Of a stretch of 64,000 bases of DNA, positions 1 to 64,000 are shown piece after piece. The DNA comes from Candidatus Moraniibacteriota bacterium. Lineage in GTDB: Bacteria > Patescibacteriota > Minisyncoccia > Moranbacterales > UBA1568. The notes below the pieces were generated by a model, which was not told the DNA's origin, did not search any database, and saw only the letters and a list, made by a program, of their open reading frames with translations. A program made the translations under genes and the position numbers. Each line of letters begins with the position of its first letter. Positions within the stretch are counted from its first letter, which is position 1. The stretch lies in NCBI GenBank assembly GCA_963743885.1, contig CAVURJ010000001.1, forward strand, positions 140,949-204,948, written 5' to 3'.

Positions 1-1644
1 GAGCAGGGTGGGCTCAAAGTGACAACGACGCTTGATTGGGATAAGCAACAGATCGCTGAGCAGGCGGTGCGCGAGGGTGCTGAGAAAAATAAGAAATGGA
101 AGGCGGCGAACGCAGCGCTGGTCGCGGCCGACCCAAAGACAGGACAGATCCTCGCGATGGTCGGGTCTAAGGATTATTTCGGGGCGCTTGAGCCGGCGGG
201 CTGCGTCGCGGGGAAGTCCTGCGCCTTCGAGCCGAATGTTAATGTCGCGGTCTCAGACCAGCAGCCGGGGTCATCCTTCAAGCCGTATGTCTACCTGACG
301 GCGTTTACAAAGGGGTATCTGCCGGAGACGATGCTCTATGATACCGAGACTGACTTCGAGACGGCGGAAGGGAAGAGCTACCGCCCGAATAATTATGATG
401 GCAAGTTCCATGGGCCGATCCCAATGATGAAGGCGCTTGGTGGATCGCTCAACGTGCCAGCAGTGAAGACGTTGTATCTGGTCGGTGTGAACGATGCGGT
501 CGAGGTAGCGCATAGCCTCGGCATCACGGGGATCAGGGATCCTGATCGCGTGGGCCTCTCGCTCGTTTTGGGTGGCGGCGAGGTGAAATTGACGGACCAT
601 GTGAATGCCTACGGGACGCTCGCTCAGGGTGGTATACGGCATGATCAAGTGGTGATTCTCAGGATTGAGGACCCGAAGGGGAATGTGCTTGAGGAGTACA
701 AACCATCCGCGGGCGAGCGCGTCATCGAAGAGAAGTATGTTGCGATGCTCGACTCTGTCATGTCGAACAATGAGAACCGAGCCTGGGTCTTCGGTGAACA
801 GAATCCACTCCGTTTCGATAGCCGGCAGGTGGCGGCTAAGACTGGTACGACGAATGAATTCCGCGATGGGTGGACGATTGGTTATACGCCATCCTTGGCG
901 GTTGGTGTCTGGGCCGGCAATAATGATAATACGCCGATGGCACCTGGTGCGGACGGTGTGAATGTCGCGGCTCCGATTTGGCGCACGTTCCTTGATAAGG
1001 CACTCGCAAATTATGCGGTGGAAGAATTTCCGAAGTATGATCCGGAAAGCGAGATCGGTGACGATGAGGGCAAGACAGATAAGCCGATGCTTGCCGGAAA
1101 GCTCGAGGAGAAGGAGGATGTGAAGGTCTGTGAGATCCCGGGTAAGGATGATAAGTATTGCTTAGCGAACAAGTATTGCCGTGATAAGGACGTCGACAAG
1201 AAGGACTTCGTCAGCCCACATGATATCCTCTATTACGTGAACCGTGAAGATCCTCGCGGACCAGTGCCGGATAAGCCGGACAAGGATGCCCAGTATAAGA
1301 ATTGGGAAGAGGGAGTGAAGGGCTGGTATAAGAAGCAGAAGGGAGTTGTTGTCGCTGAGCCGCCCAAGGATGAATGCGATAAGGATGATTTCGAGGGGTA
1401 TCTTCCGAAAGTGAGCCTGACGGTTCCGGGGAGCACAGGGGCATCACTATCCCTGAGTGCCGACATCGATGCGCCGTACGGTACCAAGAGTGTGAAGTAT
1501 ACCGTTGATGGCAGTGATGCTGGTTCTGGCGGATCATACGACGTGTCAGGAAAGAATGGCTCGTCGGTTACAGTGAAAGTGGAGGTGGAGGATGAGAATG
1601 GCAACAAGGCCTCCGACCAGAAATCCGTCAGCGTGAGCTTCTAA
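1..1644 (+). CDS. Penicillin-binding protein 1A-type transpeptidase, C-terminal part (5' end outside window) with acidic/Lys-rich C-terminal extension
   Basis: ORF open to position 1; KTGTTNEFRDGWTIGYTPSLAVGVWAGNNDN (KTG box) typical of class A PBP transpeptidase domain. Confidence 0.8.
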   Translation, partial: EQGGLKVTTTLDWDKQQIAEQAVREGAEKNKKWKAANAALVAADPKTGQILAMVGSKDYFGALEPAGCVAGKSCAFEPNVNVAVSDQQPGSSFKPYVYLTAFTKGYLPETMLYDTETDFETAEGKSYRPNNYDGKFHGPIPMMKALGGSLNVPAVKTLYLVGVNDAVEVAHSLGITGIRDPDRVGLSLVLGGGEVKLTDHVNAYGTLAQGGIRHDQVVILRIEDPKGNVLEEYKPSAGERVIEEKYVAMLDSVMSNNENRAWVFGEQNPLRFDSRQVAAKTGTTNEFRDGWTIGYTPSLAVGVWAGNNDNTPMAPGADGVNVAAPIWRTFLDKALANYAVEEFPKYDPESEIGDDEGKTDKPMLAGKLEEKEDVKVCEIPGKDDKYCLANKYCRDKDVDKKDFVSPHDILYYVNREDPRGPVPDKPDKDAQYKNWEEGVKGWYKKQKGVVVAEPPKDECDKDDFEGYLPKVSLTVPGSTGASLSLSADIDAPYGTKSVKYTVDGSDAGSGGSYDVSGKNGSSVTVKVEVEDENGNKASDQKSVSVSF

Positions 1645-1684
1645 GAAAGCCAATTAAAAACCCGCCTTAATCAGGAGGGTTTTT

Positions 1685-3574
1685 TTAGTGTTCATTGCCA
1701 GCGGGGTCGCTTTTCGTATATTCTTCTCGCATACGTTTCCATATTTCTAATGACTGGTATTTCGGTTGCTGTATATCAGAAGGATTAAGAAACCCTGATT
1801 TCATAAGGAAGACAAGGGTATTGAGATCAGCCCCGAGGACGAAAGCATATTTTTCCAATCCGTGTCCTTTCAGTTTTTGGAAAAGCCTGACCTGCTCGAG
1901 ATAGACGGTATCTTTACTGTTTGAGAGAGAGGCCTCTTGAGAAGAGAAGTCAGCTCCCTCGCGGAAGAGCCTTTTTGTTCGATTGATTGCTAATTTGAGA
2001 TTCTTCTCAGCTTGTTTTTTGAAATCTTCATCTGAGAGGCTGCCGATGGCCCGCTGCAGACGCGGCCCTTTCAGCGTGCTCTCATAGAAGGCCTCGAGAC
2101 ATTCGGCGTAGTTCCCACCTTCGAGCTTTTTCACCATGGCCCGGATGTAATGAGGATGGGTGGGGGAAGAATACCCGAAGGCTTGGCGAGAAACAGCATC
2201 TTGGTTGCTCATGGCGCCACATTCAGCGAAGATGTCTGTGCGGCCACTCCCAAGCTTCTTGAATAGCCGGAGAGGGATTTTCGATTTGTTTTCGTGTTGG
2301 AGGACATGTCCCTCAATTTCGTGTGCGAGAGTCACTGGTATGAGGGTAGCTGCGGATTGATTTTTTTTACTACAATGAACCACCTTTTGTTTACCGTTGA
2401 CGGACATGGTCTTAGATGTATCGCTTGCGATGAATTGCCATTTGCCGTCAGGTGCTGATCCAGTTCTGTCTGGGGAATAACTTTCAGCGGAGTGCTCGCT
2501 GAGCAATCCGTATGAGTTGAGGACTTCCTGAGCGAGACTCTCCACTTGCGCTATGGGGGTGGTTTCTGAGAAGAGTTTTTCCTGATCTAGTCCGGCAGCC
2601 TCTATCTGCTCGCGCCGCAGCACGAGGCTGGACACGTATTCGCCCTCAAATTCTTCGGCGAATCGGATCAGGTCAGTATCGACTTGCTTTCTCTGTTGAT
2701 CAGGCCCGTAGCCCGGGGCGGCACCGTTGATGAATTTGTCGTAGCGAGAAAGGTTTTTTTCGGGGGCTTCGGTGCCGGAAACGAGTTTGAGTATCGAGAC
2801 TTCATCTTCGGAGAGGGAGGTACCCCCGAGGCTTTTCCGTTTCTGTTCAATCGCGAAAGCGGCAGAGGCATTGTCGGCGAGCATATGGTTTACCCGGACG
2901 CGGTATATGCCGATGATGCCGGAGAGTACGGTTCTGAACGACGCGCTTTTCTTTGCAAGCTCCGATTCAAGTGATTCTTCGTAGTTGCGAAGTTGCGTTT
3001 TGAATTGCCTCAATGCGGAGAGTTTGGCAAGCGTTTTTTCCGGCGTCAATTGGATCTTGGCGATGACCGGGTTGTCCGAGGTCTCCGTTCGGATACTGCC
3101 GTCGGCGAGCATGGATGCAGAGATCTTCTCGAATAGCCTCTGTTCGCTCCAATCACGGGAGCGCCCACAAAGATCACTTCGTTTTTTGGAATCGATCTCC
3201 GCGAGAACTGGCGTCGCGGTGTAGAGGGCACGCAGAACATTTTCTGTGGAGGAGCCGTCTGATTCGAATGACCTCCCGACGACCGCTTCGAAGTCGGCAC
3301 GACCTTCATCACTAGAAAGATAATCGACGTAGAGCGAGGCTGTTTTGTGGGTGATTTCGAAGACCTTTTCAAGCGTTGATCCGAGAGCATCCTCGAGCGC
3401 GCTGATTTCCTTGCGCTCTTCGGGCGAAAGAGGGATTTTTTCAGCTTTGCCGGATTCAAAATCAGCGAGCTGTCGGAGCTTGCTTTCTATGTCGGATGAC
3501 GGACGCTCAGGGTAGAGCGGCCGACGGATGGGCTCGTGATCGGCGGTACCGGTGGTTTTTTCGATGATTTCCAT
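1685..3574 (-). CDS. Large conserved hypothetical protein (629 aa) with HEIEGH motif; possible metallopeptidase-like partner of ATP-grasp ligases
   Basis: Long ORF with GC3-rich codon usage, co-directional with upstream ATP-grasp genes; LAHEIEGHVLQHEN motif; no canonical HExxH. Confidence 0.55.
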   Translation of the reverse strand: MEIIEKTTGTADHEPIRRPLYPERPSSDIESKLRQLADFESGKAEKIPLSPEERKEISALEDALGSTLEKVFEITHKTASLYVDYLSSDEGRADFEAVVGRSFESDGSSTENVLRALYTATPVLAEIDSKKRSDLCGRSRDWSEQRLFEKISASMLADGSIRTETSDNPVIAKIQLTPEKTLAKLSALRQFKTQLRNYEESLESELAKKSASFRTVLSGIIGIYRVRVNHMLADNASAAFAIEQKRKSLGGTSLSEDEVSILKLVSGTEAPEKNLSRYDKFINGAAPGYGPDQQRKQVDTDLIRFAEEFEGEYVSSLVLRREQIEAAGLDQEKLFSETTPIAQVESLAQEVLNSYGLLSEHSAESYSPDRTGSAPDGKWQFIASDTSKTMSVNGKQKVVHCSKKNQSAATLIPVTLAHEIEGHVLQHENKSKIPLRLFKKLGSGRTDIFAECGAMSNQDAVSRQAFGYSSPTHPHYIRAMVKKLEGGNYAECLEAFYESTLKGPRLQRAIGSLSDEDFKKQAEKNLKLAINRTKRLFREGADFSSQEASLSNSKDTVYLEQVRLFQKLKGHGLEKYAFVLGADLNTLVFLMKSGFLNPSDIQQPKYQSLEIWKRMREEYTKSDPAGNEH

Positions 3575-3651
3575 AGGCTTCTTTCAGTATAGATGATAGA
3601 AACAAAAAGAGAAGCCGACGAGGCTTCTCTTTTCTAGCTATGGTCACGCGG

Positions 3652-4647
3652 CTAGCCTCTCTTCAACGACGGGAAAACGCTTTTCAAGAGGAGGAGTGAG
3701 ACGTCGGTGCCCCTGCCTTCCACGAGCGGTTTTTCGTTCATGTTGTAGAACGGATGAGGATTGATCTCGAGGATCACATAAGGAGCCTTCGGAGAAGCGA
3801 TGTTTTCAGCGAGGAAGTCGAGGCCGCCGTAGGTGAGGCCTACAGCCTCCATAGCTGCTACCGCCGCCTTCTTGAGAGATGGATGCATTTCTCTCGTCGT
3901 GTCGATTGCTCTGCCGCCATCGGACATGTTGAGATTGTTCCTGAATTTGAAGAAGTGACCTTTTTTAAGGATGGAGTCGAGCGTCAAGCCCGCCTCTTTA
4001 AGGGACGCATTCGCCGTATCGTCAAGCTTGATTTCGAATCCCTTGAGACGATTCTTATTGAAGGCCTTGATGAGCTTATTAATGGAGGTCTTCCCATCTC
4101 CAGTGACCCCAGCAGGAATCTTCTGCACGCAGGAGATGACTTTCCCACCAAATACGAGTACGCGGTATTCGTTCCCGACGAACATCTCTTCGACGATGAT
4201 GGATATATTCTTCCGTTTCCCGTAAGCGATGAGGGCGTGTTGGGTAGCCGCGCGGAGCTCTTTTTCAGAGCGGATGTTCCAAGTGACGCCTTTGGCGAGC
4301 GACCCATCAAGCGGCTTCGCGATGAGCGGGTAGCGGAGCTTGGCAGATCGGACTTCACGGATGGCTTCAGTATGCGACCGGGCAGTGATGCCGCGCGGTG
4401 TGCTGATGCCAATCTCTGTGAGGACAGCTTTTGTCAACGTCTTGCGTTTCGTGAAATTCCCCATATTCCTCTTGATGGGGAGGTTGTTCTTGTAGCAGAA
4501 AACAGTTTTCCCTTTGTAGGAGAGCTTGGTGAAGCGGATATCTCCATCGTGCATCACGGAGACGGAGATTCCGAGTTCGACGGCTTTTTTGAGGAAAGAG
4601 CGGAAGCCGCCGTGCTTGATCGCCTTGATGTATTCGTTCATGTCCAT
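3652..4647 (-). CDS. ATP-grasp family ligase (RimK/cyanophycin-synthetase-N-like)
   Basis: 331 aa; ATP-grasp hallmarks (IAKPLDGSLAKGV, EEMFVGNEYRVLVFGGKV, LDFLAENIASPKAPYVILEINPHP); 6-bp gap to next gene. Confidence 0.65.
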   Translation of the reverse strand: MDMNEYIKAIKHGGFRSFLKKAVELGISVSVMHDGDIRFTKLSYKGKTVFCYKNNLPIKRNMGNFTKRKTLTKAVLTEIGISTPRGITARSHTEAIREVRSAKLRYPLIAKPLDGSLAKGVTWNIRSEKELRAATQHALIAYGKRKNISIIVEEMFVGNEYRVLVFGGKVISCVQKIPAGVTGDGKTSINKLIKAFNKNRLKGFEIKLDDTANASLKEAGLTLDSILKKGHFFKFRNNLNMSDGGRAIDTTREMHPSLKKAAVAAMEAVGLTYGGLDFLAENIASPKAPYVILEINPHPFYNMNEKPLVEGRGTDVSLLLLKSVFPSLKRG

Positions 4648-4653
4648 ATGCGG

Positions 4654-6054
4654 CTAGATTGATTTATTAACGTCGATGAGGAACTTCCTGAGATGCTTTC
4701 GTCCGATGATAGCTCGGTATTCGAGGTGCGACCGATCGATGACGGAGACTTTGGCGGGAATAGCGAAGGTGTCGATGATGAGCGAAACGAGCACTTTTGG
4801 CCTATAGGATGTGCCGTGCGAGGATTTTACGGGGACGGTATCCGCAAGATCTGGAATGCCGGCAAAGAGTGATTCACGCTCTAACTTTGACATCTCAGTC
4901 ATGATGTCACGGCCGCCGATCTTTTCCTCGAATGTTCGTATTGCTTCTCCGAAACCGAGTTCGCGGGCGAGTTCGGTATCGATGGAAGTGGAGTCGGCGC
5001 CGGTGTCGATCTTGGCTTCAACTTCGATCTCTTTGCCGCCCTTGCCGATGAGCTTCACTTTCTCAACAGCACCGATGACGCGCTTGCCGGAGAGTTCCTC
5101 GACCGCCTCTTCGATCTCACCACCGAAGAGGTTTTGGCCGACGCGGATGCCACGATCAGTGGTCTTGATCTTGAGCCCGGCGACGCGATCGAGCCGGCCG
5201 CGGAGGCCGGAGAGGTTGGCCAGCTGGATGGAGAGGCCTGGGCGAGCGTTGAGCTCGAGGATGACCGGGCCACGCTCGCGGTCGATGGCGATGTCAGCAC
5301 CGAGGAAGCCAAGTCCTGAAAGATTCTGTGACTCGACGGACATGCGGAGGATCTCTTTCCAATAAGGGATGCGAATGCCGGAGAGGGCGAGGCGGGCGCC
5401 AGGGACGTACTCGATGATGTTGCCCTTGCCGAGGATGGCGGTCGTCGTCGTGCCGGTCGCGAGGTCGATGCCGACGCCGATAGCTCCCTGCTGGAGGTTG
5501 GCCTTGCCGTCGGAAGCGCGGGTCGGGAGGCGGAGCATCGCCATGACCGGGACGCGGTTGAAGACGATGACACGGATATCAGGAATGCCTTTGTAGGCGT
5601 AGGGCTTGAAGAGTTTGAGGAGCGTGAGCCGCTCTTCAAAGAAGGCAATATCAGGGATATTGGAAAGCGAGAAGGACCCGTCGAGGATGTTTTGGATATG
5701 CGTCTTCAAGTCCTCGATGGTGATGATGGAACCGTCGGCCTTGACCCAGGCGTCGGGTCGGTTCTTCTTCCTCGCGTAGACGACCAGGATGCCTTCGCCG
5801 CCAAAGCCGCGGTTCGGCTTGAGGGCGAAGCTTGCCGGCAGGGCGGTCCAGTCGAAATGCTCGAGCTCTTCGCGGGTGCTGATTTTAGCGATGAGACCAG
5901 GCACACCCAAGCCAGCCTTCTTCAGGGTGCGCTTGGAGAAGAGCTTGTTGTCGGCGAGCTCTCGGCTCCGTTTGCGATTGAGCGGGCGCACGTAGTCGAG
6001 GTTGCGCGCGTTCATGCCGAGCACCGAGCGGCTTTTTCGGAAGAAATCGAACAT
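4654..6054 (-). CDS. Alpha-L-glutamate ligase-like (RimK-related) ATP-grasp protein fused to C-terminal retropepsin-like (DUF785/RimB-like) domain
   Basis: N-term VLGMNARNLDYV...LADNKL resembles the alpha-L-glutamate-ligase-related family; C-term EVEAKIDTGADSTSID has the D-T/S-G-A aspartic-protease signature. Confidence 0.7.
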   Translation of the reverse strand: MFDFFRKSRSVLGMNARNLDYVRPLNRKRSRELADNKLFSKRTLKKAGLGVPGLIAKISTREELEHFDWTALPASFALKPNRGFGGEGILVVYARKKNRPDAWVKADGSIITIEDLKTHIQNILDGSFSLSNIPDIAFFEERLTLLKLFKPYAYKGIPDIRVIVFNRVPVMAMLRLPTRASDGKANLQQGAIGVGIDLATGTTTTAILGKGNIIEYVPGARLALSGIRIPYWKEILRMSVESQNLSGLGFLGADIAIDRERGPVILELNARPGLSIQLANLSGLRGRLDRVAGLKIKTTDRGIRVGQNLFGGEIEEAVEELSGKRVIGAVEKVKLIGKGGKEIEVEAKIDTGADSTSIDTELARELGFGEAIRTFEEKIGGRDIMTEMSKLERESLFAGIPDLADTVPVKSSHGTSYRPKVLVSLIIDTFAIPAKVSVIDRSHLEYRAIIGRKHLRKFLIDVNKSI

Positions 6055-6096
6055 ACGATGTGGGAGCTGAAAAGAATGGACTGTAGGAAGATGCAG

Positions 6097-6756
6097 TTAC
6101 TGCATGTTGCGGAAGACCTTGCGGAAGCGCAGGTATTCTGAGAGACGGAGGCCCGTCCATTTGCCGAGCGAAAAGTTGACTGCGAAGGTGAGGAGGACAG
6201 CCCACGGGTATTCGAGAATGAGCGCAGTGAGTGCGTCCCAGCTGATGAGGAAGTATCCTGCGACGGAGATGATGAGTGTTTCGAGTGCGAGGAGCGAGGC
6301 GACTTTGTTGCCCTTCTCGATCTGGGTCGCGACAAATTTTTCCGCGAGCGTAATCATGATGAGGAGCGGGAAGATGTCGATGCCGGCGAGGCCGGTGCGA
6401 TGAAATGATCCGCCAACGACCAGGATGCCGAGGATGGAAAGCGAAACGATAGAGAGCGTGATGGCAACGCGCGGAAGATAGAGCAACCGGAAGTATTTCA
6501 GGATGTAGCGCGAGATCATGCCGACCAGGATGACCGAGAGGAAGATCGCGATGCCGTACTTGAGTCCGTTCGGGTCGAAGGCGATGAGCGCAAAGGTGAT
6601 GATGGACGGTGTGTAGATGCCGAAGGCCTTGATGCCGACGACCTGGCGGAAGAAAGCGACGAGCGTCGCGACGATCGGCAGCATGAGAAGGAGCGCGACC
6701 GTTTCGAGCGGCACACCCTGTTCGACGAAATAGGCGATGAGAGGATGGTATTGCAT
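6097..6756 (-). CDS. Polytopic membrane protein (6-7 TM), 7TM partner of ATP-grasp ligase operon
   Basis: 219 aa, almost entirely hydrophobic helices; first gene of co-directional operon. Confidence 0.6.
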   Translation of the reverse strand: MQYHPLIAYFVEQGVPLETVALLLMLPIVATLVAFFRQVVGIKAFGIYTPSIITFALIAFDPNGLKYGIAIFLSVILVGMISRYILKYFRLLYLPRVAITLSIVSLSILGILVVGGSFHRTGLAGIDIFPLLIMITLAEKFVATQIEKGNKVASLLALETLIISVAGYFLISWDALTALILEYPWAVLLTFAVNFSLGKWTGLRLSEYLRFRKVFRNMQ

Positions 6757-6842
6757 ACTACGAGAAAGTTATTCCGTTAACGAGTTCACGAGTTAACGGG
6801 TTGGATGATAGTTTTGAACGCGTGAACGCGTTAACTGGTCAA

Positions 6843-7331
6843 CTATTTTTTTATCAGTTCCATTTTTCGGCGGCTGGCGTGGCAGACGGCGAGTGCGAGA
6901 GCGTCGGCAGCATCGTCCGGCTTCGGGATGCTCGTGAGCTTCAGGATATTCTTGACCATGAGCTGTACTTGGGCCTTGTCGGCGCGGCCGTAATTGGTGA
7001 GTGCTTGTTTGACTTCTAATGGAGTGTAACCAGCTATTCTAACACCAAAACGCTCCAAAGTCAAGAGTATGACGCCGCGGGATTGAGCCACGGAGATGAC
7101 GGTTTTCTGGTTGTTATAGAAGAAGAGCTCCTCAACTGCTGCTTCTTCTGGCGAAAATTGCTTAATAAGGGCCTCGATATCGTTGGCTATTTCAGCCAGG
7201 CGCTTCTCGGCGGGAAGGTCTTTGGAGGTGGAAATATGCCCGAAACTGACGGAAGAGACTTTCCCCCCGTCTGATTCGATGACGCCCCAGCCGACCGTCG
7301 CCGTGCCGGGATCGATACCAAGAATCCTCAT
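6843..7331 (-). CDS. ruvC: Holliday junction resolvase RuvC
   Basis: MRILGIDPGTATVGWGVIE N-terminus, 162 aa. Confidence 0.9.
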   Translation of the reverse strand: MRILGIDPGTATVGWGVIESDGGKVSSVSFGHISTSKDLPAEKRLAEIANDIEALIKQFSPEEAAVEELFFYNNQKTVISVAQSRGVILLTLERFGVRIAGYTPLEVKQALTNYGRADKAQVQLMVKNILKLTSIPKPDDAADALALAVCHASRRKMELIKK

Positions 7332-7371
7332 GTTTTTGCTAGCAATCTGATGAAGCGAGCGTAGCTATAAG

Positions 7372-8088
7372 CTAGGCGAGGTTGTCCCACACGGTCTGGA
7401 CGTCCTGGTGGTCTTCGAGGATTTCTTTGAGCTTCTCGTAGCTTTCGAGATCCTTGTCGTTCAGGGAGACCGTCTGTGTCGGCATATAGCCGAGCTCGGC
7501 GGATTCTGGAGCGATGTCTTTACCTTCGAAGTAAGCGCGGACAGCCTGGAGATCTTCCGGCTTGGTGATGACGAGGAAAACCTCTTCTTCGACGCGGAAG
7601 TCATCAGCCCCGGATTCGATCGTCTCCATCTCGAGCGTTTCGGCGGAGTGTTTGTCGAGCGAGAAGACGATGATGCCACATCGATGGAACATGAAAGAGA
7701 CAGACCCGGACGGAACGAACTTACCGTTGTTCTTCGTGAGAAGTGACTTCACTTCGCTGACGGTTCGGTTCTTGTTGTCGGTCAGTCCTTCGATAAGGAG
7801 TGCGACCTGGCCGGGGCCGTAAGCTTCGTAGACGACCTCTTCGAACTGTGCGCCATCTTTGCCCTCACCACTGCCGGCCTTGATGGCGCGCTCGATATTG
7901 TCTTTGGGCATGTTGTAGCTCCGGGCGTTGTCGATCGCGAGGCGAAGTTTGAAGTTCATCTCGGGGTCAGCCCCTTCGCGCGCGGCGATAGTGATGAGCC
8001 GGCCGAATTTGGTGAAGACGGCGGCGCGTTTGTTATCCTGTGCTTCTTTACGGTGCTTGATTCCGGACCACTTGTTATGTCCTGACAT
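7372..8088 (-). CDS. yebC: YebC/PmpR family DNA-binding regulator
   Basis: MSGHNKWSGIKHRKEAQDNKR...AIKAGSG signature; 238 aa. Confidence 0.9.
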   Translation of the reverse strand: MSGHNKWSGIKHRKEAQDNKRAAVFTKFGRLITIAAREGADPEMNFKLRLAIDNARSYNMPKDNIERAIKAGSGEGKDGAQFEEVVYEAYGPGQVALLIEGLTDNKNRTVSEVKSLLTKNNGKFVPSGSVSFMFHRCGIIVFSLDKHSAETLEMETIESGADDFRVEEEVFLVITKPEDLQAVRAYFEGKDIAPESAELGYMPTQTVSLNDKDLESYEKLKEILEDHQDVQTVWDNLA

Positions 8089-8310
8089 AGTATTATATCG
8101 TCTCGGCTGTCTGGCGCATTCCTTTGCCAGAACCTTACGGTGCGCGACACCGTATCCTACGGATACGCCTTACGGCGCTCCGCGGTTCTTTCGTGGACTG
8201 CATCCAGCCAACCAAGGCTCGGATTCCTGGAGATAATCGGTACTTTTTCGCTCTGTAACGAAGGAATTCTAGCCGGGAAAACAGAAAAAATCAACCCCTG
8301 CCAATAAGTA

Positions 8311-8877
8311 TCAAGCTTGATCTTTGATGGTGGCGACGGCGGCGCGTAGGTCGTGCTGACCGCGGTCGCGTGCGAGCTTGATCACCATGTCTTTGATGCT
8401 GTACGGATCGCCGACTTGTCGGAAGACGAAGCGTTCCGTCTCGGCGGCTGTCTGGATATAGACATCGCCGTAATTGAGTATGGTTGGGAGAATGCCTTTT
8501 ACCTCAGTTGTGACATCCTGTACCTGAGCGAGATTGAGCTCGCTCATGTGTCGGACGAAGAGGCCTTTCTGTTCGATATTGACGATGCGTTCGGTCGTGA
8601 CGACCCAGACGTCGAAGTAGTAATCGACCCAGATGAGGAAGGCATAGATCCAGACGAAGAGAAGGAGCGTGTTCTGCATGAACGAGAAGGCTCGGTAGTT
8701 ATTCGGATCGAGTGTTTCAGGAAAGATGACTGGAAGGGTGAGGAAACTTCCCGCGATGAGGAACGCGAAGGTGATGACGGCAAGGAAGTGTGAGAGCAGG
8801 TTGAACCAGTGGCGATGGATAATCCGGATCACCTCTTCGTCCTCATGCTGGCCGCGGAAATGGTAACTCTGGGACAT
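8311..8877 (-). CDS. Membrane protein with bacterial PH (bPH_2/YdbS-like) domain
   Basis: Two N-terminal TM helices followed by a PH-like region (GDVYIQTAAETERFVFRQVGDP). Confidence 0.5.
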   Translation of the reverse strand: MSQSYHFRGQHEDEEVIRIIHRHWFNLLSHFLAVITFAFLIAGSFLTLPVIFPETLDPNNYRAFSFMQNTLLLFVWIYAFLIWVDYYFDVWVVTTERIVNIEQKGLFVRHMSELNLAQVQDVTTEVKGILPTILNYGDVYIQTAAETERFVFRQVGDPYSIKDMVIKLARDRGQHDLRAAVATIKDQA

Positions 8878-8879
8878 AT

Positions 8880-9098
8880 TTAGAAATGCTTCGGGAGGAG
8901 CGAATCGAGCGGGAGCGAGAAGAAGAGCGCCATGTTCGAGAGGAGCAGTGTGATGAAGACTGAGAGGAAGAGTGTCAGCCCGAAGATCATCGCGGTCCGG
9001 CTCATGGAGTAGCGGACGATATGGAACGCGATGAAGAGCGCCGCCATGATGTAGCTGAAGAAGAGGATGAGGTAGAGCGATCCGAAGAGCGATTTCAT
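8880..9098 (-). CDS. Small 2-TM membrane protein
   Basis: 72 aa hydrophobic ORF ending 3 bp before next gene. Confidence 0.4.
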   Translation of the reverse strand: MKSLFGSLYLILFFSYIMAALFIAFHIVRYSMSRTAMIFGLTLFLSVFITLLLSNMALFFSLPLDSLLPKHF

Positions 9099-9160
9099 GT
9101 GTGTATGTGTTTCAGAGTGCCTTCATTCTACCATTTCGCGCACTTGATCCAAAGGCCCAG

Positions 9161-10174
9161 CTAGACCAGCTTGTCCTGGTGGTTCTCGGGGACATCGAGG
9201 CCGAGGTGCTGGTAGGCTTCCGGTGTGACGACGCGGCCGCGCGGGGTGCGGGCGAGGAAGCCGAGCTGGATGAGGTACGGCTCGTAGACGTCCTCGATCG
9301 TCTGGATCTCTTCACCGGCGACAGCGGCAATCGCCTGGATGCCAGCCGGTCCTCCGCGGAATTTCTTCATGATGCTTTCAAGGATATGCCTATCAGTCGG
9401 TTCGAGGCCGAGGCGGTCGATCTCATAGAGCGCGAGCGCTTCGCGAGCCGTCTCTTCATTGATGATGGCGATGTCCTTGATCTCCGCGTAGTCGCGGACG
9501 CGTTTGAGGATTCTATTGGCGACGCGCGGTGTCTGGCGGCTAGAATGAGCGATCGCGCTCGCTCCGGATGGGTCGATGCCGATGCCCAGGATGCGGGCGG
9601 AACGAGTGACGATCCTCTCGATTTCTTCTGGCGTGTAGAATTCGAGCCGGTGAGTGGAGCCGAAGCGGTTGCGGAGCGGGTTGGAGAGCGATCCGAGTCG
9701 GGTTGTGGCGCCGATTAGAGTGAAATGGGGCAGATCGAGCTGGATAGTGCGCGCGGCCGGGCCCTTTCCGATGATGATATCGAGCTTGTAGTCCTCCATG
9801 GCTGGGTAGAGGACCTCCTCAATCTGCTTGTTGAGGCGGTGGATCTCATCGATGAAGAGGACGTCACCGTCGTCGAGATTGGTGAGGATGGACCCGAGGT
9901 CTCCGACACGCTCGATGGCGGGGCCTGAGGTGACCTTGATGCTCACGCCCATCTCTTTAGCGATGATATTAGCGAGCGTGGTCTTACCGAGGCCAGCCGG
10001 CCCGTAGAGGAGGACATGATCAATGCTTTCCTCGCGCTTCTTGGCGGCGCGAATCACGATATCGAGGTTGCGCTTGATCTTTTCTTGGCCGACATAGTCG
10101 GTGAAGCACTGTGGCCGGAGCGTGATATCGAGCGTCTGCTCATCGAGTGGCGCTCCTTCGGCTGAATTTATCAT
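9161..10174 (-). CDS. ruvB: Holliday junction branch migration helicase RuvB
   Basis: [17 protein letters not shown] Walker A, RuvB-type AAA+ fold, 337 aa. Confidence 0.92.
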
Positions 10175-10403
10175 ACTAGTGGCTTGAATAAGGGAAGAAA
10201 TACTATGGCAGTCATCTTATTTTACCACCTCTTGACCCCGGTTACAAATTCAGAGAAAGATGTTTGTAATCGGGTATTTGAAGGCGAAGCCGTCTATCGG
10301 CTCAGCTGGGAGAATGTCTGGATTTCGGCCTAATTTGTAACGGGGTTGACAAAAAAACAAAGCCATGCTATCATCCAAAGTCGCTTTACAAAGAATTTAT
10401 GTT

Positions 10404-10446
10404 CCCGGCCCGCCCGCAACGCTTCGCGTAGCGATGCGGGCGGGGC
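10404..10446. repeat. GC-rich palindromic element copy A (CCCGCCCG-loop-GCGGGCGGG family)
   Basis: cccgcccgcaacgcttcgcgtagcgatgcgggcggg; homologous copies at 15398, 18216, 33190, 35541, 52163. Confidence 0.7.
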
Positions 10447-10636
10447 TGTCTCACATGTAGACAATTGGGGATTACTATCTTTTGTCCTCAATCATGGGGA
10501 TGGGCGGGCCTTCGGGTTCCCTAGTCAAGATCGGGTAGGGTGGTTCCGGCTGCGCTACACCTCGACACCATTCCTTTTCTCGGGCTCCTATGTCTGGGAT
10601 TTGTCTACAGCTGAGACAGTGACATAAGCGAACAAA

Positions 10637-10672
10637 AAGAGGCCCATCCGCCAGCCGGCGGAGGGCCTCTTT
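10637..10672. terminator. Bidirectional rho-independent terminator
   Basis: agaggccc-[ccgccagccggcgg]-gggcctct hairpin flanked by A/T runs; 3' of gspE-like gene. Confidence 0.6.
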
Positions 10673-10695
10673 TGCTTTGCCTGTGGAATGATTGG

Positions 10696-13600
10696 TCAGA
10701 GATTCGCGACGCGACGGACTTCGTCGAGTGACGTTTTGCCTTCGATGACCGAGAGTATGCCGTCCTGTGCGATGGTGATCATGCCGTTCTCGATGGCCTT
10801 CTCTTCAATCTCATGAGTGAGCGCTCCGCGGGCGATGAGGTCTTTGATGGTATTGTCGATAGGGATGGTTTCCGAAAGGACGAGCTGCCCCGCATGACCG
10901 GTTCCATTGCAATTCTGGCAACCGGCACCACTCCAGATTTTTAGTGCGTCCTTTGGTAGGGTATCAACGTGTTCCGGCGAGAGCGCAGAGAGGACTTTTG
11001 AGATGATGGCGTGTTCCTCATCGGTCGGTTTTCTCGGTTGTTTGCACTTCTCGCAGAGCCTACGGACGAGGCGCTGTGCGATGAGGAGACCACCGGCATT
11101 AGCGATATCATCACCGGAGATGCCCATTTTCATGAGGCGCGATATGGCTCCGGCAGCAGAATTGGCATGGAGTGTTGAGAGTACGAGGTGGCCGGTATTG
11201 GCGGCTTGTATAGCGATGCGCGCTGTATCATCGTCGCGGATTTCGCCTACCATGAGAACATCTGGGTTCTGACGGAGCAAGGCACTGAGAGCGGTTGAGA
11301 AAGTGTATCCTTCAGCTTCGTTTATCTGGGTCTGTAGAATGCCAGGCATCTGGTATTCGATCGGATCTTCGACGGTGATGATTTTCGTCTCTGGTTTATT
11401 AAGGAGTGCAAGCGTTCCGTAGAGCGTCGTTGTCTTTCCGGATCCTGTCGGTCCGGTATTGAGAATGATGCCGTTTGGAGCATGAATTGCGGAAAGAATC
11501 CTTTTCAAGTTTTGCGATCGGAGAGCGAGGTTTTCAAGGTTGAGCGCGGCATTTGATTGGTTCAGAAGGCGTATAACTGCGGTTTCGCCAAAACCTCCGA
11601 GTATGAGAGAAAGTCGAACATTGATTATTTTGTCCGGCGCGCCATCGGGTTGTTCAATAGCAATAGAGAAACGTTTATCGGTAATTCCGGCGCGCTCGCT
11701 TGTCTTGAGGCCCACTAGGTTCTTGATGTCATTGATAAAGCTCGGATATTCGTTGAGCGGGAAGCGTGCGATCGTTTGAAGCATGCCGTCTATGCGGAGC
11801 CTAATGGAAAAATCTTTGTCGGAGGGTTCGATATGGATGTCGCCAGCATGCATATGTATTGCCGCAGCGAAAACGATCTGTAATCTCGTTTTGGATTCTG
11901 AGTGCAAAACGTATTCCTCGAATACCTGGAAAGAAGAGAGGTGTCGCGCTGTTTCGGTGACGATATCGGATGGAATGAACGATGAGCGCGAAAGGTCGCT
12001 CGACATCAAATCGAGGTAGATATTTTTCAGCATATCAGATTGGTCGGTGACGCGGGAAATCTCCTCAAGTGTTGTGATTCCATCGAGCATCTTTAAGATG
12101 CCATCCTGAGTCATGGTGACCATGCCGTTTTCGAGAGCTGCACGAAAGAGCTCCTGTTCAGTTCCGAGATTTTCGATAATCTTGATGATATCCGGCGTCA
12201 TGGCGAAGACCTCAAAAATTCCGATGCGGCCTTTGTATCCCGTAAAATGACAATTTGGGCATCCAGATGCTTTCCAGAGAACCCGCACCTCTTTCGGAAG
12301 CACGATTTTTGCTTTGGGGGATATGATAGTGATGAGGCGGATGATGGAGTCGATAGTTCCTTTCGCTGGTTCGTATGATTGTTTGCATTGGTCGCAGAGT
12401 TTGCGGACGAGCCGTTGCGCGATAAGGACGTTGACTGAGGCAGCAAGGACCGAGGGCTTCACTCCGAGTTCGATAAATCTTGGGATGGCGCCAGGGGCAC
12501 TGTTGGCGTGGAGCGTCGACATGACGAGGTGGCCGGTGAGTGCGGCGTTGACAGCAATATCAGCCGTTTCGTCGTCTCGAATCTCGCCGATAAGAATGAT
12601 GTCCGGGTCTTGACGGACGATAGCTCGGAGCGCCGAAGCGAAAGTATAGGATTTGTCTTTTGAGACTTCAGTCTGTACGATGCCAGGAAGCGAATATTCG
12701 ATCGGATCTTCGACGGTGATGATCTTAGCCCCTGGCTGGTTGATGATATTGAGGAGAGTGTAGAGCGTCGTTGTCTTTCCGGATCCTGTCGGCCCGGTAT
12801 TGAGCACCATGCCGTTCGGCTTTTCAATCTGGCGGAGCACTTCCTCGCGGGCGAGCCCTCGCAGCCCGAGCGAGTCGATATCGACGATGACATCTTCGCC
12901 TGATAGAAGGCGCATATTTATGCTTTCCCCGTATTTTCCAGGGATGATGTTGACGCGGACATCGATGCGTTTTTGGTCGAGCGTGATGAAAAAGTGACCG
13001 TCTTGGGCTTTATCGCGGATATTGAGCCGCATTTTTCCGATCATTTTGATGCGGGAGATGAGTTGCCGGTAGACCGCCTGAGAAAGCGACCCGATATTTT
13101 GGAGTACGCCATCGACGCGATAACGGAGGCGTACAGTATCTTCTTCTGGCTCGAGGTGGATATCGCTTGCGTCGAGCTTTCTGGCGCCAGCAAGAACGAC
13201 CTCGATGGAATGCGAAGTGGTTGATGGCCGATTTTCTTTCAGGCTGATGAGTTCACCGAAATCCTTTTCGAATTGCTCAAGGTCATTGCCTTTGAGCGAG
13301 ACGCGGACGAGGTCAAGGCTATCGCTGACCGATTGTTTTGTATAAGCTTCCCAGGCGCTTTCAATGGATGGTTTTGAGACGACGTAGAGCTCTCGGCCGA
13401 ATCCTTTTTTCTCTACGAACGTATCGATATAGGAAAGCGCTTCTTGGTTTGCTGGGTCGGTAATCGCAAAGAGTGCCTGTAAGCCTTTCTTTTGGAAAAG
13501 GATAAAGCCGAGGCGTCGAGCGTCCGCCTCCGGGATAAGCAGGGCCTCTTCCGGTTCGACAGGAAAAAGACTGAGGTCTATATATGGGAGGCCGCATGAG

Positions 13601-13719
13601 GCGGCGAAACGAGCGGTAGTTTCCTCAATGGAGACCTCCTTCATCTTCTGTAGGAGCTCCTCTGTCTTCCCTGTTTTTTCATCAGGAAGCTGGCTGCTCT
13701 GATGGGTGACTTTCACCAT
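10696..13719 (-). CDS. Tandem-duplicated GspE/PilB-family secretion ATPase (two complete ATPase cores in one 1007-aa polypeptide)
   Basis: Two Walker A boxes (LNTGPTGSGKTTTLYTL and ILNTGPTGSGKTTTLYGTL), two tetracysteine motifs (CDQCKQ...GCPNCHFTG; CEKCKQ...GCQNCNGTG), N-terminal GSPII_E_N-like domain. Confidence 0.8.
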   Translation of the reverse strand: MVKVTHQSSQLPDEKTGKTEELLQKMKEVSIEETTARFAASCGLPYIDLSLFPVEPEEALLIPEADARRLGFILFQKKGLQALFAITDPANQEALSYIDTFVEKKGFGRELYVVSKPSIESAWEAYTKQSVSDSLDLVRVSLKGNDLEQFEKDFGELISLKENRPSTTSHSIEVVLAGARKLDASDIHLEPEEDTVRLRYRVDGVLQNIGSLSQAVYRQLISRIKMIGKMRLNIRDKAQDGHFFITLDQKRIDVRVNIIPGKYGESINMRLLSGEDVIVDIDSLGLRGLAREEVLRQIEKPNGMVLNTGPTGSGKTTTLYTLLNIINQPGAKIITVEDPIEYSLPGIVQTEVSKDKSYTFASALRAIVRQDPDIILIGEIRDDETADIAVNAALTGHLVMSTLHANSAPGAIPRFIELGVKPSVLAASVNVLIAQRLVRKLCDQCKQSYEPAKGTIDSIIRLITIISPKAKIVLPKEVRVLWKASGCPNCHFTGYKGRIGIFEVFAMTPDIIKIIENLGTEQELFRAALENGMVTMTQDGILKMLDGITTLEEISRVTDQSDMLKNIYLDLMSSDLSRSSFIPSDIVTETARHLSSFQVFEEYVLHSESKTRLQIVFAAAIHMHAGDIHIEPSDKDFSIRLRIDGMLQTIARFPLNEYPSFINDIKNLVGLKTSERAGITDKRFSIAIEQPDGAPDKIINVRLSLILGGFGETAVIRLLNQSNAALNLENLALRSQNLKRILSAIHAPNGIILNTGPTGSGKTTTLYGTLALLNKPETKIITVEDPIEYQMPGILQTQINEAEGYTFSTALSALLRQNPDVLMVGEIRDDDTARIAIQAANTGHLVLSTLHANSAAGAISRLMKMGISGDDIANAGGLLIAQRLVRRLCEKCKQPRKPTDEEHAIISKVLSALSPEHVDTLPKDALKIWSGAGCQNCNGTGHAGQLVLSETIPIDNTIKDLIARGALTHEIEEKAIENGMITIAQDGILSVIEGKTSLDEVRRVANL

Positions 13720-13785
13720 AGGTATTTGTGTTTCTTTCTTTTCTACACCTGGTATTGTACCTCAAATGCGCGCTCTTGGGAAAAC

Positions 13786-13815
13786 AGAAATCCCGCACCA
13801 TGTGGAGGTGCGGGA
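13786..13815 (-). terminator. Rho-independent terminator
   Basis: cccgcacc-atgtggag-gtgcggg hairpin with T-run on minus strand; 3' of DHH gene. Confidence 0.55.
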
Positions 13816-13847
13816 CGATAGCATCTGCTTGAGGATACGCTTCGCGA

Positions 13848-14984
13848 TCAGGCTTTCGGCTGGAGGGCGGCGATGACGATCTGCTCGGCCTCGTCGAGAC
13901 TCTGTGCGGTCTTGGTGAATCGGAAGATATCGCCTTGGATTTCGCCGTCGCCAATCTCGAGCGCAGCCTGGGAGAGGCCTTCTGGCGAAGCACTTTTGAT
14001 GATGCCAGTGATCGACCCAGGCGTTTCCGGAAAGAGAATCATGTAGTGGCTCGCGATGGAATAGTTACCGCGGATCTTTTCGAGGATGACGGGGAGGTCT
14101 TCGACACGGGCGCGTGACTGGACCAGGTCTTCGATGGATACGAGGGCCCAGATAAGCCTCAGTTGCTCATTCCAGCGGACGCCGGCCATGACGCGGCCCC
14201 AGAGCTTCAGGAGGTTGAGCGGCTGGGTCTTGTAGAGCGACCGGATAATCTTCTGCTGGTCGATACCGTGGTCCATGAGGCGTGAGGCGGTCTGGAGCGC
14301 CTTCGGTGTCGTGTTTTTCTTCTGGAAGCTTTCGGTCGCGGAGATGATGCCTGAGAGCAGGCTTTCGCCGACCTTTGTGTCGATGCGGTCCGGGAATGAT
14401 TGTTCGAGGATCTCCGCGAGGATCTCCGCGCTCGACGATGCGGTGATATCGACGAGGTTGATCTGGCCGAAGAGCTCGTTCTCTGGGTGGTTGTCGATGG
14501 TGATGACTGGCATCTCGTAGAAGATGTCCGGGTTGTTTTCGTAGACTCTGCCGAGGTGCTCCTTGTCCGGGCTGCCGATGACGATGGCGAGGTCAAATTT
14601 GAACTGCGCCGGGATAAACGAAAAGTCGCGCGGGTCGATGGAGCCGTGTTCGGGTGTGAGGTAGATGCGGAGCTCATCTCCGACCGTTTCTGACCGTACG
14701 TTGCTGATCTTGTTGTGCTCGGTATTGAAGGAGAGGACGAAGTCGCGAGCGCCGGTGATATCCGGAAGCAGCCGAGATGGCTCGCCGATGAAGGCGAGGA
14801 GCTCCTTGTCTTTCACGATGTTGTCGCCGGCAATATGAGGCTCCTGGCCGAGGCTTTCGAGCGCAAATGCAAGCGCAAATGCAGTAGCGACAGCATCGCG
14901 GCTCGGGTAGGCTGGTAGCAAAATGAGCGGCGTGCGGGATTTTTTGAGGAGTTCCTGGAATTGCTGGGCAGGAGAGAGGGACAT
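13848..14984 (-). CDS. DHH/DHHA1 family protein (NrnA-like; catalytic motifs appear partly substituted)
   Basis: 378 aa; GSPDKEHLG and ITIDNH (DNH instead of DHH) motifs. Confidence 0.5.
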   Translation of the reverse strand: MSLSPAQQFQELLKKSRTPLILLPAYPSRDAVATAFALAFALESLGQEPHIAGDNIVKDKELLAFIGEPSRLLPDITGARDFVLSFNTEHNKISNVRSETVGDELRIYLTPEHGSIDPRDFSFIPAQFKFDLAIVIGSPDKEHLGRVYENNPDIFYEMPVITIDNHPENELFGQINLVDITASSSAEILAEILEQSFPDRIDTKVGESLLSGIISATESFQKKNTTPKALQTASRLMDHGIDQQKIIRSLYKTQPLNLLKLWGRVMAGVRWNEQLRLIWALVSIEDLVQSRARVEDLPVILEKIRGNYSIASHYMILFPETPGSITGIIKSASPEGLSQAALEIGDGEIQGDIFRFTKTAQSLDEAEQIVIAALQPKA

Positions 14985-14995
14985 ACAGGGAAAAT

Positions 14996-15023
14996 ATCTA
15001 ATACCTAATATCTAATACCTAAT
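14996..15023. repeat. Tandem 14-bp direct repeat (atctaatacctaat x2) in promoter region of DHH gene
   Basis: Perfect tandem duplication directly upstream (minus strand) of start at 14984. Confidence 0.7.
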
Positions 15024-15184
15024 TTTTCGAGTCGCAAACGTGCTCAAAAAAGATGGATAGTCAAAGGTATCAGAGACTGGCAGCAGTGTCAAATATTCGG
15101 CTTTTCCTCGCCAAAAAACGGGTTTTACGCTAGGATGAATATGTTTTTCCTGTCATTCTGAGCGAAGCGAAGAATCTCGCATAT

Positions 15185-15664
15185 ATGATGCAAAATATCT
15201 TTACCACGCATTCGGCAGAGGAAACCAGGGGGCTGGCGAAGGAGCTGGCGCGGGAAATAGCGCCAGGGACGCTCCTGTGTCTCCGTGGTGATCTTGGTGC
15301 GGGCAAGACGACTTTTACACAAGGATTGCTTGAAGGCCTGGGTGCGGCGCGGCCATATGTCAGCCCAACTTTCGTCATCATGAAGCAATACGAGCTACCT
15401 GCCCGAAACACTTCGTATAGCGATGTGGGCGGGCCTGTGCCGACCGCGACTGGTATTGAGTGTATCTATCACGCCGATGCCTATCGCGTTGAAGCGAAGG
15501 ACTTCGAGGGGCTCGGATTTGCCGAGTGGTGCGCCGATCAGAGAGGCATCGTTATCCTTGAGTGGCCGGAGCGCATCGAGGCTATCCTGCCAGAAAAAAG
15601 GGTCGAGATCTCGCTCCAATCGCTTTCGGAAAATGAACGGGAAATCACGATAGAAAAAAAGTAG
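15185..15664 (+). CDS. tsaE: tRNA threonylcarbamoyladenosine biosynthesis protein TsaE, carrying an in-frame ~16-aa insertion from a GC-rich palindromic element
   Basis: LRGDLGAGKTTFTQGL P-loop, SPTFVIMKQY...YHADAYRVE; extra segment ARNTSYSDVGGPVPTATG encoded by element copy B. Confidence 0.8.
   Translation: MMQNIFTTHSAEETRGLAKELAREIAPGTLLCLRGDLGAGKTTFTQGLLEGLGAARPYVSPTFVIMKQYELPARNTSYSDVGGPVPTATGIECIYHADAYRVEAKDFEGLGFAEWCADQRGIVILEWPERIEAILPEKRVEISLQSLSENEREITIEKK
15398..15436. repeat. GC-rich palindromic element copy B, in-frame within tsaE
   Basis: cctgcccgaaacacttcgtatagcgatgtgggcgggcc, ~80% identical to copy A. Confidence 0.65.
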
Positions 15665-15690
15665 GCCGCCGAAAGGCGGTTTTTGCTTTT
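15663..15690 (+). terminator. Rho-independent terminator after tsaE
   Basis: ggccgccgaaaggcggttttt. Confidence 0.7.
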
Positions 15691-15717
15691 CTCTTGCTGC
15701 GGAAGTATACTGAAAAC

Positions 15718-18423
15718 ATGGAAAAGAAGCCGAAAATCCTGGTTTTATTGGATGGAAACGCGCTCATACATCGCGCGTATCATGCGTTGCCGCCGCTCAC
15801 GGATAAGGCGGGGCATCCGGTCAATGCGGTGTATGGGTTCGCCATGACGCTCCTCGCGGTGCTTGAGAAGTTCCATCCGGAATATATTGCGGCGTCTTTT
15901 GATCTTTCTGGCCCGACTTTCCGCGATGAGCTATACAAGGATTACAAAGCTACCCGGACGAAGGCGCCGGACGATCTATATGAGCAGATCCCGCGTGTGA
16001 AGGATGTGGTGCGCGCATTCAATATCCCAATCTATGAGAAGGAAGGGTACGAGGCGGATGATTGCGTGGGGACGATCGCACGGCAGGCAGAAAAAGAAGG
16101 TGTGCAGACGATTATCGTGACGGGGGACAATGATGCGCTTCAGTTGGTGACGCCGCTCGTCAACGTGTTTTCGATTCGCAAGGGCATCAAGGACCTCGTG
16201 CTCTATGATGAGGCGGCTGTGAGGGCGAAGTACGGCTTCAATCCGATGCAGCTCGTCGAATATAAGGGGTTGTGTGGGGATGCGTCGGACAATATCCCGG
16301 GCGTGAAGGGTATCGGCGCCAAGACAGCGACCGATCTCATCGCGGCGCACGGTACGCTCGAAGGCATCTATACGTCGCTTGAGACGCTCAAGCCAGCTGT
16401 GAAGGCCAAGCTTGAGGCGGACAAGGAGAATGCTTTCCTCTCGCGCACGCTTGGTACGATCGATACGTCGGCTCCGGTGACACTCGCGCTCACGGATGCA
16501 GTGACGCATGAGTATGACCGGGCGGCGGTCGTGGCGCTCTTTACTGAGCTTGGATTCTTCAGTTTGGTCAAAAGATTGCCGGGTGGCGAAGCCAAGAATC
16601 AAGAATCAAGAATCAAGAATCAAGAGGGGAAGAAGCCGAAAAAGACGAAAACGTTCAAGAATGCGGAAGAGCTTGAGGAGTGGCTTGAGGCGAACAAGGG
16701 GAAGGGTGTTGCGGTCTGGATCGAGAAGGGCGAGGCATCGCTCTTTGGCGGAGCTGGTATCGCAGAGGTGAGGCTTTCGATAGTGGAGGATGCGGAGGTG
16801 GTGGTTGTATGGAACAGCGAGACGAAGCCGGCTCTTAAGGGATTCTTCGAGGATGCGAAGCGCCCGAAGATTCTCTATGATTCGAAAGAAGCGATGCATC
16901 TTCTCGTGAATGAGTATATGGCGCTGGCTGGTGTGGCACGCGATGTGAAGCTCATCGCGTATCTCCTCGATGCCGGTGGTAATGTTGGTTTCGATGAACT
17001 ACTGCTCAAGGAGTTCGGTCTAGAGCATGCCGAAGCGAAGGCCGCTGCGCTCTACGCGCTCAATGCGCGGCTCGGCGAGCGGATCAAGGCAATTTCGGCG
17101 GAGCAGCCGGCGGGCCAGCCCGCAGGAGCTACGCCCACAGCGTTGCTGGCGGGAAAGTCGCTCCTTGATGTTTATGCGGATATCGAACTACCGCTCATCC
17201 CAGTGCTCTTCGAAGTAGAGGAGAATGGCATCTTTCTCAATACGGAAAAATTTAAGGTGCTGTCGGAGCAGCTCGCGGAGGAGCTCAAGACGCTCGAGCA
17301 GGATATCTATGCGTTCGCCGGTCGTGAGTTCAATATCAATTCTCCCAAGCAGCTCTCGGAGATTCTCTTTGAGGATCTTAAGATTCCGACGACGAATATC
17401 AAGAAGACGAAGACGGGTATCTCGACGGCTTCAGCTGAGCTTGCGAAGCTTGCTGAGTATCCGATCGTCGCGAAGATCGAGAGCTATCGCGAACTCTTCA
17501 AGCTGAAGACGACCTATCTTGATGCATTGCCGGCGCTCGTGGGAGCGGACGGGCGGTTGCACACGACCTTCCATCAGACGGTTGCGGCGACGGGGCGGCT
17601 CTCGTCATCTGATCCAAACTTGCAGAATATCCCCGCGAGGAACGCATGGAGCGAGCGTATCCGAGGAGCGTTCGAGGCGAAGCCTGGGTATCTCTTCGTC
17701 GGTGCGGACTATTCGCAGATCGAGCTTCGCGTCATGGCGCATCTTTCGGGAGATGAGTCGCTTGCCGAATCCTTCCGCAATGGTGAAGATGTCCATACGC
17801 GCACGGCTTCTGTGGTCTTCAAGGTGAAGCCGGAGGAGGTGACGGCCGATATGCGCCGGCAGGCCAAGGTCTTTAACTTCGGCATCATGTACGGTATGGG
17901 TAGCTTCGGCCTCGCACAGGCGGCTGGCATCAATCAGAAGACGGCAGCACAGTTTATCAAAGCATATTTCGAGAAATTCTCCGGCGTGACGCGATTTATT
18001 GAGGAGATGAAGGAAGGCGCGCGGAAGCATCACTTCGTTGAGACCGAGCTCGGACGTCGGCGCTATGTGCCGGAGATCGAGAGTGGCAATGTGCAGATAG
18101 CGCGTGCGGCCGAGCGCATGGCGATCAACATGCCGATTCAGGGATTGGCGGCTGATATCATGAAGCTCGCGATGCTCCGCGCGCAGAGAGTTGTCGATAG
18201 GTTTAATGATGCGAACCCGCCCCCGCCCGCATCCCGCTTGAAACGGGAAACGTGGCGGGCAAGGATGGTGCTCCAGGTGCATGATGAGCTCATCTTCGAA
18301 GTGAAGGCGGAGCTTGCGGAAACGTTCGCGAAGGAAGTGAAGGAAGCGATGGATGGAGCCTACCCGCTCCGCGTGCCGCTCATCGCTGCCGTCGAGATCG
18401 GGAAGAATTGGGGAGAGATCTAG
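15718..18423 (+). CDS. polA: DNA polymerase I
   Basis: N-terminus ILVLLDGNALIHRAYHA (5'-3' exo), Pol A motifs (RRQAKVFNFGIMYG, VHDELIFE); carries two in-frame repeat insertions (16594-16624 and 18216-18260). Confidence 0.9.
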   Translation: MEKKPKILVLLDGNALIHRAYHALPPLTDKAGHPVNAVYGFAMTLLAVLEKFHPEYIAASFDLSGPTFRDELYKDYKATRTKAPDDLYEQIPRVKDVVRAFNIPIYEKEGYEADDCVGTIARQAEKEGVQTIIVTGDNDALQLVTPLVNVFSIRKGIKDLVLYDEAAVRAKYGFNPMQLVEYKGLCGDASDNIPGVKGIGAKTATDLIAAHGTLEGIYTSLETLKPAVKAKLEADKENAFLSRTLGTIDTSAPVTLALTDAVTHEYDRAAVVALFTELGFFSLVKRLPGGEAKNQESRIKNQEGKKPKKTKTFKNAEELEEWLEANKGKGVAVWIEKGEASLFGGAGIAEVRLSIVEDAEVVVVWNSETKPALKGFFEDAKRPKILYDSKEAMHLLVNEYMALAGVARDVKLIAYLLDAGGNVGFDELLLKEFGLEHAEAKAAALYALNARLGERIKAISAEQPAGQPAGATPTALLAGKSLLDVYADIELPLIPVLFEVEENGIFLNTEKFKVLSEQLAEELKTLEQDIYAFAGREFNINSPKQLSEILFEDLKIPTTNIKKTKTGISTASAELAKLAEYPIVAKIESYRELFKLKTTYLDALPALVGADGRLHTTFHQTVAATGRLSSSDPNLQNIPARNAWSERIRGAFEAKPGYLFVGADYSQIELRVMAHLSGDESLAESFRNGEDVHTRTASVVFKVKPEEVTADMRRQAKVFNFGIMYGMGSFGLAQAAGINQKTAAQFIKAYFEKFSGVTRFIEEMKEGARKHHFVETELGRRRYVPEIESGNVQIARAAERMAINMPIQGLAADIMKLAMLRAQRVVDRFNDANPPPPASRLKRETWRARMVLQVHDELIFEVKAELAETFAKEVKEAMDGAYPLRVPLIAAVEIGKNWGEI
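16594..16624. repeat. (AAGAATC)4 heptanucleotide microsatellite in polA linker, encodes KNQESRIKNQE
   Basis: aagaatc x4 + aag; identical arrays at 26519 and 34554. Confidence 0.9.
18216..18260. repeat. GC-rich palindromic element copy within polA (in-frame)
   Basis: cccgcccccgcccgcatcccgcttgaaacgggaaacgtggcgggc; encodes ~NPPPPASRLKRETWRA inserted just before the VHDEL motif. Confidence 0.55.
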
Positions 18424-18488
18424 AGCGGCTTTTAGTTTGCAGCTTCGTTAGCTTTTAGGGGGGGGAATAATTCTTAGCGGATGATGGT

Positions 18489-19133
18489 ATGAGAATGGAA
18501 CTGATGCCAATGAAAAAGAACAACGAGTCCATGCGGCTCGCAGAGGCATTCAGGATTGCAAGAACGAATGAATTTATCAGCAAGGATTTGCTTTTGGATT
18601 TGGAGTTGGACCTTGAGAATGGGGGGTTTTTACTTGCGAAAACGAATGAGGTTTTCGAAAAAATGCACAATCAAGAATTGCTTTGTCGTAGTGAATCTTT
18701 CAGTGAAGTGATGAGCGCTGTTATTGATGGAAAGGATATTGAACTTAGGAATCCGGAAAATGATGCTAATATGTGTGTTGTAGCTGGCGGATCAGGTTTT
18801 CGTACGGCTATGATAGAGGGGTTTTCCGGTAAGGATGTCAGCGGAACAGTGAAAGCCGTTGTCACTTTCAGGAAGAATCATCTAGTATCTATTGATCCAA
18901 TAACGAGAGATTCTCGACTCTGGGAATTGAAGCCAGAAACAGCTCAGGTTTCATTGAGAGGAGAAGGAATAATATCTCCCGATGACATTGAGATGGTATC
19001 GTTGAGGTTTCCAGTAAGATTCTTTCCAGAAGAGATGCTGACGGAAGAGGAGGCTGATAGGCTGGGCGACGAACAGATACGGTTTATCGTGAGGCATTAC
19101 ATAAAAACAAAAAGCCGCCCCATACATCATTGA
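18489..19133 (+). CDS. Hypothetical protein (low-GC islet, ~42% GC)
   Basis: 214-aa ORF with markedly lower GC than flanks; G8 tract 23 bp upstream of ATG. Confidence 0.45.
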   Translation: MRMELMPMKKNNESMRLAEAFRIARTNEFISKDLLLDLELDLENGGFLLAKTNEVFEKMHNQELLCRSESFSEVMSAVIDGKDIELRNPENDANMCVVAGGSGFRTAMIEGFSGKDVSGTVKAVVTFRKNHLVSIDPITRDSRLWELKPETAQVSLRGEGIISPDDIEMVSLRFPVRFFPEEMLTEEEADRLGDEQIRFIVRHYIKTKSRPIHH

Positions 19134-19147
19134 TGATTGGTGCGGCC

Positions 19148-19417
19148 TTAATGTGTCTCGATGGATTTGGCGCATTTTGAGCAGAATGGCGTCTCAGGGA
19201 TGAGTTCCAATCGCTTTTCCTCAATTGGTGTTCCGCAGTTGGTGCAGAGGCCGTATTGTCCGTCTGCCAGGCGTCTGACAGCGAAGTCGATCCGCTTGAT
19301 ATCGTCGTAGGAATGCGACAGCGCTTGTTCTCCGCCTTTGTGCAAAATTCCAAGCTTTGATTTCCTGCGTATAGCGAGCCGCCTCCCTATTTGTACAAGG
19401 AACTCCTGCGTAAACAT
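19148..19417 (-). CDS. DksA/TraR-family C4-type zinc-finger protein
   Basis: 89 aa; YGLCTNCGTPI...PETPFCSKCA four-Cys zinc finger. Confidence 0.65.
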   Translation of the reverse strand: MFTQEFLVQIGRRLAIRRKSKLGILHKGGEQALSHSYDDIKRIDFAVRRLADGQYGLCTNCGTPIEEKRLELIPETPFCSKCAKSIETH

Positions 19418-19512
19418 GATAACTCCCGAGTTGTTAAGGAAAAAACAGGATAGTATATTTATAAAGCTTTGTCAACAGTGCTAATCATTTATTGTTTTAT
19501 ATAAGCCATAAT

Positions 19513-20364
19513 ATGCCGGAACTACCGGAAGCGCAGACAGTTGTATCGCAGCTTGGGAAGAAGGCTATCGGCAAGATGGTTTCTGGTTTTTCGAGTGAGT
19601 GGAAGAAGAATGTGCGGCCTTCTTTCGCTGCTTTTGTTCGTAGGGCGAAGAGTGGATCGGTCGTCGCAGTACGTCGTTTCGGCAAGCATATCGTCATCGA
19701 TCTCGATAATGGTTTCTCAATCGTCATCCATCTCAAGATGACCGGGCACCTGCTCTGGAAGACCGATGAGAATCGCGAGAGCAAAGCGTTCGTTGATGAT
19801 CCGTATAATGGTTTCATCCGACATACCCTTTCCTTCTCTGACGGGTCGACGCTTGAATTTTCTGATATGCGCAAGTTCGGCTGGCTCCATGTGATGCCGA
19901 CCAAGGAAGTGGAGGAGCTCCCGTCGATCAGTGGCCTTGGTATCGATGCGCTTTCGCCCGAGCTCACCACGAAGCGTTTCCGTGAGATCGTCTTGTCTCG
20001 GCCCAAGCGGACGATTGGTGAGGCACTGCTCGATCAGGACCGTATCGCTGGCATTGGCAATATCTACCGGAGCGAAGCGCTCTTCCTCGCGTGCGTGCGT
20101 CCAGATCGTATCGTCGCGAGTATTACTGATGAAGAATGGCAGCGGCTCCTGCCAGCAGTGAAACAAGTGCTCCGTCACGCAGCACGTCTTGGTGGACTCT
20201 CTGGTGGTGACTTCCGTGATACAGATGGCAGAGACGGGCGTTTCCAGCGTGCGGCGTATACGTATCAGCGCGACGGTGATCCGTGCAAGATATGTGGTAC
20301 AATTATAAAGCGTAAAAAACTCGGGCAGCGCAGTGTTTTCTATTGCGCGCATTGCCAAAAGTAA
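19513..20364 (+). CDS. mutM: Formamidopyrimidine-DNA glycosylase (Fpg/Nei family)
   Basis: MPELPEAQTV N-terminus (catalytic Pro2), C-terminal zinc finger CKICGTIIKRKKLGQRSVFYCAHCQK. Confidence 0.85.
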   Translation: MPELPEAQTVVSQLGKKAIGKMVSGFSSEWKKNVRPSFAAFVRRAKSGSVVAVRRFGKHIVIDLDNGFSIVIHLKMTGHLLWKTDENRESKAFVDDPYNGFIRHTLSFSDGSTLEFSDMRKFGWLHVMPTKEVEELPSISGLGIDALSPELTTKRFREIVLSRPKRTIGEALLDQDRIAGIGNIYRSEALFLACVRPDRIVASITDEEWQRLLPAVKQVLRHAARLGGLSGGDFRDTDGRDGRFQRAAYTYQRDGDPCKICGTIIKRKKLGQRSVFYCAHCQK

Positions 20365-20381
20365 CAGCTATCAAAAAACAT

Positions 20382-21515
20382 ATGGATGGAAGGAAGAAAG
20401 TCATCATCGCGGTCATCGCGATCGTTGTCGCTATCGCTGTGTGGTATTTTGCCTTCGGCAAGCAGGGCGCCCGCAAGCCGATCGAGCTCAATAACAAGCA
20501 GCAGTCGATGACAGAAGTGCAGACCTCCCCGGTGAATGAGGGCAATGTCAGCCCGCTCTCGGGTCTACCGTGCGACAACTGGAACCGTCGCCCGATCGCG
20601 GTCATGCAGCCTGGTGATGTGACGGCCCGTCCAGCTGCTGGTTTCTCTGAGGCAGACATGGTCTTCGAGATTCCGGTCATCACGTCGAGCATCACGCGGC
20701 TCATGGGCGTATACCTCTGCAACACGCCGGCGGAGACCGGATCAATGCGGAGTGCGCGCCATGACTTCATCAGCCTCGCCAAGGGTCTTGATGCCATCTT
20801 CGTCTCATGGGGACGCTCGGAGTCGCATGACGATTCTGATCCGGTCGGCCTCGCTAAGGGTATCCTCGATCGCGGTGAGGTTGAGAATATCAACTGCAAT
20901 GGCGATGCTGGCAAGTCGGCCAACGCCTGCCCGGAGAATCCTTGCTTCCGCAAGGACGGGATCGCCCGCGGTGTGGATAGCGGCTACGGCAAGCCGGCTG
21001 GGTTCTTCCAGTGCGCCAAGGATTTCGGGTACCGTCTTGAGAACAAGTTCGTTGGTTACAAGCATGTGGCTGAAGCGGCAGCTGATAGCCGGCCGAAGGG
21101 TGGACACTTGCGCGTAGCATTCGCTGGACCGTATGCGGCCGAGTATGACTATGACAAGGATACGAATAGCTATCTCCGTACCTGGGGCAATGTGCCGGAT
21201 ACCGATCGTAATACGAAGGCTCGTGTCGCTCCGAAGAACGTCGTGGTATTGATCGCACTTTCCGAGCAGATCGAGGGGCAGTACAACAATGTGCAGCTCG
21301 GTGATCCGTGGTACGACCGGACCGATAGCGGTGATGCTTTCTACTACGTGAACGGACAAGAGATCCGTGGTACTTGGAAGAAGGACAAGTCAAACATCTC
21401 GAGCAAGCTCTTCTTCTACGATCAGTCAGGTAAGGAAATGGAGTTTGTCCCAGGCCAGATCTGGGTCGAGGTGCTCGAGCCGGGCCAGACGCTCCGGTGG
21501 GAACCTGTGAACTAG
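20382..21515 (+). CDS. DUF3048-like (YerB-like) secreted/membrane-anchored protein
   Basis: N-terminal TM anchor; RPIAVMQPGDVTARPAAGFSEADMVFEIPV resembles the DUF3048 N-terminal motif. Confidence 0.5.
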   Translation: MDGRKKVIIAVIAIVVAIAVWYFAFGKQGARKPIELNNKQQSMTEVQTSPVNEGNVSPLSGLPCDNWNRRPIAVMQPGDVTARPAAGFSEADMVFEIPVITSSITRLMGVYLCNTPAETGSMRSARHDFISLAKGLDAIFVSWGRSESHDDSDPVGLAKGILDRGEVENINCNGDAGKSANACPENPCFRKDGIARGVDSGYGKPAGFFQCAKDFGYRLENKFVGYKHVAEAAADSRPKGGHLRVAFAGPYAAEYDYDKDTNSYLRTWGNVPDTDRNTKARVAPKNVVVLIALSEQIEGQYNNVQLGDPWYDRTDSGDAFYYVNGQEIRGTWKKDKSNISSKLFFYDQSGKEMEFVPGQIWVEVLEPGQTLRWEPVN

Positions 21516-21519
21516 CTTC

Positions 21520-21640
21520 TTAGCTTGTAGCTTCTTTAGCTTCGTTAGGGCAAAAACAGACCACAAGTCTGTTTTTTGCTATACTGAAGGGAGTTTTCTA
21601 GCTGAAAGCTAATGCAGCTAACGAAGCTAATGCAGCTACT
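21520..21640. repeat. Inverted pair of TAGCTTCGTTAGC-family repeats flanking a bidirectional terminator
   Basis: tagcttgtagcttctttagcttcgttag ... ctaatgcagctaacgaagctaatgcagcta around the acagac-cacaa-gtctgt-TTTTTT hairpin; a related copy lies at 18437-18458 after polA. Confidence 0.6.
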
Positions 21641-21643
21641 GTT

Positions 21644-22618
21644 ATGATTCTCTTCCTCCACGGTGATGATGATTTCTCGGTGAGCCGGCGCCGCCGGGAT
21701 TTGCAGAAAGCCTTTACGGAAAAATATCCACAGTCAGAAGTGTCCGTCTTCGATTTCGAAGATCAGTCCGGTCCGGAAGATCTGCGGCGGGCGTTTGGCG
21801 TCTGCGAGGGCGGCCTTTTCGCGACGCGCAAGATGATCGTCTTCCTCCATCCATGCGCGCTTGAGGACAAAGCGGAAGATATGCTCAAGGCCTTCCTCAA
21901 GGAGCAAGCGAAGAAGGAGGATGACGTCGTGCTCCTCTTCGTGGAGCCAGGAAAGATCAAGAAGACGCATCCGGTCGCGAGTTTTCTTCTCAAACATGCT
22001 GGCAAGGAAGAAGCGTTCCCGAAGCCGGATGCGAAGGACCAGTCCGCGCTCGCAAAGATCGCGGAGCGTGAGCTCGCGTCGGTCGCTTCTGGGGTGACCT
22101 TTTCGCGCGAGGCACTTCGTATGTTCGTTTCGATCATCGGGACTGATCGTGCCCGCATGGCTTCGGAATCGGAGAAGCTTGCGGCGTACAAGGGCGGAAA
22201 TGGGACTGTCGAGGCTGAAGATGTGGTACTCATGCTCGAGGGCGCGAAGGAGAGTGCTATCTTCGATGCGCTTGATGCGCTGGGGCAGGGTGATAGGGCG
22301 CGGGCACTTACGTTGCTTAGCCGTGAGACGGACGGTGGCGAAGGCGCGTATCCGGTGCTCGCCATGTGTGCGTGGCAGGTGCGGCGCATGCTCCTTGTGC
22401 GCGAGGCCTATGACCAAGGCATGCGGCGTGCGGGGGATATTGCTTCCGCTACCAAGCTCGCGCCGTTTGTCGTAGGGAAGGCACTCGGTACGATTGCGAA
22501 TTTTCCGCTCGTTCGGCTCAAGGCCGGGCTCGCGCTCCTTTCCGAATCCGACACCAAGCTCAAGACCGGCGCCATGGATCCGCAAGTAGCACTGAGTTTG
22601 TTCATTTGGAAATTTTGA
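21644..22618 (+). CDS. holA: DNA polymerase III delta subunit (HolA-like)
   Basis: 324 aa; MILFLHGDDDF N-terminus and overall delta-subunit architecture. Confidence 0.6.
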   Translation: MILFLHGDDDFSVSRRRRDLQKAFTEKYPQSEVSVFDFEDQSGPEDLRRAFGVCEGGLFATRKMIVFLHPCALEDKAEDMLKAFLKEQAKKEDDVVLLFVEPGKIKKTHPVASFLLKHAGKEEAFPKPDAKDQSALAKIAERELASVASGVTFSREALRMFVSIIGTDRARMASESEKLAAYKGGNGTVEAEDVVLMLEGAKESAIFDALDALGQGDRARALTLLSRETDGGEGAYPVLAMCAWQVRRMLLVREAYDQGMRRAGDIASATKLAPFVVGKALGTIANFPLVRLKAGLALLSESDTKLKTGAMDPQVALSLFIWKF

Positions 22619-22658
22619 GCTTTAGCTCATCCTGGTTTTTTGGTTGGTATTTTTGTTT

Positions 22659-22694
22659 TCCTCCTCCACTGCCAAGGGGAGGGTAGGGAGGGGT
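22659..22694. repeat. Hairpin repeat, left flank of DUF559 gene
   Basis: cctcctccactgccaaggggagggtagggagggg; inverted/near-identical partner at 23053-23087. Confidence 0.6.
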
Positions 22695-22700
22695 TATGAT

Positions 22701-23051
22701 ATGTACCGGATATTCAATAAAAAAGATACGACTGAATTCCGAAGGAAGCTTCGGAAAGAATCTACACCGCAAGAGATAATCCTCTGGTCGCGATTGCGGA
22801 GAAAAGCTCTTGGATATAAATTCCGTCGCCAGCAGGCTATAGACGGATATATCGTTGATTTTTTCTGCTCAGAAAGGAATCTCATCATAGAATTGGATGG
22901 GTGGCAGCACAAGGAATCGGTGAAGCATGATGAAAAGCGGACGGAGTATCTCAATGGTCTCGGTATGAGGGTTTTGCGTTTTTGGAATAATGAAGTCAAT
23001 GATGACTTGGAAGGGGTGGTGTTGAAGATTGAGGAGAGCCTGAAGAATTGA
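22701..23051 (+). CDS. DUF559 (Vsr-like endonuclease fold) domain protein, low-GC
   Basis: ESTPQEIILWSRLR...GYKFRRQQAIDGYIVDFFC...LIIELDGWQH; ~43% GC. Confidence 0.65.
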   Translation: MYRIFNKKDTTEFRRKLRKESTPQEIILWSRLRRKALGYKFRRQQAIDGYIVDFFCSERNLIIELDGWQHKESVKHDEKRTEYLNGLGMRVLRFWNNEVNDDLEGVVLKIEESLKN

Positions 23052-23052
23052 C

Positions 23053-23087
23053 CTCCCCTCAATCCCCTCCTTGGCAGGAGGGGAGGA
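23053..23087. repeat. Hairpin repeat, right flank of DUF559 gene
   Basis: cctcccctcaatcccctccttggcaggaggggagg. Confidence 0.6.
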
Positions 23088-23092
23088 AGAAC

Positions 23093-23122
23093 GAAAAAAC
23101 CTCCCGGAAGGGAGGTTTTGCT
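23093..23122. terminator. Bidirectional rho-independent terminator
   Basis: aaaaaacctcccggaagggaggttttg. Confidence 0.7.
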
Positions 23123-23148
23123 ATATACGGTATACGGTATACGATATA

Positions 23149-23418
23149 CTACTTTGTTGCTGCCTTCTTTACGAGGGCGTTCAAGCGGGACTTCTTGCGG
23201 GCAGCGGTGTTCTTCTTGATCACCTTCTTCTGCGCGGCCTTGTCGAGAGCCTTGATGGCCTTCTTGAGAGTCTCCTGCGCCTCGTCTACCTTGCCGGCAG
23301 CGATGGCTTCGCGAGTCTTCTTGACGGCGCTCTTCACGACACCGTTCACGACTTTGTTGCGGAGCGTGTTCTTGGCGGTGACGCGCATGTACTTCCTGGC
23401 GGCTTTCTTAATCGGCAT
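23149..23418 (-). CDS. rpsT: 30S ribosomal protein S20
   Basis: MPIKKAARKYMRVTAKNTLRNKV... Lys/Ala-rich 89 aa. Confidence 0.9.
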   Translation of the reverse strand: MPIKKAARKYMRVTAKNTLRNKVVNGVVKSAVKKTREAIAAGKVDEAQETLKKAIKALDKAAQKKVIKKNTAARKKSRLNALVKKAATK

Positions 23419-23563
23419 AGTAGCTATATCAAAATTAAAATATCAAAACGAAAAACTGATAAAACAAGGAACCTGAGACCTATTCTTTCTATCATGGTCC
23501 GAGTGTTTTGGCAAGAGTACGGCATTTTTTCGACTTTGTATATCAGGGGTATGTTATTGAAAT

Positions 23564-23612
23564 TACCGGGAATCCTGGTATATTTGACAAGTACCGGGAA
23601 TCCCGGTAAAAT
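23564..23612 (+). promoter_or_regulatory. Sigma70-type promoter (TTGACA-17-TAAAAT) with two copies of the 17-bp palindrome TACCGGGAATCCCGGTA; -10 abuts start codon
   Basis: taccgggaatcctggta (23564-23580), ttgaca (23584-23589), taccgggaatcccggta (23592-23608), taaaat (23607-23612). Confidence 0.6.
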
Positions 23613-23618
23613 ATGGTC

Positions 23619-24584
23619 ATGAAGATATCCATACCAAATAGCGCGTTTCTTGGCAATATTAACCCTTTTTTGAGGGGTTTTGACCCTAAGAATAAGGAAA
23701 TTTTTGAGATAGCAGCGAACGAGAAATGGATATCTGTCCATCCTGTCGCGCTGGCTATGATTGCCGCTATTGGGCTACCACTCAAGGCGAATGAGGTGTT
23801 CTTCGATAGGCTGACGGCGAAATCGGGGCACTATCTCGAAAGGATGGGATTATTCAAGTTTCTCGGGATCGATTCTGGGATAAAGATCAATGAGCATGAG
23901 CCGGCAGGAAGATTCATCCCGCTGACGCAGATAAACAATTCCGATGAGCTTTCAAAATTCGTAACGGACATCATCCCGTTGCTCCATCTCAATCCGCTCC
24001 AGACCGATGCACTCCGTTATGTCATCAGCGAACTCGTGAGGAATGTCATCGAGCATGCTGATTCCCCAATCGGAGCAATCGTCGCTGCTCAGTATTATCC
24101 GGATAACACTATACGGATCGGCATTGCCGATACCGGAGTAGGGATACGGTCTACCATCAGCAAGGCGCATCCGGCGAAAACCGATATTGATGCGATCAGG
24201 CTCGCTCTGACACCAGGGATAACCGGTACGACGAGCCGGGAAGGAGGCACGGAATCCAATGCCGGTGCCGGTCTGTTCTTTATAAAATCCATATCAAAGG
24301 TGAGTAGGGAATTCTTCATGATATACAGCGGCGACGCCATGTACAAGCTTCTCAAGGAGCCGCTCCGGGCGAAGAGACCAATAAGGCTTTTCGCGGATCC
24401 GTTCAATGATAGGTATACAGCCGAAGAAGGTTTGCCGGTCTGGCAAGGGACGGTTGTCGGGGTGGATATATCGCTTGATGACACGCAAGAATTCTCGGAC
24501 CTTTTAGATCTTATCAGGGACGTGTATGCGAAAACAGTGAGAGAACGGAGACGTGAAAAATATAAGAAACCGAAATTCATATGA
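23619..24584 (+). CDS. GHKL/histidine-kinase-like ATPase domain protein (low-GC), probable leaderless start
   Basis: ALRYVISELVRNVIEHADSP ... IGIADTGVGI ... GAGLFFIKSIS (N, G1, G2 boxes); alternative ATG at 23613. Confidence 0.6.
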   Translation: MKISIPNSAFLGNINPFLRGFDPKNKEIFEIAANEKWISVHPVALAMIAAIGLPLKANEVFFDRLTAKSGHYLERMGLFKFLGIDSGIKINEHEPAGRFIPLTQINNSDELSKFVTDIIPLLHLNPLQTDALRYVISELVRNVIEHADSPIGAIVAAQYYPDNTIRIGIADTGVGIRSTISKAHPAKTDIDAIRLALTPGITGTTSREGGTESNAGAGLFFIKSISKVSREFFMIYSGDAMYKLLKEPLRAKRPIRLFADPFNDRYTAEEGLPVWQGTVVGVDISLDDTQEFSDLLDLIRDVYAKTVRERRREKYKKPKFI

Positions 24585-24871
24585 TTATCGTAGAATTATT
24601 CGGGAAAACGGGAGCGTTCGCCGAAAACAAGGATATCGCGCGGGATATCCGGGTGCATACCATATTGCCGGCCCTCGATAAGGGTGAGGATATTATCCTT
24701 GACTTCAGTGGTGTCACCTCGGCGACACAATCGTTTGTCCATGCTATGATCAGTGATGCTCTTCGGAAACACGGAGACGTTGCTCTTGAGAGAATCTCGT
24801 TCAAATCCTGTAATGATGTTGTGCGGAAGATAATCGGCATAGTGGTTGATTATATGCAGGAGAGCAATTGA
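24581..24871 (+). CDS. STAS-like (DUF4325-like) small protein, translationally coupled to GHKL ATPase
   Basis: 96 aa; ATGA start/stop overlap with upstream gene. Confidence 0.5.
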   Translation: MIIVELFGKTGAFAENKDIARDIRVHTILPALDKGEDIILDFSGVTSATQSFVHAMISDALRKHGDVALERISFKSCNDVVRKIIGIVVDYMQESN

Positions 24872-24883
24872 TTAATATCGCTT

Positions 24884-25453
24884 ATGATAGGAAGATTGGA
24901 AGGAAAAATCGCCGGAATCCGCGGAAATGCCGCTATCGTCATGGTTGGAGGCGTGGGCTATCTCGTGGCTGCGTCTGCCTATACGCTCGGCAAGATCGCC
25001 GGAGAGAGCGAAGTGTCACTCCATATCCATACGCATGTACGAGAGGACCAGCTGGCGCTTTATGGCTTCTTGTCCGAGGAGGAGCTTTCTATGTTTGAGC
25101 TTCTCATCTCTATCTCCGGCATTGGGCCGAAGGTCGCGCTTTCTATTCTCTCTATCGCTGATCCCAAGACTATCCGCACTGCAATCGTGAACAAGGATCC
25201 GTCCATCCTGACGCGCGTGTCGGGGGTCGGCAAGAAGACGGCCGAGCGCGTCATCGTGGAGCTTCAGAACAAGGTGGATGCGATCGGCATCGAAGACCAG
25301 GGGACAGCACTGGCTGGCCAGGACGCTATCGAAGCGCTGGTCTCGCTCGGCTACTCTGTCACAGAGTCCCGCGAAGCGCTCAAGCAGGTGCCGGCCGATA
25401 TCACGGATGTCAGCACGCGTATCCGCCAGGCTTTGAAAAATCTGGGGAAGTAG
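24884..25453 (+). CDS. ruvA: Holliday junction DNA helicase RuvA
   Basis: MIGRLEGKIAGIRGNAAIVMVGGVGYLV ... HhH motifs GIGPKVAL / GVGKKTAERV. Confidence 0.9.
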   Translation: MIGRLEGKIAGIRGNAAIVMVGGVGYLVAASAYTLGKIAGESEVSLHIHTHVREDQLALYGFLSEEELSMFELLISISGIGPKVALSILSIADPKTIRTAIVNKDPSILTRVSGVGKKTAERVIVELQNKVDAIGIEDQGTALAGQDAIEALVSLGYSVTESREALKQVPADITDVSTRIRQALKNLGK

Positions 25454-25461
25454 GGCTGATA

Positions 25462-25486
25462 TTTCAGCTAAATAGCATAAAATATG
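25462..25486 (+). terminator. Rho-independent terminator after ruvA
   Basis: ggctc-tgat-gagcc + tattttt. Confidence 0.55.
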
Positions 25487-25633
25487 GCTCTGATGAGCCT
25501 ATTTTTGTTTATCACTCTCGACAGAATCGATAAAAAGTGCTATAATGGAACGTTACTGGGACTGTCGAAAGATTGTTTTGGAACCGCCATCTTCCCGGGC
25601 GCAATGGGAATGTACTTTGAGAAGGAGCGAACC

Positions 25634-26194
25634 ATGGCTAACGCCGTGAATCTGCCGGGCGATCGTCTGGCGGGCATGATGATGGATCTTTGCGCGAAGT
25701 TGCGTGCGGAAAACCTCACGCTTGACCAATTCGATCTCTTTTTGCAGCACAAGAATCCGTTCGAAAAGATGGGCGATGATATGTTCATCCGTCATGTCAC
25801 TGTGAGTCGTACCCGGACCCCGATGGAAGCGATTGATGCGACTGGTCGGAACAAGTATCTCACCAATGATGCCATCAAGACGATGCCGCGAGGTGAGGGC
25901 GACGAAGCATACGTGATCTTTTTTAAGCTCGGCCGCGAGGTGAGCGACGCCGATCTGGACAAGGAATACGAACTGCGCGACCTCAAGCCTGCCGACCCGT
26001 ATACGCTTGCTGCTGTCAACGAAGCCGACCCCGCCTTTGCTGACGAGCATCCCAATGGTACCCACTGGCAGGATGTGCATGGCAACTGGTGCTATGCGGC
26101 CTTCGGTCGGTGGCGCGACGAGCGTCACGTGGGCGTCTACCGGATCGACGACGGCTGGGGTGACCACTGGTGGTTCGCTGGCCTGCGCAAGTAG
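25634..26194 (+). CDS. Hypothetical protein
   Basis: 187-aa ORF with SD gagaaggagcg; promoter-like tcgaca-17-tataat at ~25521-25550. Confidence 0.45.
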   Translation: MANAVNLPGDRLAGMMMDLCAKLRAENLTLDQFDLFLQHKNPFEKMGDDMFIRHVTVSRTRTPMEAIDATGRNKYLTNDAIKTMPRGEGDEAYVIFFKLGREVSDADLDKEYELRDLKPADPYTLAAVNEADPAFADEHPNGTHWQDVHGNWCYAAFGRWRDERHVGVYRIDDGWGDHWWFAGLRK

Positions 26195-26257
26195 TCCTCT
26201 GGACTTCGGATTCTGCTCTGACCTTTGAGCTTGGTCCTTAGTCCTTTGACCCCGCAT

Positions 26258-26296
26258 TTTACCAACATGGTAGTGCGGGGTTTCATTTTTTCAATT
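26258..26296 (+). terminator. Rho-independent terminator
   Basis: ccccgca-(17-nt loop)-tgcgggg followed by tttcatttttt. Confidence 0.5.
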
Positions 26297-26361
26297 TCTT
26301 GCTTTTTTATATATCGCATCTTGGATTGCCTCAGTATGCGAATGACTATACACTAGGAAAT

Positions 26362-27375
26362 ATGAATACAAGCGAATTCCTCCAATCAGAAGCCTGGGCG
26401 AAGCTGCAGGTCGCGGCTGGACATGAAGCGGTGCGTATCGGGGACGATGCGTATGGTTTTGTGCATGTGTTGCCGCTGGTTGGGCGTTACCTCTATACGC
26501 CGAGATGGCCGGCAGATGGAATCAAGAATCAAGAATCAAGAATCAAGAATCTACTTGCGGAAGCGGAGAAAGTCGGAGCGAAATGGATACGGATTGAGCC
26601 GGAGACGGAGGGGATGAAAGAGATACTTCTCCGCCAGCTGGCGGATCAGAATGGTACTGTTTCGGTAGAAAAATCTCCACATGACATGCAGCCGCGGGAG
26701 ACTTTTGTCATTGATATCGCGAAGAGCGAGGATGAGTTGCTCGCAGCAATGAAGCCGAAGACTCGCTACAATATCCGACTGGCAGAGAAGAAGGGTGTTC
26801 GGGTCTTCGCGACACAGGAAAAGAAATATCAAGAAGCCTTTCTTGATCTCATTACCGCGACCGCTGAGCGCAAGGACATCGTGCCGCATCCAAGGAGCTA
26901 TTATGAGAAATTCTTTACCGAGCTACCGGAGGAGATGTGTCACCTCTTCGTCGCGGAATATGAGGGTGTCGTCGTTGCGGCCAATCTCGTGATGATCTAT
27001 GGTGATACGGCGACGTACCTTCATGGCGGGTCAGGCGACCGGTATCGCGAGGCGATGGCGCCGTTCCTCCTCCAGTGGGAGCAGATCAAGTTCGCGAAAA
27101 GCAAGGGTTGTGCGAAGTACGACTTCGGAGGAGTGAGGACAGTCAACAGTCAACAGTCAACAGTCAACGGAGAAACTACAAACTACAAACTACAAACTAC
27201 AAGCTCGTGGGGAGGAATCACGAGATTCAAAACGGGATTTTCGCCGAAGACCGAGCCGACCGTCTTTCCTGGATGCTATGATATCGTACTCGACAAGAAA
27301 GCGTACTGTCTCTATGGGAAGCTGCGGCTGATCCAGGGTGTTCTCGTGCGGATAAGGAGGCTTTTCGGTCTGTAG
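26362..27375 (+). CDS. FemAB-family peptidoglycan aminoacyltransferase, with three in-frame heptamer arrays
   Basis: FemAB-like architecture (FVAEYEGVVVAANLVMIYGDTATYLHGG); arrays at 26519-26551, 27141-27168, 27174-27201. Confidence 0.65.
   Translation: MNTSEFLQSEAWAKLQVAAGHEAVRIGDDAYGFVHVLPLVGRYLYTPRWPADGIKNQESRIKNLLAEAEKVGAKWIRIEPETEGMKEILLRQLADQNGTVSVEKSPHDMQPRETFVIDIAKSEDELLAAMKPKTRYNIRLAEKKGVRVFATQEKKYQEAFLDLITATAERKDIVPHPRSYYEKFFTELPEEMCHLFVAEYEGVVVAANLVMIYGDTATYLHGGSGDRYREAMAPFLLQWEQIKFAKSKGCAKYDFGGVRTVNSQQSTVNGETTNYKLQTTSSWGGITRFKTGFSPKTEPTVFPGCYDIVLDKKAYCLYGKLRLIQGVLVRIRRLFGL
26519..26551. repeat. (AAGAATC)4 heptanucleotide microsatellite in femAB, encodes IKNQESRIKN
   Basis: gaatcaagaatcaagaatcaagaatcaagaatc. 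Confidence 0.9.
27141..27201. repeat. Adjacent (AGTCAAC)4 and (AACTACA)4 heptanucleotide arrays in femAB
   Basis: agtcaac x4 (27141-27168), ggagaa spacer, aactaca x4 (27174-27201); encode TVNSQQSTVNGETTNYKLQTT. Confidence 0.9.
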
Positions 27376-27619
27376 AAGAAACTCAATCGAAAACGAGACT
27401 TTACACGGCCTCTTTTTGTATGTTTTTATCCGCGGTGCTTTACGGGAAGACAGAAGAGTACTATACTCAGCTGTTCGTTAAAAACTGAAGAGTTTTTGCA
27501 ACAGAGAGCATCGGTTGTTGTGCGCGGCAGATTTTGTAGCTAATGACCGGATAAGGGAGGGGAACCACAGCATGACGCCCCTTTCATTCAGGGGGGGGCA
27601 TCATTTTGAGGAGAATAAC

Positions 27620-28243
27620 ATGATAAATATCCATGATTTCCCCGAAGAGCTTGTGTGTCAATTCATAGAAGCGCTTGAGAAGATCGGGCGCGGGCCGAAA
27701 GATCTTGAGAATCTTGTTCATAATGAACGGCTGTTGCGAAGCGCTTTCACGAAAGGAGATGATGAGTCGGGTATAATCGCAACGGATTTTTTTCCGGAAT
27801 TCGATCCGGTCGAGTGTATGGGCAAGGGCTGGAAACATGGTCATCATTCAGCATTATGCAACGGCATATGGGAGGAGCGCCGTCGCGGACATCCGTTCGG
27901 GCATTCCTGCGTAGATATCTCCGCCATCCTTCTGGAGCATGCGCTGTCAGATGATGAATCAGAAATATCTGGTATAGAAATGAAGCGGCGTCTCAAAGGA
28001 AGCGGGCGTGTCTGTCTCGGGGCGAAGGTATGCATGATTTTTTGGAAGTTCAGGATCCTCATTCCACAGAGTTGGAAAAAGAACGGGTGGGTCATTTATT
28101 TCGATGGCTCGTACGTTATCGATCCGCTTGGTCATCCATACACACTGTATCTGTGGTGCGTGTGCAATAAGTGGCGTTTGGGGTGGCGTTCAGTGTTCGA
28201 TAATCGGGGAAGGGATCATCGTTCCGCCGTGCTTAAGATCTAA
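27620..28243 (+). CDS. Hypothetical Cys/His-rich protein (low-GC islet); alternative start 27572 would place a G8 tract inside the CDS
   Basis: 208 aa from ATG 27620 (SD gaggag); upstream ATG 27572 also has SD gggagg; G8 at 27591-27598. Confidence 0.45.
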   Translation: MINIHDFPEELVCQFIEALEKIGRGPKDLENLVHNERLLRSAFTKGDDESGIIATDFFPEFDPVECMGKGWKHGHHSALCNGIWEERRRGHPFGHSCVDISAILLEHALSDDESEISGIEMKRRLKGSGRVCLGAKVCMIFWKFRILIPQSWKKNGWVIYFDGSYVIDPLGHPYTLYLWCVCNKWRLGWRSVFDNRGRDHRSAVLKI

Positions 28244-28343
28244 TCTCTGAATCGAAGCGCCTTTTCGCATATTCCGTGTCTTGGTATCCGCCTCGGCACG
28301 GGATTTTCTTTTTTTAAGAAATATCTATACACTAGGAAGTACT

Positions 28344-29600
28344 ATGAAACGATTCATTTCGCGGCTTCTGCCGCAGCAGGCCAAGAATTGGTATCATTTC
28401 GCGCAGGCGGTCGTCGCATGCGTCTTCTTCGGCTTTCCTGGGAAGAAGCTTCGGGTGATCGGTGTGACTGGGACGAACGGTAAGACGACCACGACGCAGA
28501 TGATCGCGCGCATTCTCGACAAGGCCGGGAAAAAAATAGCGATGGCCTCGACAATCAATTTTCAGATTGGAGAGAGGAAGTGGACCAATGCCTCGAAGTT
28601 CACGACACTCTCGCCGTGGAAGCTGCAGAAGTTTCTTTCCGAGGCGGTGGCGGCTGGTTGCGAATATGCGATCGTCGAGACATCGTCGCATGCACTCGAT
28701 CAGGGCCGGGTATGGGGTATTCCGTACGCGATTGCTGTCATGACCAATGTGACGCGCGAGCATCTCGACTATCACAAAACGATGGAAGGATATCGTGCGG
28801 CCAAGCGGAAGCTTTTCGAGATGGCGGACAAAGCGGTCATCAATGCTGATATGGAGGAGCCGGAGTACTTCCGTATCCCTGGAAGAGAGTCTATCGCGTA
28901 TAGTGTAAAGGACGTGAGCGCACATCTCTTTGCCCAGCATGTCGAGCTCGATTTCAAGGGGACGGAGTTTGCAGTCGATGGGACAGAGTTCCGTTTGCAT
29001 CTTCCGGGACTTTTCAATATCGAGAATGCGCTCGCAGCACTCGGTGTCGCTCGGCTGCTCCAGATTGATTTCTCGGTCGCTCGGGAAGCGCTTGAGAGCA
29101 TCGCGGGTGTGTCGGGGCGCATGGAGCTTGTGCCGAACGCGGTCGAGGCGGATATCTTGATTGACTACGCGGTGACGCCAGACGCTTTCGAGAAGCTCTA
29201 TGCCTCTATCATTCCGCTCAAGATCCCGGGTTCGAAGATCATCCATGTTTTCGGTGTGTGTGGCGAGCGCGATCGGGGCAAGCGGCCGATGCTCGGCGAG
29301 ATCGCTTCGTCCAATGCGGATATCATCATCCTGACGAACGAGGACCCGTACTATGAGGATCCGGAACAGATCATTGATGATATAGAAAAAGGAGTGACGA
29401 AGAAAAAGGATAAGGACTATTTCCGTGTCTTCGACCGGCGCGAAGCGATCCGGAAGGCGCTTTCGATCATGGAGATCGGCGACATCGTGCTCATCACTGG
29501 CAAGGGCGCGGAGGAGACGATGGCGCTCGGTGGCAAGCGCATCCCGTGGAATGAACGCAGGGTGGTTGAGGAAGAACTCTCACAGTTATCAAGTTTGTAA
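28344..29600 (+). CDS. murE: Mur ligase family enzyme, MurE-like (UDP-MurNAc-tripeptide synthetase)
   Basis: GVTGTNGKTTTTQMIARIL P-loop, Mur ligase middle/C domains. Confidence 0.75.
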   Translation: MKRFISRLLPQQAKNWYHFAQAVVACVFFGFPGKKLRVIGVTGTNGKTTTTQMIARILDKAGKKIAMASTINFQIGERKWTNASKFTTLSPWKLQKFLSEAVAAGCEYAIVETSSHALDQGRVWGIPYAIAVMTNVTREHLDYHKTMEGYRAAKRKLFEMADKAVINADMEEPEYFRIPGRESIAYSVKDVSAHLFAQHVELDFKGTEFAVDGTEFRLHLPGLFNIENALAALGVARLLQIDFSVAREALESIAGVSGRMELVPNAVEADILIDYAVTPDAFEKLYASIIPLKIPGSKIIHVFGVCGERDRGKRPMLGEIASSNADIIILTNEDPYYEDPEQIIDDIEKGVTKKKDKDYFRVFDRREAIRKALSIMEIGDIVLITGKGAEETMALGGKRIPWNERRVVEEELSQLSSL

Positions 29601-29654
29601 AGTTTTTAAAGTCATAAAGTCTGCGAGTCTGAAAGACGGAGAAAAAAAAGAAAA

Positions 29655-29692
29655 GCCGCCCGACGATGAGTCGAAGGGCGGTTTTTGTTTGG
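29655..29692. terminator. Bidirectional rho-independent terminator
   Basis: aaagccgcccgacgatgagtcgaagggcggttttt. Confidence 0.7.
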
Positions 29693-29707
29693 CGCGTTGG
29701 CCGTGGA

Positions 29708-30100
29708 TCAGCCGGACGCGTTTTGAGCGAGCAACTGAGCCGCAAGAGTGGGAGGGCTTGTATCGCTGTCTTTTTCAGGATCAACGATGGCGGGCTGGGT
29801 CGGTCGGGAACTGAGTGTGATGGCGCCTTCCATGGCGCGGCACAGAAGGTCCCGAGTCGTACTGTCGGTCTGTTGTTTCGGAAGTCCATCGTAGAGCTTC
29901 TGGATCAGCATCGAGTAGACGAAGTCTTCTTCAAGAGAAGTAAGACTGTAGATTTCTTCGCCTGCGATTTTCAAGACCTCTTTCGGGGTCAGCTTTTGAC
30001 GATGCTTCATGCCCTCATCGGTTACTTGAGCGGCATAGAAGAAGTAAGACGGGTTGTCGTTACGATGCCGTTTGCCGAAGCAGTAGAAAATACGGATCAT
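29708..30100 (-). CDS. Hypothetical protein
   Basis: 130-aa ORF convergent on terminator; downstream of PAP2 gene on same strand; weak coding signal. Confidence 0.35.
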   Translation of the reverse strand: MIRIFYCFGKRHRNDNPSYFFYAAQVTDEGMKHRQKLTPKEVLKIAGEEIYSLTSLEEDFVYSMLIQKLYDGLPKQQTDSTTRDLLCRAMEGAITLSSRPTQPAIVDPEKDSDTSPPTLAAQLLAQNASG

Positions 30101-30219
30101 AGGGCCCTCCTTTCGGGCGTTTGGTTGTTAAGGAAGGGGTTCGCTTTGTGAGGCTTTGTGGACAAAAAAAACGATGAGAGCAGTATGCGCTCCCATCGTG
30201 GCTCTTGTCAAGATTGGCT

Positions 30220-30666
30220 CTAAGCGAGGACGGCGATGAAGAGAAGAGTGAGGAAGAAGCCGATGATGGCGCCGCCGATGACCTCGCTCGTGCGATGACC
30301 GACGCGCTCCTTGAGGCGGGGGAACTTCTCTTCGTCGATCTCGCCTTTCAGCTGGTCGATGAGCATATTGAGGTAGCGGCCCTGGTCGCCTAAGTGCATG
30401 CGGATGCGAGCGGCGTCATCGACGACGATGAAGGCGAGGACGGCCGCGAGGGCGAAGGTGCCGGAATGGATGCTTTCGTAATAGCCGACCGTCGTGAGGA
30501 GTGAGACGACGAGCGCGGTGTGGGCACTTGGCATGTGGCCGTGGGTGAAGACATATTCCGGCTGCCACCCGTGCTTCATGGTGAAGAGGATGAACTTGAT
30601 GATTTGGGCGATGACACCAACTGTGATCGGGATCGCGAAGAGGTAGTATGTCTGCACAGAATCCAT
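30220..30666 (-). CDS. Divergent PAP2-family (YuiD-like) membrane protein
   Basis: HGHMPSAHTALVVSL motif, 4 TM. Confidence 0.6.
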   Translation of the reverse strand: MDSVQTYYLFAIPITVGVIAQIIKFILFTMKHGWQPEYVFTHGHMPSAHTALVVSLLTTVGYYESIHSGTFALAAVLAFIVVDDAARIRMHLGDQGRYLNMLIDQLKGEIDEEKFPRLKERVGHRTSEVIGGAIIGFFLTLLFIAVLA

Positions 30667-30739
30667 AGCCTTTTTGGTTAATGTTTCGTTTTTAGTATAG
30701 CATTTTTGGTGTGGTATAATAAGGGTGTCTTAAATCGTA

Positions 30740-31306
30740 ATGTCAAATCATATGGGTATTGGATTGATCCTGCTGATAGTTCTGGCAGTCGTCGTGCTGT
30801 ACGTGGTCGGTGCATACAACGGCTTGGTTCGCCTCAAGAACCGTGCCGGGGAAGCCTGGAGCGATATTGATGTGCAGCTCAAGCGTCGTTATGATCTCAT
30901 CCCGAACCTCGTGAGTACGGTGAAGGGGTATGCCGCGCATGAGAGTGGTGTTTTCGAGAAGGTGACTGAGGCGCGTACTAAGGCTATGTCAGCGACCGGT
31001 GTCGCCGAGAAGGGTGAGGCGGAGAATATGCTTGCCGGCGCACTCAAGTCTGTCTTTGCGATCGCGGAAGCATATCCGGATCTCAAGGCGAACCAGAACT
31101 TCCTCGAGCTGCAGCGCGAGCTCTCCGATACGGAGAACAAGATCCAGGCGTCCCGCCGCTTCTACAATGGCAACGTCATGGAGCTCAACACTAAGATCGA
31201 GATGTTCCCGTCGAATATCATCGCGGGCATGTTCAACTTCGCGAAGCGCGAGTTCTTCGAACTGAACGAAGAGGCAGCCAAGGAGCCGGTCAAGGTCGAG
31301 TTCTAA
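30740..31306 (+). CDS. lemA: LemA family protein
   Basis: N-terminal TM + VVGAYNGLVRLKNRAGEAWSDIDVQLKRRYDLIPNLV; extended -10 (tggtataat) upstream. Confidence 0.85.
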   Translation: MSNHMGIGLILLIVLAVVVLYVVGAYNGLVRLKNRAGEAWSDIDVQLKRRYDLIPNLVSTVKGYAAHESGVFEKVTEARTKAMSATGVAEKGEAENMLAGALKSVFAIAEAYPDLKANQNFLELQRELSDTENKIQASRRFYNGNVMELNTKIEMFPSNIIAGMFNFAKREFFELNEEAAKEPVKVEF

Positions 31307-33035
31307 TTGCTGGCTATGAGCCTTCTCAATAAGGCATTAAAAGGGAGTCTTGGACTTATTGCCCTCGGCTTCCTTTTCTTTTGTGCGGAACCGGTGCGAG
31401 CCGAGGAAATCAGCCGTTTCTCTACCGATATCGTGGTAGGGAGCGATGCATCGATGGCTGTTGTTGAGACCATTGACTATGATTTTGGCGAGGAGATGCG
31501 TCATGGCATTTATCGTGATATCCCGACGGAGTACGTGACGAAGCTCGGGGCGGATCAGAGTATCGATATCAACGTAGAGGGCGTGGAAGACGCTTCTGGG
31601 AAGAGCTATACGTATGAGACGTCCTCTTCTGGTGGTGTCTTGAAGATCAAGATTGGCGATGCCGATACGCTGATCACTGGGCGGCATACGTATGTCATCC
31701 GTTACCGGGCCCGGTATGCATTCGGATATTTCGATGGCTTTGATGAGCTCTATTGGAATGCGACGGGCAATGGTTGGCAGGTGCCAATAGGTCGAGCCGA
31801 AGCGAGGCTGACGCTGCCCGAGAATGTGCCGTCGGACAAGATCCAGACGAGTTGTTATCTCGGCGCATACGGGAGCAGTGAATCCTGCGACGACGCCGCT
31901 CATTTCGATGGACGTGCCTACGTCGCTTCTGCTTCTCGGGTCCTCCAGCCGAGTGAAGGACTGACGATCGCGGTCGGTTTTCCAAAGGGGGTCATTCGTG
32001 AGGTCGGTACGCTTGAGCGGATCTGGAATTTCATCAAGGATAATCCGGTCTCGCTCCTGCCACTTCTCGTCTTCGGGTATATGTTCCGGCACTGGTATCG
32101 CTACGGGCGCGACCCGGAAGGTCGTGGGACGGTCATCCCAGAATACGATATGCCGGGAAGGACTGTCTGTTATCGAGGTGGCGGGACTGATGAAGAGCTC
32201 TGTCTCGGCTGAGCAGGTCTCGGCGGGTATCGTCGACCTTGCCGTGCGCGGCTATTTGAAGATTGCGAAGACTGAGAAAAAGGTCCTCGTTTTCTCAAGC
32301 GATGAGTATGTCTTTACCCGGACGGAGAAGCCAGCTGAGGATGCTATCGATCGAGCATTCCTTGAGGCACTTTTCGGCGAAGCGGACGGTTTTGGCAAGG
32401 CGGTCGAGCTCTCGTCGCTCAAGCAGAAGTTCTACAAGTCCATCCCGGAGATAGAGAAGCTCGCTATGGGGCGGCTCGTCGAGAAGGGATACTTCCCGAA
32501 GAACCCGAAGGATGTCATCGGTAAATACATCTTGTTCGGGGTCTTAGGTATCTTTGCGGCTGTTTTCGTTTTTCCGGGTGGTCCGGTGGCGGTCATCTCG
32601 GTCATTATCTCGTTCGTCGCCTATTTCGTTTTTGCTGCGCTCATGGGTACCGTGACGAAGGACGGGGCGATCGTGAAGGAGCACATCTTGGGTCTCAAGG
32701 ATTATCTTTCCATTGCGGAGAAGAATCGTATCGAGTTTCACAACGCTCCTGAGAAGCGGCCGGAGCTCTTTGAGAAGCTCCTGCCGGCTGCGATGATCCT
32801 CGGTGTGGAGAAGCTTTGGGCTAGGGAATTCGAGGATATGTATATGGCGGAGCCACAGTGGTATAGCGGTGCGCATGGGGCGGCGTTTTCGGCATCAGCG
32901 TTCGCATCGGATCTCGGCGGCTTCCAGACGGCAGCATCGCAGACGCTCGCTTCTGCTCCGGGCGGATCGAGCGGCTCTGGTGGCGGTGGATTCTCCGGCG
33001 GAGGTGGCGGCGGAGGTGGCGGTGGGAGCTGGTAA
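31307..33035 (+). pseudogene. DUF2207 (TPM-associated) membrane protein split by a frameshift near 32153-32157
   Basis: ORFs 31307-32212 and 31998-33035 are N and C halves (EYDMP | EGLSVIEVAGL...DLAVRGYLKI; Gly-rich tail); deleting one G in ccggg restores the frame. Confidence 0.55.
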
Positions 33036-33078
33036 TCCACTGGCGTTTCAGGTAAAATTTCTGTTTTTAGGGTATACT

Positions 33079-33118
33079 GGATGTCGCAGAGTATACCCTT
33101 TTCATTTTTTTATCTTGA
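33079..33118 (+). terminator. Rho-independent terminator
   Basis: gggtatact-ggatgtcgcag-agtataccc + ttttcattttttt. Confidence 0.6.
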
Positions 33119-33137
33119 ATTGTGAAACCTCTTTTTC

Positions 33138-33239
33138 TGTCATCCCGGGCTCGACCCGGGATCCAGAAATATGACTAAATAAAGAAGTCCTGGATTCCCG
33201 CCTGCGCCAGCCTCGACGTCTAGGCGGGCGGGAATGACA
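33138..33239. mobile_element. MITE-like ~100-bp element with terminal inverted repeats TGTCATCCCGG / CGGGAATGACA, containing GC-palindrome copy D
   Basis: tgtcatcccgggctcgacccgggatccagaaa ... cccgcctgcgccagcctcgacgtctaggcgggcgggaatgaca. Confidence 0.5.
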
Positions 33240-33278
33240 ACTGAAAGCGGAGCTTCATAATCCAAAGTTTTTACGCCT

Positions 33279-34172
33279 ATGGCAACTCTCTATACAAGTT
33301 ATGATCGGAACAGCCGGCTGACCTGGGTCTATCTGACCGGGTTCCTCGTCTTCGTGATCGGCGTTGGCTATGTCTTCGCTGGTGCGATGCAGTCGAGTGC
33401 GATTCTTTATGGCGCGGTGGCTTTTTCAATCATCATGAGCGTCTCGTCGTACTGGTATAGCGATCGGATCGTGCTCTCGATGAGCGACGCGAAGCTGGTT
33501 GAATTTGAAAGCAACAAAGAGCTGTACCGTCTCGTGGAGAATCTCGCCATCACAGCGGGCCTGCCGACGCCAAAGATCTATGTCATCGAGGATACGGCGA
33601 TGAACGCCTTCGCGACGGGGCGTGATCCGGAGCACGGCGTGATCTGTTTCACGACTGGCATCCTCTCGCGGCTCGATCGTGCGGAGCTTGAGGGTGTCGC
33701 CGCACACGAGCTCTCGCATATTGGCAACCGGGATACGCTTGTCGCGACTGTTGTCGTCATTCTGGTCGGCTTCGTGGCGCTCCTCGCTGATTGGTTCCGA
33801 CACTGGGCCTGGTATGGCAGTCGGGATAATGACAACCGTGATGGTCGGCTACAGCTGATCTTGTTCGTGGCGGCAATCATCCTTTCGCTCTTGGCGCCGC
33901 TCGCAGCGACCCTCATGCAACTTGCCATCTCGCGGAAGCGCGAATTCCTGGCAGATGCATCAGGAGCTCTCCTGACGCGTTATCCAGAAGGATTGGCCCG
34001 CGCTCTTGAGAAGATTTCGGGCGATACTGAACCGCTCGAAGCTGCCAACCGTGCCACCGCTTCGCTCTATATATCGAATCCTTTCAAGGGAAAGAAAGTG
34101 TCCAAGTTTTTCATGACCCATCCGCCGATGGAAGAACGTATTGCGGCGCTCCGGGGGATGAACCTTAAGTAG
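33279..34172 (+). CDS. htpX: Zinc metalloprotease HtpX (peptidase M48)
   Basis: HELSHIGNRD HExxH motif, 4 TM, 297 aa. Confidence 0.85.
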   Translation: MATLYTSYDRNSRLTWVYLTGFLVFVIGVGYVFAGAMQSSAILYGAVAFSIIMSVSSYWYSDRIVLSMSDAKLVEFESNKELYRLVENLAITAGLPTPKIYVIEDTAMNAFATGRDPEHGVICFTTGILSRLDRAELEGVAAHELSHIGNRDTLVATVVVILVGFVALLADWFRHWAWYGSRDNDNRDGRLQLILFVAAIILSLLAPLAATLMQLAISRKREFLADASGALLTRYPEGLARALEKISGDTEPLEAANRATASLYISNPFKGKKVSKFFMTHPPMEERIAALRGMNLK

Positions 34173-34262
34173 AATTATTATTCGGCTAACGGGTTTTGCG
34201 GGTTAACGAGTTCGTATTTAACCCGTTAACGCGTTAACTCGTGAACTGATCAATTTCTAATT

Positions 34263-34775
34263 ATGGCATCTCCATATCAAGATTTCGTCGCGAAGGCTCG
34301 GGAGCGTTTCGAGGCCAAGCGGCAGGCGAAAGCACAGAGTACTGGCCAGTATCGTTTCACGCTGCATGCGCAGTTCAAGATGCAGCAGTACGGGTTGTCG
34401 GATCAGAAGGTGCGGAGTGTCATCCGCAATCCGCGTCGCCGCGAGGAAGGCATTGTGAAAGACACGGTCGCGGTGATGCAGCCGGTTTCGGTGAAGCGGG
34501 GTGCTGATGGCAAGGATACCTGGAAGCAGGAAATCTGGGTGATGTTCGTTTTGAAGAATCAAGAATCAAGAATCAAGAATCAAGAACAAAAGAAGAAAAA
34601 GGCTGGAAGCGACCAATCGGAGTCTCATGATTCTCAATTCTCAATTCTTAATTCTGCGGGCCGACAGGTCCGCATTATAAGTGCCTGGCGGTATCCGGGA
34701 ATCAGCCCGAAAAGGAACCCTATACCAGAGGATATTCTTTTGGAGCTTGAGAGAGAAGATGTTCTGGAGGGCTGA
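34263..34775 (+). CDS. Hypothetical protein (DUF4258-like N-terminus) containing an (AAGAATC)4 array
   Basis: YRFTLHAQFKMQQYGLSDQKVRSVIRNP; array at 34554-34587 encodes KNQESRIKNQEQ. Confidence 0.45.
   Translation: MASPYQDFVAKARERFEAKRQAKAQSTGQYRFTLHAQFKMQQYGLSDQKVRSVIRNPRRREEGIVKDTVAVMQPVSVKRGADGKDTWKQEIWVMFVLKNQESRIKNQEQKKKKAGSDQSESHDSQFSILNSAGRQVRIISAWRYPGISPKRNPIPEDILLELEREDVLEG
34554..34587. repeat. (AAGAATC)4 heptanucleotide microsatellite, third copy
   Basis: aagaatc x4 + aagaac; inverted degenerate (GATTCTY)4 at 34629-34656. Confidence 0.9.
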
Positions 34776-35003
34776 CGGAAGCCTGTCTCTGCCTGCCCAC
34801 TTCGATTGATGTTTCATCGAGGCGAGCAGGTAGGCGCCTTTGACGGGATATTTTGCGGGAAATCGAAGAGGGGGATATAATAGAGGTAGGAGAATAGTGG
34901 GTGCTTCCCGCTCCGTCAGTAAGATAATTAATCGGTATCGCGCCGAATCCGTCTGTTATCCGCCAACTAGCGGAGGCGGAGGAGAGGTGGTGGACCAATA
35001 CGT

Positions 35004-35519
35004 ATGGAAAGTATAAATAATGAAGGACAGGCCGCTCCGGCTCCAGAGACACCAGCCGCTGCGCCGGTCAACAAGGAGCAGATGAAGTCGGATGTGAAGG
35101 GTATGCTTGGCCAGCTTGAGGCATGGCTCGAGGGTGTGATGGTCAAGAAAGCTCCGTTTCAGATCCCGATGGGCGGCAAGAATTTCCTGGCGATGGTCGC
35201 TCCGTATCTCGTGATCATCGGCATTGTGCTCGCCATTCCGGCGACGCTCTTCGTGCTGGTAACTTCACCGATTCTCATATTGGGTGGTGGGGGCATGGCT
35301 ATTGTGAGCTTCCTGTTTTCCATTGCTGCACTCGTCATCGAGGCAATCGCGCTTCCAGGACTCTTCAAGCGCACCCAAGCGTCGTGGCGGTTGCTCTTCT
35401 ATGCGTCTGTCGTCAGTGTCCTCGGCAGCATCGTCAGCTTTCAGATCGTCAGCGCCCTTATCGGTGCTATCGTCGGCTGGTACATCATCTTCCAGGTCAA
35501 GGAAGTGTACAAGAACTGA
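35004..35519 (+). CDS. Hypothetical membrane protein (3-4 TM)
   Basis: 171-aa ORF with hydrophobic core; TATAAT at ~34872. Confidence 0.5.
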   Translation: MESINNEGQAAPAPETPAAAPVNKEQMKSDVKGMLGQLEAWLEGVMVKKAPFQIPMGGKNFLAMVAPYLVIIGIVLAIPATLFVLVTSPILILGGGGMAIVSFLFSIAALVIEAIALPGLFKRTQASWRLLFYASVVSVLGSIVSFQIVSALIGAIVGWYIIFQVKEVYKN

Positions 35520-35531
35520 CACTTTCCAAAA

Positions 35532-35622
35532 TGTCATCCCGGACTCCTGCCCGAATCGCTACGCGAAGCGTTGCGGGCGGGTGATCCGGGATCCAGAAAC
35601 GGGCCTTTAGCCCGTTTTTTGG
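35532..35622. repeat. TGTCATCCCGG-type element carrying GC-palindrome copy C, fused to a terminator hairpin
   Basis: tgtcatcccggactcctgcccgaatcgctacgcgaagcgttgcgggcgggtgatccgggatccagaaa + gggcctttagcccgtttttt. Confidence 0.6.
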
Positions 35623-35666
35623 TTTCAAATAATGCTTTGTTTAAGCAATAAACACGATAATATGCT

Positions 35667-35698
35667 TGACTTTTTTTATTTTTGGGTGTATAATGTTT
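35667..35698 (+). promoter_or_regulatory. Strong sigma70 promoter TTGACT-17-TATAAT
   Basis: gcttgactttttttatttttgggtgtataatg upstream of 35773 CDS. Confidence 0.6.
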
Positions 35699-35772
35699 AG
35701 TCAAGTAGTTTTTTGACAACCCATTCGATTTCGGCACTGCTTGTGCCATCCACTTTGTCCAAGGAGGACATT

Positions 35773-36189
35773 ATGAACGGTTCAATTCGCCGTATTTCCA
35801 CCGCTGTCATCATCGGTTTCACGTTGGTCATGATCGGCACTATCGGTCTTCCGACCAGGTCGTACGCCGCACAGGACCTCGAGACCTTGGTAGCGATCTC
35901 TGCTGTTGCCGGTGTAGAGGGTGCTTCGTGCGCCATCGAAGCCAATATCAATCGGATTGGTCGTGGCAATTATGTCGGCAGTCGCTCCATGCGCGCCGCT
36001 GACTACGATCGTTGCAAGTGGCAAGCTGAAGCTCGTCGCCAGCAAGCGTACCACCAGCAGCAAGCAGAACTGCGGCAGGCGCGGTACGAAGCCCGGCAGA
36101 ATGCTCCGCGTTGCCGGTACTATGAGCAGAATGGTCAGCAGTATCGCACGTGCACCGAAACGGTGTATGGTCAGTGGCGGCAGCGATAA
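35773..36189 (+). CDS. Small secreted Gln/Arg-rich hypothetical protein
   Basis: Signal peptide-like N-terminus; SD ccaaggagg; 138 aa. Confidence 0.5.
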   Translation: MNGSIRRISTAVIIGFTLVMIGTIGLPTRSYAAQDLETLVAISAVAGVEGASCAIEANINRIGRGNYVGSRSMRAADYDRCKWQAEARRQQAYHQQQAELRQARYEARQNAPRCRYYEQNGQQYRTCTETVYGQWRQR

Positions 36190-36376
36190 CATCACGACTC
36201 GTCGAACGATCGGTCGGTTTCAAAGAAGATAACTCTTCTGCGAGACCGGCCGCTTTTCTTTTTCCGAAACTTCTTTTGCGGTATACTTGTATGTGTCATC
36301 CTGAGCTCGTTGGGGGATGACAAAAAAAGTTGTATCTTTTCTATACCCTATTCCCTAAACCCTAATCCCTACAAAA

Positions 36377-37807
36377 ATGAAGCAGACAAAAATCGTCGCG
36401 ACTATCGGGCCGGCATCGGAATCGAAGGAGATGCTCAGGAAGCTCGTCGAGGCCGGCATGAACGTCGTGCGGCTCAATTTTTCCCATGGCGAGCATGCGT
36501 GGCACAAGGAAGTGATCAACCGCGTGCGCGAATTGTCGCATGAGATGGGCTTGCCGATTGGTATCTTGGCCGACCTCCAGGGTCCGCGTATCCGTACCGA
36601 GGTGAAGGAAGCGTTCGACGTGAAGAAGGGCGATAAGATACGCGTGAGCGATATCTTTGAGAAGGACCGGTTGCCGTCTGATGAGAGCTTGCCGACGATT
36701 CTTCTCGATATGTCCGGCATCTCCCGCGGCCTCGAGCCGGGGCACGCTATCCTTATCGAGGACGGCCTCATCGAGCTCACGACCGTGGAGCGCAAGGAGA
36801 ACTATGTCATCGCCGAGGCCAAGAACGACGGCACGATCAAGGGCCGCAAGGGTGTGATCCTGCCGGACTCCAAGCTTGATCTGGCTATCCTTTCGGAGAA
36901 GGACCGCAAGGATCTACGCTTCGTGCTTGAGGAGGGTGTCGACTTTGTCGGCCTCTCGTTCGTTGGTTCCGTGGATGATATCAAGGATGCCCGGGCGGAG
37001 ATGCGTTCGGTGCTCGGCGAGGATGCTCGGCTGCCGCAGATCGTCTCAAAGATTGAGCGCAAGGAAGCAATCAAGAACCTTGAGTCCCTCGTGAAGGAAA
37101 GCGATGCTGTGATGGTGGCGCGCGGCGATCTCGGTATCGAGATGCCGGAGAGCGAAGTGGCCATCCTGCAGAAGCGCATCATCGCGGAGAGTCTGCGCTC
37201 GGCCAAGCCGGTGATCGTGGCGACGCAGATGATGAAGAGTATGATGGATAATCCGCGCCCGACCCGCGCCGAGGTTAGCGATGTCTCGAATGCGGTCATC
37301 GACCATGCCGATGCCGTGATGCTCTCAGAAGAGTCTGCGATGGGCAAGTATCCGGTGGAGACGGTCGCTATGATGGCGGAGATTATCGGCAAGACGGAAG
37401 AGTCCCCATTCGATGACCTCTACAAGGCGCTCGACCTCAATTTCAGCAATGACTACGCCACGATGATCCGGAGCGTCTACGAGCTCGCGCAGAGCTTCGG
37501 TACCAAGGCGATCCTCCTCCTCTCGATGAGCGGGCTGACCGCACGGCTCATCTCGCATTTCCGTCCGGAGAGCAAGATCCTCGTCGCGACCAATAGTCGG
37601 GAGACCTGGAACGGGCTCGCGCTCGTCTGGGGCGTCGTGCCGTACCTCTATGAGGATGACAAAAATCTCGAGGGTTTCATCGGTCGGATGATCGATGATG
37701 CCAAGAAGGGTGGTCGGCTCGCTGCGGGGGAGAAAGCGGTTGTCTTCCATGGCCGCACTCCGGACCATGATACCTTGAAGCTTGTCGGAATCCGGGAAAT
37801 CAGGTAG
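36377..37807 (+). CDS. pyk: Pyruvate kinase
   Basis: MKQTKIVATIGPASESKEMLRKLVEAGMNVVRLNFSHG. Confidence 0.92.
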   Translation: MKQTKIVATIGPASESKEMLRKLVEAGMNVVRLNFSHGEHAWHKEVINRVRELSHEMGLPIGILADLQGPRIRTEVKEAFDVKKGDKIRVSDIFEKDRLPSDESLPTILLDMSGISRGLEPGHAILIEDGLIELTTVERKENYVIAEAKNDGTIKGRKGVILPDSKLDLAILSEKDRKDLRFVLEEGVDFVGLSFVGSVDDIKDARAEMRSVLGEDARLPQIVSKIERKEAIKNLESLVKESDAVMVARGDLGIEMPESEVAILQKRIIAESLRSAKPVIVATQMMKSMMDNPRPTRAEVSDVSNAVIDHADAVMLSEESAMGKYPVETVAMMAEIIGKTEESPFDDLYKALDLNFSNDYATMIRSVYELAQSFGTKAILLLSMSGLTARLISHFRPESKILVATNSRETWNGLALVWGVVPYLYEDDKNLEGFIGRMIDDAKKGGRLAAGEKAVVFHGRTPDHDTLKLVGIREIR

Positions 37808-38048
37808 AATCATTTCTCAGTGAACAGCTAGCAGTTAACGGGGATAAGGAATTTCCTGATTCGTTTCTTGTTGATTGCTGATTGTTGACTGATAAAGGAA
37901 AGGTGGCCCCAGCCCAAGGCTGGTCCGCCTCGGGCGGAGAGTCCCGCCAGGGGCGGGCAGGGGTTTAAGGCAAGCGTAGGGAGAAACTTTACCTGTCGGC
38001 GGCAGGCCTACCGAGGAGATGTAAAAACAATTGATTTCTGGTCAGAGC

Positions 38049-38135
38049 GGAAAGGTGGCCGAGTGGTTGAAGGTACTTGCTTGGAAAGCAAGCGTAGGGG
38101 AAACCCTACCGAGGGTTCGAATCCCTCCCTTTCCG
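38049..38135 (+). tRNA. tRNA-Ser (anticodon GGA), long variable arm, no encoded CCA
   Basis: GGAAAGG/CCTTTCC acceptor, GCCGAGTGGTTGAAGG D-arm, anticodon loop ttGGAaa, GAGGGTTCGAATCCCTC T-arm. Confidence 0.85.
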
Positions 38136-38171
38136 CTCTGTTCAGAAAATTTTCAAAAAACCTTGCTTTCT

Positions 38172-38618
38172 ATGGCGAGGTTTTTGGTTTATAGTGAGGG
38201 GAAAGAGAGGTTAATATTGGTTTTTAGAAAAAAGAAATTATCAAGGATGTCTATTAAATTTGATAAATTAAGAAAGGACTGGAAGGAGGCTGGATATACC
38301 GGGTACTTGATGCTTCCGATTAAAATAGATGATAATCAGGAAGAAATTAGAAAAGAGATGCTGAACGTTTCACTGGGCTTAGGCGATTACCATAAATTTA
38401 TGGATTTCTATCAGAAAAGCGGAAAGCAAAGAGTGGGCGAGTATCTGAATCGGATATGTAGAGATGCAGTTGCTCATGGTAAGCTTTCTTCGAAAACAAT
38501 TAAGTCGCAAGAAAACTTTAAGGATTATTTTGAAATGTATTTTGCAAATCAATTCATCAAATCAGCAGCGTTTTTGGCTATAATGGAGCATCTTAATACA
38601 GAGATTACTGTTGAATAG
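38172..38618 (+). CDS. Hypothetical protein in low-GC islet adjacent to tRNA-Ser
   Basis: AT-rich ORF (~38% GC) immediately 3' of tRNA; alternative start 38247. Confidence 0.4.
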   Translation: MARFLVYSEGKERLILVFRKKKLSRMSIKFDKLRKDWKEAGYTGYLMLPIKIDDNQEEIRKEMLNVSLGLGDYHKFMDFYQKSGKQRVGEYLNRICRDAVAHGKLSSKTIKSQENFKDYFEMYFANQFIKSAAFLAIMEHLNTEITVE

Positions 38619-38641
38619 CGTTCATAATAAATTGTTTTTTT

Positions 38642-38959
38642 ATGAAAAAATATTTTTCTTTCACCTTGGCGTTTATGATTGTTGTAGGTATTACTGGGTA
38701 CTATTTGTTTTTTGCAAAACCATCCGTAGCGCCGGTAGCGGCACCTGAGGGTGTGACCAATAATGACGGCCAGCCCGCAGCAACCACTCCTGCTCAGACC
38801 GGGCTCGCCAATCCTGCGTCGGTCAATTGTGTGAAGACCAAGGGTGGGACGCTTGAGATAGTTGATATGCTGGAGGGTCAGCAGGGCATATGCCATCTGC
38901 CGGACGGCACGACGTGCGAAGAATGGGCGCTCATGCGTGGCACGTGCGGTAGCAAATAG
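38642..38959 (+). CDS. DUF333-like small secreted protein
   Basis: Signal peptide; NPASVNCVKTKGGTLEI...CHLPDGTTCEEWALMRGTCG. Confidence 0.55.
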   Translation: MKKYFSFTLAFMIVVGITGYYLFFAKPSVAPVAAPEGVTNNDGQPAATTPAQTGLANPASVNCVKTKGGTLEIVDMLEGQQGICHLPDGTTCEEWALMRGTCGSK

Positions 38960-38973
38960 TTTTTACAGAAGAT

Positions 38974-39975
38974 ATGCACCTACGCTTCCTTTTCCTGCTG
39001 ATGATAATCGTGGCCTTGGCCGGATTTTTTTTCGCGTTTCGCCACATGCATCGGGTGGCCGCGAATGAGGACTCTTCTTCTATTGTTGCTCATAGTAGTA
39101 GTCAGGTCACTCCGACTCAGGCGATCAAACCCGTAATCGCTCCGGGTGAACATAGGATCGACATGCCGGATGGGCGGAAATACATCCTCTTCGTACCTCG
39201 GACCTACGATCCATCTCTGCCGGCACCGCTCGTGCTCTTTTTCCATGGTGGTATGGGAGATATGGAACAGGCGGCTGCCGAGTATGGCTGGGAAGAAAAA
39301 GCGGAACAGGCAGGATTCATCCTGGCCTTTCCCAATGGCTCGAGCCCGCTGCCGCGTCAGCATCTCGCGACGTGGAATGCGGGCAATTGCTGCGGGTATG
39401 CCATGGATAAGGCTATCGATGATGTCGCTTTTGCCCGGTCGGTCGTGAAGGATATACAGGAGCGCGCGAATATCGATGCCGGAAAGGTCTATGCAGCCGG
39501 GATGTCGAACGGCGGAATGATGGTGCATCGGCTGGCGTGCGAGATGGCGGATACATTCCGTGCGGTGGCATCGGTCGCGGGAACCGATAATACGATAGCC
39601 TGTTCTCCGTCGAAACCGATATCGGTCATGCATATCCATGCGAAGGATGATACGCACGTGCTCTTCAATGGTGGGGCCGGCAAGGATGCTTTCAGGGACA
39701 ATACGAAGGTGACTGATTTCACATCGGTCGCTGAGACGGCGGATCGCTGGATCAGGCGTGATCGTCTCAATCCGAGCCCGAAGAGGGTACTCGAGGTGCC
39801 TGGCGCCTATGCCGATCTCTATATTTCCTCTCAGAATGAGTCGCGCTTCGAACTAGTCGTGACGGAAACGGGCGGGCATTCTTGGCCCGGGAAGAAGACA
39901 GTCAATGGCAAGTCTTCATCCCAGGCTGTTGTCGCGAACGATTTCATCTGGGATTTTTTCGTGTCTGCGAAGTGA
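38974..39975 (+). CDS. Secreted alpha/beta-hydrolase esterase (PHB-depolymerase/LpqC-like)
   Basis: Signal anchor; HGGMGDMEQ and GMSNGGMMVHRLA (GxSxG) motifs. Confidence 0.55.
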   Translation: MHLRFLFLLMIIVALAGFFFAFRHMHRVAANEDSSSIVAHSSSQVTPTQAIKPVIAPGEHRIDMPDGRKYILFVPRTYDPSLPAPLVLFFHGGMGDMEQAAAEYGWEEKAEQAGFILAFPNGSSPLPRQHLATWNAGNCCGYAMDKAIDDVAFARSVVKDIQERANIDAGKVYAAGMSNGGMMVHRLACEMADTFRAVASVAGTDNTIACSPSKPISVMHIHAKDDTHVLFNGGAGKDAFRDNTKVTDFTSVAETADRWIRRDRLNPSPKRVLEVPGAYADLYISSQNESRFELVVTETGGHSWPGKKTVNGKSSSQAVVANDFIWDFFVSAK

Positions 39976-40239
39976 GTGACAGGAACATGGGGTTGAATAC
40001 CCCACGGCTTACTTGCCTCGATTCGAGTCGAAGCGGGCCCGCCTAGTTGTCGAGGCCGGCCGCGGTAAATACCCGTTATTTCGTCTTTTCGATAGCCATC
40101 GCTATATGTGTTATTGATACCCGCTTAGCGCGGTTATTTGTCTAAAATTACGCATTTGTCTGTTGAAACGCGTATTGGGCCATTTTTTATAGTATGGTAG
40201 ACTAGGAAGGCAATAAAGCCATTAATTAGACAAGTTCGT

Positions 40240-40935
40240 ATGGAAATCATAGAAGAGGGGACATTGAAGGAAGCAGTGACAGAAAGTAAAGCGGAGGCTG
40301 TGGTTGAGGAGAAGTCGAAGTGGTCGAGGTTTCCGATGCCCAATCTCAAGCGGAAGACGTTGATTGTCATTGCTCTTATCGTGGCAGTCGTTGCCGGGGC
40401 GTCGTACGTCGCGTACGCGAAGCGTGGCTGGTTCGTAGCGGCGACAGTGAACGGCGGATCAATCAGTCGTCTCGCGGTCATAAAGGATCTTGAGAAACAG
40501 GCTGGCAAGCAGGCGCTCGATGCGCTCATCACCAAGAAGCTGATTATCGATGAAGTGAAGAAGCTTGGAATATCTGTGAAGACCGAGGATGTCGATGCTG
40601 AGATAAAGAAGGCTGGGGAGCAGGTGTCGGCGCAGGGCGGTACACTTGAGGAAGTGCTCGCGCAGCAGGGCATGACGGAGGCCGATCTTCGTGAACAGAT
40701 CATGATTAAGAAAGAGCTTGAGCAGATCCTAGCTGACAAGGTTTCGGTGAGCGATGCAGATGTCGATCAGTACATCAAGGACAACAAGATGGTGCCGGCC
40801 AAGGGTGCGGTCTCGGAAACGCTCAAGGCCCAGGTCCGCGAACAGCTCCAGTCTCAGCAGTTCAATGCCGCGGCACAGGGGTATATCGCTGATCTTCGGG
40901 CGCAGGCATTGATCGTCAAGTACGTCGAGTACTAG
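40240..40935 (+). CDS. SurA N-terminal-domain-like periplasmic chaperone-like protein
   Basis: TM anchor then helical domain resembling SurA_N/PpiD N-terminal region; no PPIase domain evident. Confidence 0.45.
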   Translation: MEIIEEGTLKEAVTESKAEAVVEEKSKWSRFPMPNLKRKTLIVIALIVAVVAGASYVAYAKRGWFVAATVNGGSISRLAVIKDLEKQAGKQALDALITKKLIIDEVKKLGISVKTEDVDAEIKKAGEQVSAQGGTLEEVLAQQGMTEADLREQIMIKKELEQILADKVSVSDADVDQYIKDNKMVPAKGAVSETLKAQVREQLQSQQFNAAAQGYIADLRAQALIVKYVEY

Positions 40936-41141
40936 CATCAAGGTGTACCGAGGAGGATTTTTCGGAAATACCAACAAAAACCAGCTTCGAAGGCTCGAGG
41001 CTGGTTTTTTTGCACGCAAAATCTGGAGCCGAAGTATCTTTTGGGGCCGTATCGTGGTAGGATGCCTTACTTGGGAAGACGGAGAGGCCTTTGAAAACAC
41101 CGGAAGATAAAGAGCGATTCTTGCATAATATAGAGCGGAGT

Positions 41142-42687
41142 ATGGCGAAGAATCATCACGCCGCATCCGAATGGCATATCGCGCACATCGCGTCAGAAGT
41201 GGATCCGTTTTCGAAAACGGGCGGACTGGCGAGCGTGCTCGGTTCTTTGCCGCGTGCGCAGCAGGTGCTCGGGACGGATACGATCATCATCACGCCGTAT
41301 TATGGTAAACATATCGATGCCGAGGCGTATGGGCTCGAGAGCATCGGTAAGTCGGAGAGGATAGAGGTGGAGCCAGGAGTCTTCGAGCGAGTCGCTTTCC
41401 GCAAAGGATTTCTCGGGGACGAGAAGATTCCAGTGTATTTTATAGAGAACAAAAAGTTTTTCGGATCACGCAAGAAATTTTACGGAGCGGACAATGATAA
41501 CGCGCGGTTTCTCTTTTTTGATAGGGCCGCGCTTTTTCTTTTGAAAAAGATCGATTTTAGGCCAACGGTCATTCACTGTCATGATTGGCATGCTGGTCTC
41601 GTGCCTTTTCTCCTCAAGACCCGGTATGCGGAGGATTCATTTTTCGAGCAAGACAGCGACGCTCTTTACGATTCACAATCTGTCTTTCCAGCTCGGTCAT
41701 GATTGGCGCGATATTCCGGAGAGAGAACATGATGACGGATATTCCGAGTTGCCTCTGGTTTCGGATACACGAAGGATAGAGCGGCTCAACTTTGCGAAGC
41801 GAGCCATCCTTTTCGCCGACGCCATCAATACCGTCTCGGAGACGTATCGTGAGGAGATACTGACCAAAGCTTTCGGGGAGGAATTGCATCGCCTACTCAA
41901 GGAGCGCAAACGCAGCGTTTTCGGTATCGTCAACGGCATTGATTATCATGATTTCAATCCACTCACGGACCCAGGTCTCGTGCGGCACTACAGCAATCGG
42001 TCCGTTCAGCTCCGCAAGTACAACAGGAAAGCGCTGCAGAGGCGCTATGGGTTGGCCGAGGATGCGTATGCTCCGATCCTTTGTACGACGTCTCGTATTA
42101 GCGAGCAGAAGGGGTTCAAACTCATACTGCAGGTCATCCGTCCGGTGCTCGAGCGGGGCGCACAGTTCATCATCATGGGCGACGGCGATGGGCAGACCAT
42201 CCGCGCACTTCAGGTGCTCGAGCGGGAGTTTCCTGGGCAGTTTGTCTATACGCCTTTTGATCACGAGCAAGAGACGCTGCTGTATGCCGGAGCGGAGATA
42301 TTCCTCCTGCCTTCGCGTTTCGAGCCGTGCGGCATCAACCAGATGATTGCGCTTCGTTATGGCTGCATCCCTATCGTCCGTCATATCGGCGGCCTGGCGG
42401 ATACTATCGAGGACTACGATCCTCGGACCAAGACTGGCAACGGATTTGTCTTCAAACAATACGACTCGACGAGTCTGTTTATCGCTATCATCCGGGCGCT
42501 CGAAAATTTCAAGCATGCGCGTGCCTGGCGTGATCTGTGCGTTATGGGTCTTAATGAGGCACATTCATGGAAGATACCGGCTCAGAAATATATCGACCTC
42601 TACGGCGTGACGCTTCGCCTCAAGCAGCGTCATGGGCGTGAGTGGTCGAGGCGCTCTGTCGCATCGCAGCATCCATCACCCGTATGA
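41142..42687 (+). pseudogene. glgA: Glycogen synthase GlgA interrupted by a frameshift in a T5 run (41640-41644)
   Basis: ORF1 ...EVDPFSKTGGLASVLGSLP...HCHDWHAGLVPFLLK; ORF2 (+1 frame) KTATLFTIHNL... through C-terminus; removing one T joins LK..SSKTATLFTIHNL. Confidence 0.6.
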
Positions 42688-43847
42688 TCACCTGGATCAA
42701 TTTTTTGCATTTGTATCAGCCGCCGACCCAGACGAGGGGGTCGGTGGATCGGATTGTCCGTGAGTCCTATGCTCTCATCCCGGAGCTTCTCAAGCGGTAT
42801 TCGAAGCTCCGGCTCACGCTCAATATCTCAGGGTCGCTTCTCGAGCTTCTTGAAGACTACGGGTATCAGTCTTTGCTCGTGGAGTATCGCGAGCTTGCGG
42901 TAGCTGGGAGGATCGAGTTCGTCGGCAGTGCTATGTATCATCCGATCCTCGCGCTGCTTCCCGAGGCGGAGGTGCGTCGGCAGATGGCGCTTCATACAGA
43001 GATCAGTCAGAGAATCTTCGGTTCGGTGTATCAGCCGAAGGGATTTTTCATTCCCGAGATGGCCTATGGCCGGGCAGTGGCGGATACCGTACGATCTCTC
43101 GGCTTCCAGTGGATCATATTGGATGACGTACATTTCCCATCAGGAAAGCCGGATCCATCCATCCACTACCAGATCGGCGATAGCGGATTGACCGCGCTCT
43201 TTCGGAATCGCGCCCTCTCGAAGACGTTCCCGCCGGAATATGTTTATGAGCACCGTCGAGACTTGGATGGCCAGATAGTCATCACGGCCCACGATGGTGA
43301 GCTCTACGGACATTGGCATTCGGATGATCGCGGATATTATGAGCGGGCCTTTGCTCATCCGGATATCGCATTCCTCACAGTATCGGAATACCTTGGTATG
43401 CTTGGGAAGACGGAAAGCATCGAGCCGCGGCATGCGAGCTGGGAGTCGAGCGAGGAAGAGATTGCTCAGCATGAGCCGTATGCGCTCTGGGATGCTCGTG
43501 GCAATGCAATCCATCGGGAGCTTTGGCAGTTTGTTCGCTATGTGCTCGATGCTGTGAACGCTCGTGCGGAGGATGACAATTTTGTATCGGCGCGCCGGCA
43601 TGCGGATCGCGGGCTGGCTAGCTGTGCATGGTGGTGGGCGACGGGCGCGAAGCTTGGAGCGTTCGGACCGGTCTCTTGGAATCCGACTGAGATAGAGAAG
43701 GGGGCTCGGGAGCTGCTTTTGTCGCTTCGTTCAATCGAGGTGATGCCTCTTGAAACAAGATTGGCAGCGGAAGCGATGTACGCGCGGCTCAGCCGGCGGA
43801 TCTGGGAGACGCATTGGAAAACAGGGGCCTCCGTATCTTCTCCATAG
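42684..43847 (+). CDS. GH57-like glycoside hydrolase (glycogen metabolism)
   Basis: MITWINFLHLYQPP N-terminus and AHDGELYGHWH motif; ATGA overlap with glgA stop. Confidence 0.5.
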   Translation: MITWINFLHLYQPPTQTRGSVDRIVRESYALIPELLKRYSKLRLTLNISGSLLELLEDYGYQSLLVEYRELAVAGRIEFVGSAMYHPILALLPEAEVRRQMALHTEISQRIFGSVYQPKGFFIPEMAYGRAVADTVRSLGFQWIILDDVHFPSGKPDPSIHYQIGDSGLTALFRNRALSKTFPPEYVYEHRRDLDGQIVITAHDGELYGHWHSDDRGYYERAFAHPDIAFLTVSEYLGMLGKTESIEPRHASWESSEEEIAQHEPYALWDARGNAIHRELWQFVRYVLDAVNARAEDDNFVSARRHADRGLASCAWWWATGAKLGAFGPVSWNPTEIEKGARELLLSLRSIEVMPLETRLAAEAMYARLSRRIWETHWKTGASVSSP

Positions 43848-43860
43848 AGCTGGCTTTTTG

Positions 43861-44070
43861 TGATAAACTGTTTTAGTAACTGTTCAGTCTCTCATCGCCT
43901 GTATAAAAACAAAAAAGTTGCTTGTCTGATAAACTGTTTGGATTTCGGCTGGAAACCCCTCAAAGCTCGTCGGGTTATCTCGATAGCCCTTCTCACTTTT
44001 CACGGTTTCTATCACGAAATCCAAACAGTTTCTCAAGACATGAGATACTGAACAGTTACTTGGAAACAAA
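43861..44070. repeat. ~200-bp AT-rich nested imperfect palindrome
   Basis: Outer arms agtaactgttcagtctctcat (43875-43895) / atgagatactgaacagttact (44040-44060); inner arms tgataaactgtttggatttc (43927-43946) / gaaatccaaacagtttctca (44016-44035); direct repeat tgataaactgttt at 43861 and 43927. Confidence 0.65.
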
Positions 44071-44080
44071 AAGGAAACGT

Positions 44081-44164
44081 ATGAAATACATTATCATTAC
44101 TCTAGCGCTCGCGATTGTTGGGAGCATCACTGGTTATGGGTATTTCCTGTTGACCGAGTGGTAG
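44081..44164 (+). CDS. Candidate 27-aa hydrophobic peptide ORF upstream of mscL
   Basis: SD aaaaaggaaacgt; MKYIIITLALAIVGSITGYGYFLLTEW. Confidence 0.25.
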   Translation: MKYIIITLALAIVGSITGYGYFLLTEW

Positions 44165-44203
44165 AGGTGGTATACTAGAAAGCGTAAGAGTAGTTTTTAT
44201 CCT

Positions 44204-44518
44204 ATGAAAAAGCATATTACGGGGTTTTTGGAGTTTGTGAGGAAGCAGGGCGTGGTCGGCCTCGCGGTCGGCTTTCTGCTTGGTGGTGCGGTGTCAAAGG
44301 TAGTGACAGCGCTCGTGACCGATATCATCAACCCGCTCGTCGGGATGGTGCTCGGTTCGGCGGAGGGTCTCAAGGCTGCCAGCTGGACCGTCGGCGATGC
44401 GACCATCATGTGGGGTGATTTCGCGGCCGTTTTGGTTGACTTCATCATCATCGCTGCCGTGGTGTATTTCGGTGTGAAAGGTCTGGGTCTGGATAAGCTG
44501 GATAAGGCCAAAGATTAA
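44204..44518 (+). CDS. mscL: Large-conductance mechanosensitive channel MscL
   Basis: GFLEFVRKQGVVGLAVGFLLGGA...IINPLVG. Confidence 0.9.
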   Translation: MKKHITGFLEFVRKQGVVGLAVGFLLGGAVSKVVTALVTDIINPLVGMVLGSAEGLKAASWTVGDATIMWGDFAAVLVDFIIIAAVVYFGVKGLGLDKLDKAKD

Positions 44519-44577
44519 GGGGAAGGATAAGTGATGTAGGATAAGAGATAAAAGATAGGGGACTGAAGCGATAGGAG

Positions 44578-44612
44578 AGAGCCCCGCACTTTCAGAAAGT
44601 GCGGGGTTTTGA
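44578..44612 (+). terminator. Rho-independent terminator after mscL
   Basis: agccccgcacttt-cag-aaagtgcggggtttt. Confidence 0.75.
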
Positions 44613-44661
44613 TTGTCTGTCTTCGGCGGGGTATACTATGGAGGTCTCATCTGTTAATGAT

Positions 44662-45810
44662 ATGGCTATGAAAAAGGTTGATTATGGGAAGAAAGCGCTT
44701 GCAATCCACAAGAAGCTCCGCGGCAAAGTCGAGGTGACACCGAAGGCGAAAGTGAGGAACAAAGCGGATCTTTCCGTCTATTATACGCCTGGCGTCGGCG
44801 CCGTCTCGACGTATCTTGCGGAACACAAGGACAAGACGCGTGACTATACGATGAAGCGCAATATGGTAGCAGTCGTCTCAGATGGATCGGCTGTTCTCGG
44901 TCTCGGCAATATCGGCCCGGAGGGGGCGCTGCCGGTCATGGAAGGCAAGGCGATGCTCTTCAAGGCGCTCGCGGGGGTGGATGCGTTTCCGATCGTACTC
45001 TCGACGCAGGATACGGAAGAGATTATCCGGACGGTGAAGCATATCGCTCCTGGCTTTGGTGGCATCAACCTTGAGGATATCGCTGCGCCGCGCTGTTTTG
45101 AGATTGAAGAACGGCTGCGTGACGAGCTGGATATTCCGGTTATGCATGACGATCAGCACGGGACGGCCATGGTGGTGCTTGCGGGGCTTATCAATGCTTT
45201 CAAAGTAGTCGGTAAGAATCCAAAGAAGGCGAAGGTAGTCATCGCCGGAGCAGGGGCGGCTGGCAATGCGATTGCGGAGTTGCTCATCCTGTTTGGGGTA
45301 GGGGACCTGCTTATGGTGGACAGCCAAGGCATCATCTGCGGAGAACGCGCGGATCTGAGTGGATACAAGCGCGATATCCTGAAACGGACCAACAAACAGG
45401 GTATCTGTGGGACTTTAGCTGGTGCACTTCAGGGCGCGGATGTCTTTATTGGCGTTTCGAAGGGAAATACAGTGACGGCGGAGCATGTAGGGAGCATGGC
45501 GTCTGGTGCTATCGTCTTCGCGCTGGCTAATCCGGTGCCAGAAATCATGCCGGACATCGCCCTTTCGGCTGGGGCGGCGGTTGTCGCGACTGGGCGGTCT
45601 GATTTTGCCAACCAAATCAACAACTCGCTCGGTTTCCCGGGTATCTTCCGTGGAGCGCTCGATCGCCAGGTGCGGCGGATCACTGATGAGATGCTTATCC
45701 GGGCCGCCAAGAATCTTGCAGCGCTCGTGAAACAGCCGAAAGCTGATGCGATTATTCCGGATACTTTTGACAAGCGTGTCGTCATAGCCGTCTCGAAGGC
45801 GATTCGATAG
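44662..45810 (+). CDS. NAD(P)-dependent malic enzyme (short form)
   Basis: VRNKADLSVYYTPGVGAV..., Rossmann GAGAAGNAIA; start uncertain (44638-44668). Confidence 0.8.
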   Translation: MAMKKVDYGKKALAIHKKLRGKVEVTPKAKVRNKADLSVYYTPGVGAVSTYLAEHKDKTRDYTMKRNMVAVVSDGSAVLGLGNIGPEGALPVMEGKAMLFKALAGVDAFPIVLSTQDTEEIIRTVKHIAPGFGGINLEDIAAPRCFEIEERLRDELDIPVMHDDQHGTAMVVLAGLINAFKVVGKNPKKAKVVIAGAGAAGNAIAELLILFGVGDLLMVDSQGIICGERADLSGYKRDILKRTNKQGICGTLAGALQGADVFIGVSKGNTVTAEHVGSMASGAIVFALANPVPEIMPDIALSAGAAVVATGRSDFANQINNSLGFPGIFRGALDRQVRRITDEMLIRAAKNLAALVKQPKADAIIPDTFDKRVVIAVSKAIR

Positions 45811-45882
45811 CATATCGTAAGTTGAAGCATAGTCGCAAGTACAGATCGTGTGATATAATCTGAGTATTGTTAACGCGATCGT

Positions 45883-47064
45883 ATGAGCTTGCGTCTTAAG
45901 GCGTTTCTCGTTCTTGGTGTCGTCATGACGGCGCTCTTTTTCATCGCCAACCAGGCGCTCTCACGTCTCATGGTGAGTGAGTTTGTTGTCCTTGAGCGCC
46001 AAGAGATGGAAACCGATGTTGCGCGCGCGGCTGAGATGATGCGTTTCCGTATGGACGATCTTTCAGTCAAGCTTACCGATTGGGCACAGTGGGATGATAC
46101 ATATCAGTATGTTTCTGACCAGAACGAGGAATATCGAGGAGAATATGTCGAATCCAATCTTACGGATGAGACATTCGGAACGCTTCGGGTCGATCTGATT
46201 GTGATTGGTGACCGTTCCGGCGCACCGATCTATGCGAGACAGATGATAAATGGCGAAGAGAAGCCATTTCCTGAGAGTTTCAAGGAACATCTAGCCGAAG
46301 ATGTCCCGGAATTGTTCGATGATCGGAGAGAGCGTTTTGAGGAAGTTATCAGTCTACCCGAAGGACTACTCGTCTACGCTGTCCGGCCGGTGACGTCGAG
46401 CGATGGCAAGGCCGAGACGAACGGTTTTATGGTGTTCGGCTATTTCTTCGATCAGGCTGATGCTGATGTGCTCGGAAGCATGGCACACCTCCGTGTGCGG
46501 TATGCGCCGCTTTCGTTTGACCAGCCGCTTCCAGATGATTTTGCTAGCGCTAATGAACACCTTTCTCGCGAGCATCCGGTCTATGTGCCAGACCCAGGGG
46601 AGGCCGACAAAGTGTCCGGATACATGCTTGTCGAGGGCGGGCATGGCAAGCCAGTGATGCTCTTCCGTGTCGAGAAGACCCGCGATATCTATGATAAGGG
46701 CCAGGAAAGCATCGCGCTGTTTGCGAAGTTTCTCGCGGCATCTTCAGCAGTTCTCGTTTTGGCGTTGTTTTTCATCTCCGATTGGTTGGTGCTACGAAAA
46801 ATTGCTCGTCTTGCTATCCAGGTGAAGAAGGTTCGGGAGAGCGGCGATCTTGAGGCATCGGTGCGTCTGCCAGGCAAAGATGAGTTCGCAAAGCTGGCTC
46901 AGGAAGTGGACGGTATGCTCGAGTCGATGCGTGAGACTGAGGCACGGAGGCAGCAACAGATGGACGAGGTAGAGAAGCTCAACCGGCTCATGGTGAACCG
47001 CGAGCTCAAGATGATTGAACTCAAGCAGCAGATCCGCGAGATGAACAAGAAAAAAGATGAATAG
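45883..47064 (+). CDS. Sensor histidine kinase N-terminal part: TM-periplasmic sensor-TM-HAMP
   Basis: Two TM segments flanking ~270-aa extracytoplasmic region, then HAMP-like LRKIARLAIQVKKV...; ends at A6 run. Confidence 0.6.
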   Translation: MSLRLKAFLVLGVVMTALFFIANQALSRLMVSEFVVLERQEMETDVARAAEMMRFRMDDLSVKLTDWAQWDDTYQYVSDQNEEYRGEYVESNLTDETFGTLRVDLIVIGDRSGAPIYARQMINGEEKPFPESFKEHLAEDVPELFDDRRERFEEVISLPEGLLVYAVRPVTSSDGKAETNGFMVFGYFFDQADADVLGSMAHLRVRYAPLSFDQPLPDDFASANEHLSREHPVYVPDPGEADKVSGYMLVEGGHGKPVMLFRVEKTRDIYDKGQESIALFAKFLAASSAVLVLALFFISDWLVLRKIARLAIQVKKVRESGDLEASVRLPGKDEFAKLAQEVDGMLESMRETEARRQQQMDEVEKLNRLMVNRELKMIELKQQIREMNKKKDE

Positions 47065-48739
47065 CACCGAAGAAGAAAAGAAGGCGCTGGACGGAGCAGC
47101 TGCTCGTCCGGCCGCAGCGGATATCGATCGGCTCAAGGAGCAGAATCGATTCCTTGAGGATGCTCGCCAGGCAATCGGCAATATTCTTGAGGATATCGCC
47201 GAATCCGAGGCAAATCTCCGCAAGCAGACGGAAGAACTTAAGAAATTCCAGGAAATTGCTGATTCCAGCTTCGACCAGATCATCATTACGGATCCAGATG
47301 CGGTTATTCTCTATGCCAATCATGCGACAGAAATATTGACTGGTTATTCGAAGGAAGAGCTTGTTGGGAAGAAGCCGTCTATTTGGGGCGGAAAGATGCC
47401 GCAAGAGGTGTATCAGAAGCTTTGGAAGACGATCAAGGAGGAGAAACTGCCGTACGCGGGAGAATTCACGAATCAACGCAAGAATGGTGAGAAGTACCTG
47501 GCGAGCACGCGTATCTCTCCGCTTTTGGATAAGAATGGCGATGTGAAGTTTTTCGTGGCGGTGCAGCGCGATATCACTGAGGAGCGCAAGTCGCAGGCGA
47601 GAATTGTCAGGCACGCTGCAGAGCTCGAAAGCGCCAATGCTAGGATTGAGGCTGAGAAGGAACGTGCTGAGAGTATCCTTGGCTTCCTCAAATCGATTGG
47701 CGAGGGCGTCTTCGCGACTGATCTTGAAGGCAAGGTCATATTCATGAACGAGGCGGCGGAGCTTCTGACGGGCACGACGTTCGCCGAGGCGGAGCACAAG
47801 CTTTCCAAGGAAGTATTTCGTTTCGTTGAGGAGACCGGGGCGGAAGGTCACCCGTTCTATTTGGTCGACAACGTCCTCGGCAAGCGCCGAGCGAAGAACC
47901 TCTCGAGCAAGGTATTCATCATCCGTGGTGAGAAGAAGATTCCGGTTTCTGGTACGTGCTCTCTCATCCGTGATGCGCAGGATCAGATCATTGGTGCGAT
48001 TGCCGTCTTCCAGGATATCACCAAGAAGCATGAGCTTGATCAGATGAAGGACAGCTTCCTTTCGGTGGCGGCGCATCAGCTGCGGACACCGCTCGGCAGC
48101 ATGCGCTGGAGCATGGAACTCCTGCTCAATGGCGATCTCGGGGAGCTGCCGCCGGATGCCAAGGAAGCCGTGACGCAGCTGTATGACAACAGCCAGCGCA
48201 TGGTGATGCTCGTGAATGACCTCTTGGATGTGTCGCGCATCGATCAGAACAAGGGCAAGGAGGAGAAAAAGACAGTCGATGTCATCTCAGTCATCCGGGA
48301 TGCTGTGGCATCACTTGCAGCCGAGGCAGAGAAACGGTCGGTCACAGTACATCTTTCCGTACCGGAGGCATCTGTTCCGGGAATCATGGCTCCGCCCAAG
48401 CGGCTCTATGAGGCCTTCGAGAATCTTATCTCGAACGGTATCAAGTACAACCGGAAGGATGGCCGGTTGGATATCGCTGTCACGCAGGATGATAAGGGCA
48501 TCGAAGTGATGATCAAGGATACTGGCATCGGTATCCCGAAGGACGACCAGTCAAAGATTTTTTCGAAGTTCTTCCGCGCCTCGAACGCCGTCCTCAAGGA
48601 GACGGAAGGTAGCGGATTGGGGCTTTCGGTGGTAAAATCCTATCTGGAAGAGGCGGATGCACGTATCTTTTTTGAGAGCGTCGAAGAAGTCGGGACGACA
48701 TTCATGATTCGGTTCCCGTTCAATCCGCTGGATACCTAA
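47057..48739 (+). CDS. Histidine kinase cytoplasmic part: coiled coil-PAS-PAS-HisKA-HATPase_c
   Basis: DSFLSVAAHQLRTPL (H-box), DTGIGIP / GSGLGLSVV (G-boxes); start overlaps upstream stop (ATGAATAG). Confidence 0.8.
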   Translation: MNSTEEEKKALDGAAARPAAADIDRLKEQNRFLEDARQAIGNILEDIAESEANLRKQTEELKKFQEIADSSFDQIIITDPDAVILYANHATEILTGYSKEELVGKKPSIWGGKMPQEVYQKLWKTIKEEKLPYAGEFTNQRKNGEKYLASTRISPLLDKNGDVKFFVAVQRDITEERKSQARIVRHAAELESANARIEAEKERAESILGFLKSIGEGVFATDLEGKVIFMNEAAELLTGTTFAEAEHKLSKEVFRFVEETGAEGHPFYLVDNVLGKRRAKNLSSKVFIIRGEKKIPVSGTCSLIRDAQDQIIGAIAVFQDITKKHELDQMKDSFLSVAAHQLRTPLGSMRWSMELLLNGDLGELPPDAKEAVTQLYDNSQRMVMLVNDLLDVSRIDQNKGKEEKKTVDVISVIRDAVASLAAEAEKRSVTVHLSVPEASVPGIMAPPKRLYEAFENLISNGIKYNRKDGRLDIAVTQDDKGIEVMIKDTGIGIPKDDQSKIFSKFFRASNAVLKETEGSGLGLSVVKSYLEEADARIFFESVEEVGTTFMIRFPFNPLDT

Positions 48740-48781
48740 TATATTTCTTCTCGAGGTGATTATCTTTTAATACATAAGACT

Positions 48782-49159
48782 ATGAGCCAGGAAAAATTTG
48801 TTCTCGTCGTCGAAGACGATCCGTTCTATTCCAAGATTTATAAGACGAAGCTTGCGAAGGAGAATATCCATGCCGAGATCGTGAGCAATGGCAATGAGGC
48901 CATCAAGCTGTCGCGTGAGAAGCAGCCGGCGCTCGTGTTGCTCGATCTCATCATGCCGGGCAAGGACGGTTTCGAGACACTGGCCGAGCTCAAGGCTGAC
49001 CCGGTGCTCAAGAACATCCCGGTCATTATCCTCTCCAACCTGAGCCAGGAGGAGGATATCAAGAAGGTCATGGACCTCGGAGCTGCCGAGTATCTCATCA
49101 AGGCCAACGTCCCGATCAGCCAGGTCGTCGAGAAGGTGAAGAACGCTCTCGGAGCCTAG
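48782..49159 (+). CDS. Stand-alone response regulator receiver (CheY-like)
   Basis: VLVVEDDPF...LLDLIMPGKDGFE...KA; 125 aa. Confidence 0.85.
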   Translation: MSQEKFVLVVEDDPFYSKIYKTKLAKENIHAEIVSNGNEAIKLSREKQPALVLLDLIMPGKDGFETLAELKADPVLKNIPVIILSNLSQEEDIKKVMDLGAAEYLIKANVPISQVVEKVKNALGA

Positions 49160-49229
49160 CCTATTTCACCTAGGCGGTGATTTTAACGGTTATTTGGGCG
49201 CCCGGACGTCTTTTTTGCATAATTCCAGC

Positions 49230-50942
49230 ATGTATATCAGGGATATGGAGGATGTCCTCGGACATGATGAACTCAAGGCGCTCCTGCTTGATGCAGGGCT
49301 CGTAGAGGAGAAGGACCTCGAGATGGCCGAGGAGCATTTCCGCACGAGCGGTGGGACGTTCGCGCAGGCTATTCTTTGGTATAGTCTCGTCTCGGATGAA
49401 GAGCTCGGCCGCCTTATGGCGGATGCGCTTGGTGTGCCGTTCGCCGATCTTTCGCAGAAGTCGATATCGGACGAGGTGCTTCGTATTGTTCCTGAGGCGA
49501 TCGCGAAGCATCGCCATGTGATCGCCTTTTCCGTCGATAGTGATGGTCTTCATGTGGCCATGGCTGATCCTCGCGACCTTGAGATGCGAGGGTTCCTCGA
49601 GAAGAAATCAGGGATGCCTGTCATCGTCTCGTACGCATCCGAACGCGGATTGGAGAATGCGCTTTCGCTCTATCAAAAGGGAGTGACCCAGGCGTTCGAT
49701 GATCTCATCGCTTCCGATCTCGAGGCGGCCGGCAAAGCTGGCAAGGAGACTGATCCTCCGATCATCCGCATCGTCGATACGCTCATCGCCTATGCGTACC
49801 AGAATCGTGCATCCGATATCCATCTCGAGCCGCGCGAGCGCGATATGCTGGTGCGTTTCCGCATCGACGGCATGCTCGTCGATATTGTGAAGCTGCCGCC
49901 GGAGCTCCATCCACAGATCCTTTCGCGCATCAAGGTGCTCGGTGGGTTGCGCACCGATGAGCATAAGGTGCCGCAGGACGGCAAGGTAGAATTTCCGATT
50001 GAAGGCCGCGAGCATCTCGATGTCCGCGTCTCCATCATCCCGACGACCGAAGGGGAAAAGGCAGTGCTCCGGTTGCTGTCCGACCGATCGCGTCAGTTCT
50101 CGCTCGCCAATCTTGGTTTTTCCCAGGATACGCTCGAGATACTCAAGACGGCCTACCGCAAGCCGTATGGCATGGTGCTGGTCACTGGTCCGACCGGCTG
50201 CGGCAAGACGACGACGCTGTATTCCGTGCTCAAGCTACTCAACCGCCGCGATGTGAATATCGTGACGATCGAGGATCCGGTGGAGTACGACATGGAAGGC
50301 GTGAGCCAGATCCAGGTCAACCCGGAGGTGAATCTTACGTTCGCTACGGGTCTCCGGAGTATCCTGCGCCAGGACCCGAATATTATTCTGGTCGGCGAGA
50401 TCCGCGACAAGGAGACTGCCGGCATCGCCGTGAATCTCGCGATGACGGGCCATCTCGTCCTCTCGACGCTCCATACGAACGACGCCGCGACGTCCATCCC
50501 GCGCCTGATCGATATGGGCATCGAGCCGTTCCTTATCGCATCGACCGTCAATATCATCATCGCACAGCGACTTGTGCGCAAGATTCATGAGCCGTGCCGC
50601 GTGAGCGAGGAGGCTGACAGTGAGGAGATCCGGAAGCGGATCGGTGACGAATCGTTCAGGGCGATCTTCGGCTCGGATTGCCAGAGCAAGACGGTGCGCG
50701 TCTATCGTGGTAAGGGTTGTGACGCCTGTCATGGTACTGGTTATGAGGGTCGCTCCGGCATCTTTGAGGCGCTCGTACTCGATGATGCTTTGCGTGAAGC
50801 GGTAGCGGATTCCAAGGATGCTGGCATTATCCGCGACCTCGCGGTGCGCGCCGGGATGCTGACGATGTTCGAAGATGGCTTGCTCAAGGCATTCCAGGGT
50901 CTGACGACGCTCGATGAAGTCATGCGCGCCACTAAAGAGTAA
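49230..50942 (+). CDS. pilB: Type IV pilus assembly ATPase PilB (GspE family)
   Basis: GSPII_E_N-like N-terminus, LVTGPTGCGKTTTLYSVL Walker A, CRVSEE...GCDACHGTG tetracysteine; start could be 49194. Confidence 0.85.
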   Translation: MYIRDMEDVLGHDELKALLLDAGLVEEKDLEMAEEHFRTSGGTFAQAILWYSLVSDEELGRLMADALGVPFADLSQKSISDEVLRIVPEAIAKHRHVIAFSVDSDGLHVAMADPRDLEMRGFLEKKSGMPVIVSYASERGLENALSLYQKGVTQAFDDLIASDLEAAGKAGKETDPPIIRIVDTLIAYAYQNRASDIHLEPRERDMLVRFRIDGMLVDIVKLPPELHPQILSRIKVLGGLRTDEHKVPQDGKVEFPIEGREHLDVRVSIIPTTEGEKAVLRLLSDRSRQFSLANLGFSQDTLEILKTAYRKPYGMVLVTGPTGCGKTTTLYSVLKLLNRRDVNIVTIEDPVEYDMEGVSQIQVNPEVNLTFATGLRSILRQDPNIILVGEIRDKETAGIAVNLAMTGHLVLSTLHTNDAATSIPRLIDMGIEPFLIASTVNIIIAQRLVRKIHEPCRVSEEADSEEIRKRIGDESFRAIFGSDCQSKTVRVYRGKGCDACHGTGYEGRSGIFEALVLDDALREAVADSKDAGIIRDLAVRAGMLTMFEDGLLKAFQGLTTLDEVMRATKE

Positions 50943-51066
50943 TTTCCAATGATCAATTCGCAATTTACATTGAATTTCCAATGAGACAATGATCAATTTT
51001 TGAAAATCACAACATTGGAATTTGAAAATTGATTGAAAATTGGAAATTGAAAATTTCTTAAAATAT
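50943..51066. repeat. AT-rich direct-repeat region (ttccaatga / caatttt / tgaaaat units) between pilB and pilC
   Basis: tttccaatgatcaattcgcaatttacattgaatttccaatgagacaatgatcaatttttgaaaatc...gaaaattgattgaaaattggaaattgaaaatttc. Confidence 0.55.
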
Positions 51067-52119
51067 ATGTTCTCTTCCGTATCTCATATCGACAAGCTGC
51101 TCTTCACCCGCGAGCTCTCGGTCATGCTCCGAAGCGGCGTGCCGATCGGCGAGGCGCTCGCGTCATTTTCTTCGCAGGCGAAGCGCGGACCGATGAAGCG
51201 ACTCGTCCTCTCGCTCCTCTCTGACATCGAGAACGGACAGCTTTTTTCAGCTGCGCTCACCAAATTTCCGAAGGCGTTCGATGCGCTTTATATCAACCTC
51301 GTGCGTATCGGCGAGACATCCGGGACATTACCAGAAAATCTCGCTTTCCTCTCGCGCGAGATGGATAGCTCGTACGCATTTCGGAGGAAGATCCAGGGCA
51401 TCATTCTGTATCCGGCGCTCGTCCTTTCGATGGCGCTCGTCCTTGGTGCTGCTATCAGCATCTTCATCCTGCCGAGGCTCATTCGGCTCTTTGATTCGTT
51501 CGATATTGTGCTGCCGCTCTCGACGCGCATCCTGCTTTCCATCGCATCCGTCATGGATCGGTACGGCATCATCGTTTTCGCGCTGCTTTTTGCTGCCATC
51601 ATGCTTTGGCGCATCATCATCGCACTGCCGGCCGTGAAGCCATTCTGGCATCGGCTGCTCCTGTCACTCCCTGTATTCGGTAGTTTTTCCCGCGATGTCG
51701 CGCTCGCGCATTTCTGTCGCGATATGGGGGTGATGCTCCGGAGCGGCTTGCCGCTTTTCGAAGCGCTTACTACCGAGTCGGCAGCCATGGAGAATAGGGC
51801 GTTCGCCCGTCTCGCTCAGTCGCTTGCACTCGCTGTCTCACAGGGGCGTTCGCTCGCTCTAGAGCTTGTGCGTCCTCAGTATGCTGTCATTCCGCCAATC
51901 GTCGTCCGGATGATCACGGCCGGTGAGAAGACGGGGCGTCTCGCAGAGACATTTGCCTATCTCGAGGAATTTTATGAGGCAGAGACTGATCGCCGCATCA
52001 AGGGGATGACAGTGATCTTCGAGCCGCTGCTCCTGGTTGTCATTGGTCTCATCGTCGCGTTCCTCGCCACGGCTATCATGACGCCTATCTATTCCCTTAC
52101 AGGCTCCATCCACCGGTAG
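51040..52119 (+). CDS. pilC: Type IV pilus inner-membrane platform protein PilC (GspF family), N-terminally short
   Basis: Two T2SSF repeats; alternative start 51067 (MFSSVSHIDKLLF). Confidence 0.75.
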   Translation: MEIENFLKYMFSSVSHIDKLLFTRELSVMLRSGVPIGEALASFSSQAKRGPMKRLVLSLLSDIENGQLFSAALTKFPKAFDALYINLVRIGETSGTLPENLAFLSREMDSSYAFRRKIQGIILYPALVLSMALVLGAAISIFILPRLIRLFDSFDIVLPLSTRILLSIASVMDRYGIIVFALLFAAIMLWRIIIALPAVKPFWHRLLLSLPVFGSFSRDVALAHFCRDMGVMLRSGLPLFEALTTESAAMENRAFARLAQSLALAVSQGRSLALELVRPQYAVIPPIVVRMITAGEKTGRLAETFAYLEEFYEAETDRRIKGMTVIFEPLLLVVIGLIVAFLATAIMTPIYSLTGSIHR

Positions 52120-52162
52120 GACTCGGAGATTCGGCGCGCTTCTTCGTTGCAAGCTCTGGTAC

Positions 52163-52197
52163 CCCGCCCGAAGCGTACCGCTCCGGTGCGGGCGGGT
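52163..52197. repeat. GC-rich palindromic element copy E
   Basis: ccccgcccgaagcgtaccgctccggtgcgggcggg. Confidence 0.65.
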
Positions 52198-52229
52198 CGC
52201 CGCGGTGTTGAGTTGATAAGTATGGAAAA

Positions 52230-52658
52230 ATGAAAGGATTTACACTTATTGAAGTCATACTTGTCGTCGGGCTCGCCATAGCGATCGCGGCGGTTGCTCT
52301 GCCATCGCCGGCGCGTTTTGTCTTTTCGCAGCAGGCAGCAGTCGTCGCGGATGAGCTTTCGGGGAGCCTACGTAAGGCCCAAGGCTATGCCATGTCTGGC
52401 AAGGGCGGGGCGTCATGGGGAGTCGCTGTCCGGGATGGTTACATCGTGCTGTTTCAGGGCGGCTCGTACGATAGCCGGGATGTGTCCTTTGATGAAACGT
52501 ATACTATACCCGATCGGATCAATGTTTCCGGTATTGATGAAGTGATTTTTGTGGGGCCATCCAGCCATCCGTCGGCGACACCAGAGGTAACGATAACTTG
52601 GAGGGATGACAGCTGGTCATATGTGCTGAATGCCGAAGGCGTCTTGGAGGAACGTTGA
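52230..52658 (+). CDS. Type IV pilin-like (pseudopilin) protein
   Basis: MKG/FTLIEVILVVGLAIAIAAVAL class III signal peptide. Confidence 0.75.
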   Translation: MKGFTLIEVILVVGLAIAIAAVALPSPARFVFSQQAAVVADELSGSLRKAQGYAMSGKGGASWGVAVRDGYIVLFQGGSYDSRDVSFDETYTIPDRINVSGIDEVIFVGPSSHPSATPEVTITWRDDSWSYVLNAEGVLEER

Positions 52659-52662
52659 ACTT

Positions 52663-53124
52663 ATGCGGACCGTACAAAAAGGATTTTCGCTGATTGAGCT
52701 GCTCCTGGCGGGAGCGATTTTTTCCGTGTCCGCCTGGGGGATGGCGGAGGTGCTTATGTCGGCGCTCACGACTGATCGGCTGAGTGAGGAGACAGCGATT
52801 GCGTCTTTGTACGCCGAAGAGGGGATTGAGGCGGTCCGGTCGATCCGGGCAGGGAGCTTCGATGCGCTCGTTGAGACGGGGTCTTCGGGAGTCGCCGTTT
52901 CGGGTGATCATTGGGAATTCGCTGGCTCTGAAGATACGTATGGGAAATACAGGCGCGTCATTGGGGTCGCCGAAGTGCGCCGCGATGCCAGTGGGAATAT
53001 TGTGGAGAGCGGTGGCGATGCGGATCCTGATACTCGCAAGGTGACAGCGACGGTCACATGGAATGTCACGTCATCCAGAGAGGATTCGGTGGTGTTGGAA
53101 ACATATCTCACACGCTGGAAGTAA
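52663..53124 (+). CDS. Type IV pilin-like (minor pilin) protein
   Basis: MRTVQKG/FSLIELLLAGAIFSV. Confidence 0.7.
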   Translation: MRTVQKGFSLIELLLAGAIFSVSAWGMAEVLMSALTTDRLSEETAIASLYAEEGIEAVRSIRAGSFDALVETGSSGVAVSGDHWEFAGSEDTYGKYRRVIGVAEVRRDASGNIVESGGDADPDTRKVTATVTWNVTSSREDSVVLETYLTRWK

Positions 53125-53160
53125 TATACAATCGGTGTATCATCACACCTGAGAAACTTT

Positions 53161-53697
53161 ATGGACTTGAGGGGCTTTACGAACTTGCGTGGCTTTACTC
53201 TCTTCGAAGTGCTGCTCTACCTGGGCATCTTTTCGATTATGTCCCTCGGGCTGCTTATGTTTAATTGGAATATTTCTGATCTCGGCGTGAAGGAGAATGT
53301 GAGCCGGCAGACCGCATCCGATGCGCGTTTCGTCGCCATGAGGCTGGAGACACTCATCCGCGAGGCGGCTTCCGTTGATGAGGGAGCATCGGTCTTCGAT
53401 GATGCGGACGGACGGCTCGTGCTCGGGCAGCCTGGATCGTCCGATACAGTGACTATAAGCGTCGCAGGCGGCCGCGTGACGCTCATGGGGACAAACATCG
53501 ATCCGGTGGCGTTCCATTCTTCTGCAGCAGCTGTTTCTGAACTCCGATTCGAGCATCACGGAGCAGCCTCGGATGGATCCGAATACGTCGGTTTTGTCCT
53601 GACGCTCGGTTCTGTCCAGTCCGGCCATACCCGCGCATCGTATGATGCCGCTACGACCGTACGTTCGGGAGCTTTTCTAAGGAATCAGGACCTATGA
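53161..53697 (+). CDS. Type IV pilin-like (minor pilin) protein
   Basis: ...LRG/FTLFEVLLYLGIFSIMSL. Confidence 0.65.
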   Translation: MDLRGFTNLRGFTLFEVLLYLGIFSIMSLGLLMFNWNISDLGVKENVSRQTASDARFVAMRLETLIREAASVDEGASVFDDADGRLVLGQPGSSDTVTISVAGGRVTLMGTNIDPVAFHSSAAAVSELRFEHHGAASDGSEYVGFVLTLGSVQSGHTRASYDAATTVRSGAFLRNQDL

Positions 53698-54182
53698 GTC
53701 CCGTTAGAAAAAAACAGATACTACCGATTACAGCAGTGACGCCCCGTGATTCCGGCGAGGGGGGCGCTTCTTTTGGTCGAGCGTTTTTTTCTAACGGGAT
53801 GAGACAACAGGGATTTGTCGCCATGATTGTTGTGCTTTCCATGCTCGTCTTTTCGGCGGTGCTCATCTTGGGCGCGACGTATCTTTCCATTGGTGAGGCA
53901 CAGGTCTCGCTCGCTCTTGTGGAGGGGGAGGCGGCATTCACTGCTGCCGAAGGATGTGCGGAGAATGCACTCCTCCTCTCGCTCCGCGATGAAGCCTATG
54001 ACGGCGGGACATATGATTTGCTCGGCGCTACCTGTACGGTGGATGTCGCGATTGACGGTGTGCGGTATACGTTTTCCGTGGCGGCTGAAAAGGACGGCTT
54101 TGCGCGTTCTGTCGAGATAGCGGCCGATCGTGAGGTGGGGCCACCGGCTGCCTTTTCCGCTGTGCGCTGGCTCGAGCGGTAA
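53694..54182 (+). CDS. PilX-like minor pilin / pilus-associated protein
   Basis: MRQQG/FVAMIVVLSMLVFSAVLILG hydrophobic segment (alternative start ~53799). Confidence 0.5.
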   Translation: MSPVRKKQILPITAVTPRDSGEGGASFGRAFFSNGMRQQGFVAMIVVLSMLVFSAVLILGATYLSIGEAQVSLALVEGEAAFTAAEGCAENALLLSLRDEAYDGGTYDLLGATCTVDVAIDGVRYTFSVAAEKDGFARSVEIAADREVGPPAAFSAVRWLER

Positions 54183-54205
54183 AAACGCGCTAGAATGGGA
54201 TATAT

Positions 54206-55051
54206 ATGCTGTTCCCCAAGAAACGATACACACTATTCATCGGGAAGGATCGCATCGATCCTGGACTCGTCGTACTTCGTGACGAGCCTGTTTTTTATGC
54301 TGATGAAGCGTTCGCGTATACCGAAGAAACGTTCGCCTCGGTGCTTGCGGATGTCGGCCGGCTGGCGAAGGGCAGGAAGGCCCGCATCGTCCTCTCCGAG
54401 AGCCTGGTCTATGTGACGACGCTCCGGTTGCCGGCAGGGACAGCTCTCACTCGCGAACGTATCAGACAGGAGGCTGAAACATCGATACCGGAGGATTTGC
54501 AGGTGACAGACTGGGATTTCCAGGCGATCCGTTATGCATCCAAGCCGGGAGCGGATGGCGATGTGACGGTCCAGATAGCGGTTGTCCAGTCCGCATTCTC
54601 GCGGATGCTTCGGGAGGCATTGCCTGGAAGCGGCCTTTCCGTCGAGAGTATCGTGCCGGAATCATACGCACTCGCTCTCCTCGAGCCATCTCTCGCAGAG
54701 CTCTCAGTCATCATCGCGCAAAACGGTCCGGCGACGCTTCTGGCTGCTGTTCATGATGGATTTGTCGTCGCTTCCGAAACGAAGCGTGCTCTCATACCTG
54801 GAGATATCGAAGTATTTATCGCATTCGCTGAGCGGAAATCCGGTTTGTCTGTCGCGCGTCTTATGTGTTCTGGTGCCGATCTGCCGCTTCCGACCGCGTA
54901 TGCTCGCGAAAGCCGTGATCTGAATCCGCTCATCGGGGCGGCATCCGAGGAAAAAGTCTCAGGTGATGACGAAGCCGTGCTCAACCTCGCTTCAGCGGGA
55001 TCATTCCGCCGTACAGCACTCGGTTTCATCTCTTGGAATTCACGCCCCTAG
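54206..55051 (+). CDS. Hypothetical protein in pilus cluster (possible divergent PilM-like)
   Basis: 281-aa ORF between minor pilins and major pilin; no clear motif. Confidence 0.35.
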   Translation: MLFPKKRYTLFIGKDRIDPGLVVLRDEPVFYADEAFAYTEETFASVLADVGRLAKGRKARIVLSESLVYVTTLRLPAGTALTRERIRQEAETSIPEDLQVTDWDFQAIRYASKPGADGDVTVQIAVVQSAFSRMLREALPGSGLSVESIVPESYALALLEPSLAELSVIIAQNGPATLLAAVHDGFVVASETKRALIPGDIEVFIAFAERKSGLSVARLMCSGADLPLPTAYARESRDLNPLIGAASEEKVSGDDEAVLNLASAGSFRRTALGFISWNSRP

Positions 55052-55086
55052 CTGGTATCATGGACTCATGTAACCGATCGGACTAT

Positions 55087-55551
55087 ATGCAGCAGAAACA
55101 GAAAGGCTTTACTCTCATCGAGATCCTCCTCGTTATTGGCATCATCGCGGTTTTGGCGACGGTTGTTATCGTCGCACTCGATCCGGCTAAACGTTTTGCA
55201 GATGCTCGTGATGCGCGGAGACTGTCCGATATCCAGAGTATTCTTAATGCCACCCAGCAGTACATTATCGATAACAAGGGAGTGCTGCCATCGGGGCTTG
55301 ATACGACAGAGCGGCAGCTCGGTACGGCGAGTTCTGGCTGCAGCATCAGTGGTAACTGCGGTGTTTCTGGTGATGGGGATTGCCTCGATCTTTCGGGAGG
55401 ACTCGCCAAGTATTTGAAAGAGATGCCGTATGATCCACAGAATGGATCTTCTAGCACTACGCATTACTCCATCGTCGCTGATAGCAATGGTATCGTGACT
55501 GTGACCGCATGCGATTCTGTTGATACGACCATCGCATCGGTTTCCCGCTGA
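55087..55551 (+). CDS. pilA: Type IVa major pilin (PilA-like)
   Basis: MQQKQKG/FTLIEILLVIGIIAVLATVVIVAL; C-terminal Cys pair. Confidence 0.8.
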   Translation: MQQKQKGFTLIEILLVIGIIAVLATVVIVALDPAKRFADARDARRLSDIQSILNATQQYIIDNKGVLPSGLDTTERQLGTASSGCSISGNCGVSGDGDCLDLSGGLAKYLKEMPYDPQNGSSSTTHYSIVADSNGIVTVTACDSVDTTIASVSR

Positions 55552-55561
55552 TATCCTTTTT

Positions 55562-56131
55562 ATGCCAGAAAACGAATCAATCGAACAACCAGCAGTCTCC
55601 GATATCCCGGCCTCGAGGCCGTCCCGCGAGCCGCTTCTTGGGGCACTTCTTTTCGGCGTACTTATCATTGTGACGCTTGCTGCGGTGGCTGGCGCTGGAT
55701 ATGCCGCATACTCCGGATGGAAATCAGGCAAAGAACGCTCCGCCCGCCCGTCGATTGCTGAGCTTGCCGTGAAAGAGCGAGAGGCTGATCCGGCTCCGCA
55801 GGCCGCCGCACCAGCTGTCGAGACACCTGCTCAGCCCGCAGCCGATGCCAAGAGCAAGGAGATAAGTGTCATGAACGGCGGTGCAGCGAAGGGAACAGCT
55901 GGCACAGTCGCTGAGATGCTCAAGCAAGCAGGCTATACCAAGGTGACGCCCGGCAATACGGTGAAGGACTATTCCGGCACGGTCATCTATCATGCCGCCG
56001 GTCTCGAGCAAGAAGCCGCCGCGCTCAAGGAAGCGCTTATCAAGAAATATCCCACCGTCTCGATAAGCCCAGCTGTCGCCGGTAACAAGGAGACGAGCAT
56101 GGCACCGCTTACAGTCATCATCGGGAAATAG
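55562..56131 (+). CDS. LytR_C (LytR cell-envelope-related C-terminal) domain membrane protein
   Basis: TM + KEISVMNGGAAKGTAGTVAEMLKQAGYTKV...TVIYHAAGLEQEAAALKEAL. Confidence 0.6.
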   Translation: MPENESIEQPAVSDIPASRPSREPLLGALLFGVLIIVTLAAVAGAGYAAYSGWKSGKERSARPSIAELAVKEREADPAPQAAAPAVETPAQPAADAKSKEISVMNGGAAKGTAGTVAEMLKQAGYTKVTPGNTVKDYSGTVIYHAAGLEQEAAALKEALIKKYPTVSISPAVAGNKETSMAPLTVIIGK

Positions 56132-56177
56132 CGCCGGTCCTCGGGAGGGGCCGGCTTTTGTCTTGTATCAAGAGAGT

Positions 56178-57692
56178 ATGTCCGCACGAGCATATTCCGC
56201 CGCGACCATTGGCCTCGAGAGCGTTCTTGTTGAAGTGGAAGCCGATGTGCTTCCGCAGGGGCTGCATCATTTCAATCTGGTCGGTTTGCCGGATACGGCG
56301 ATCAAGGAATCGCGCGACCGCGTGGGAGCGGCGCTCAAGAACAGTGGCTTCCGTCCGCTCCATCAGTCCGGCCGCGTCACGGTCAACCTGGCGCCGGCGG
56401 ACCTGCCGAAGAATACGCCGATCTATGATCTGCCGATGGCGCTCTGTCTGCTCCTTGCGACCGAACAACTCTCGTTCGATCCTAGGCAGAAGCTTTTCAT
56501 CGGCGAGCTGGCGCTCGACGGAACGCTCCGACGCGTCCAGGGTGCGCTACCGATCGCGCTCTTCGCTCGGGAGAAGGGGTTTGCTGAAATCTATGTGCCA
56601 GAGGAGAATGCCAAGGAAGCAGCACTTGTTTCTGGCGTCGATGTCATACCAGTGAAAAGCCTGTTTGAGACGGTCCGGCATCTGAAAGGAGAGGCTCAAG
56701 TAAAGCCTTTTATCCGGGAAGACCGGACAGCAGCGCGCGCGGATGCTATGCTGGATATGGCCTATGTGCGCGGTCAGGAGCACGCCAAGCGAGCGCTTGA
56801 GATCGCCGCCGCTGGCGGACACAATGTGCTTTTCGTCGGACCGCCTGGGAGCGGCAAGACACTTCTTGCCAAGACACTTCCGACTATTCTGCCGGATCTC
56901 GATTTTGAAGAGAGTCTTGAGGTGACGAAGATCTTTTCGGTTGCGGGCCGTCTACCGAAAGACGCGCCGCTTGTCTCGACCCGGCCGTTCCGCGCGCCGC
57001 ACCATACAGCGAGCGCCGTCTCGCTCATCGGCGGCGGAGCCTTCCCCAAGCCCGGCGAGATCAGTCTCGCTCACAGGGGCGTACTGTTCCTCGACGAGTT
57101 TGCTGAGTTCTCGCGTCCTGTGCTCGAGAACCTGCGGCAGCCACTCGAAGACGGCACCGTGACGGTCTCACGTGTTCGGGGTTCGCTCGATTTTCCGGCG
57201 CGATTTATGCTCATTGCGGCGATGAATCCCTGTCCGTGCGGATACGCCGGCGACCCGGAGCGCATGTGCTCGTGCGCACCGCACCAAGCTGCCCGGTACA
57301 AGCAGAAGATTTCGGGGCCGATCATGGATCGTATCGATCTCCATGTCGAGGTGCCGCGGCTCAAGGTGGAGAAACTCCATGATGCGACGGAATCAGGTGA
57401 ACGGAGTGAAAGTATTCGGGAGCGCGTCGAGCGGGCGAGAGCCTTCCAGAAGCGGCGGTTCGAGAGTCCTCGCACCAATGCCGAGATGTCTTCGCAGATG
57501 GTGAAGGAACACTGTTCCCTCGATCCGGCTGCGAGCGATCTTCTCCGGAATGCCGTCTCACAGATGAAGCTGTCCGCCCGCGGCTATATGCGTGTGCTCA
57601 AGGTAGCGCGGACCATCGCGGATATCGAGGAGACGGAACGGATCAGCCAGTCGCATATCGCTGAGGCGTTGCAATACAGATTCAAAGAATGA
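56178..57692 (+). CDS. comM: YifB/ComM family Mg-chelatase-like AAA+ ATPase
   Basis: ARAYSAATIGLESVLVEVEADV..., VLFVGPPGSGKTLLAK Walker A. Confidence 0.85.
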   Translation: MSARAYSAATIGLESVLVEVEADVLPQGLHHFNLVGLPDTAIKESRDRVGAALKNSGFRPLHQSGRVTVNLAPADLPKNTPIYDLPMALCLLLATEQLSFDPRQKLFIGELALDGTLRRVQGALPIALFAREKGFAEIYVPEENAKEAALVSGVDVIPVKSLFETVRHLKGEAQVKPFIREDRTAARADAMLDMAYVRGQEHAKRALEIAAAGGHNVLFVGPPGSGKTLLAKTLPTILPDLDFEESLEVTKIFSVAGRLPKDAPLVSTRPFRAPHHTASAVSLIGGGAFPKPGEISLAHRGVLFLDEFAEFSRPVLENLRQPLEDGTVTVSRVRGSLDFPARFMLIAAMNPCPCGYAGDPERMCSCAPHQAARYKQKISGPIMDRIDLHVEVPRLKVEKLHDATESGERSESIRERVERARAFQKRRFESPRTNAEMSSQMVKEHCSLDPAASDLLRNAVSQMKLSARGYMRVLKVARTIADIEETERISQSHIAEALQYRFKE

Positions 57693-58663
57693 CGATGTAC
57701 GGAAGAACTACAAAAGCAGAGCTCTGGAAAAAAAGAGGGATGTATTCTCTCTTTTTCATCCTGCTCGTATCTGTGATTTTCTTTTTCATGCACGATAATC
57801 AGACAGTATGGGATACTGATGTGGTGAAGCAGGCGGTCATCGTCGATGACGGGTCGGCGTACCGAGTCTCTTTTTCCGGGACACCGAACATCAGTGATCT
57901 GCTCGCGTCTTCTGGTGTGCCAGCGGGCGAGCATGATGATGTGTTCCCGGCTCGGGATGCGAGGGCTTTGCCGGGCATGGTGGTGTCTGTAAAGCGCGCG
58001 AAGCCGCTCTTGGCATCCGTCGACGGTGGGACGAAGGAGTGGGAGACGCTTTTTGGTACTGTGGAAGAGGCACTGGCCGATGCCGGGATCGCGCTCGATG
58101 AGGACGATATCGTGAAGCCTGGCCGAGACGAAGCGGTGCATGACGGCATGAATATCACGATCATCCGGGTCGAGGTGCGCGAGGAATCCGTCGAGAAAGC
58201 GGTTGCCTTCGACAAGAAGGCGAATGAGGATGACAAGCTCTCCTGGAGGAAGACGGTAGTGACACAGAAAGGGGAGAAAGGCGTTGATCGTCTCACGTAT
58301 AGGGTGAGTTCACATGACGGCAAGGAGGTGGCGCGCAAACTTATCAAAACGGAGCGGATTAAGGAGCCGGTGACGGAGATCACGACCCAGGGGACGTATG
58401 TGAAGACAGGTAAGAGTCACACAGGCGCGGCTTCGTGGTATGCTTGGACTGGGACGATGGCCGCCGCCAACCCATGGCTTCCTATGGGGAGCTATGTGCG
58501 GGTGACCAACGTCGATAACGGCAAGTCGGTCATCGTGAAGATCAATGATCGTGGGCCATTCGTACCGGGACGCATCATCGACCTCGACAAGGTGGCTTTC
58601 CAGAAGATCGCTTCTATCGGCGCTGGTGTCATCAATGTGAAGATGGAAGAGATAGTCAATTAA
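57689..58663 (+). CDS. G5 + RlpA-like double-psi beta-barrel (3D/YabE-like) cell-wall protein
   Basis: TM anchor; C-terminal GAASWYAW...MAAANPWLPMGSYVRVTNVDNGKSVIVKINDRGPF. Confidence 0.55.
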   Translation: MTMYGRTTKAELWKKRGMYSLFFILLVSVIFFFMHDNQTVWDTDVVKQAVIVDDGSAYRVSFSGTPNISDLLASSGVPAGEHDDVFPARDARALPGMVVSVKRAKPLLASVDGGTKEWETLFGTVEEALADAGIALDEDDIVKPGRDEAVHDGMNITIIRVEVREESVEKAVAFDKKANEDDKLSWRKTVVTQKGEKGVDRLTYRVSSHDGKEVARKLIKTERIKEPVTEITTQGTYVKTGKSHTGAASWYAWTGTMAAANPWLPMGSYVRVTNVDNGKSVIVKINDRGPFVPGRIIDLDKVAFQKIASIGAGVINVKMEEIVN

Positions 58664-58679
58664 CAGTGAACAGCGAACA

Positions 58680-59486
58680 ATGAACATGGAACAAATGCCA
58701 GTACGGGCGAAGAAATCATTAGGGCAGAATTTTCTCAACGATGCCGAAGTCATCGAGCAGATCTTCGAGGCGGCCGGGCTCGTGAAGACTGACCACGTGC
58801 TTGAGATCGGCCCCGGGACGGGCGCGATGACCTTTCGCCTTTCTGATCGGGTAGAGAAGTTGGTCGCGATCGAGCTCGACCATCAGCTGGTGGAGCGTTT
58901 GCAGCAGCACTTCATCGATTCGAAGAGCGTCTCTATTCTCGAGGGAAATATTCTCGACGTGCATCTCGAAGAACTGCTCCATAGTGTCGGCTTTGCTGAC
59001 CATCCATACAAGATCGTCGCCAATATCCCGTACTACATCACGGCGCCGATCATCCGGACGCTCCTTTCGCTCGAGCATCAGCCACTCTCGATGACGCTCA
59101 TGGTTCAGAATGAAGTCGCTGACCGGCTCTCGGCCAAGCCGGGGGATATGAGCCTGCTCTCGATGATGGCGCAGTACTATGCTGAGGTCGAGAAGAAATT
59201 CGTCGTTCCGAAGGAAGCATTCGATCCGATACCGAAAGTGGATAGCGCTATCGTGCATATCACTCCAAGGCGGCCATATGATCCCGAAGAGGATCGCAAG
59301 GTGTTCAGATTGGCGCGGGCCGGCTTCGCAGCGCGGCGCAAGACCTTGGCCAATAATCTCGCCACGAGCCTTTCTGTGCCGCGCGAGGAGATCGAGCGCG
59401 GGCTTGAGTCAGTGGGACTACGGAAGGATATCCGCGCTCAAGCGCTTTCAGTGGCTGATTGGGAGGCTCTAAGGAAGATATGGTAA
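58680..59486 (+). CDS. rsmA: 16S rRNA (adenine1518/1519-N6)-dimethyltransferase RsmA/KsgA
   Basis: KSLGQNFLND...VLEIGPGTGAMT...IVANIPYYIT. Confidence 0.9.
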   Translation: MNMEQMPVRAKKSLGQNFLNDAEVIEQIFEAAGLVKTDHVLEIGPGTGAMTFRLSDRVEKLVAIELDHQLVERLQQHFIDSKSVSILEGNILDVHLEELLHSVGFADHPYKIVANIPYYITAPIIRTLLSLEHQPLSMTLMVQNEVADRLSAKPGDMSLLSMMAQYYAEVEKKFVVPKEAFDPIPKVDSAIVHITPRRPYDPEEDRKVFRLARAGFAARRKTLANNLATSLSVPREEIERGLESVGLRKDIRAQALSVADWEALRKIW

Positions 59487-59521
59487 GATAGGATACCAAG
59501 AGAGTCAGAGAGCTTCTGCTT

Positions 59522-60055
59522 ATGCGCTCCCAAGCGACCGAACAACTTTTTCTCGAGGTCTATGATGAGCATGCTGATGCTATCTATCGTTTTTGCTATT
59601 TCAAGCTGTTCGACAAGGAGAAGGCGGAAGAGCTGACACAGGAGGCTTTCATGCGGACGTGGGAGTACCTCGCTTCCGGCAAGGAGGTAGATAACCTCCG
59701 CGCGTTCGTCTACCGCGTGGCGCGCAACAGCATCGTCGATTATTTCCGCAAGAAGAAAGAGCTCTCGCTTGATGAGCTTCATGAGCAGGGCTTCGATGCT
59801 TCGATTGAAGATGCATCCCGCTGGGAGAATATCATCGATGGCGCCGACGCCATCCAGGCAATCCGGCTTCTGGATGAGAAGTACCGTGAGGCGCTCCTTC
59901 TGCGGCATGTCGACGGGATGGCGGTCAAGGAGATCGCTCTCCTGTGCGGAGAGACGGAAAACGCCATCTCGGTGCGGCTGCACCGGGGGCTCAAGCAGCT
60001 CAAGGAGGTCCTGCGGCCGGTACCCCGTAAGGAAAGCCGTCCCGGAACGTTGTAA
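59522..60055 (+). CDS. ECF-type sigma-70 family RNA polymerase sigma factor
   Basis: Region 2 (FMRTWEYL, VYRVARNSIVDYFRKK) and region 4 (AVKEIALLCGETENAISVRLHRGLKQLK). Confidence 0.8.
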   Translation: MRSQATEQLFLEVYDEHADAIYRFCYFKLFDKEKAEELTQEAFMRTWEYLASGKEVDNLRAFVYRVARNSIVDYFRKKKELSLDELHEQGFDASIEDASRWENIIDGADAIQAIRLLDEKYREALLLRHVDGMAVKEIALLCGETENAISVRLHRGLKQLKEVLRPVPRKESRPGTL

Positions 60056-60057
60056 CT

Positions 60058-61047
60058 GTGTTGTTATCAGGCCGTATTACTATGGATGAGGGATTTTTTA
60101 TACAAATCGTGAAGAAGGCTGGTGAAATGAGGCTTTCTCCCGAGAAGAAGGCCGCGTTCCGCCAGGAGCTCGAGCTAGCGATGGCGGTGCAGCCGCTGCC
60201 TCGCCGCGAATCAGTTGTCTTTGCTGTGCCGGATTGGCTTCGCGCCCATGGGTTGGCCTTCGCCTGCTCGATGGCTGGTGTCGTCGTCATCGTTTCCGGG
60301 ACAGGTGTCAGCTTGGCGGCCGAGCAGTCGCTTCCGGGTGATCGGCTCTATCCAGTGAAGACAGAAGTGAATGAGCGGTTGAAAGGAGCCTTTTTGCTAA
60401 CGCCTGAAGCGAAGATCACTTGGGAGATGGAGCGGGTGGAACGTCGCCTCACTGAAGCGGATGAGCTTTCTTCTGAGGGCCGGCTAGCTGACGATGTCCG
60501 CTCCATGATCGAGGATGATGCGACTGAACATGCTGACCGGGCCGAAGAGCTCGCTTCGGATGATGAGAAGGGGCATGTCGAAGAGCAGATCAAGGAGATG
60601 CTTGAGAGCCGGACGCGGGTCAAAGCGTCCTTCGAGAAGCGCAAGATAATCATCTCGGAGCGCGAGGAGGGCGAGCACGATGAGGAGAGCGAGCCATATG
60701 ATGACGAGGAGAATGATGAACGCGAACATCGCGGGTCTGAGGAAGAGAGCGATGATCAGCGGACCGCCTCTGTGAAGAGATCAGTGACAGGCGCCTCAGG
60801 GGTGACTGTCAGATCGGCCAGCGATAAGCGTGACGATAAGCATGATGAGGAGAAGCCGCCTACGAATGAGTCGTCTTTCGGTACGGCGGAGAAGAGTGGT
60901 GAGATTGAGAGCCATGCGTCATCAGGCGATTCTGATAAGGATGGAGGAGGAGATTCTGCGGATAGTGGAGATAAGGATGGGCATGGCGATGAGGATCAGG
61001 GGAACGAGAGTTCTGATGGATCCGGCAGCGATACGAGGAACGAGTAA
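60058..61047 (+). CDS. Putative anti-sigma factor-like membrane protein with acidic low-complexity C-terminus
   Basis: Immediately follows ECF sigma gene; single TM (LAFACSMAGVVVIVSG); alternative start 60082. Confidence 0.45.
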   Translation: MLLSGRITMDEGFFIQIVKKAGEMRLSPEKKAAFRQELELAMAVQPLPRRESVVFAVPDWLRAHGLAFACSMAGVVVIVSGTGVSLAAEQSLPGDRLYPVKTEVNERLKGAFLLTPEAKITWEMERVERRLTEADELSSEGRLADDVRSMIEDDATEHADRAEELASDDEKGHVEEQIKEMLESRTRVKASFEKRKIIISEREEGEHDEESEPYDDEENDEREHRGSEEESDDQRTASVKRSVTGASGVTVRSASDKRDDKHDEEKPPTNESSFGTAEKSGEIESHASSGDSDKDGGGDSADSGDKDGHGDEDQGNESSDGSGSDTRNE

Positions 61048-61055
61048 AGAAAAAA

Positions 61056-61090
61056 ATCAGCTCCAGCGAAGGAGCTGATTTTTTTTGAGA
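61056..61090. terminator. Bidirectional rho-independent terminator
   Basis: aaaaaaatcagctcc-agcgaa-ggagctgattttttttg. Confidence 0.75.
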
Positions 61091-61096
61091 CAGTGG

Positions 61097-62734
61097 TCAT
61101 TTGAAGAGCATCACCGCGATGATAGTGCCATAGCAGGTGATGAGTCCGAGGACGATACCAGGAAGCCGGCGGAATGTGAAGAAAGATTGCTCATCAGCGT
61201 TTCCTTGCTGGAGCGCCCAGAAGACAAGCGTACCGAAGAGGAAGGCGAAGAGGAAGAGCGATCGAGCGCTTAGGATGATCGGACTGGCCATGAAGAGGAT
61301 GAAGAACAGGCTGCCGATTAGGAGCTTGGCGATCGGTGCACCGAGTAGCACGGGAAGCGTATAGACATGGTCGAGTGCATCGCCCGCGATGTCTTTGAAA
61401 TCCTTGAGCGGGATGCAGAGCGCGTAGCCGATGAAGAGAAAGGAAAGAATCGGCAGGGGCAGCGTGTGGAGGCTATGTTCCGGTGAGACCGTGAGGAATC
61501 CCGTGATGAGCACGAGGAGTCCGGCGAAGGCGGCGAGGAGCGTGGCGATGCCGGGGAGGCGTTTGAGACGGAAGGGTGGAGCCGAATAGAGCCAGGCAAG
61601 CGCCTGATAGGCGAGCATGATGAGGAGCGCCGTGAAGCTCATGATGCCGGCGAAGAGGAGCGAAGCGATGAAGAAGAGGACCCCGAACGCCTTATAATGG
61701 TCGAGCGGGATAGTGTCTTTGATGAGCGGTCGCGTCGCGTTGGTCTTTTCGTCTATGCGTATGTCGTAGATGTCATTAGCGATCACCGAGGCGAGCCAGG
61801 CGCTTTCGACGGCCGCGAGGAGGACGAGGGCTCCTGTGATATGGAAGAAATCGATTTTAAAATCGGCGCCGGCGAAGACGGAAGCGAATCCCATGCCGAG
61901 AAAGAGTAATCCGCCATGCCAGATCATCTGCGGGAGCCTCGCGTTCTTCCAGAGAGCGATGAAATACCCGCGACATCCGCTCCAGAGAAGCTGGCCGACG
62001 AGCAGGACGGAGAGGGCGGCATAGATGATGCTCATCTTGGTGTTCAGGACACTGCGGAAATCGGAGAGGTCCCTCGCGAAGATATGTTCCGGTGTGAGGA
62101 AGAGTGCGGCGACGTCGGTTGCACTGATAGCGAGAAGACTCTTTTGGAAGACGAGGATACCGAGCGTAATCCATGACGGAAAGGTACCGAGTACGAAAAG
62201 TATGGCATAGGCCAAGAGAGCGACCAGGAGCGCCTTGCCGGGCTTCTCTGATTTGATGTAGGCATAAAGACCGAGGAGGATGGTCACGATGACGACTTCG
62301 ACGCGCACGCCATAGGTGATGCCGATGTCCGGCGTGTCGCCGAAGAGCGTGAAGAATCGGAGGATGAGCCCGCGGAGCCCATCGAATTCATAGAAGCTCC
62401 AAAAGTAGGATCCTTGGAAGATGAGGGTATCGATGATGGGTGGCGTGAGGATGATGAGGAAACCGAAGAGGAGGACATTTGCAGCTTTCCGGAAGTCGAC
62501 ACGGCCGGCGAAGCGGACGAGCGGCAGGATGAGAAGGAACGAGCAGAGGAAGAAGAGGAAGGTATGGGTGAACTCGAAGAAGTAGAAGAAGAACGAACGC
62601 GCTTCGAAGAGTCCGAGCGTATTCTCGACGGTGAGCCGGGCGATGATGAGCGCGAAAAACGCCGCGACGAACGTCGGTAGCGTGAGGGGTGTGTCTTCGA
62701 TGTTTTTGATGACGGAATCGACGAATCGACGCAT
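61097..62734 (-). CDS. Polytopic membrane protein with C-terminal UbiA-family prenyltransferase domain
   Basis: NDIYDIRIDEKTNATRPL matches UbiA NDxxDxxxD...RPL signature; start re-assigned to Met148 of the 61097-63175 ORF (MRRFVDSV), the N-terminal 147 aa being non-coding-like and overlapping a divergent gene. Confidence 0.6.
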   Translation of the reverse strand: MRRFVDSVIKNIEDTPLTLPTFVAAFFALIIARLTVENTLGLFEARSFFFYFFEFTHTFLFFLCSFLLILPLVRFAGRVDFRKAANVLLFGFLIILTPPIIDTLIFQGSYFWSFYEFDGLRGLILRFFTLFGDTPDIGITYGVRVEVVIVTILLGLYAYIKSEKPGKALLVALLAYAILFVLGTFPSWITLGILVFQKSLLAISATDVAALFLTPEHIFARDLSDFRSVLNTKMSIIYAALSVLLVGQLLWSGCRGYFIALWKNARLPQMIWHGGLLFLGMGFASVFAGADFKIDFFHITGALVLLAAVESAWLASVIANDIYDIRIDEKTNATRPLIKDTIPLDHYKAFGVLFFIASLLFAGIMSFTALLIMLAYQALAWLYSAPPFRLKRLPGIATLLAAFAGLLVLITGFLTVSPEHSLHTLPLPILSFLFIGYALCIPLKDFKDIAGDALDHVYTLPVLLGAPIAKLLIGSLFFILFMASPIILSARSLFLFAFLFGTLVFWALQQGNADEQSFFTFRRLPGIVLGLITCYGTIIAVMLFK

Positions 62735-62911
62735 ATGTATGGCTATAATCCATTGAATATATGCTCTTATAGTAGCATCGCTTGGCGGTCTGGACAAAAT
62801 CGTTATTTTCTGGTATAAAGGACAGTTCGCATCAGATAGGGGAAATCCCTGAAAATGCGATATGGGTAGTTCGTGAACAATTTCTTTTGCAGTTTTTTCG
62901 AGGAGAAGACC

Positions 62912-64000
62912 ATGGCCGGAAAAACGAAGTATTCTGAGCACGTTCTCATGTTTGCTGTACAGCAGTTGCGTATGTTGGGAATCTCGATTTCTATCATCGC
63001 AGAGTTGCTTGATGTTGCGATCGGGACGGTCCAGAAGCGCGTCAAGGATATCGTGCCGCAGACAGGCAGTGTATTCGCGGCCGCATGGGAACGGTTCTGC
63101 AAGCTCGAGGAGGAGGCTATTTCGCATAGGGAGCCTTCTACACAGGAATTGACTCTCTATACTGCGCTCCGCCAATACCTGGATATCGATTCATGTCTAG
63201 TGGTAGTGGATCAGGTACTGCTTACGATGCGGGAGCTTATGCTGCCGCATGTACCGGAGAGCGAGATGGGCTATTTCGACCTTCTGGATAAAGCGTTCGA
63301 GTTGTCGGAAGAAAAAATCTCACTGCCCAAGGTGGGTGATCGACAGGTCAGCGAGCCTATCGATTACCTGATTCTCTATGCTCCGAAGCAGCCGGTGTCG
63401 ATGAAGGACATCATGGCGGCATTCCGGACCGGTATCGCGGATTTGCGCCGTGTCCAGGTAGCTGTGCCGTGGCCGGAGAATGCTAGGCAGGTCGTGGAAG
63501 ACACTCTCCTCACGCTCCCTTTGCGTGAGAGCAAGGTGCTAGCCGATCGTTTCGGGCTTTACGGCGGACGCAAGAAGACGTTTCGGGAAATAGGCCAGGA
63601 CTTCGGCCTGACGTCCGAGAGCATCCACCGGATCGAGTCTATCGCGATTCGGAAACTGCTGCGTTCGCCTTGCTGGGAATTATTGGCGCCATTGGTTGCG
63701 GATTTCAGCGTGGTACTCGAGGAGCGTGATTCCTTGAAGCAGAAGAATGGCGAGCTCGAAAGCGCGATGATGAGCTGCCGCTCCCTGATTGCGAAGCTGA
63801 CCCGGGGAATGAGCGAGGCGGGCATGTCCGTGGACAAGTCGGTCAAGGTCGACCCGGTCCTTCTCCGATCGATAGACAGTCTCGATCTCACGATCCGTTC
63901 GTCGAACTGCCTTGTGGCTGAGAACATCCGTTGCATCGGTCAATTAGTGCAGCGCAGCGAATTCCAGCTTCTCAGGTTGCCGAATCTCGGACGCAAGAGT
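62912..64000 (+). CDS. Protein combining sigma-70 region-4-like HTH and RNA polymerase alpha C-terminal domain (alpha-CTD), 3' end outside window
   Basis: SD aggag; [42 protein letters not shown] (sigma r4.2-like) and [50 protein letters not shown] (near-identical in pattern to E. coli alpha-CTD); open to window end. Confidence 0.6.

What the first reader, a model, noticed from the sequence alone, without database searches (positions are those of the whole stretch)
62912..64000. Gene encoding a sigma region-4-like HTH plus an almost canonical RNA polymerase alpha-CTD
The C-terminal segment [50 protein letters not shown] matches the E. coli RpoA C-terminal domain motif. That motif is [21 protein letters not shown]...[22 protein letters not shown], and it matches nearly residue-for-residue. 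Upstream is a sigma-70 region 4.2-like KVLADRFGL...[27 protein letters not shown]. The N-terminal 200 aa are unlike RpoA NTD or sigma region 2. A free-standing alpha-CTD fused to a sigma r4-like HTH would be an unusual UP-element / -35-binding transcription factor. The gene is divergent from the UbiA-like gene and has a strong SD.
Basis: partly seen in the sequence, partly recalled or inferred. Interest (0 to 1): 0.65.

Follow-up and report, generated by a model that had tools for sequence, protein, structure and literature searches.

The report
Regulator built from RNA polymerase parts
The gene encodes a 396-residue protein joining a small helix-turn-helix, a helical domain of unknown fold, sigma factor region 4 and the RNA polymerase alpha C-terminal domain. 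It belongs to an undescribed chromosomal family in small-genome uncultivated bacteria, and probably reads promoter-like DNA by itself.

Summary
The ORF starts at 62912 and runs off the window. The full protein is 396 aa and would end at about 64102. Pfam finds Sigma70_r4 at residues 199-249 and RNA_pol_A_CTD from residue 314, both above the curated cut-offs. There is no RpoA N-terminal domain and no sigma region 2. An AlphaFold model is confident (pLDDT 89), and its alpha-CTD superposes on E. coli alpha-CTD at 0.6 Å.

The protein is not a singleton. At least 39 clusters (50% identity) share the collinear architecture: N-terminal HTH, about 140 aa of all-helical domain with no Pfam, PDB or BFVD match, sigma r4, a helical linker, then alpha-CTD. 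Members lie in chromosomal housekeeping neighbourhoods (S6-SSB-S18, EF-P, L25, L10/L12), sometimes as tandem paralogues, one of which lacks the alpha-CTD.

The alpha-CTD DNA-binding residues (R265, N268, C269, G296, K298, S299 equivalents) are intact. The family consensus for r4.2 matches RpoD, but this member has changed the -35-reading residues.

The best reading is a stand-alone DNA-binding regulator for composite sites made of a hexamer plus an A/T tract. That mechanism is inferred, not shown. Sigma-r4 plus alpha-CTD combinations also occur in other architectures and in a phage. I found no literature on any of them.

The parts
62791..62819 (+). Candidate sigma70-type promoter of the gene: TGGACA (62791-62796), 17-nt spacer, TGG-TATAAA (62811-62819).
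   Evidence: Read from the sequence and located. The consensus scanner did not list it because the last base of the -10 hexamer is A. Homologues have comparable TTGACA-type promoters upstream. Prediction only.
62805..62856 (.). Imperfect inverted repeat ATTTTCTGGTAT / ATCCCTGAAAAT: 12-nt arms, 83% complementary, 28 nt apart. It overlaps the candidate -10 region. Possible operator.
   Evidence: Short two-copy repeats are often chance matches. Not conserved upstream of homologues. A lead only.
62900..62905 (+). Shine-Dalgarno sequence GAGGAG, 6 nt before the ATG.
62912..64000 (+). Coding sequence, residues 1-363 of 396. The gene would end at about 64102, outside the window.
62936..63040 (+). N-terminal three-helix HTH (residues 9-43).
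   Evidence: AF2 helices 9-21, 26-33 and 37-43, pLDDT 96-98. Weak Pfam matches to Sigma70_r4_2, HTH_23 and HTH_7 across family members. A family profile matches HTH repeats of PDB 8vd6 (E 1e-11) and of the CRISPR-repeat-binding protein 2lvs (E 1e-8).
63071..63457 (+). All-alpha middle domain (residues 54-182). It is conserved in the family and its fold is unassigned.
   Evidence: Aligned across 38 members. The model of the N-terminal half (residues 1-194) has pLDDT 90.5 and pTM 0.83. No Pfam family. Foldseek best E is 0.6 in PDB and 0.2 in BFVD, with TM at most 0.24.
63482..63679 (+). Sigma-70 region 4 (4.1 plus the 4.2 HTH; residues 191-256).
   Evidence: Pfam PF04545, 41.4 bits. The best NCBIfam matches are RpoD models. 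PDB sigmaA/RpoD r4 scores 30-41 bits. Residue mapping.
63704..63817 (+). Long single helix (residues 265-302) linking r4 to the alpha-CTD. It varies in length and sequence across the family.
   Evidence: AF2 helix 265-302. Variable columns 401-500 of alignment A1.
63833..64000 (+). RNA polymerase alpha C-terminal domain (residues 308-387; the window holds it up to residue 363).
   Evidence: Pfam PF03118, 51.9 bits. PDB phmmer, 83 bits. Foldseek: rmsd 0.6 Å, TM 0.94, 61% identity to 3n4m_C. DNA-contact residues R329, N332, C333, G360, K362 and S363 correspond to E. coli R265, N268, C269, G296, K298 and S299.

Best explanation
The gene encodes a stand-alone DNA-binding transcription regulator. 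It belongs to an undescribed family carried on the chromosomes of small-genome uncultivated bacteria.

Shown: one chain carries, in order, a three-helix HTH, an all-alpha domain of about 140 aa with no detectable relatives, a sigma-70 region 4 derived from primary sigma, a long helical linker, and an alpha-CTD whose DNA-binding residues are intact.

Inferred: the r4 HTH, and possibly the N-terminal HTH, reads a major-groove hexamer. The tethered alpha-CTD reads an adjacent A/T-rich minor groove. This would copy, within one polypeptide, the arrangement that alpha-CTD and sigma r4 adopt side by side on UP-element/-35 DNA (PDB 3N97). The protein would therefore occupy promoter-upstream-like composite sites without RNA polymerase. 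It would then act mainly by occlusion or competition, or by re-shaping promoter DNA. The middle domain would serve as the variable partner- or signal-binding part.

In this member the r4 recognition helix has diverged, so its hexamer is probably not TTGACA.
For: - Domain identities.
- Full-length collinear homologues: 38 among the top 150 of an exhaustive search of 1.84 billion representatives, plus P0293.
- Conservation of the alpha-CTD '265 determinant' in the family: R265 37/38, N268 31/38, C269 28/38, G296 38/38, K298 33/38, S299 33/38. All six are present in P0001.
- Conservation of the r4.2 DNA-contact residues in most members: R586 33/39, Q589 30/39, R588 28/39. The consensus [21 protein letters not shown] equals RpoD 4.2.
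- No RpoA N-terminal domain and no sigma region 2, so the protein cannot assemble core enzyme or melt DNA.
- Chromosomal contexts with no conserved partner gene, as expected for a regulator.
- Tandem paralogues are almost identical over residues 1-75 and least similar in the middle domain.
- A paralogue lacking the alpha-CTD shows that HTH-helical-r4 is the core and the alpha-CTD is an added DNA-affinity module.
- The r4 module is basic (pI 9.5) and the alpha-CTD mildly so (pI 8.0).
Against: - There is no experimental or comparative evidence of DNA binding, and no conserved operator was found upstream of family genes.
- In P0001 the r4 residues that read the -35 hexamer are replaced (S235, S237, H239, R240), and K593, R599 and R603 equivalents are I, L and C. 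Its target is therefore unknown.
- Sigma r4 is also the module that docks on the beta-flap tip. The hydrophobic residues involved are conserved, but they also form the domain core, so RNA polymerase binding cannot be excluded.
- Alpha-CTD is also a protein-interaction platform.
- There is no covariation between the alpha '261 determinant' and sigma R603, which a maintained alpha-CTD/r4 contact would predict (Fisher p = 0.70).
Confidence: 0.5

Rival explanations
1. RNA-polymerase-associated factor. The r4 module docks on the beta-flap tip helix, competing with or substituting for region 4 of the resident sigma. The alpha-CTD then gives the enzyme an extra UP-element reader. The result is a modulator of holoenzyme promoter preference, or an anti-sigma-like inhibitor, rather than a free DNA-binding protein.
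For: The r4 is of primary-sigma type. L598 is invariant (39/39), and F563, I565 and L607 equivalents are conserved. The NCBIfam best hits are RpoD models. Several members sit next to translation and transcription-related operons: L10-L7/L12, L25, S6-SSB-S18 and EF-P.
Against: The conserved hydrophobic residues are also the domain core, so they do not discriminate. DNA-contact residues of both modules are conserved, which is not needed for a pure flap binder. No interaction could be tested with these tools.
Confidence: 0.2
2. Architectural or nucleoid-associated protein. With three DNA-binding modules, and possibly dimerisation through the long helix, it bridges or bends A/T-rich DNA with low sequence specificity.
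For: Three putative DNA-binding modules sit on one chain, joined by a long helix. The alpha-CTD recognises DNA shape in A-tracts rather than base sequence (established knowledge; Foldseek matched PDB 9zum, a Caulobacter alpha-CTD bound to AT-rich DNA).
Against: Recognition-helix residues vary between paralogues and clades. That pattern is typical of specific regulators. Abundance is unknown.
Confidence: 0.12
3. Mobile-element or phage-derived host-takeover factor carried on a prophage or island in this genome.
For: The downstream neighbour is a Bro-N domain protein, a domain common in phages. A genuine phage contig (tail, endolysin, Erf and O-like replication genes) encodes a 191-aa r4-alpha-CTD protein. 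75 of 82 loci examined (80 of them IMG/VR viral) encode small stand-alone alpha-CTD proteins.
Against: None of the 80 IMG/VR viral loci carried the full N-mid-r4-alpha-CTD architecture, and no annotated phage matched the N-terminal half. All eight other contexts are chromosomal and housekeeping. The GC content of the region (0.538) matches the window. The DNA beyond the Bro-N gene could not be read.
Confidence: 0.1
4. It is the organism's RpoA with an aberrant N-terminus, or a true alternative sigma factor that has gained an alpha-CTD.
For: The alpha-CTD is about 70% identical to genuine RpoA alpha-CTDs, closer than to most family members. No rpoA lies in the 64-kb window. Foldseek aligned T. 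aquaticus sigmaA over 319 columns of the full model at E 6e-4.
Against: RpoA equivalog models match only the C-terminal part and score far below cut-off: TIGR02027 44.9 against 227.8, NF003513 64.7 against 302. There is no PF01000, PF01193 or PF04542. TIGR02937 scores 29.4 against 42.9. The N-terminal half alone finds no sigma or alpha structure, and the sigmaA alignment has TM 0.14-0.17. Tandem paralogues and an alpha-CTD-less paralogue exist. The gene is not in a ribosomal-protein/rpoA operon.
Confidence: 0.03

Closest known systems
[quoted passage not shown]
   Same: Same fold: rmsd 0.6-0.8 Å over about 70 residues at about 60% identity. The DNA-binding 265 determinant is complete, and the helix-hairpin-helix motifs are present.
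   Different: It is not attached to an alpha N-terminal dimerisation and assembly domain. It is tethered by a linker of about 55 residues containing a 38-residue helix, instead of the short flexible alpha linker. The 261 and 287 determinants are only partly kept (D258 = D, D259 = S, E261 = D, V287 = F).
Region 4 of primary sigma factors (RpoD/SigA, Pfam PF04545)
   Same: The 4.1 helix plus the 4.2 HTH are present. The family consensus [21 protein letters not shown] is the RpoD sequence.
   Different: Regions 1.2, 2 and 3 are absent. In this member the -35-contacting residues are changed (R584S, R586S, R588H, Q589R), and so are the activator and alpha-contact residues K593I, R599L and R603C.
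Ternary complex of alpha-CTD, sigma region 4 and UP/-35 DNA (PDB 3N97), taken as a model of what the protein may work like
   Same: The same two modules that sit side by side on promoter-upstream DNA are present here on one chain. Foldseek matched 3n97 chains.
   Different: There they belong to two subunits of the holoenzyme. Here they are fused in the order r4 then alpha-CTD and are independent of the enzyme. A maintained contact between them is not supported.
One-component HTH regulators with an N-terminal HTH and a helical effector domain (e.g. TetR family), and r4-like LuxR/GerE HTH regulators
   Same: The general logic is the same: HTH modules plus an all-helical non-DNA-binding domain, encoded as a single gene.
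   Different: There is no significant sequence or fold match. TetR-family hits have E 0.6 or worse and TM about 0.2. None of these families carries an alpha-CTD.

Membership tests
RpoA (DNA-directed RNA polymerase subunit alpha; TIGR02027 / PRK05182) | N-terminal dimerisation and beta/beta' assembly domain (Pfam PF01193 RNA_pol_L plus PF01000 RNA_pol_A_bac) | tested here: not met
   Neither Pfam family was found. The equivalog models match only residues 306-362 and score 44.9 and 64.7 bits against cut-offs of 227.8 and 302. The model of the N-terminal half has no alpha-like structural match.
RpoA (DNA-directed RNA polymerase subunit alpha; TIGR02027 / PRK05182) | C-terminal alpha-CTD with DNA-binding residues | tested here: met
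   PF03118 scores 51.9 bits against a cut-off of 23.8. Equivalents of R265, N268, C269, G296, K298 and S299 are all present.
RpoA (DNA-directed RNA polymerase subunit alpha; TIGR02027 / PRK05182) | Location in the ribosomal-protein/rpoA operon, and being the only alpha gene of the genome | tested here: inconclusive
   The neighbours are UbiA and a Bro-N protein, not S13-S11-S4 or L17. The rest of the 652-kb contig could not be read, and no rpoA lies in the window.
Sigma-70 family sigma factors (TIGR02937) | Region 2 (PF04542: core binding, -10 recognition, DNA melting) | tested here: not met
   No PF04542 was found. TIGR02937 scores 29.4 bits against a cut-off of 42.9, and on the r4 part only. 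Foldseek with the N-terminal half finds no sigma structure.
Sigma-70 family sigma factors (TIGR02937) | Region 4 HTH | tested here: met
   PF04545 scores 41.4 bits against a cut-off of 24.1.
Undescribed family 'HTH - helical domain - sigma r4 - linker - alpha-CTD' (defined here) | Collinear full-length alignment of all four modules | tested here: met
   P0003 aligns over residues 4-391 at 38% identity, E 1e-57, and P0004 over 15-394. 38 of the top 150 representatives carry all three local HMMs in the same order. See alignments A1 and A2.
Undescribed family 'HTH - helical domain - sigma r4 - linker - alpha-CTD' (defined here) | RpoD-type recognition residues in r4.2 (R584, E585, R586, R588, Q589) | tested here: not met
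   P0001 has S, E, S, H, R. 14 of 38 members keep RERRQ. This is a consensus feature of the family, not a universal one.
Phage or defence-system proteins (PHROGs, PADLOC MzaA) | Full-length match to a phage or defence family | tested here: not met
   Only the r4 segment matches phrog_351 (sigma factor) and MzaA, both weakly. No family member is present in annotated phage genomes.

The most novel reading that the evidence does not exclude
The family is a soluble copy of the upstream half of the holoenzyme-promoter interface: sigma r4 plus alpha-CTD on one chain. It would recognise UP/-35-type promoters in trans, and so gate access of RNA polymerase to strong housekeeping promoters such as ribosomal-protein and rRNA promoters. 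That would make it a global growth or dormancy regulator in reduced-genome (CPR-like) bacteria. Phages would use minimal r4-alpha-CTD versions of the same device to redirect host transcription.
Probability: 0.2. Interest if true: 0.8.

Novelty: new variant of a known kind. Interest (0 to 1): 0.6.

Why it matters
Alpha-CTD and sigma region 4 are the two modules RNA polymerase uses to read DNA upstream of the -10 element. They have been studied almost only as parts of the enzyme. A widespread protein family that detaches both and fuses them to an HTH and a new helical domain implies a class of regulators that can address promoter-upstream DNA in trans.

This may matter especially in reduced genomes, which have few conventional transcription factors. 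It also gives a defined, easily testable set of proteins:
- full-length members;
- a natural alpha-CTD-less paralogue;
- a 191-aa phage mini-version.

Together with the many multi-alpha-CTD and phage stand-alone alpha-CTD proteins seen here, it suggests that alpha-CTD is a mobile DNA-binding module far beyond RpoA. I found no description of this in the searchable literature.

Tried and rejected
- Word-indexed protein searches returned only the protein itself, P0077 and P0293. The profile search was swamped by RpoA. The family was found only by the exhaustive HMMER search.
- The genome-collection scan found only an unrelated r4 match.
- The metagenome scan returned 80 loci. The alpha-CTD ORFs were mostly genuine RpoA of about 325-340 aa, plus shorter cut ORFs. 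It gave no context for the family.
- Cluster look-ups gave no source names or taxonomy for the protein, its relatives or ten conserved window proteins. 'CPR-like' rests on the 652-kb contig, the gene content and groundwater sample names, so it is an inference.
- I tested for co-conservation of the alpha 261 determinant with sigma R603, which would indicate a preserved alpha-CTD/r4 contact. There was none.
- I looked for a shared operator upstream of eight family genes. I saw only ordinary -35/-10-like promoters.
- PHROGs, PADLOC and annotated phages and prophages gave only r4-level similarity.
- Four literature searches and one paper check found nothing on free-standing alpha-CTD or r4-alpha-CTD proteins.
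- I rejected the idea that the N-terminal half is a cryptic sigma2/sigma3. The full-model Foldseek hit to sigmaA (E 6e-4, TM 0.14-0.17) disappears when the N-terminal half is searched alone.

Full report
**1. The observation**

The region 62912-64000 (+) is one open frame. It starts at ATG 62912, preceded by GAGGAG at 62900-62905. The frame runs off the window. An identical 396-aa protein (P0001) is on record from a 652,564-bp contig and from an 8.7-kb contig, so only the last 34 residues are missing here.

Even on the truncated protein, Pfam places two domains:
- Sigma70_r4 at residues 199-249, 41.4 bits against a gathering cut-off of 24.1.
- RNA_pol_A_CTD from residue 314, 51.9 bits against 23.8.

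phmmer against PDB sequences gives 78-83 bits and about 60% identity to the alpha-CTDs of Pseudomonas and E. coli RpoA. It gives 30-41 bits to region 4 of SigA/RpoD.

An AlphaFold2 model built on a 28-sequence family alignment is confident (mean pLDDT 89.2). Its C-terminal domain superposes on E. coli alpha-CTD structures at 0.6-0.8 Å (TM 0.9).

**2. What it is not**

RpoA equivalog models match only residues 306-362 and score far below their cut-offs (44.9 against 227.8, and 64.7 against 302). The general sigma-70 model reaches 29.4 against 42.9, on region 4 only. Pfam finds neither the alpha N-terminal domains (PF01000, PF01193) nor sigma region 2 (PF04542).

Foldseek aligned T. aquaticus sigmaA to 319 columns of the full model (E 6e-4), but with TM 0.14-0.17. 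I modelled the N-terminal half (residues 1-194) separately (pLDDT 90.5, pTM 0.83) and searched it alone. No sigma or alpha structure appeared. The best PDB hit was E 0.6 (TetR-like, TM about 0.2) and the best BFVD hit was E 0.2.

One caveat remains: I could not read the rest of the genome to see the real rpoA. The window contains none, and no second copy of any of the three modules.

**3. It belongs to a family**

An exhaustive HMMER search of 1.84 billion cluster representatives found full-length collinear relatives. Examples are P0003 (395 aa, 38% identity, residues 4-391 aligned, E 1e-57), P0004, P0011 and P0018.

I built local HMMs for the three parts. In 38 of the top 150 representatives, the N-terminal half, r4 and (in all but the alpha-CTD-less P0054) the alpha-CTD hit in the same order. 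P0293 is a further member. Alignments A1 and A2 define five elements:
- A three-helix HTH at about residues 9-43. Individual members give weak Pfam hits to HTH_23, Sigma70_r4_2 and HTH_7. The family profile matches the HTH repeats of PDB 8vd6 and of the CRISPR-repeat-binding protein 2lvs.
- An all-alpha domain at about residues 54-182, with conserved motifs (W59, G120-Y121, L124-L125, F129, P158, R180, W187-P188) and no known relatives.
- Sigma regions 4.1 and 4.2.
- A variable linker. In P0001 it is a 38-residue helix (265-302).
- The alpha-CTD.

No source gives any of these proteins a name. Four literature searches and one paper check found nothing about free-standing alpha-CTD or r4-alpha-CTD proteins.

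**4. Where the family lives**

I recovered gene neighbourhoods for nine family proteins (eight distinct neighbourhoods; P0043 and P0157 share one). All look chromosomal and ordinary:

| Member | Neighbourhood |
|---|---|
| P0001 | UbiA (divergent); Bro-N protein (convergent) |
| P0069 | Between EF-P and a class II tRNA synthetase, S18, SSB, S6 |
| P0154 | SSB, S18, EF-P, GyrB, L25, then the gene |
| P0004 | Same order as P0154, with a 283-aa paralogue directly upstream |
| P0116 | Two tandem paralogues just upstream of rplJ-rplL |
| P0043 / P0157 | Hypothetical-rich contigs from groundwater metagenomes; followed by a coupled 130-aa ORF |
| P0074, P0077, P0293 | Miscellaneous genes (SWIB, FtsX, LexA, DUF4365) |

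Details on the paralogues:
- The 283-aa paralogue upstream of P0004 has the N-terminal half and r4 but no alpha-CTD.
- The two P0116 paralogues are 58% identical. They are nearly identical over residues 1-75 and most divergent in the middle domain.

No partner gene is conserved. The recurrent adjacency to translation genes is suggestive. However, in genomes this small it could be chance, and I did not test it statistically.

The 652-kb contig, the gene content (RuvABC, PolA, type IV pilus genes, ECF sigma plus DUF5667) and the groundwater provenance of relatives point to a CPR/Patescibacteria-like organism. That is an inference.

**5. Residues that matter**

Numbering maps as E. coli alpha n = P0001 n+64, and sigma70 n = P0001 n-349.

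The alpha-CTD DNA-binding '265 determinant' is complete in P0001 (R329, N332, C333, G360, K362, S363). It is almost invariant in the family:

| E. coli residue | Conserved in family |
|---|---|
| R265 | 37/38 |
| N268 | 31/38 |
| C269 | 28/38 |
| G296 | 38/38 |
| K298 | 33/38 |
| S299 | 33/38 |

The family consensus of r4.2, [21 protein letters not shown], is the primary-sigma sequence, and 14 of 38 members keep R584, E585, R586, R588 and Q589 exactly. P0001 and its closest relatives do not. P0001 has S235, E236, S237, H239 and R240, and I, L and C at the K593, R599 and R603 positions. If P0001 binds DNA through r4, its hexamer is therefore unlikely to be a canonical -35.

The acidic '261 determinant' of alpha and R603 of sigma contact each other at UP-proximal/-35 promoters (established knowledge; PDB 3N97). 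Each is often conserved in the family, but they do not co-vary (Fisher p = 0.70).

P0001's alpha-CTD is about 70% identical to genuine RpoA alpha-CTDs recovered from metagenomes. That is closer than the 45% mean identity among the family's alpha-CTDs. The pattern fits either slow divergence or a recent replacement from rpoA. The comparison set was selected for similarity to P0001, so I draw no conclusion from it.

**6. The locus**

The 177-bp divergent intergenic region (GC 0.40) contains a plausible promoter for the gene: TGGACA, 17 nt, TGG-TATAAA, at 62791-62819. The scanner's stricter rule missed it.

A 12-nt imperfect inverted repeat (62805-62816 / 62845-62856) overlaps the -10 region. Each arm is an A/T tract followed by C(T/A)GG. 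This is the kind of composite site the model predicts, but it is a single short repeat and is not seen upstream of homologues. I record it only as a lead. The GC content of the region (0.538) matches the window.

**7. A wider pattern**

Pairing sigma r4 with alpha-CTD is not confined to this family. The remaining top hits fall into these groups:
- Proteins with 2-12 tandem alpha-CTDs.
- A large group with 2-4 alpha-CTDs followed by a Pfam-significant Sigma70_r4 and a long C-terminal region.
- Alpha-CTDs joined to Sel1 repeats or to a helicase.
- One protein with beta/beta' fragments plus two alpha-CTDs.

In IMG/VR viral contigs, 115 stretches encode alpha-CTD relatives. Of the 82 loci I examined (80 of them viral), 75 carry small stand-alone alpha-CTD proteins and four carry short r4-alpha-CTD proteins.

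One of these, L003 7920-8495 (191 aa), lies in a genuine phage contig with tail, endolysin, Erf and O-like replication genes. None of the viral loci and no annotated phage genome carries the full-length architecture.

**8. How it most likely works**

What is shown is the domain composition, the fold, the conservation of DNA-contact residues, the absence of enzyme-assembly and DNA-melting domains, the chromosomal single-gene contexts, and the pattern of paralogue diversification.

What I infer is a stand-alone DNA-binding regulator. It would read a hexamer with the r4 HTH, perhaps a second element with the N-terminal HTH, and a neighbouring A/T-rich minor groove with the tethered alpha-CTD. That is the geometry alpha-CTD and r4 adopt on UP/-35 DNA, but on one chain and without the enzyme. 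The most economical consequence is occlusion of, or competition for, promoter-upstream DNA. The middle domain would be the variable partner- or signal-binding part. I put this at about 0.5.

Rivals:
- An RNA-polymerase-bound modulator docking through r4 on the beta flap (0.2).
- A low-specificity architectural protein (0.12).
- A mobile-element takeover factor (0.1). The Bro-N neighbour and the phage mini-versions are for it. All other contexts are against it.
- RpoA or a true sigma factor (0.03).

**9. Verdict**

The protein is a divergent member of an undescribed but recurrent family. Its parts are well known, while their combination and its biology are uncharacterised. I rate it a new variant of a known kind, with interest 0.6.

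Noticed in passing
L003 7920-8495 (+); also L020 4259-4852, L026 5427-6476, L016 7482-8189: Short proteins consisting of little more than sigma r4 plus an alpha-CTD occur in IMG/VR viral contigs. L003 is a genuine phage contig with tail, endolysin, Erf and O-like replication genes. Its 191-aa r4-alpha-CTD gene sits among early or regulatory genes.
   Followed up: partly
L004-L082 (IMG/VR viral contigs), match near position 8001 of each locus: Small stand-alone alpha-CTD proteins (about 110-250 aa) are common in uncultivated viral contigs. 75 of 82 loci examined had them, and 115 stretches were confirmed in all. No family member turned up in annotated phage genomes, and I found no literature on them.
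   Followed up: partly
Proteins P0002, P0007, P0013, P0017, P0020, P0008, P0035, P0025 (one search hits): Other uncharacterised alpha-CTD architectures exist. P0002 has 12 tandem alpha-CTDs in 1031 aa. A large group has 2-4 alpha-CTDs, then Sigma70_r4, then a long C-terminal region. Others have alpha-CTD plus Sel1 repeats, or a ResIII/Helicase_C helicase plus alpha-CTDs. P0025 combines fragments of RNA polymerase beta (Rpb2_6) and beta' (Rpb1_1) with two alpha-CTDs.
   Followed up: partly
L169 7465-8661 and 8779-9972 (+); L174 5758-6609 and 6817-8001 (+): Family genes occur as tandem paralogues. In L169 the two are 58% identical, with residues 1-75 almost identical and the middle domain the most divergent, and they lie just upstream of rplJ-rplL. 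In L174 an alpha-CTD-less paralogue (283 aa) precedes the alpha-CTD-bearing one, downstream of L25.
   Followed up: yes
L167, L174 and the P0154 contig: Three family members from different clusters lie near the same translation-gene set (S6/SSB/S18, EF-P, L25, GyrB). I did not test whether this adjacency exceeds chance in such small genomes.
   Followed up: no
window 62805-62816 and 62845-62856: An imperfect inverted repeat lies in the UbiA/regulator intergenic region and overlaps the candidate -10 of the regulator's promoter. Each arm is an A/T tract followed by C(T/A)GG. It could be an operator or chance.
   Followed up: partly
window 61097-62734 (-): The divergent UbiA-family gene is 545 aa, much longer than typical UbiA prenyltransferases of about 300 aa. 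The mechanical ORF extends to 63175 because no stop codon intervenes.
   Followed up: no
window 59522-60055 (+) and 60082-61047 (+): An ECF-type sigma factor (Sigma70_r2 + r4_2) is followed by a DUF5667 protein with a very acidic, low-complexity C-terminal half (D/E/S/G-rich). This looks like a sigma/anti-sigma-like pair.
   Followed up: no
beyond the window end (about 64248-65120, minus strand): The convergent downstream neighbour is a 290-aa Bro-N domain protein, a domain typical of phage and mobile-element regulators. The DNA could not be fetched, so I could not judge whether an island starts there.
   Followed up: no
window 1-64000: GC skew is positive in almost every 2-kb bin, so cumulative skew rises steadily. 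Only one Rfam hit was found, a tRNA at 38049-38135.
   Followed up: no
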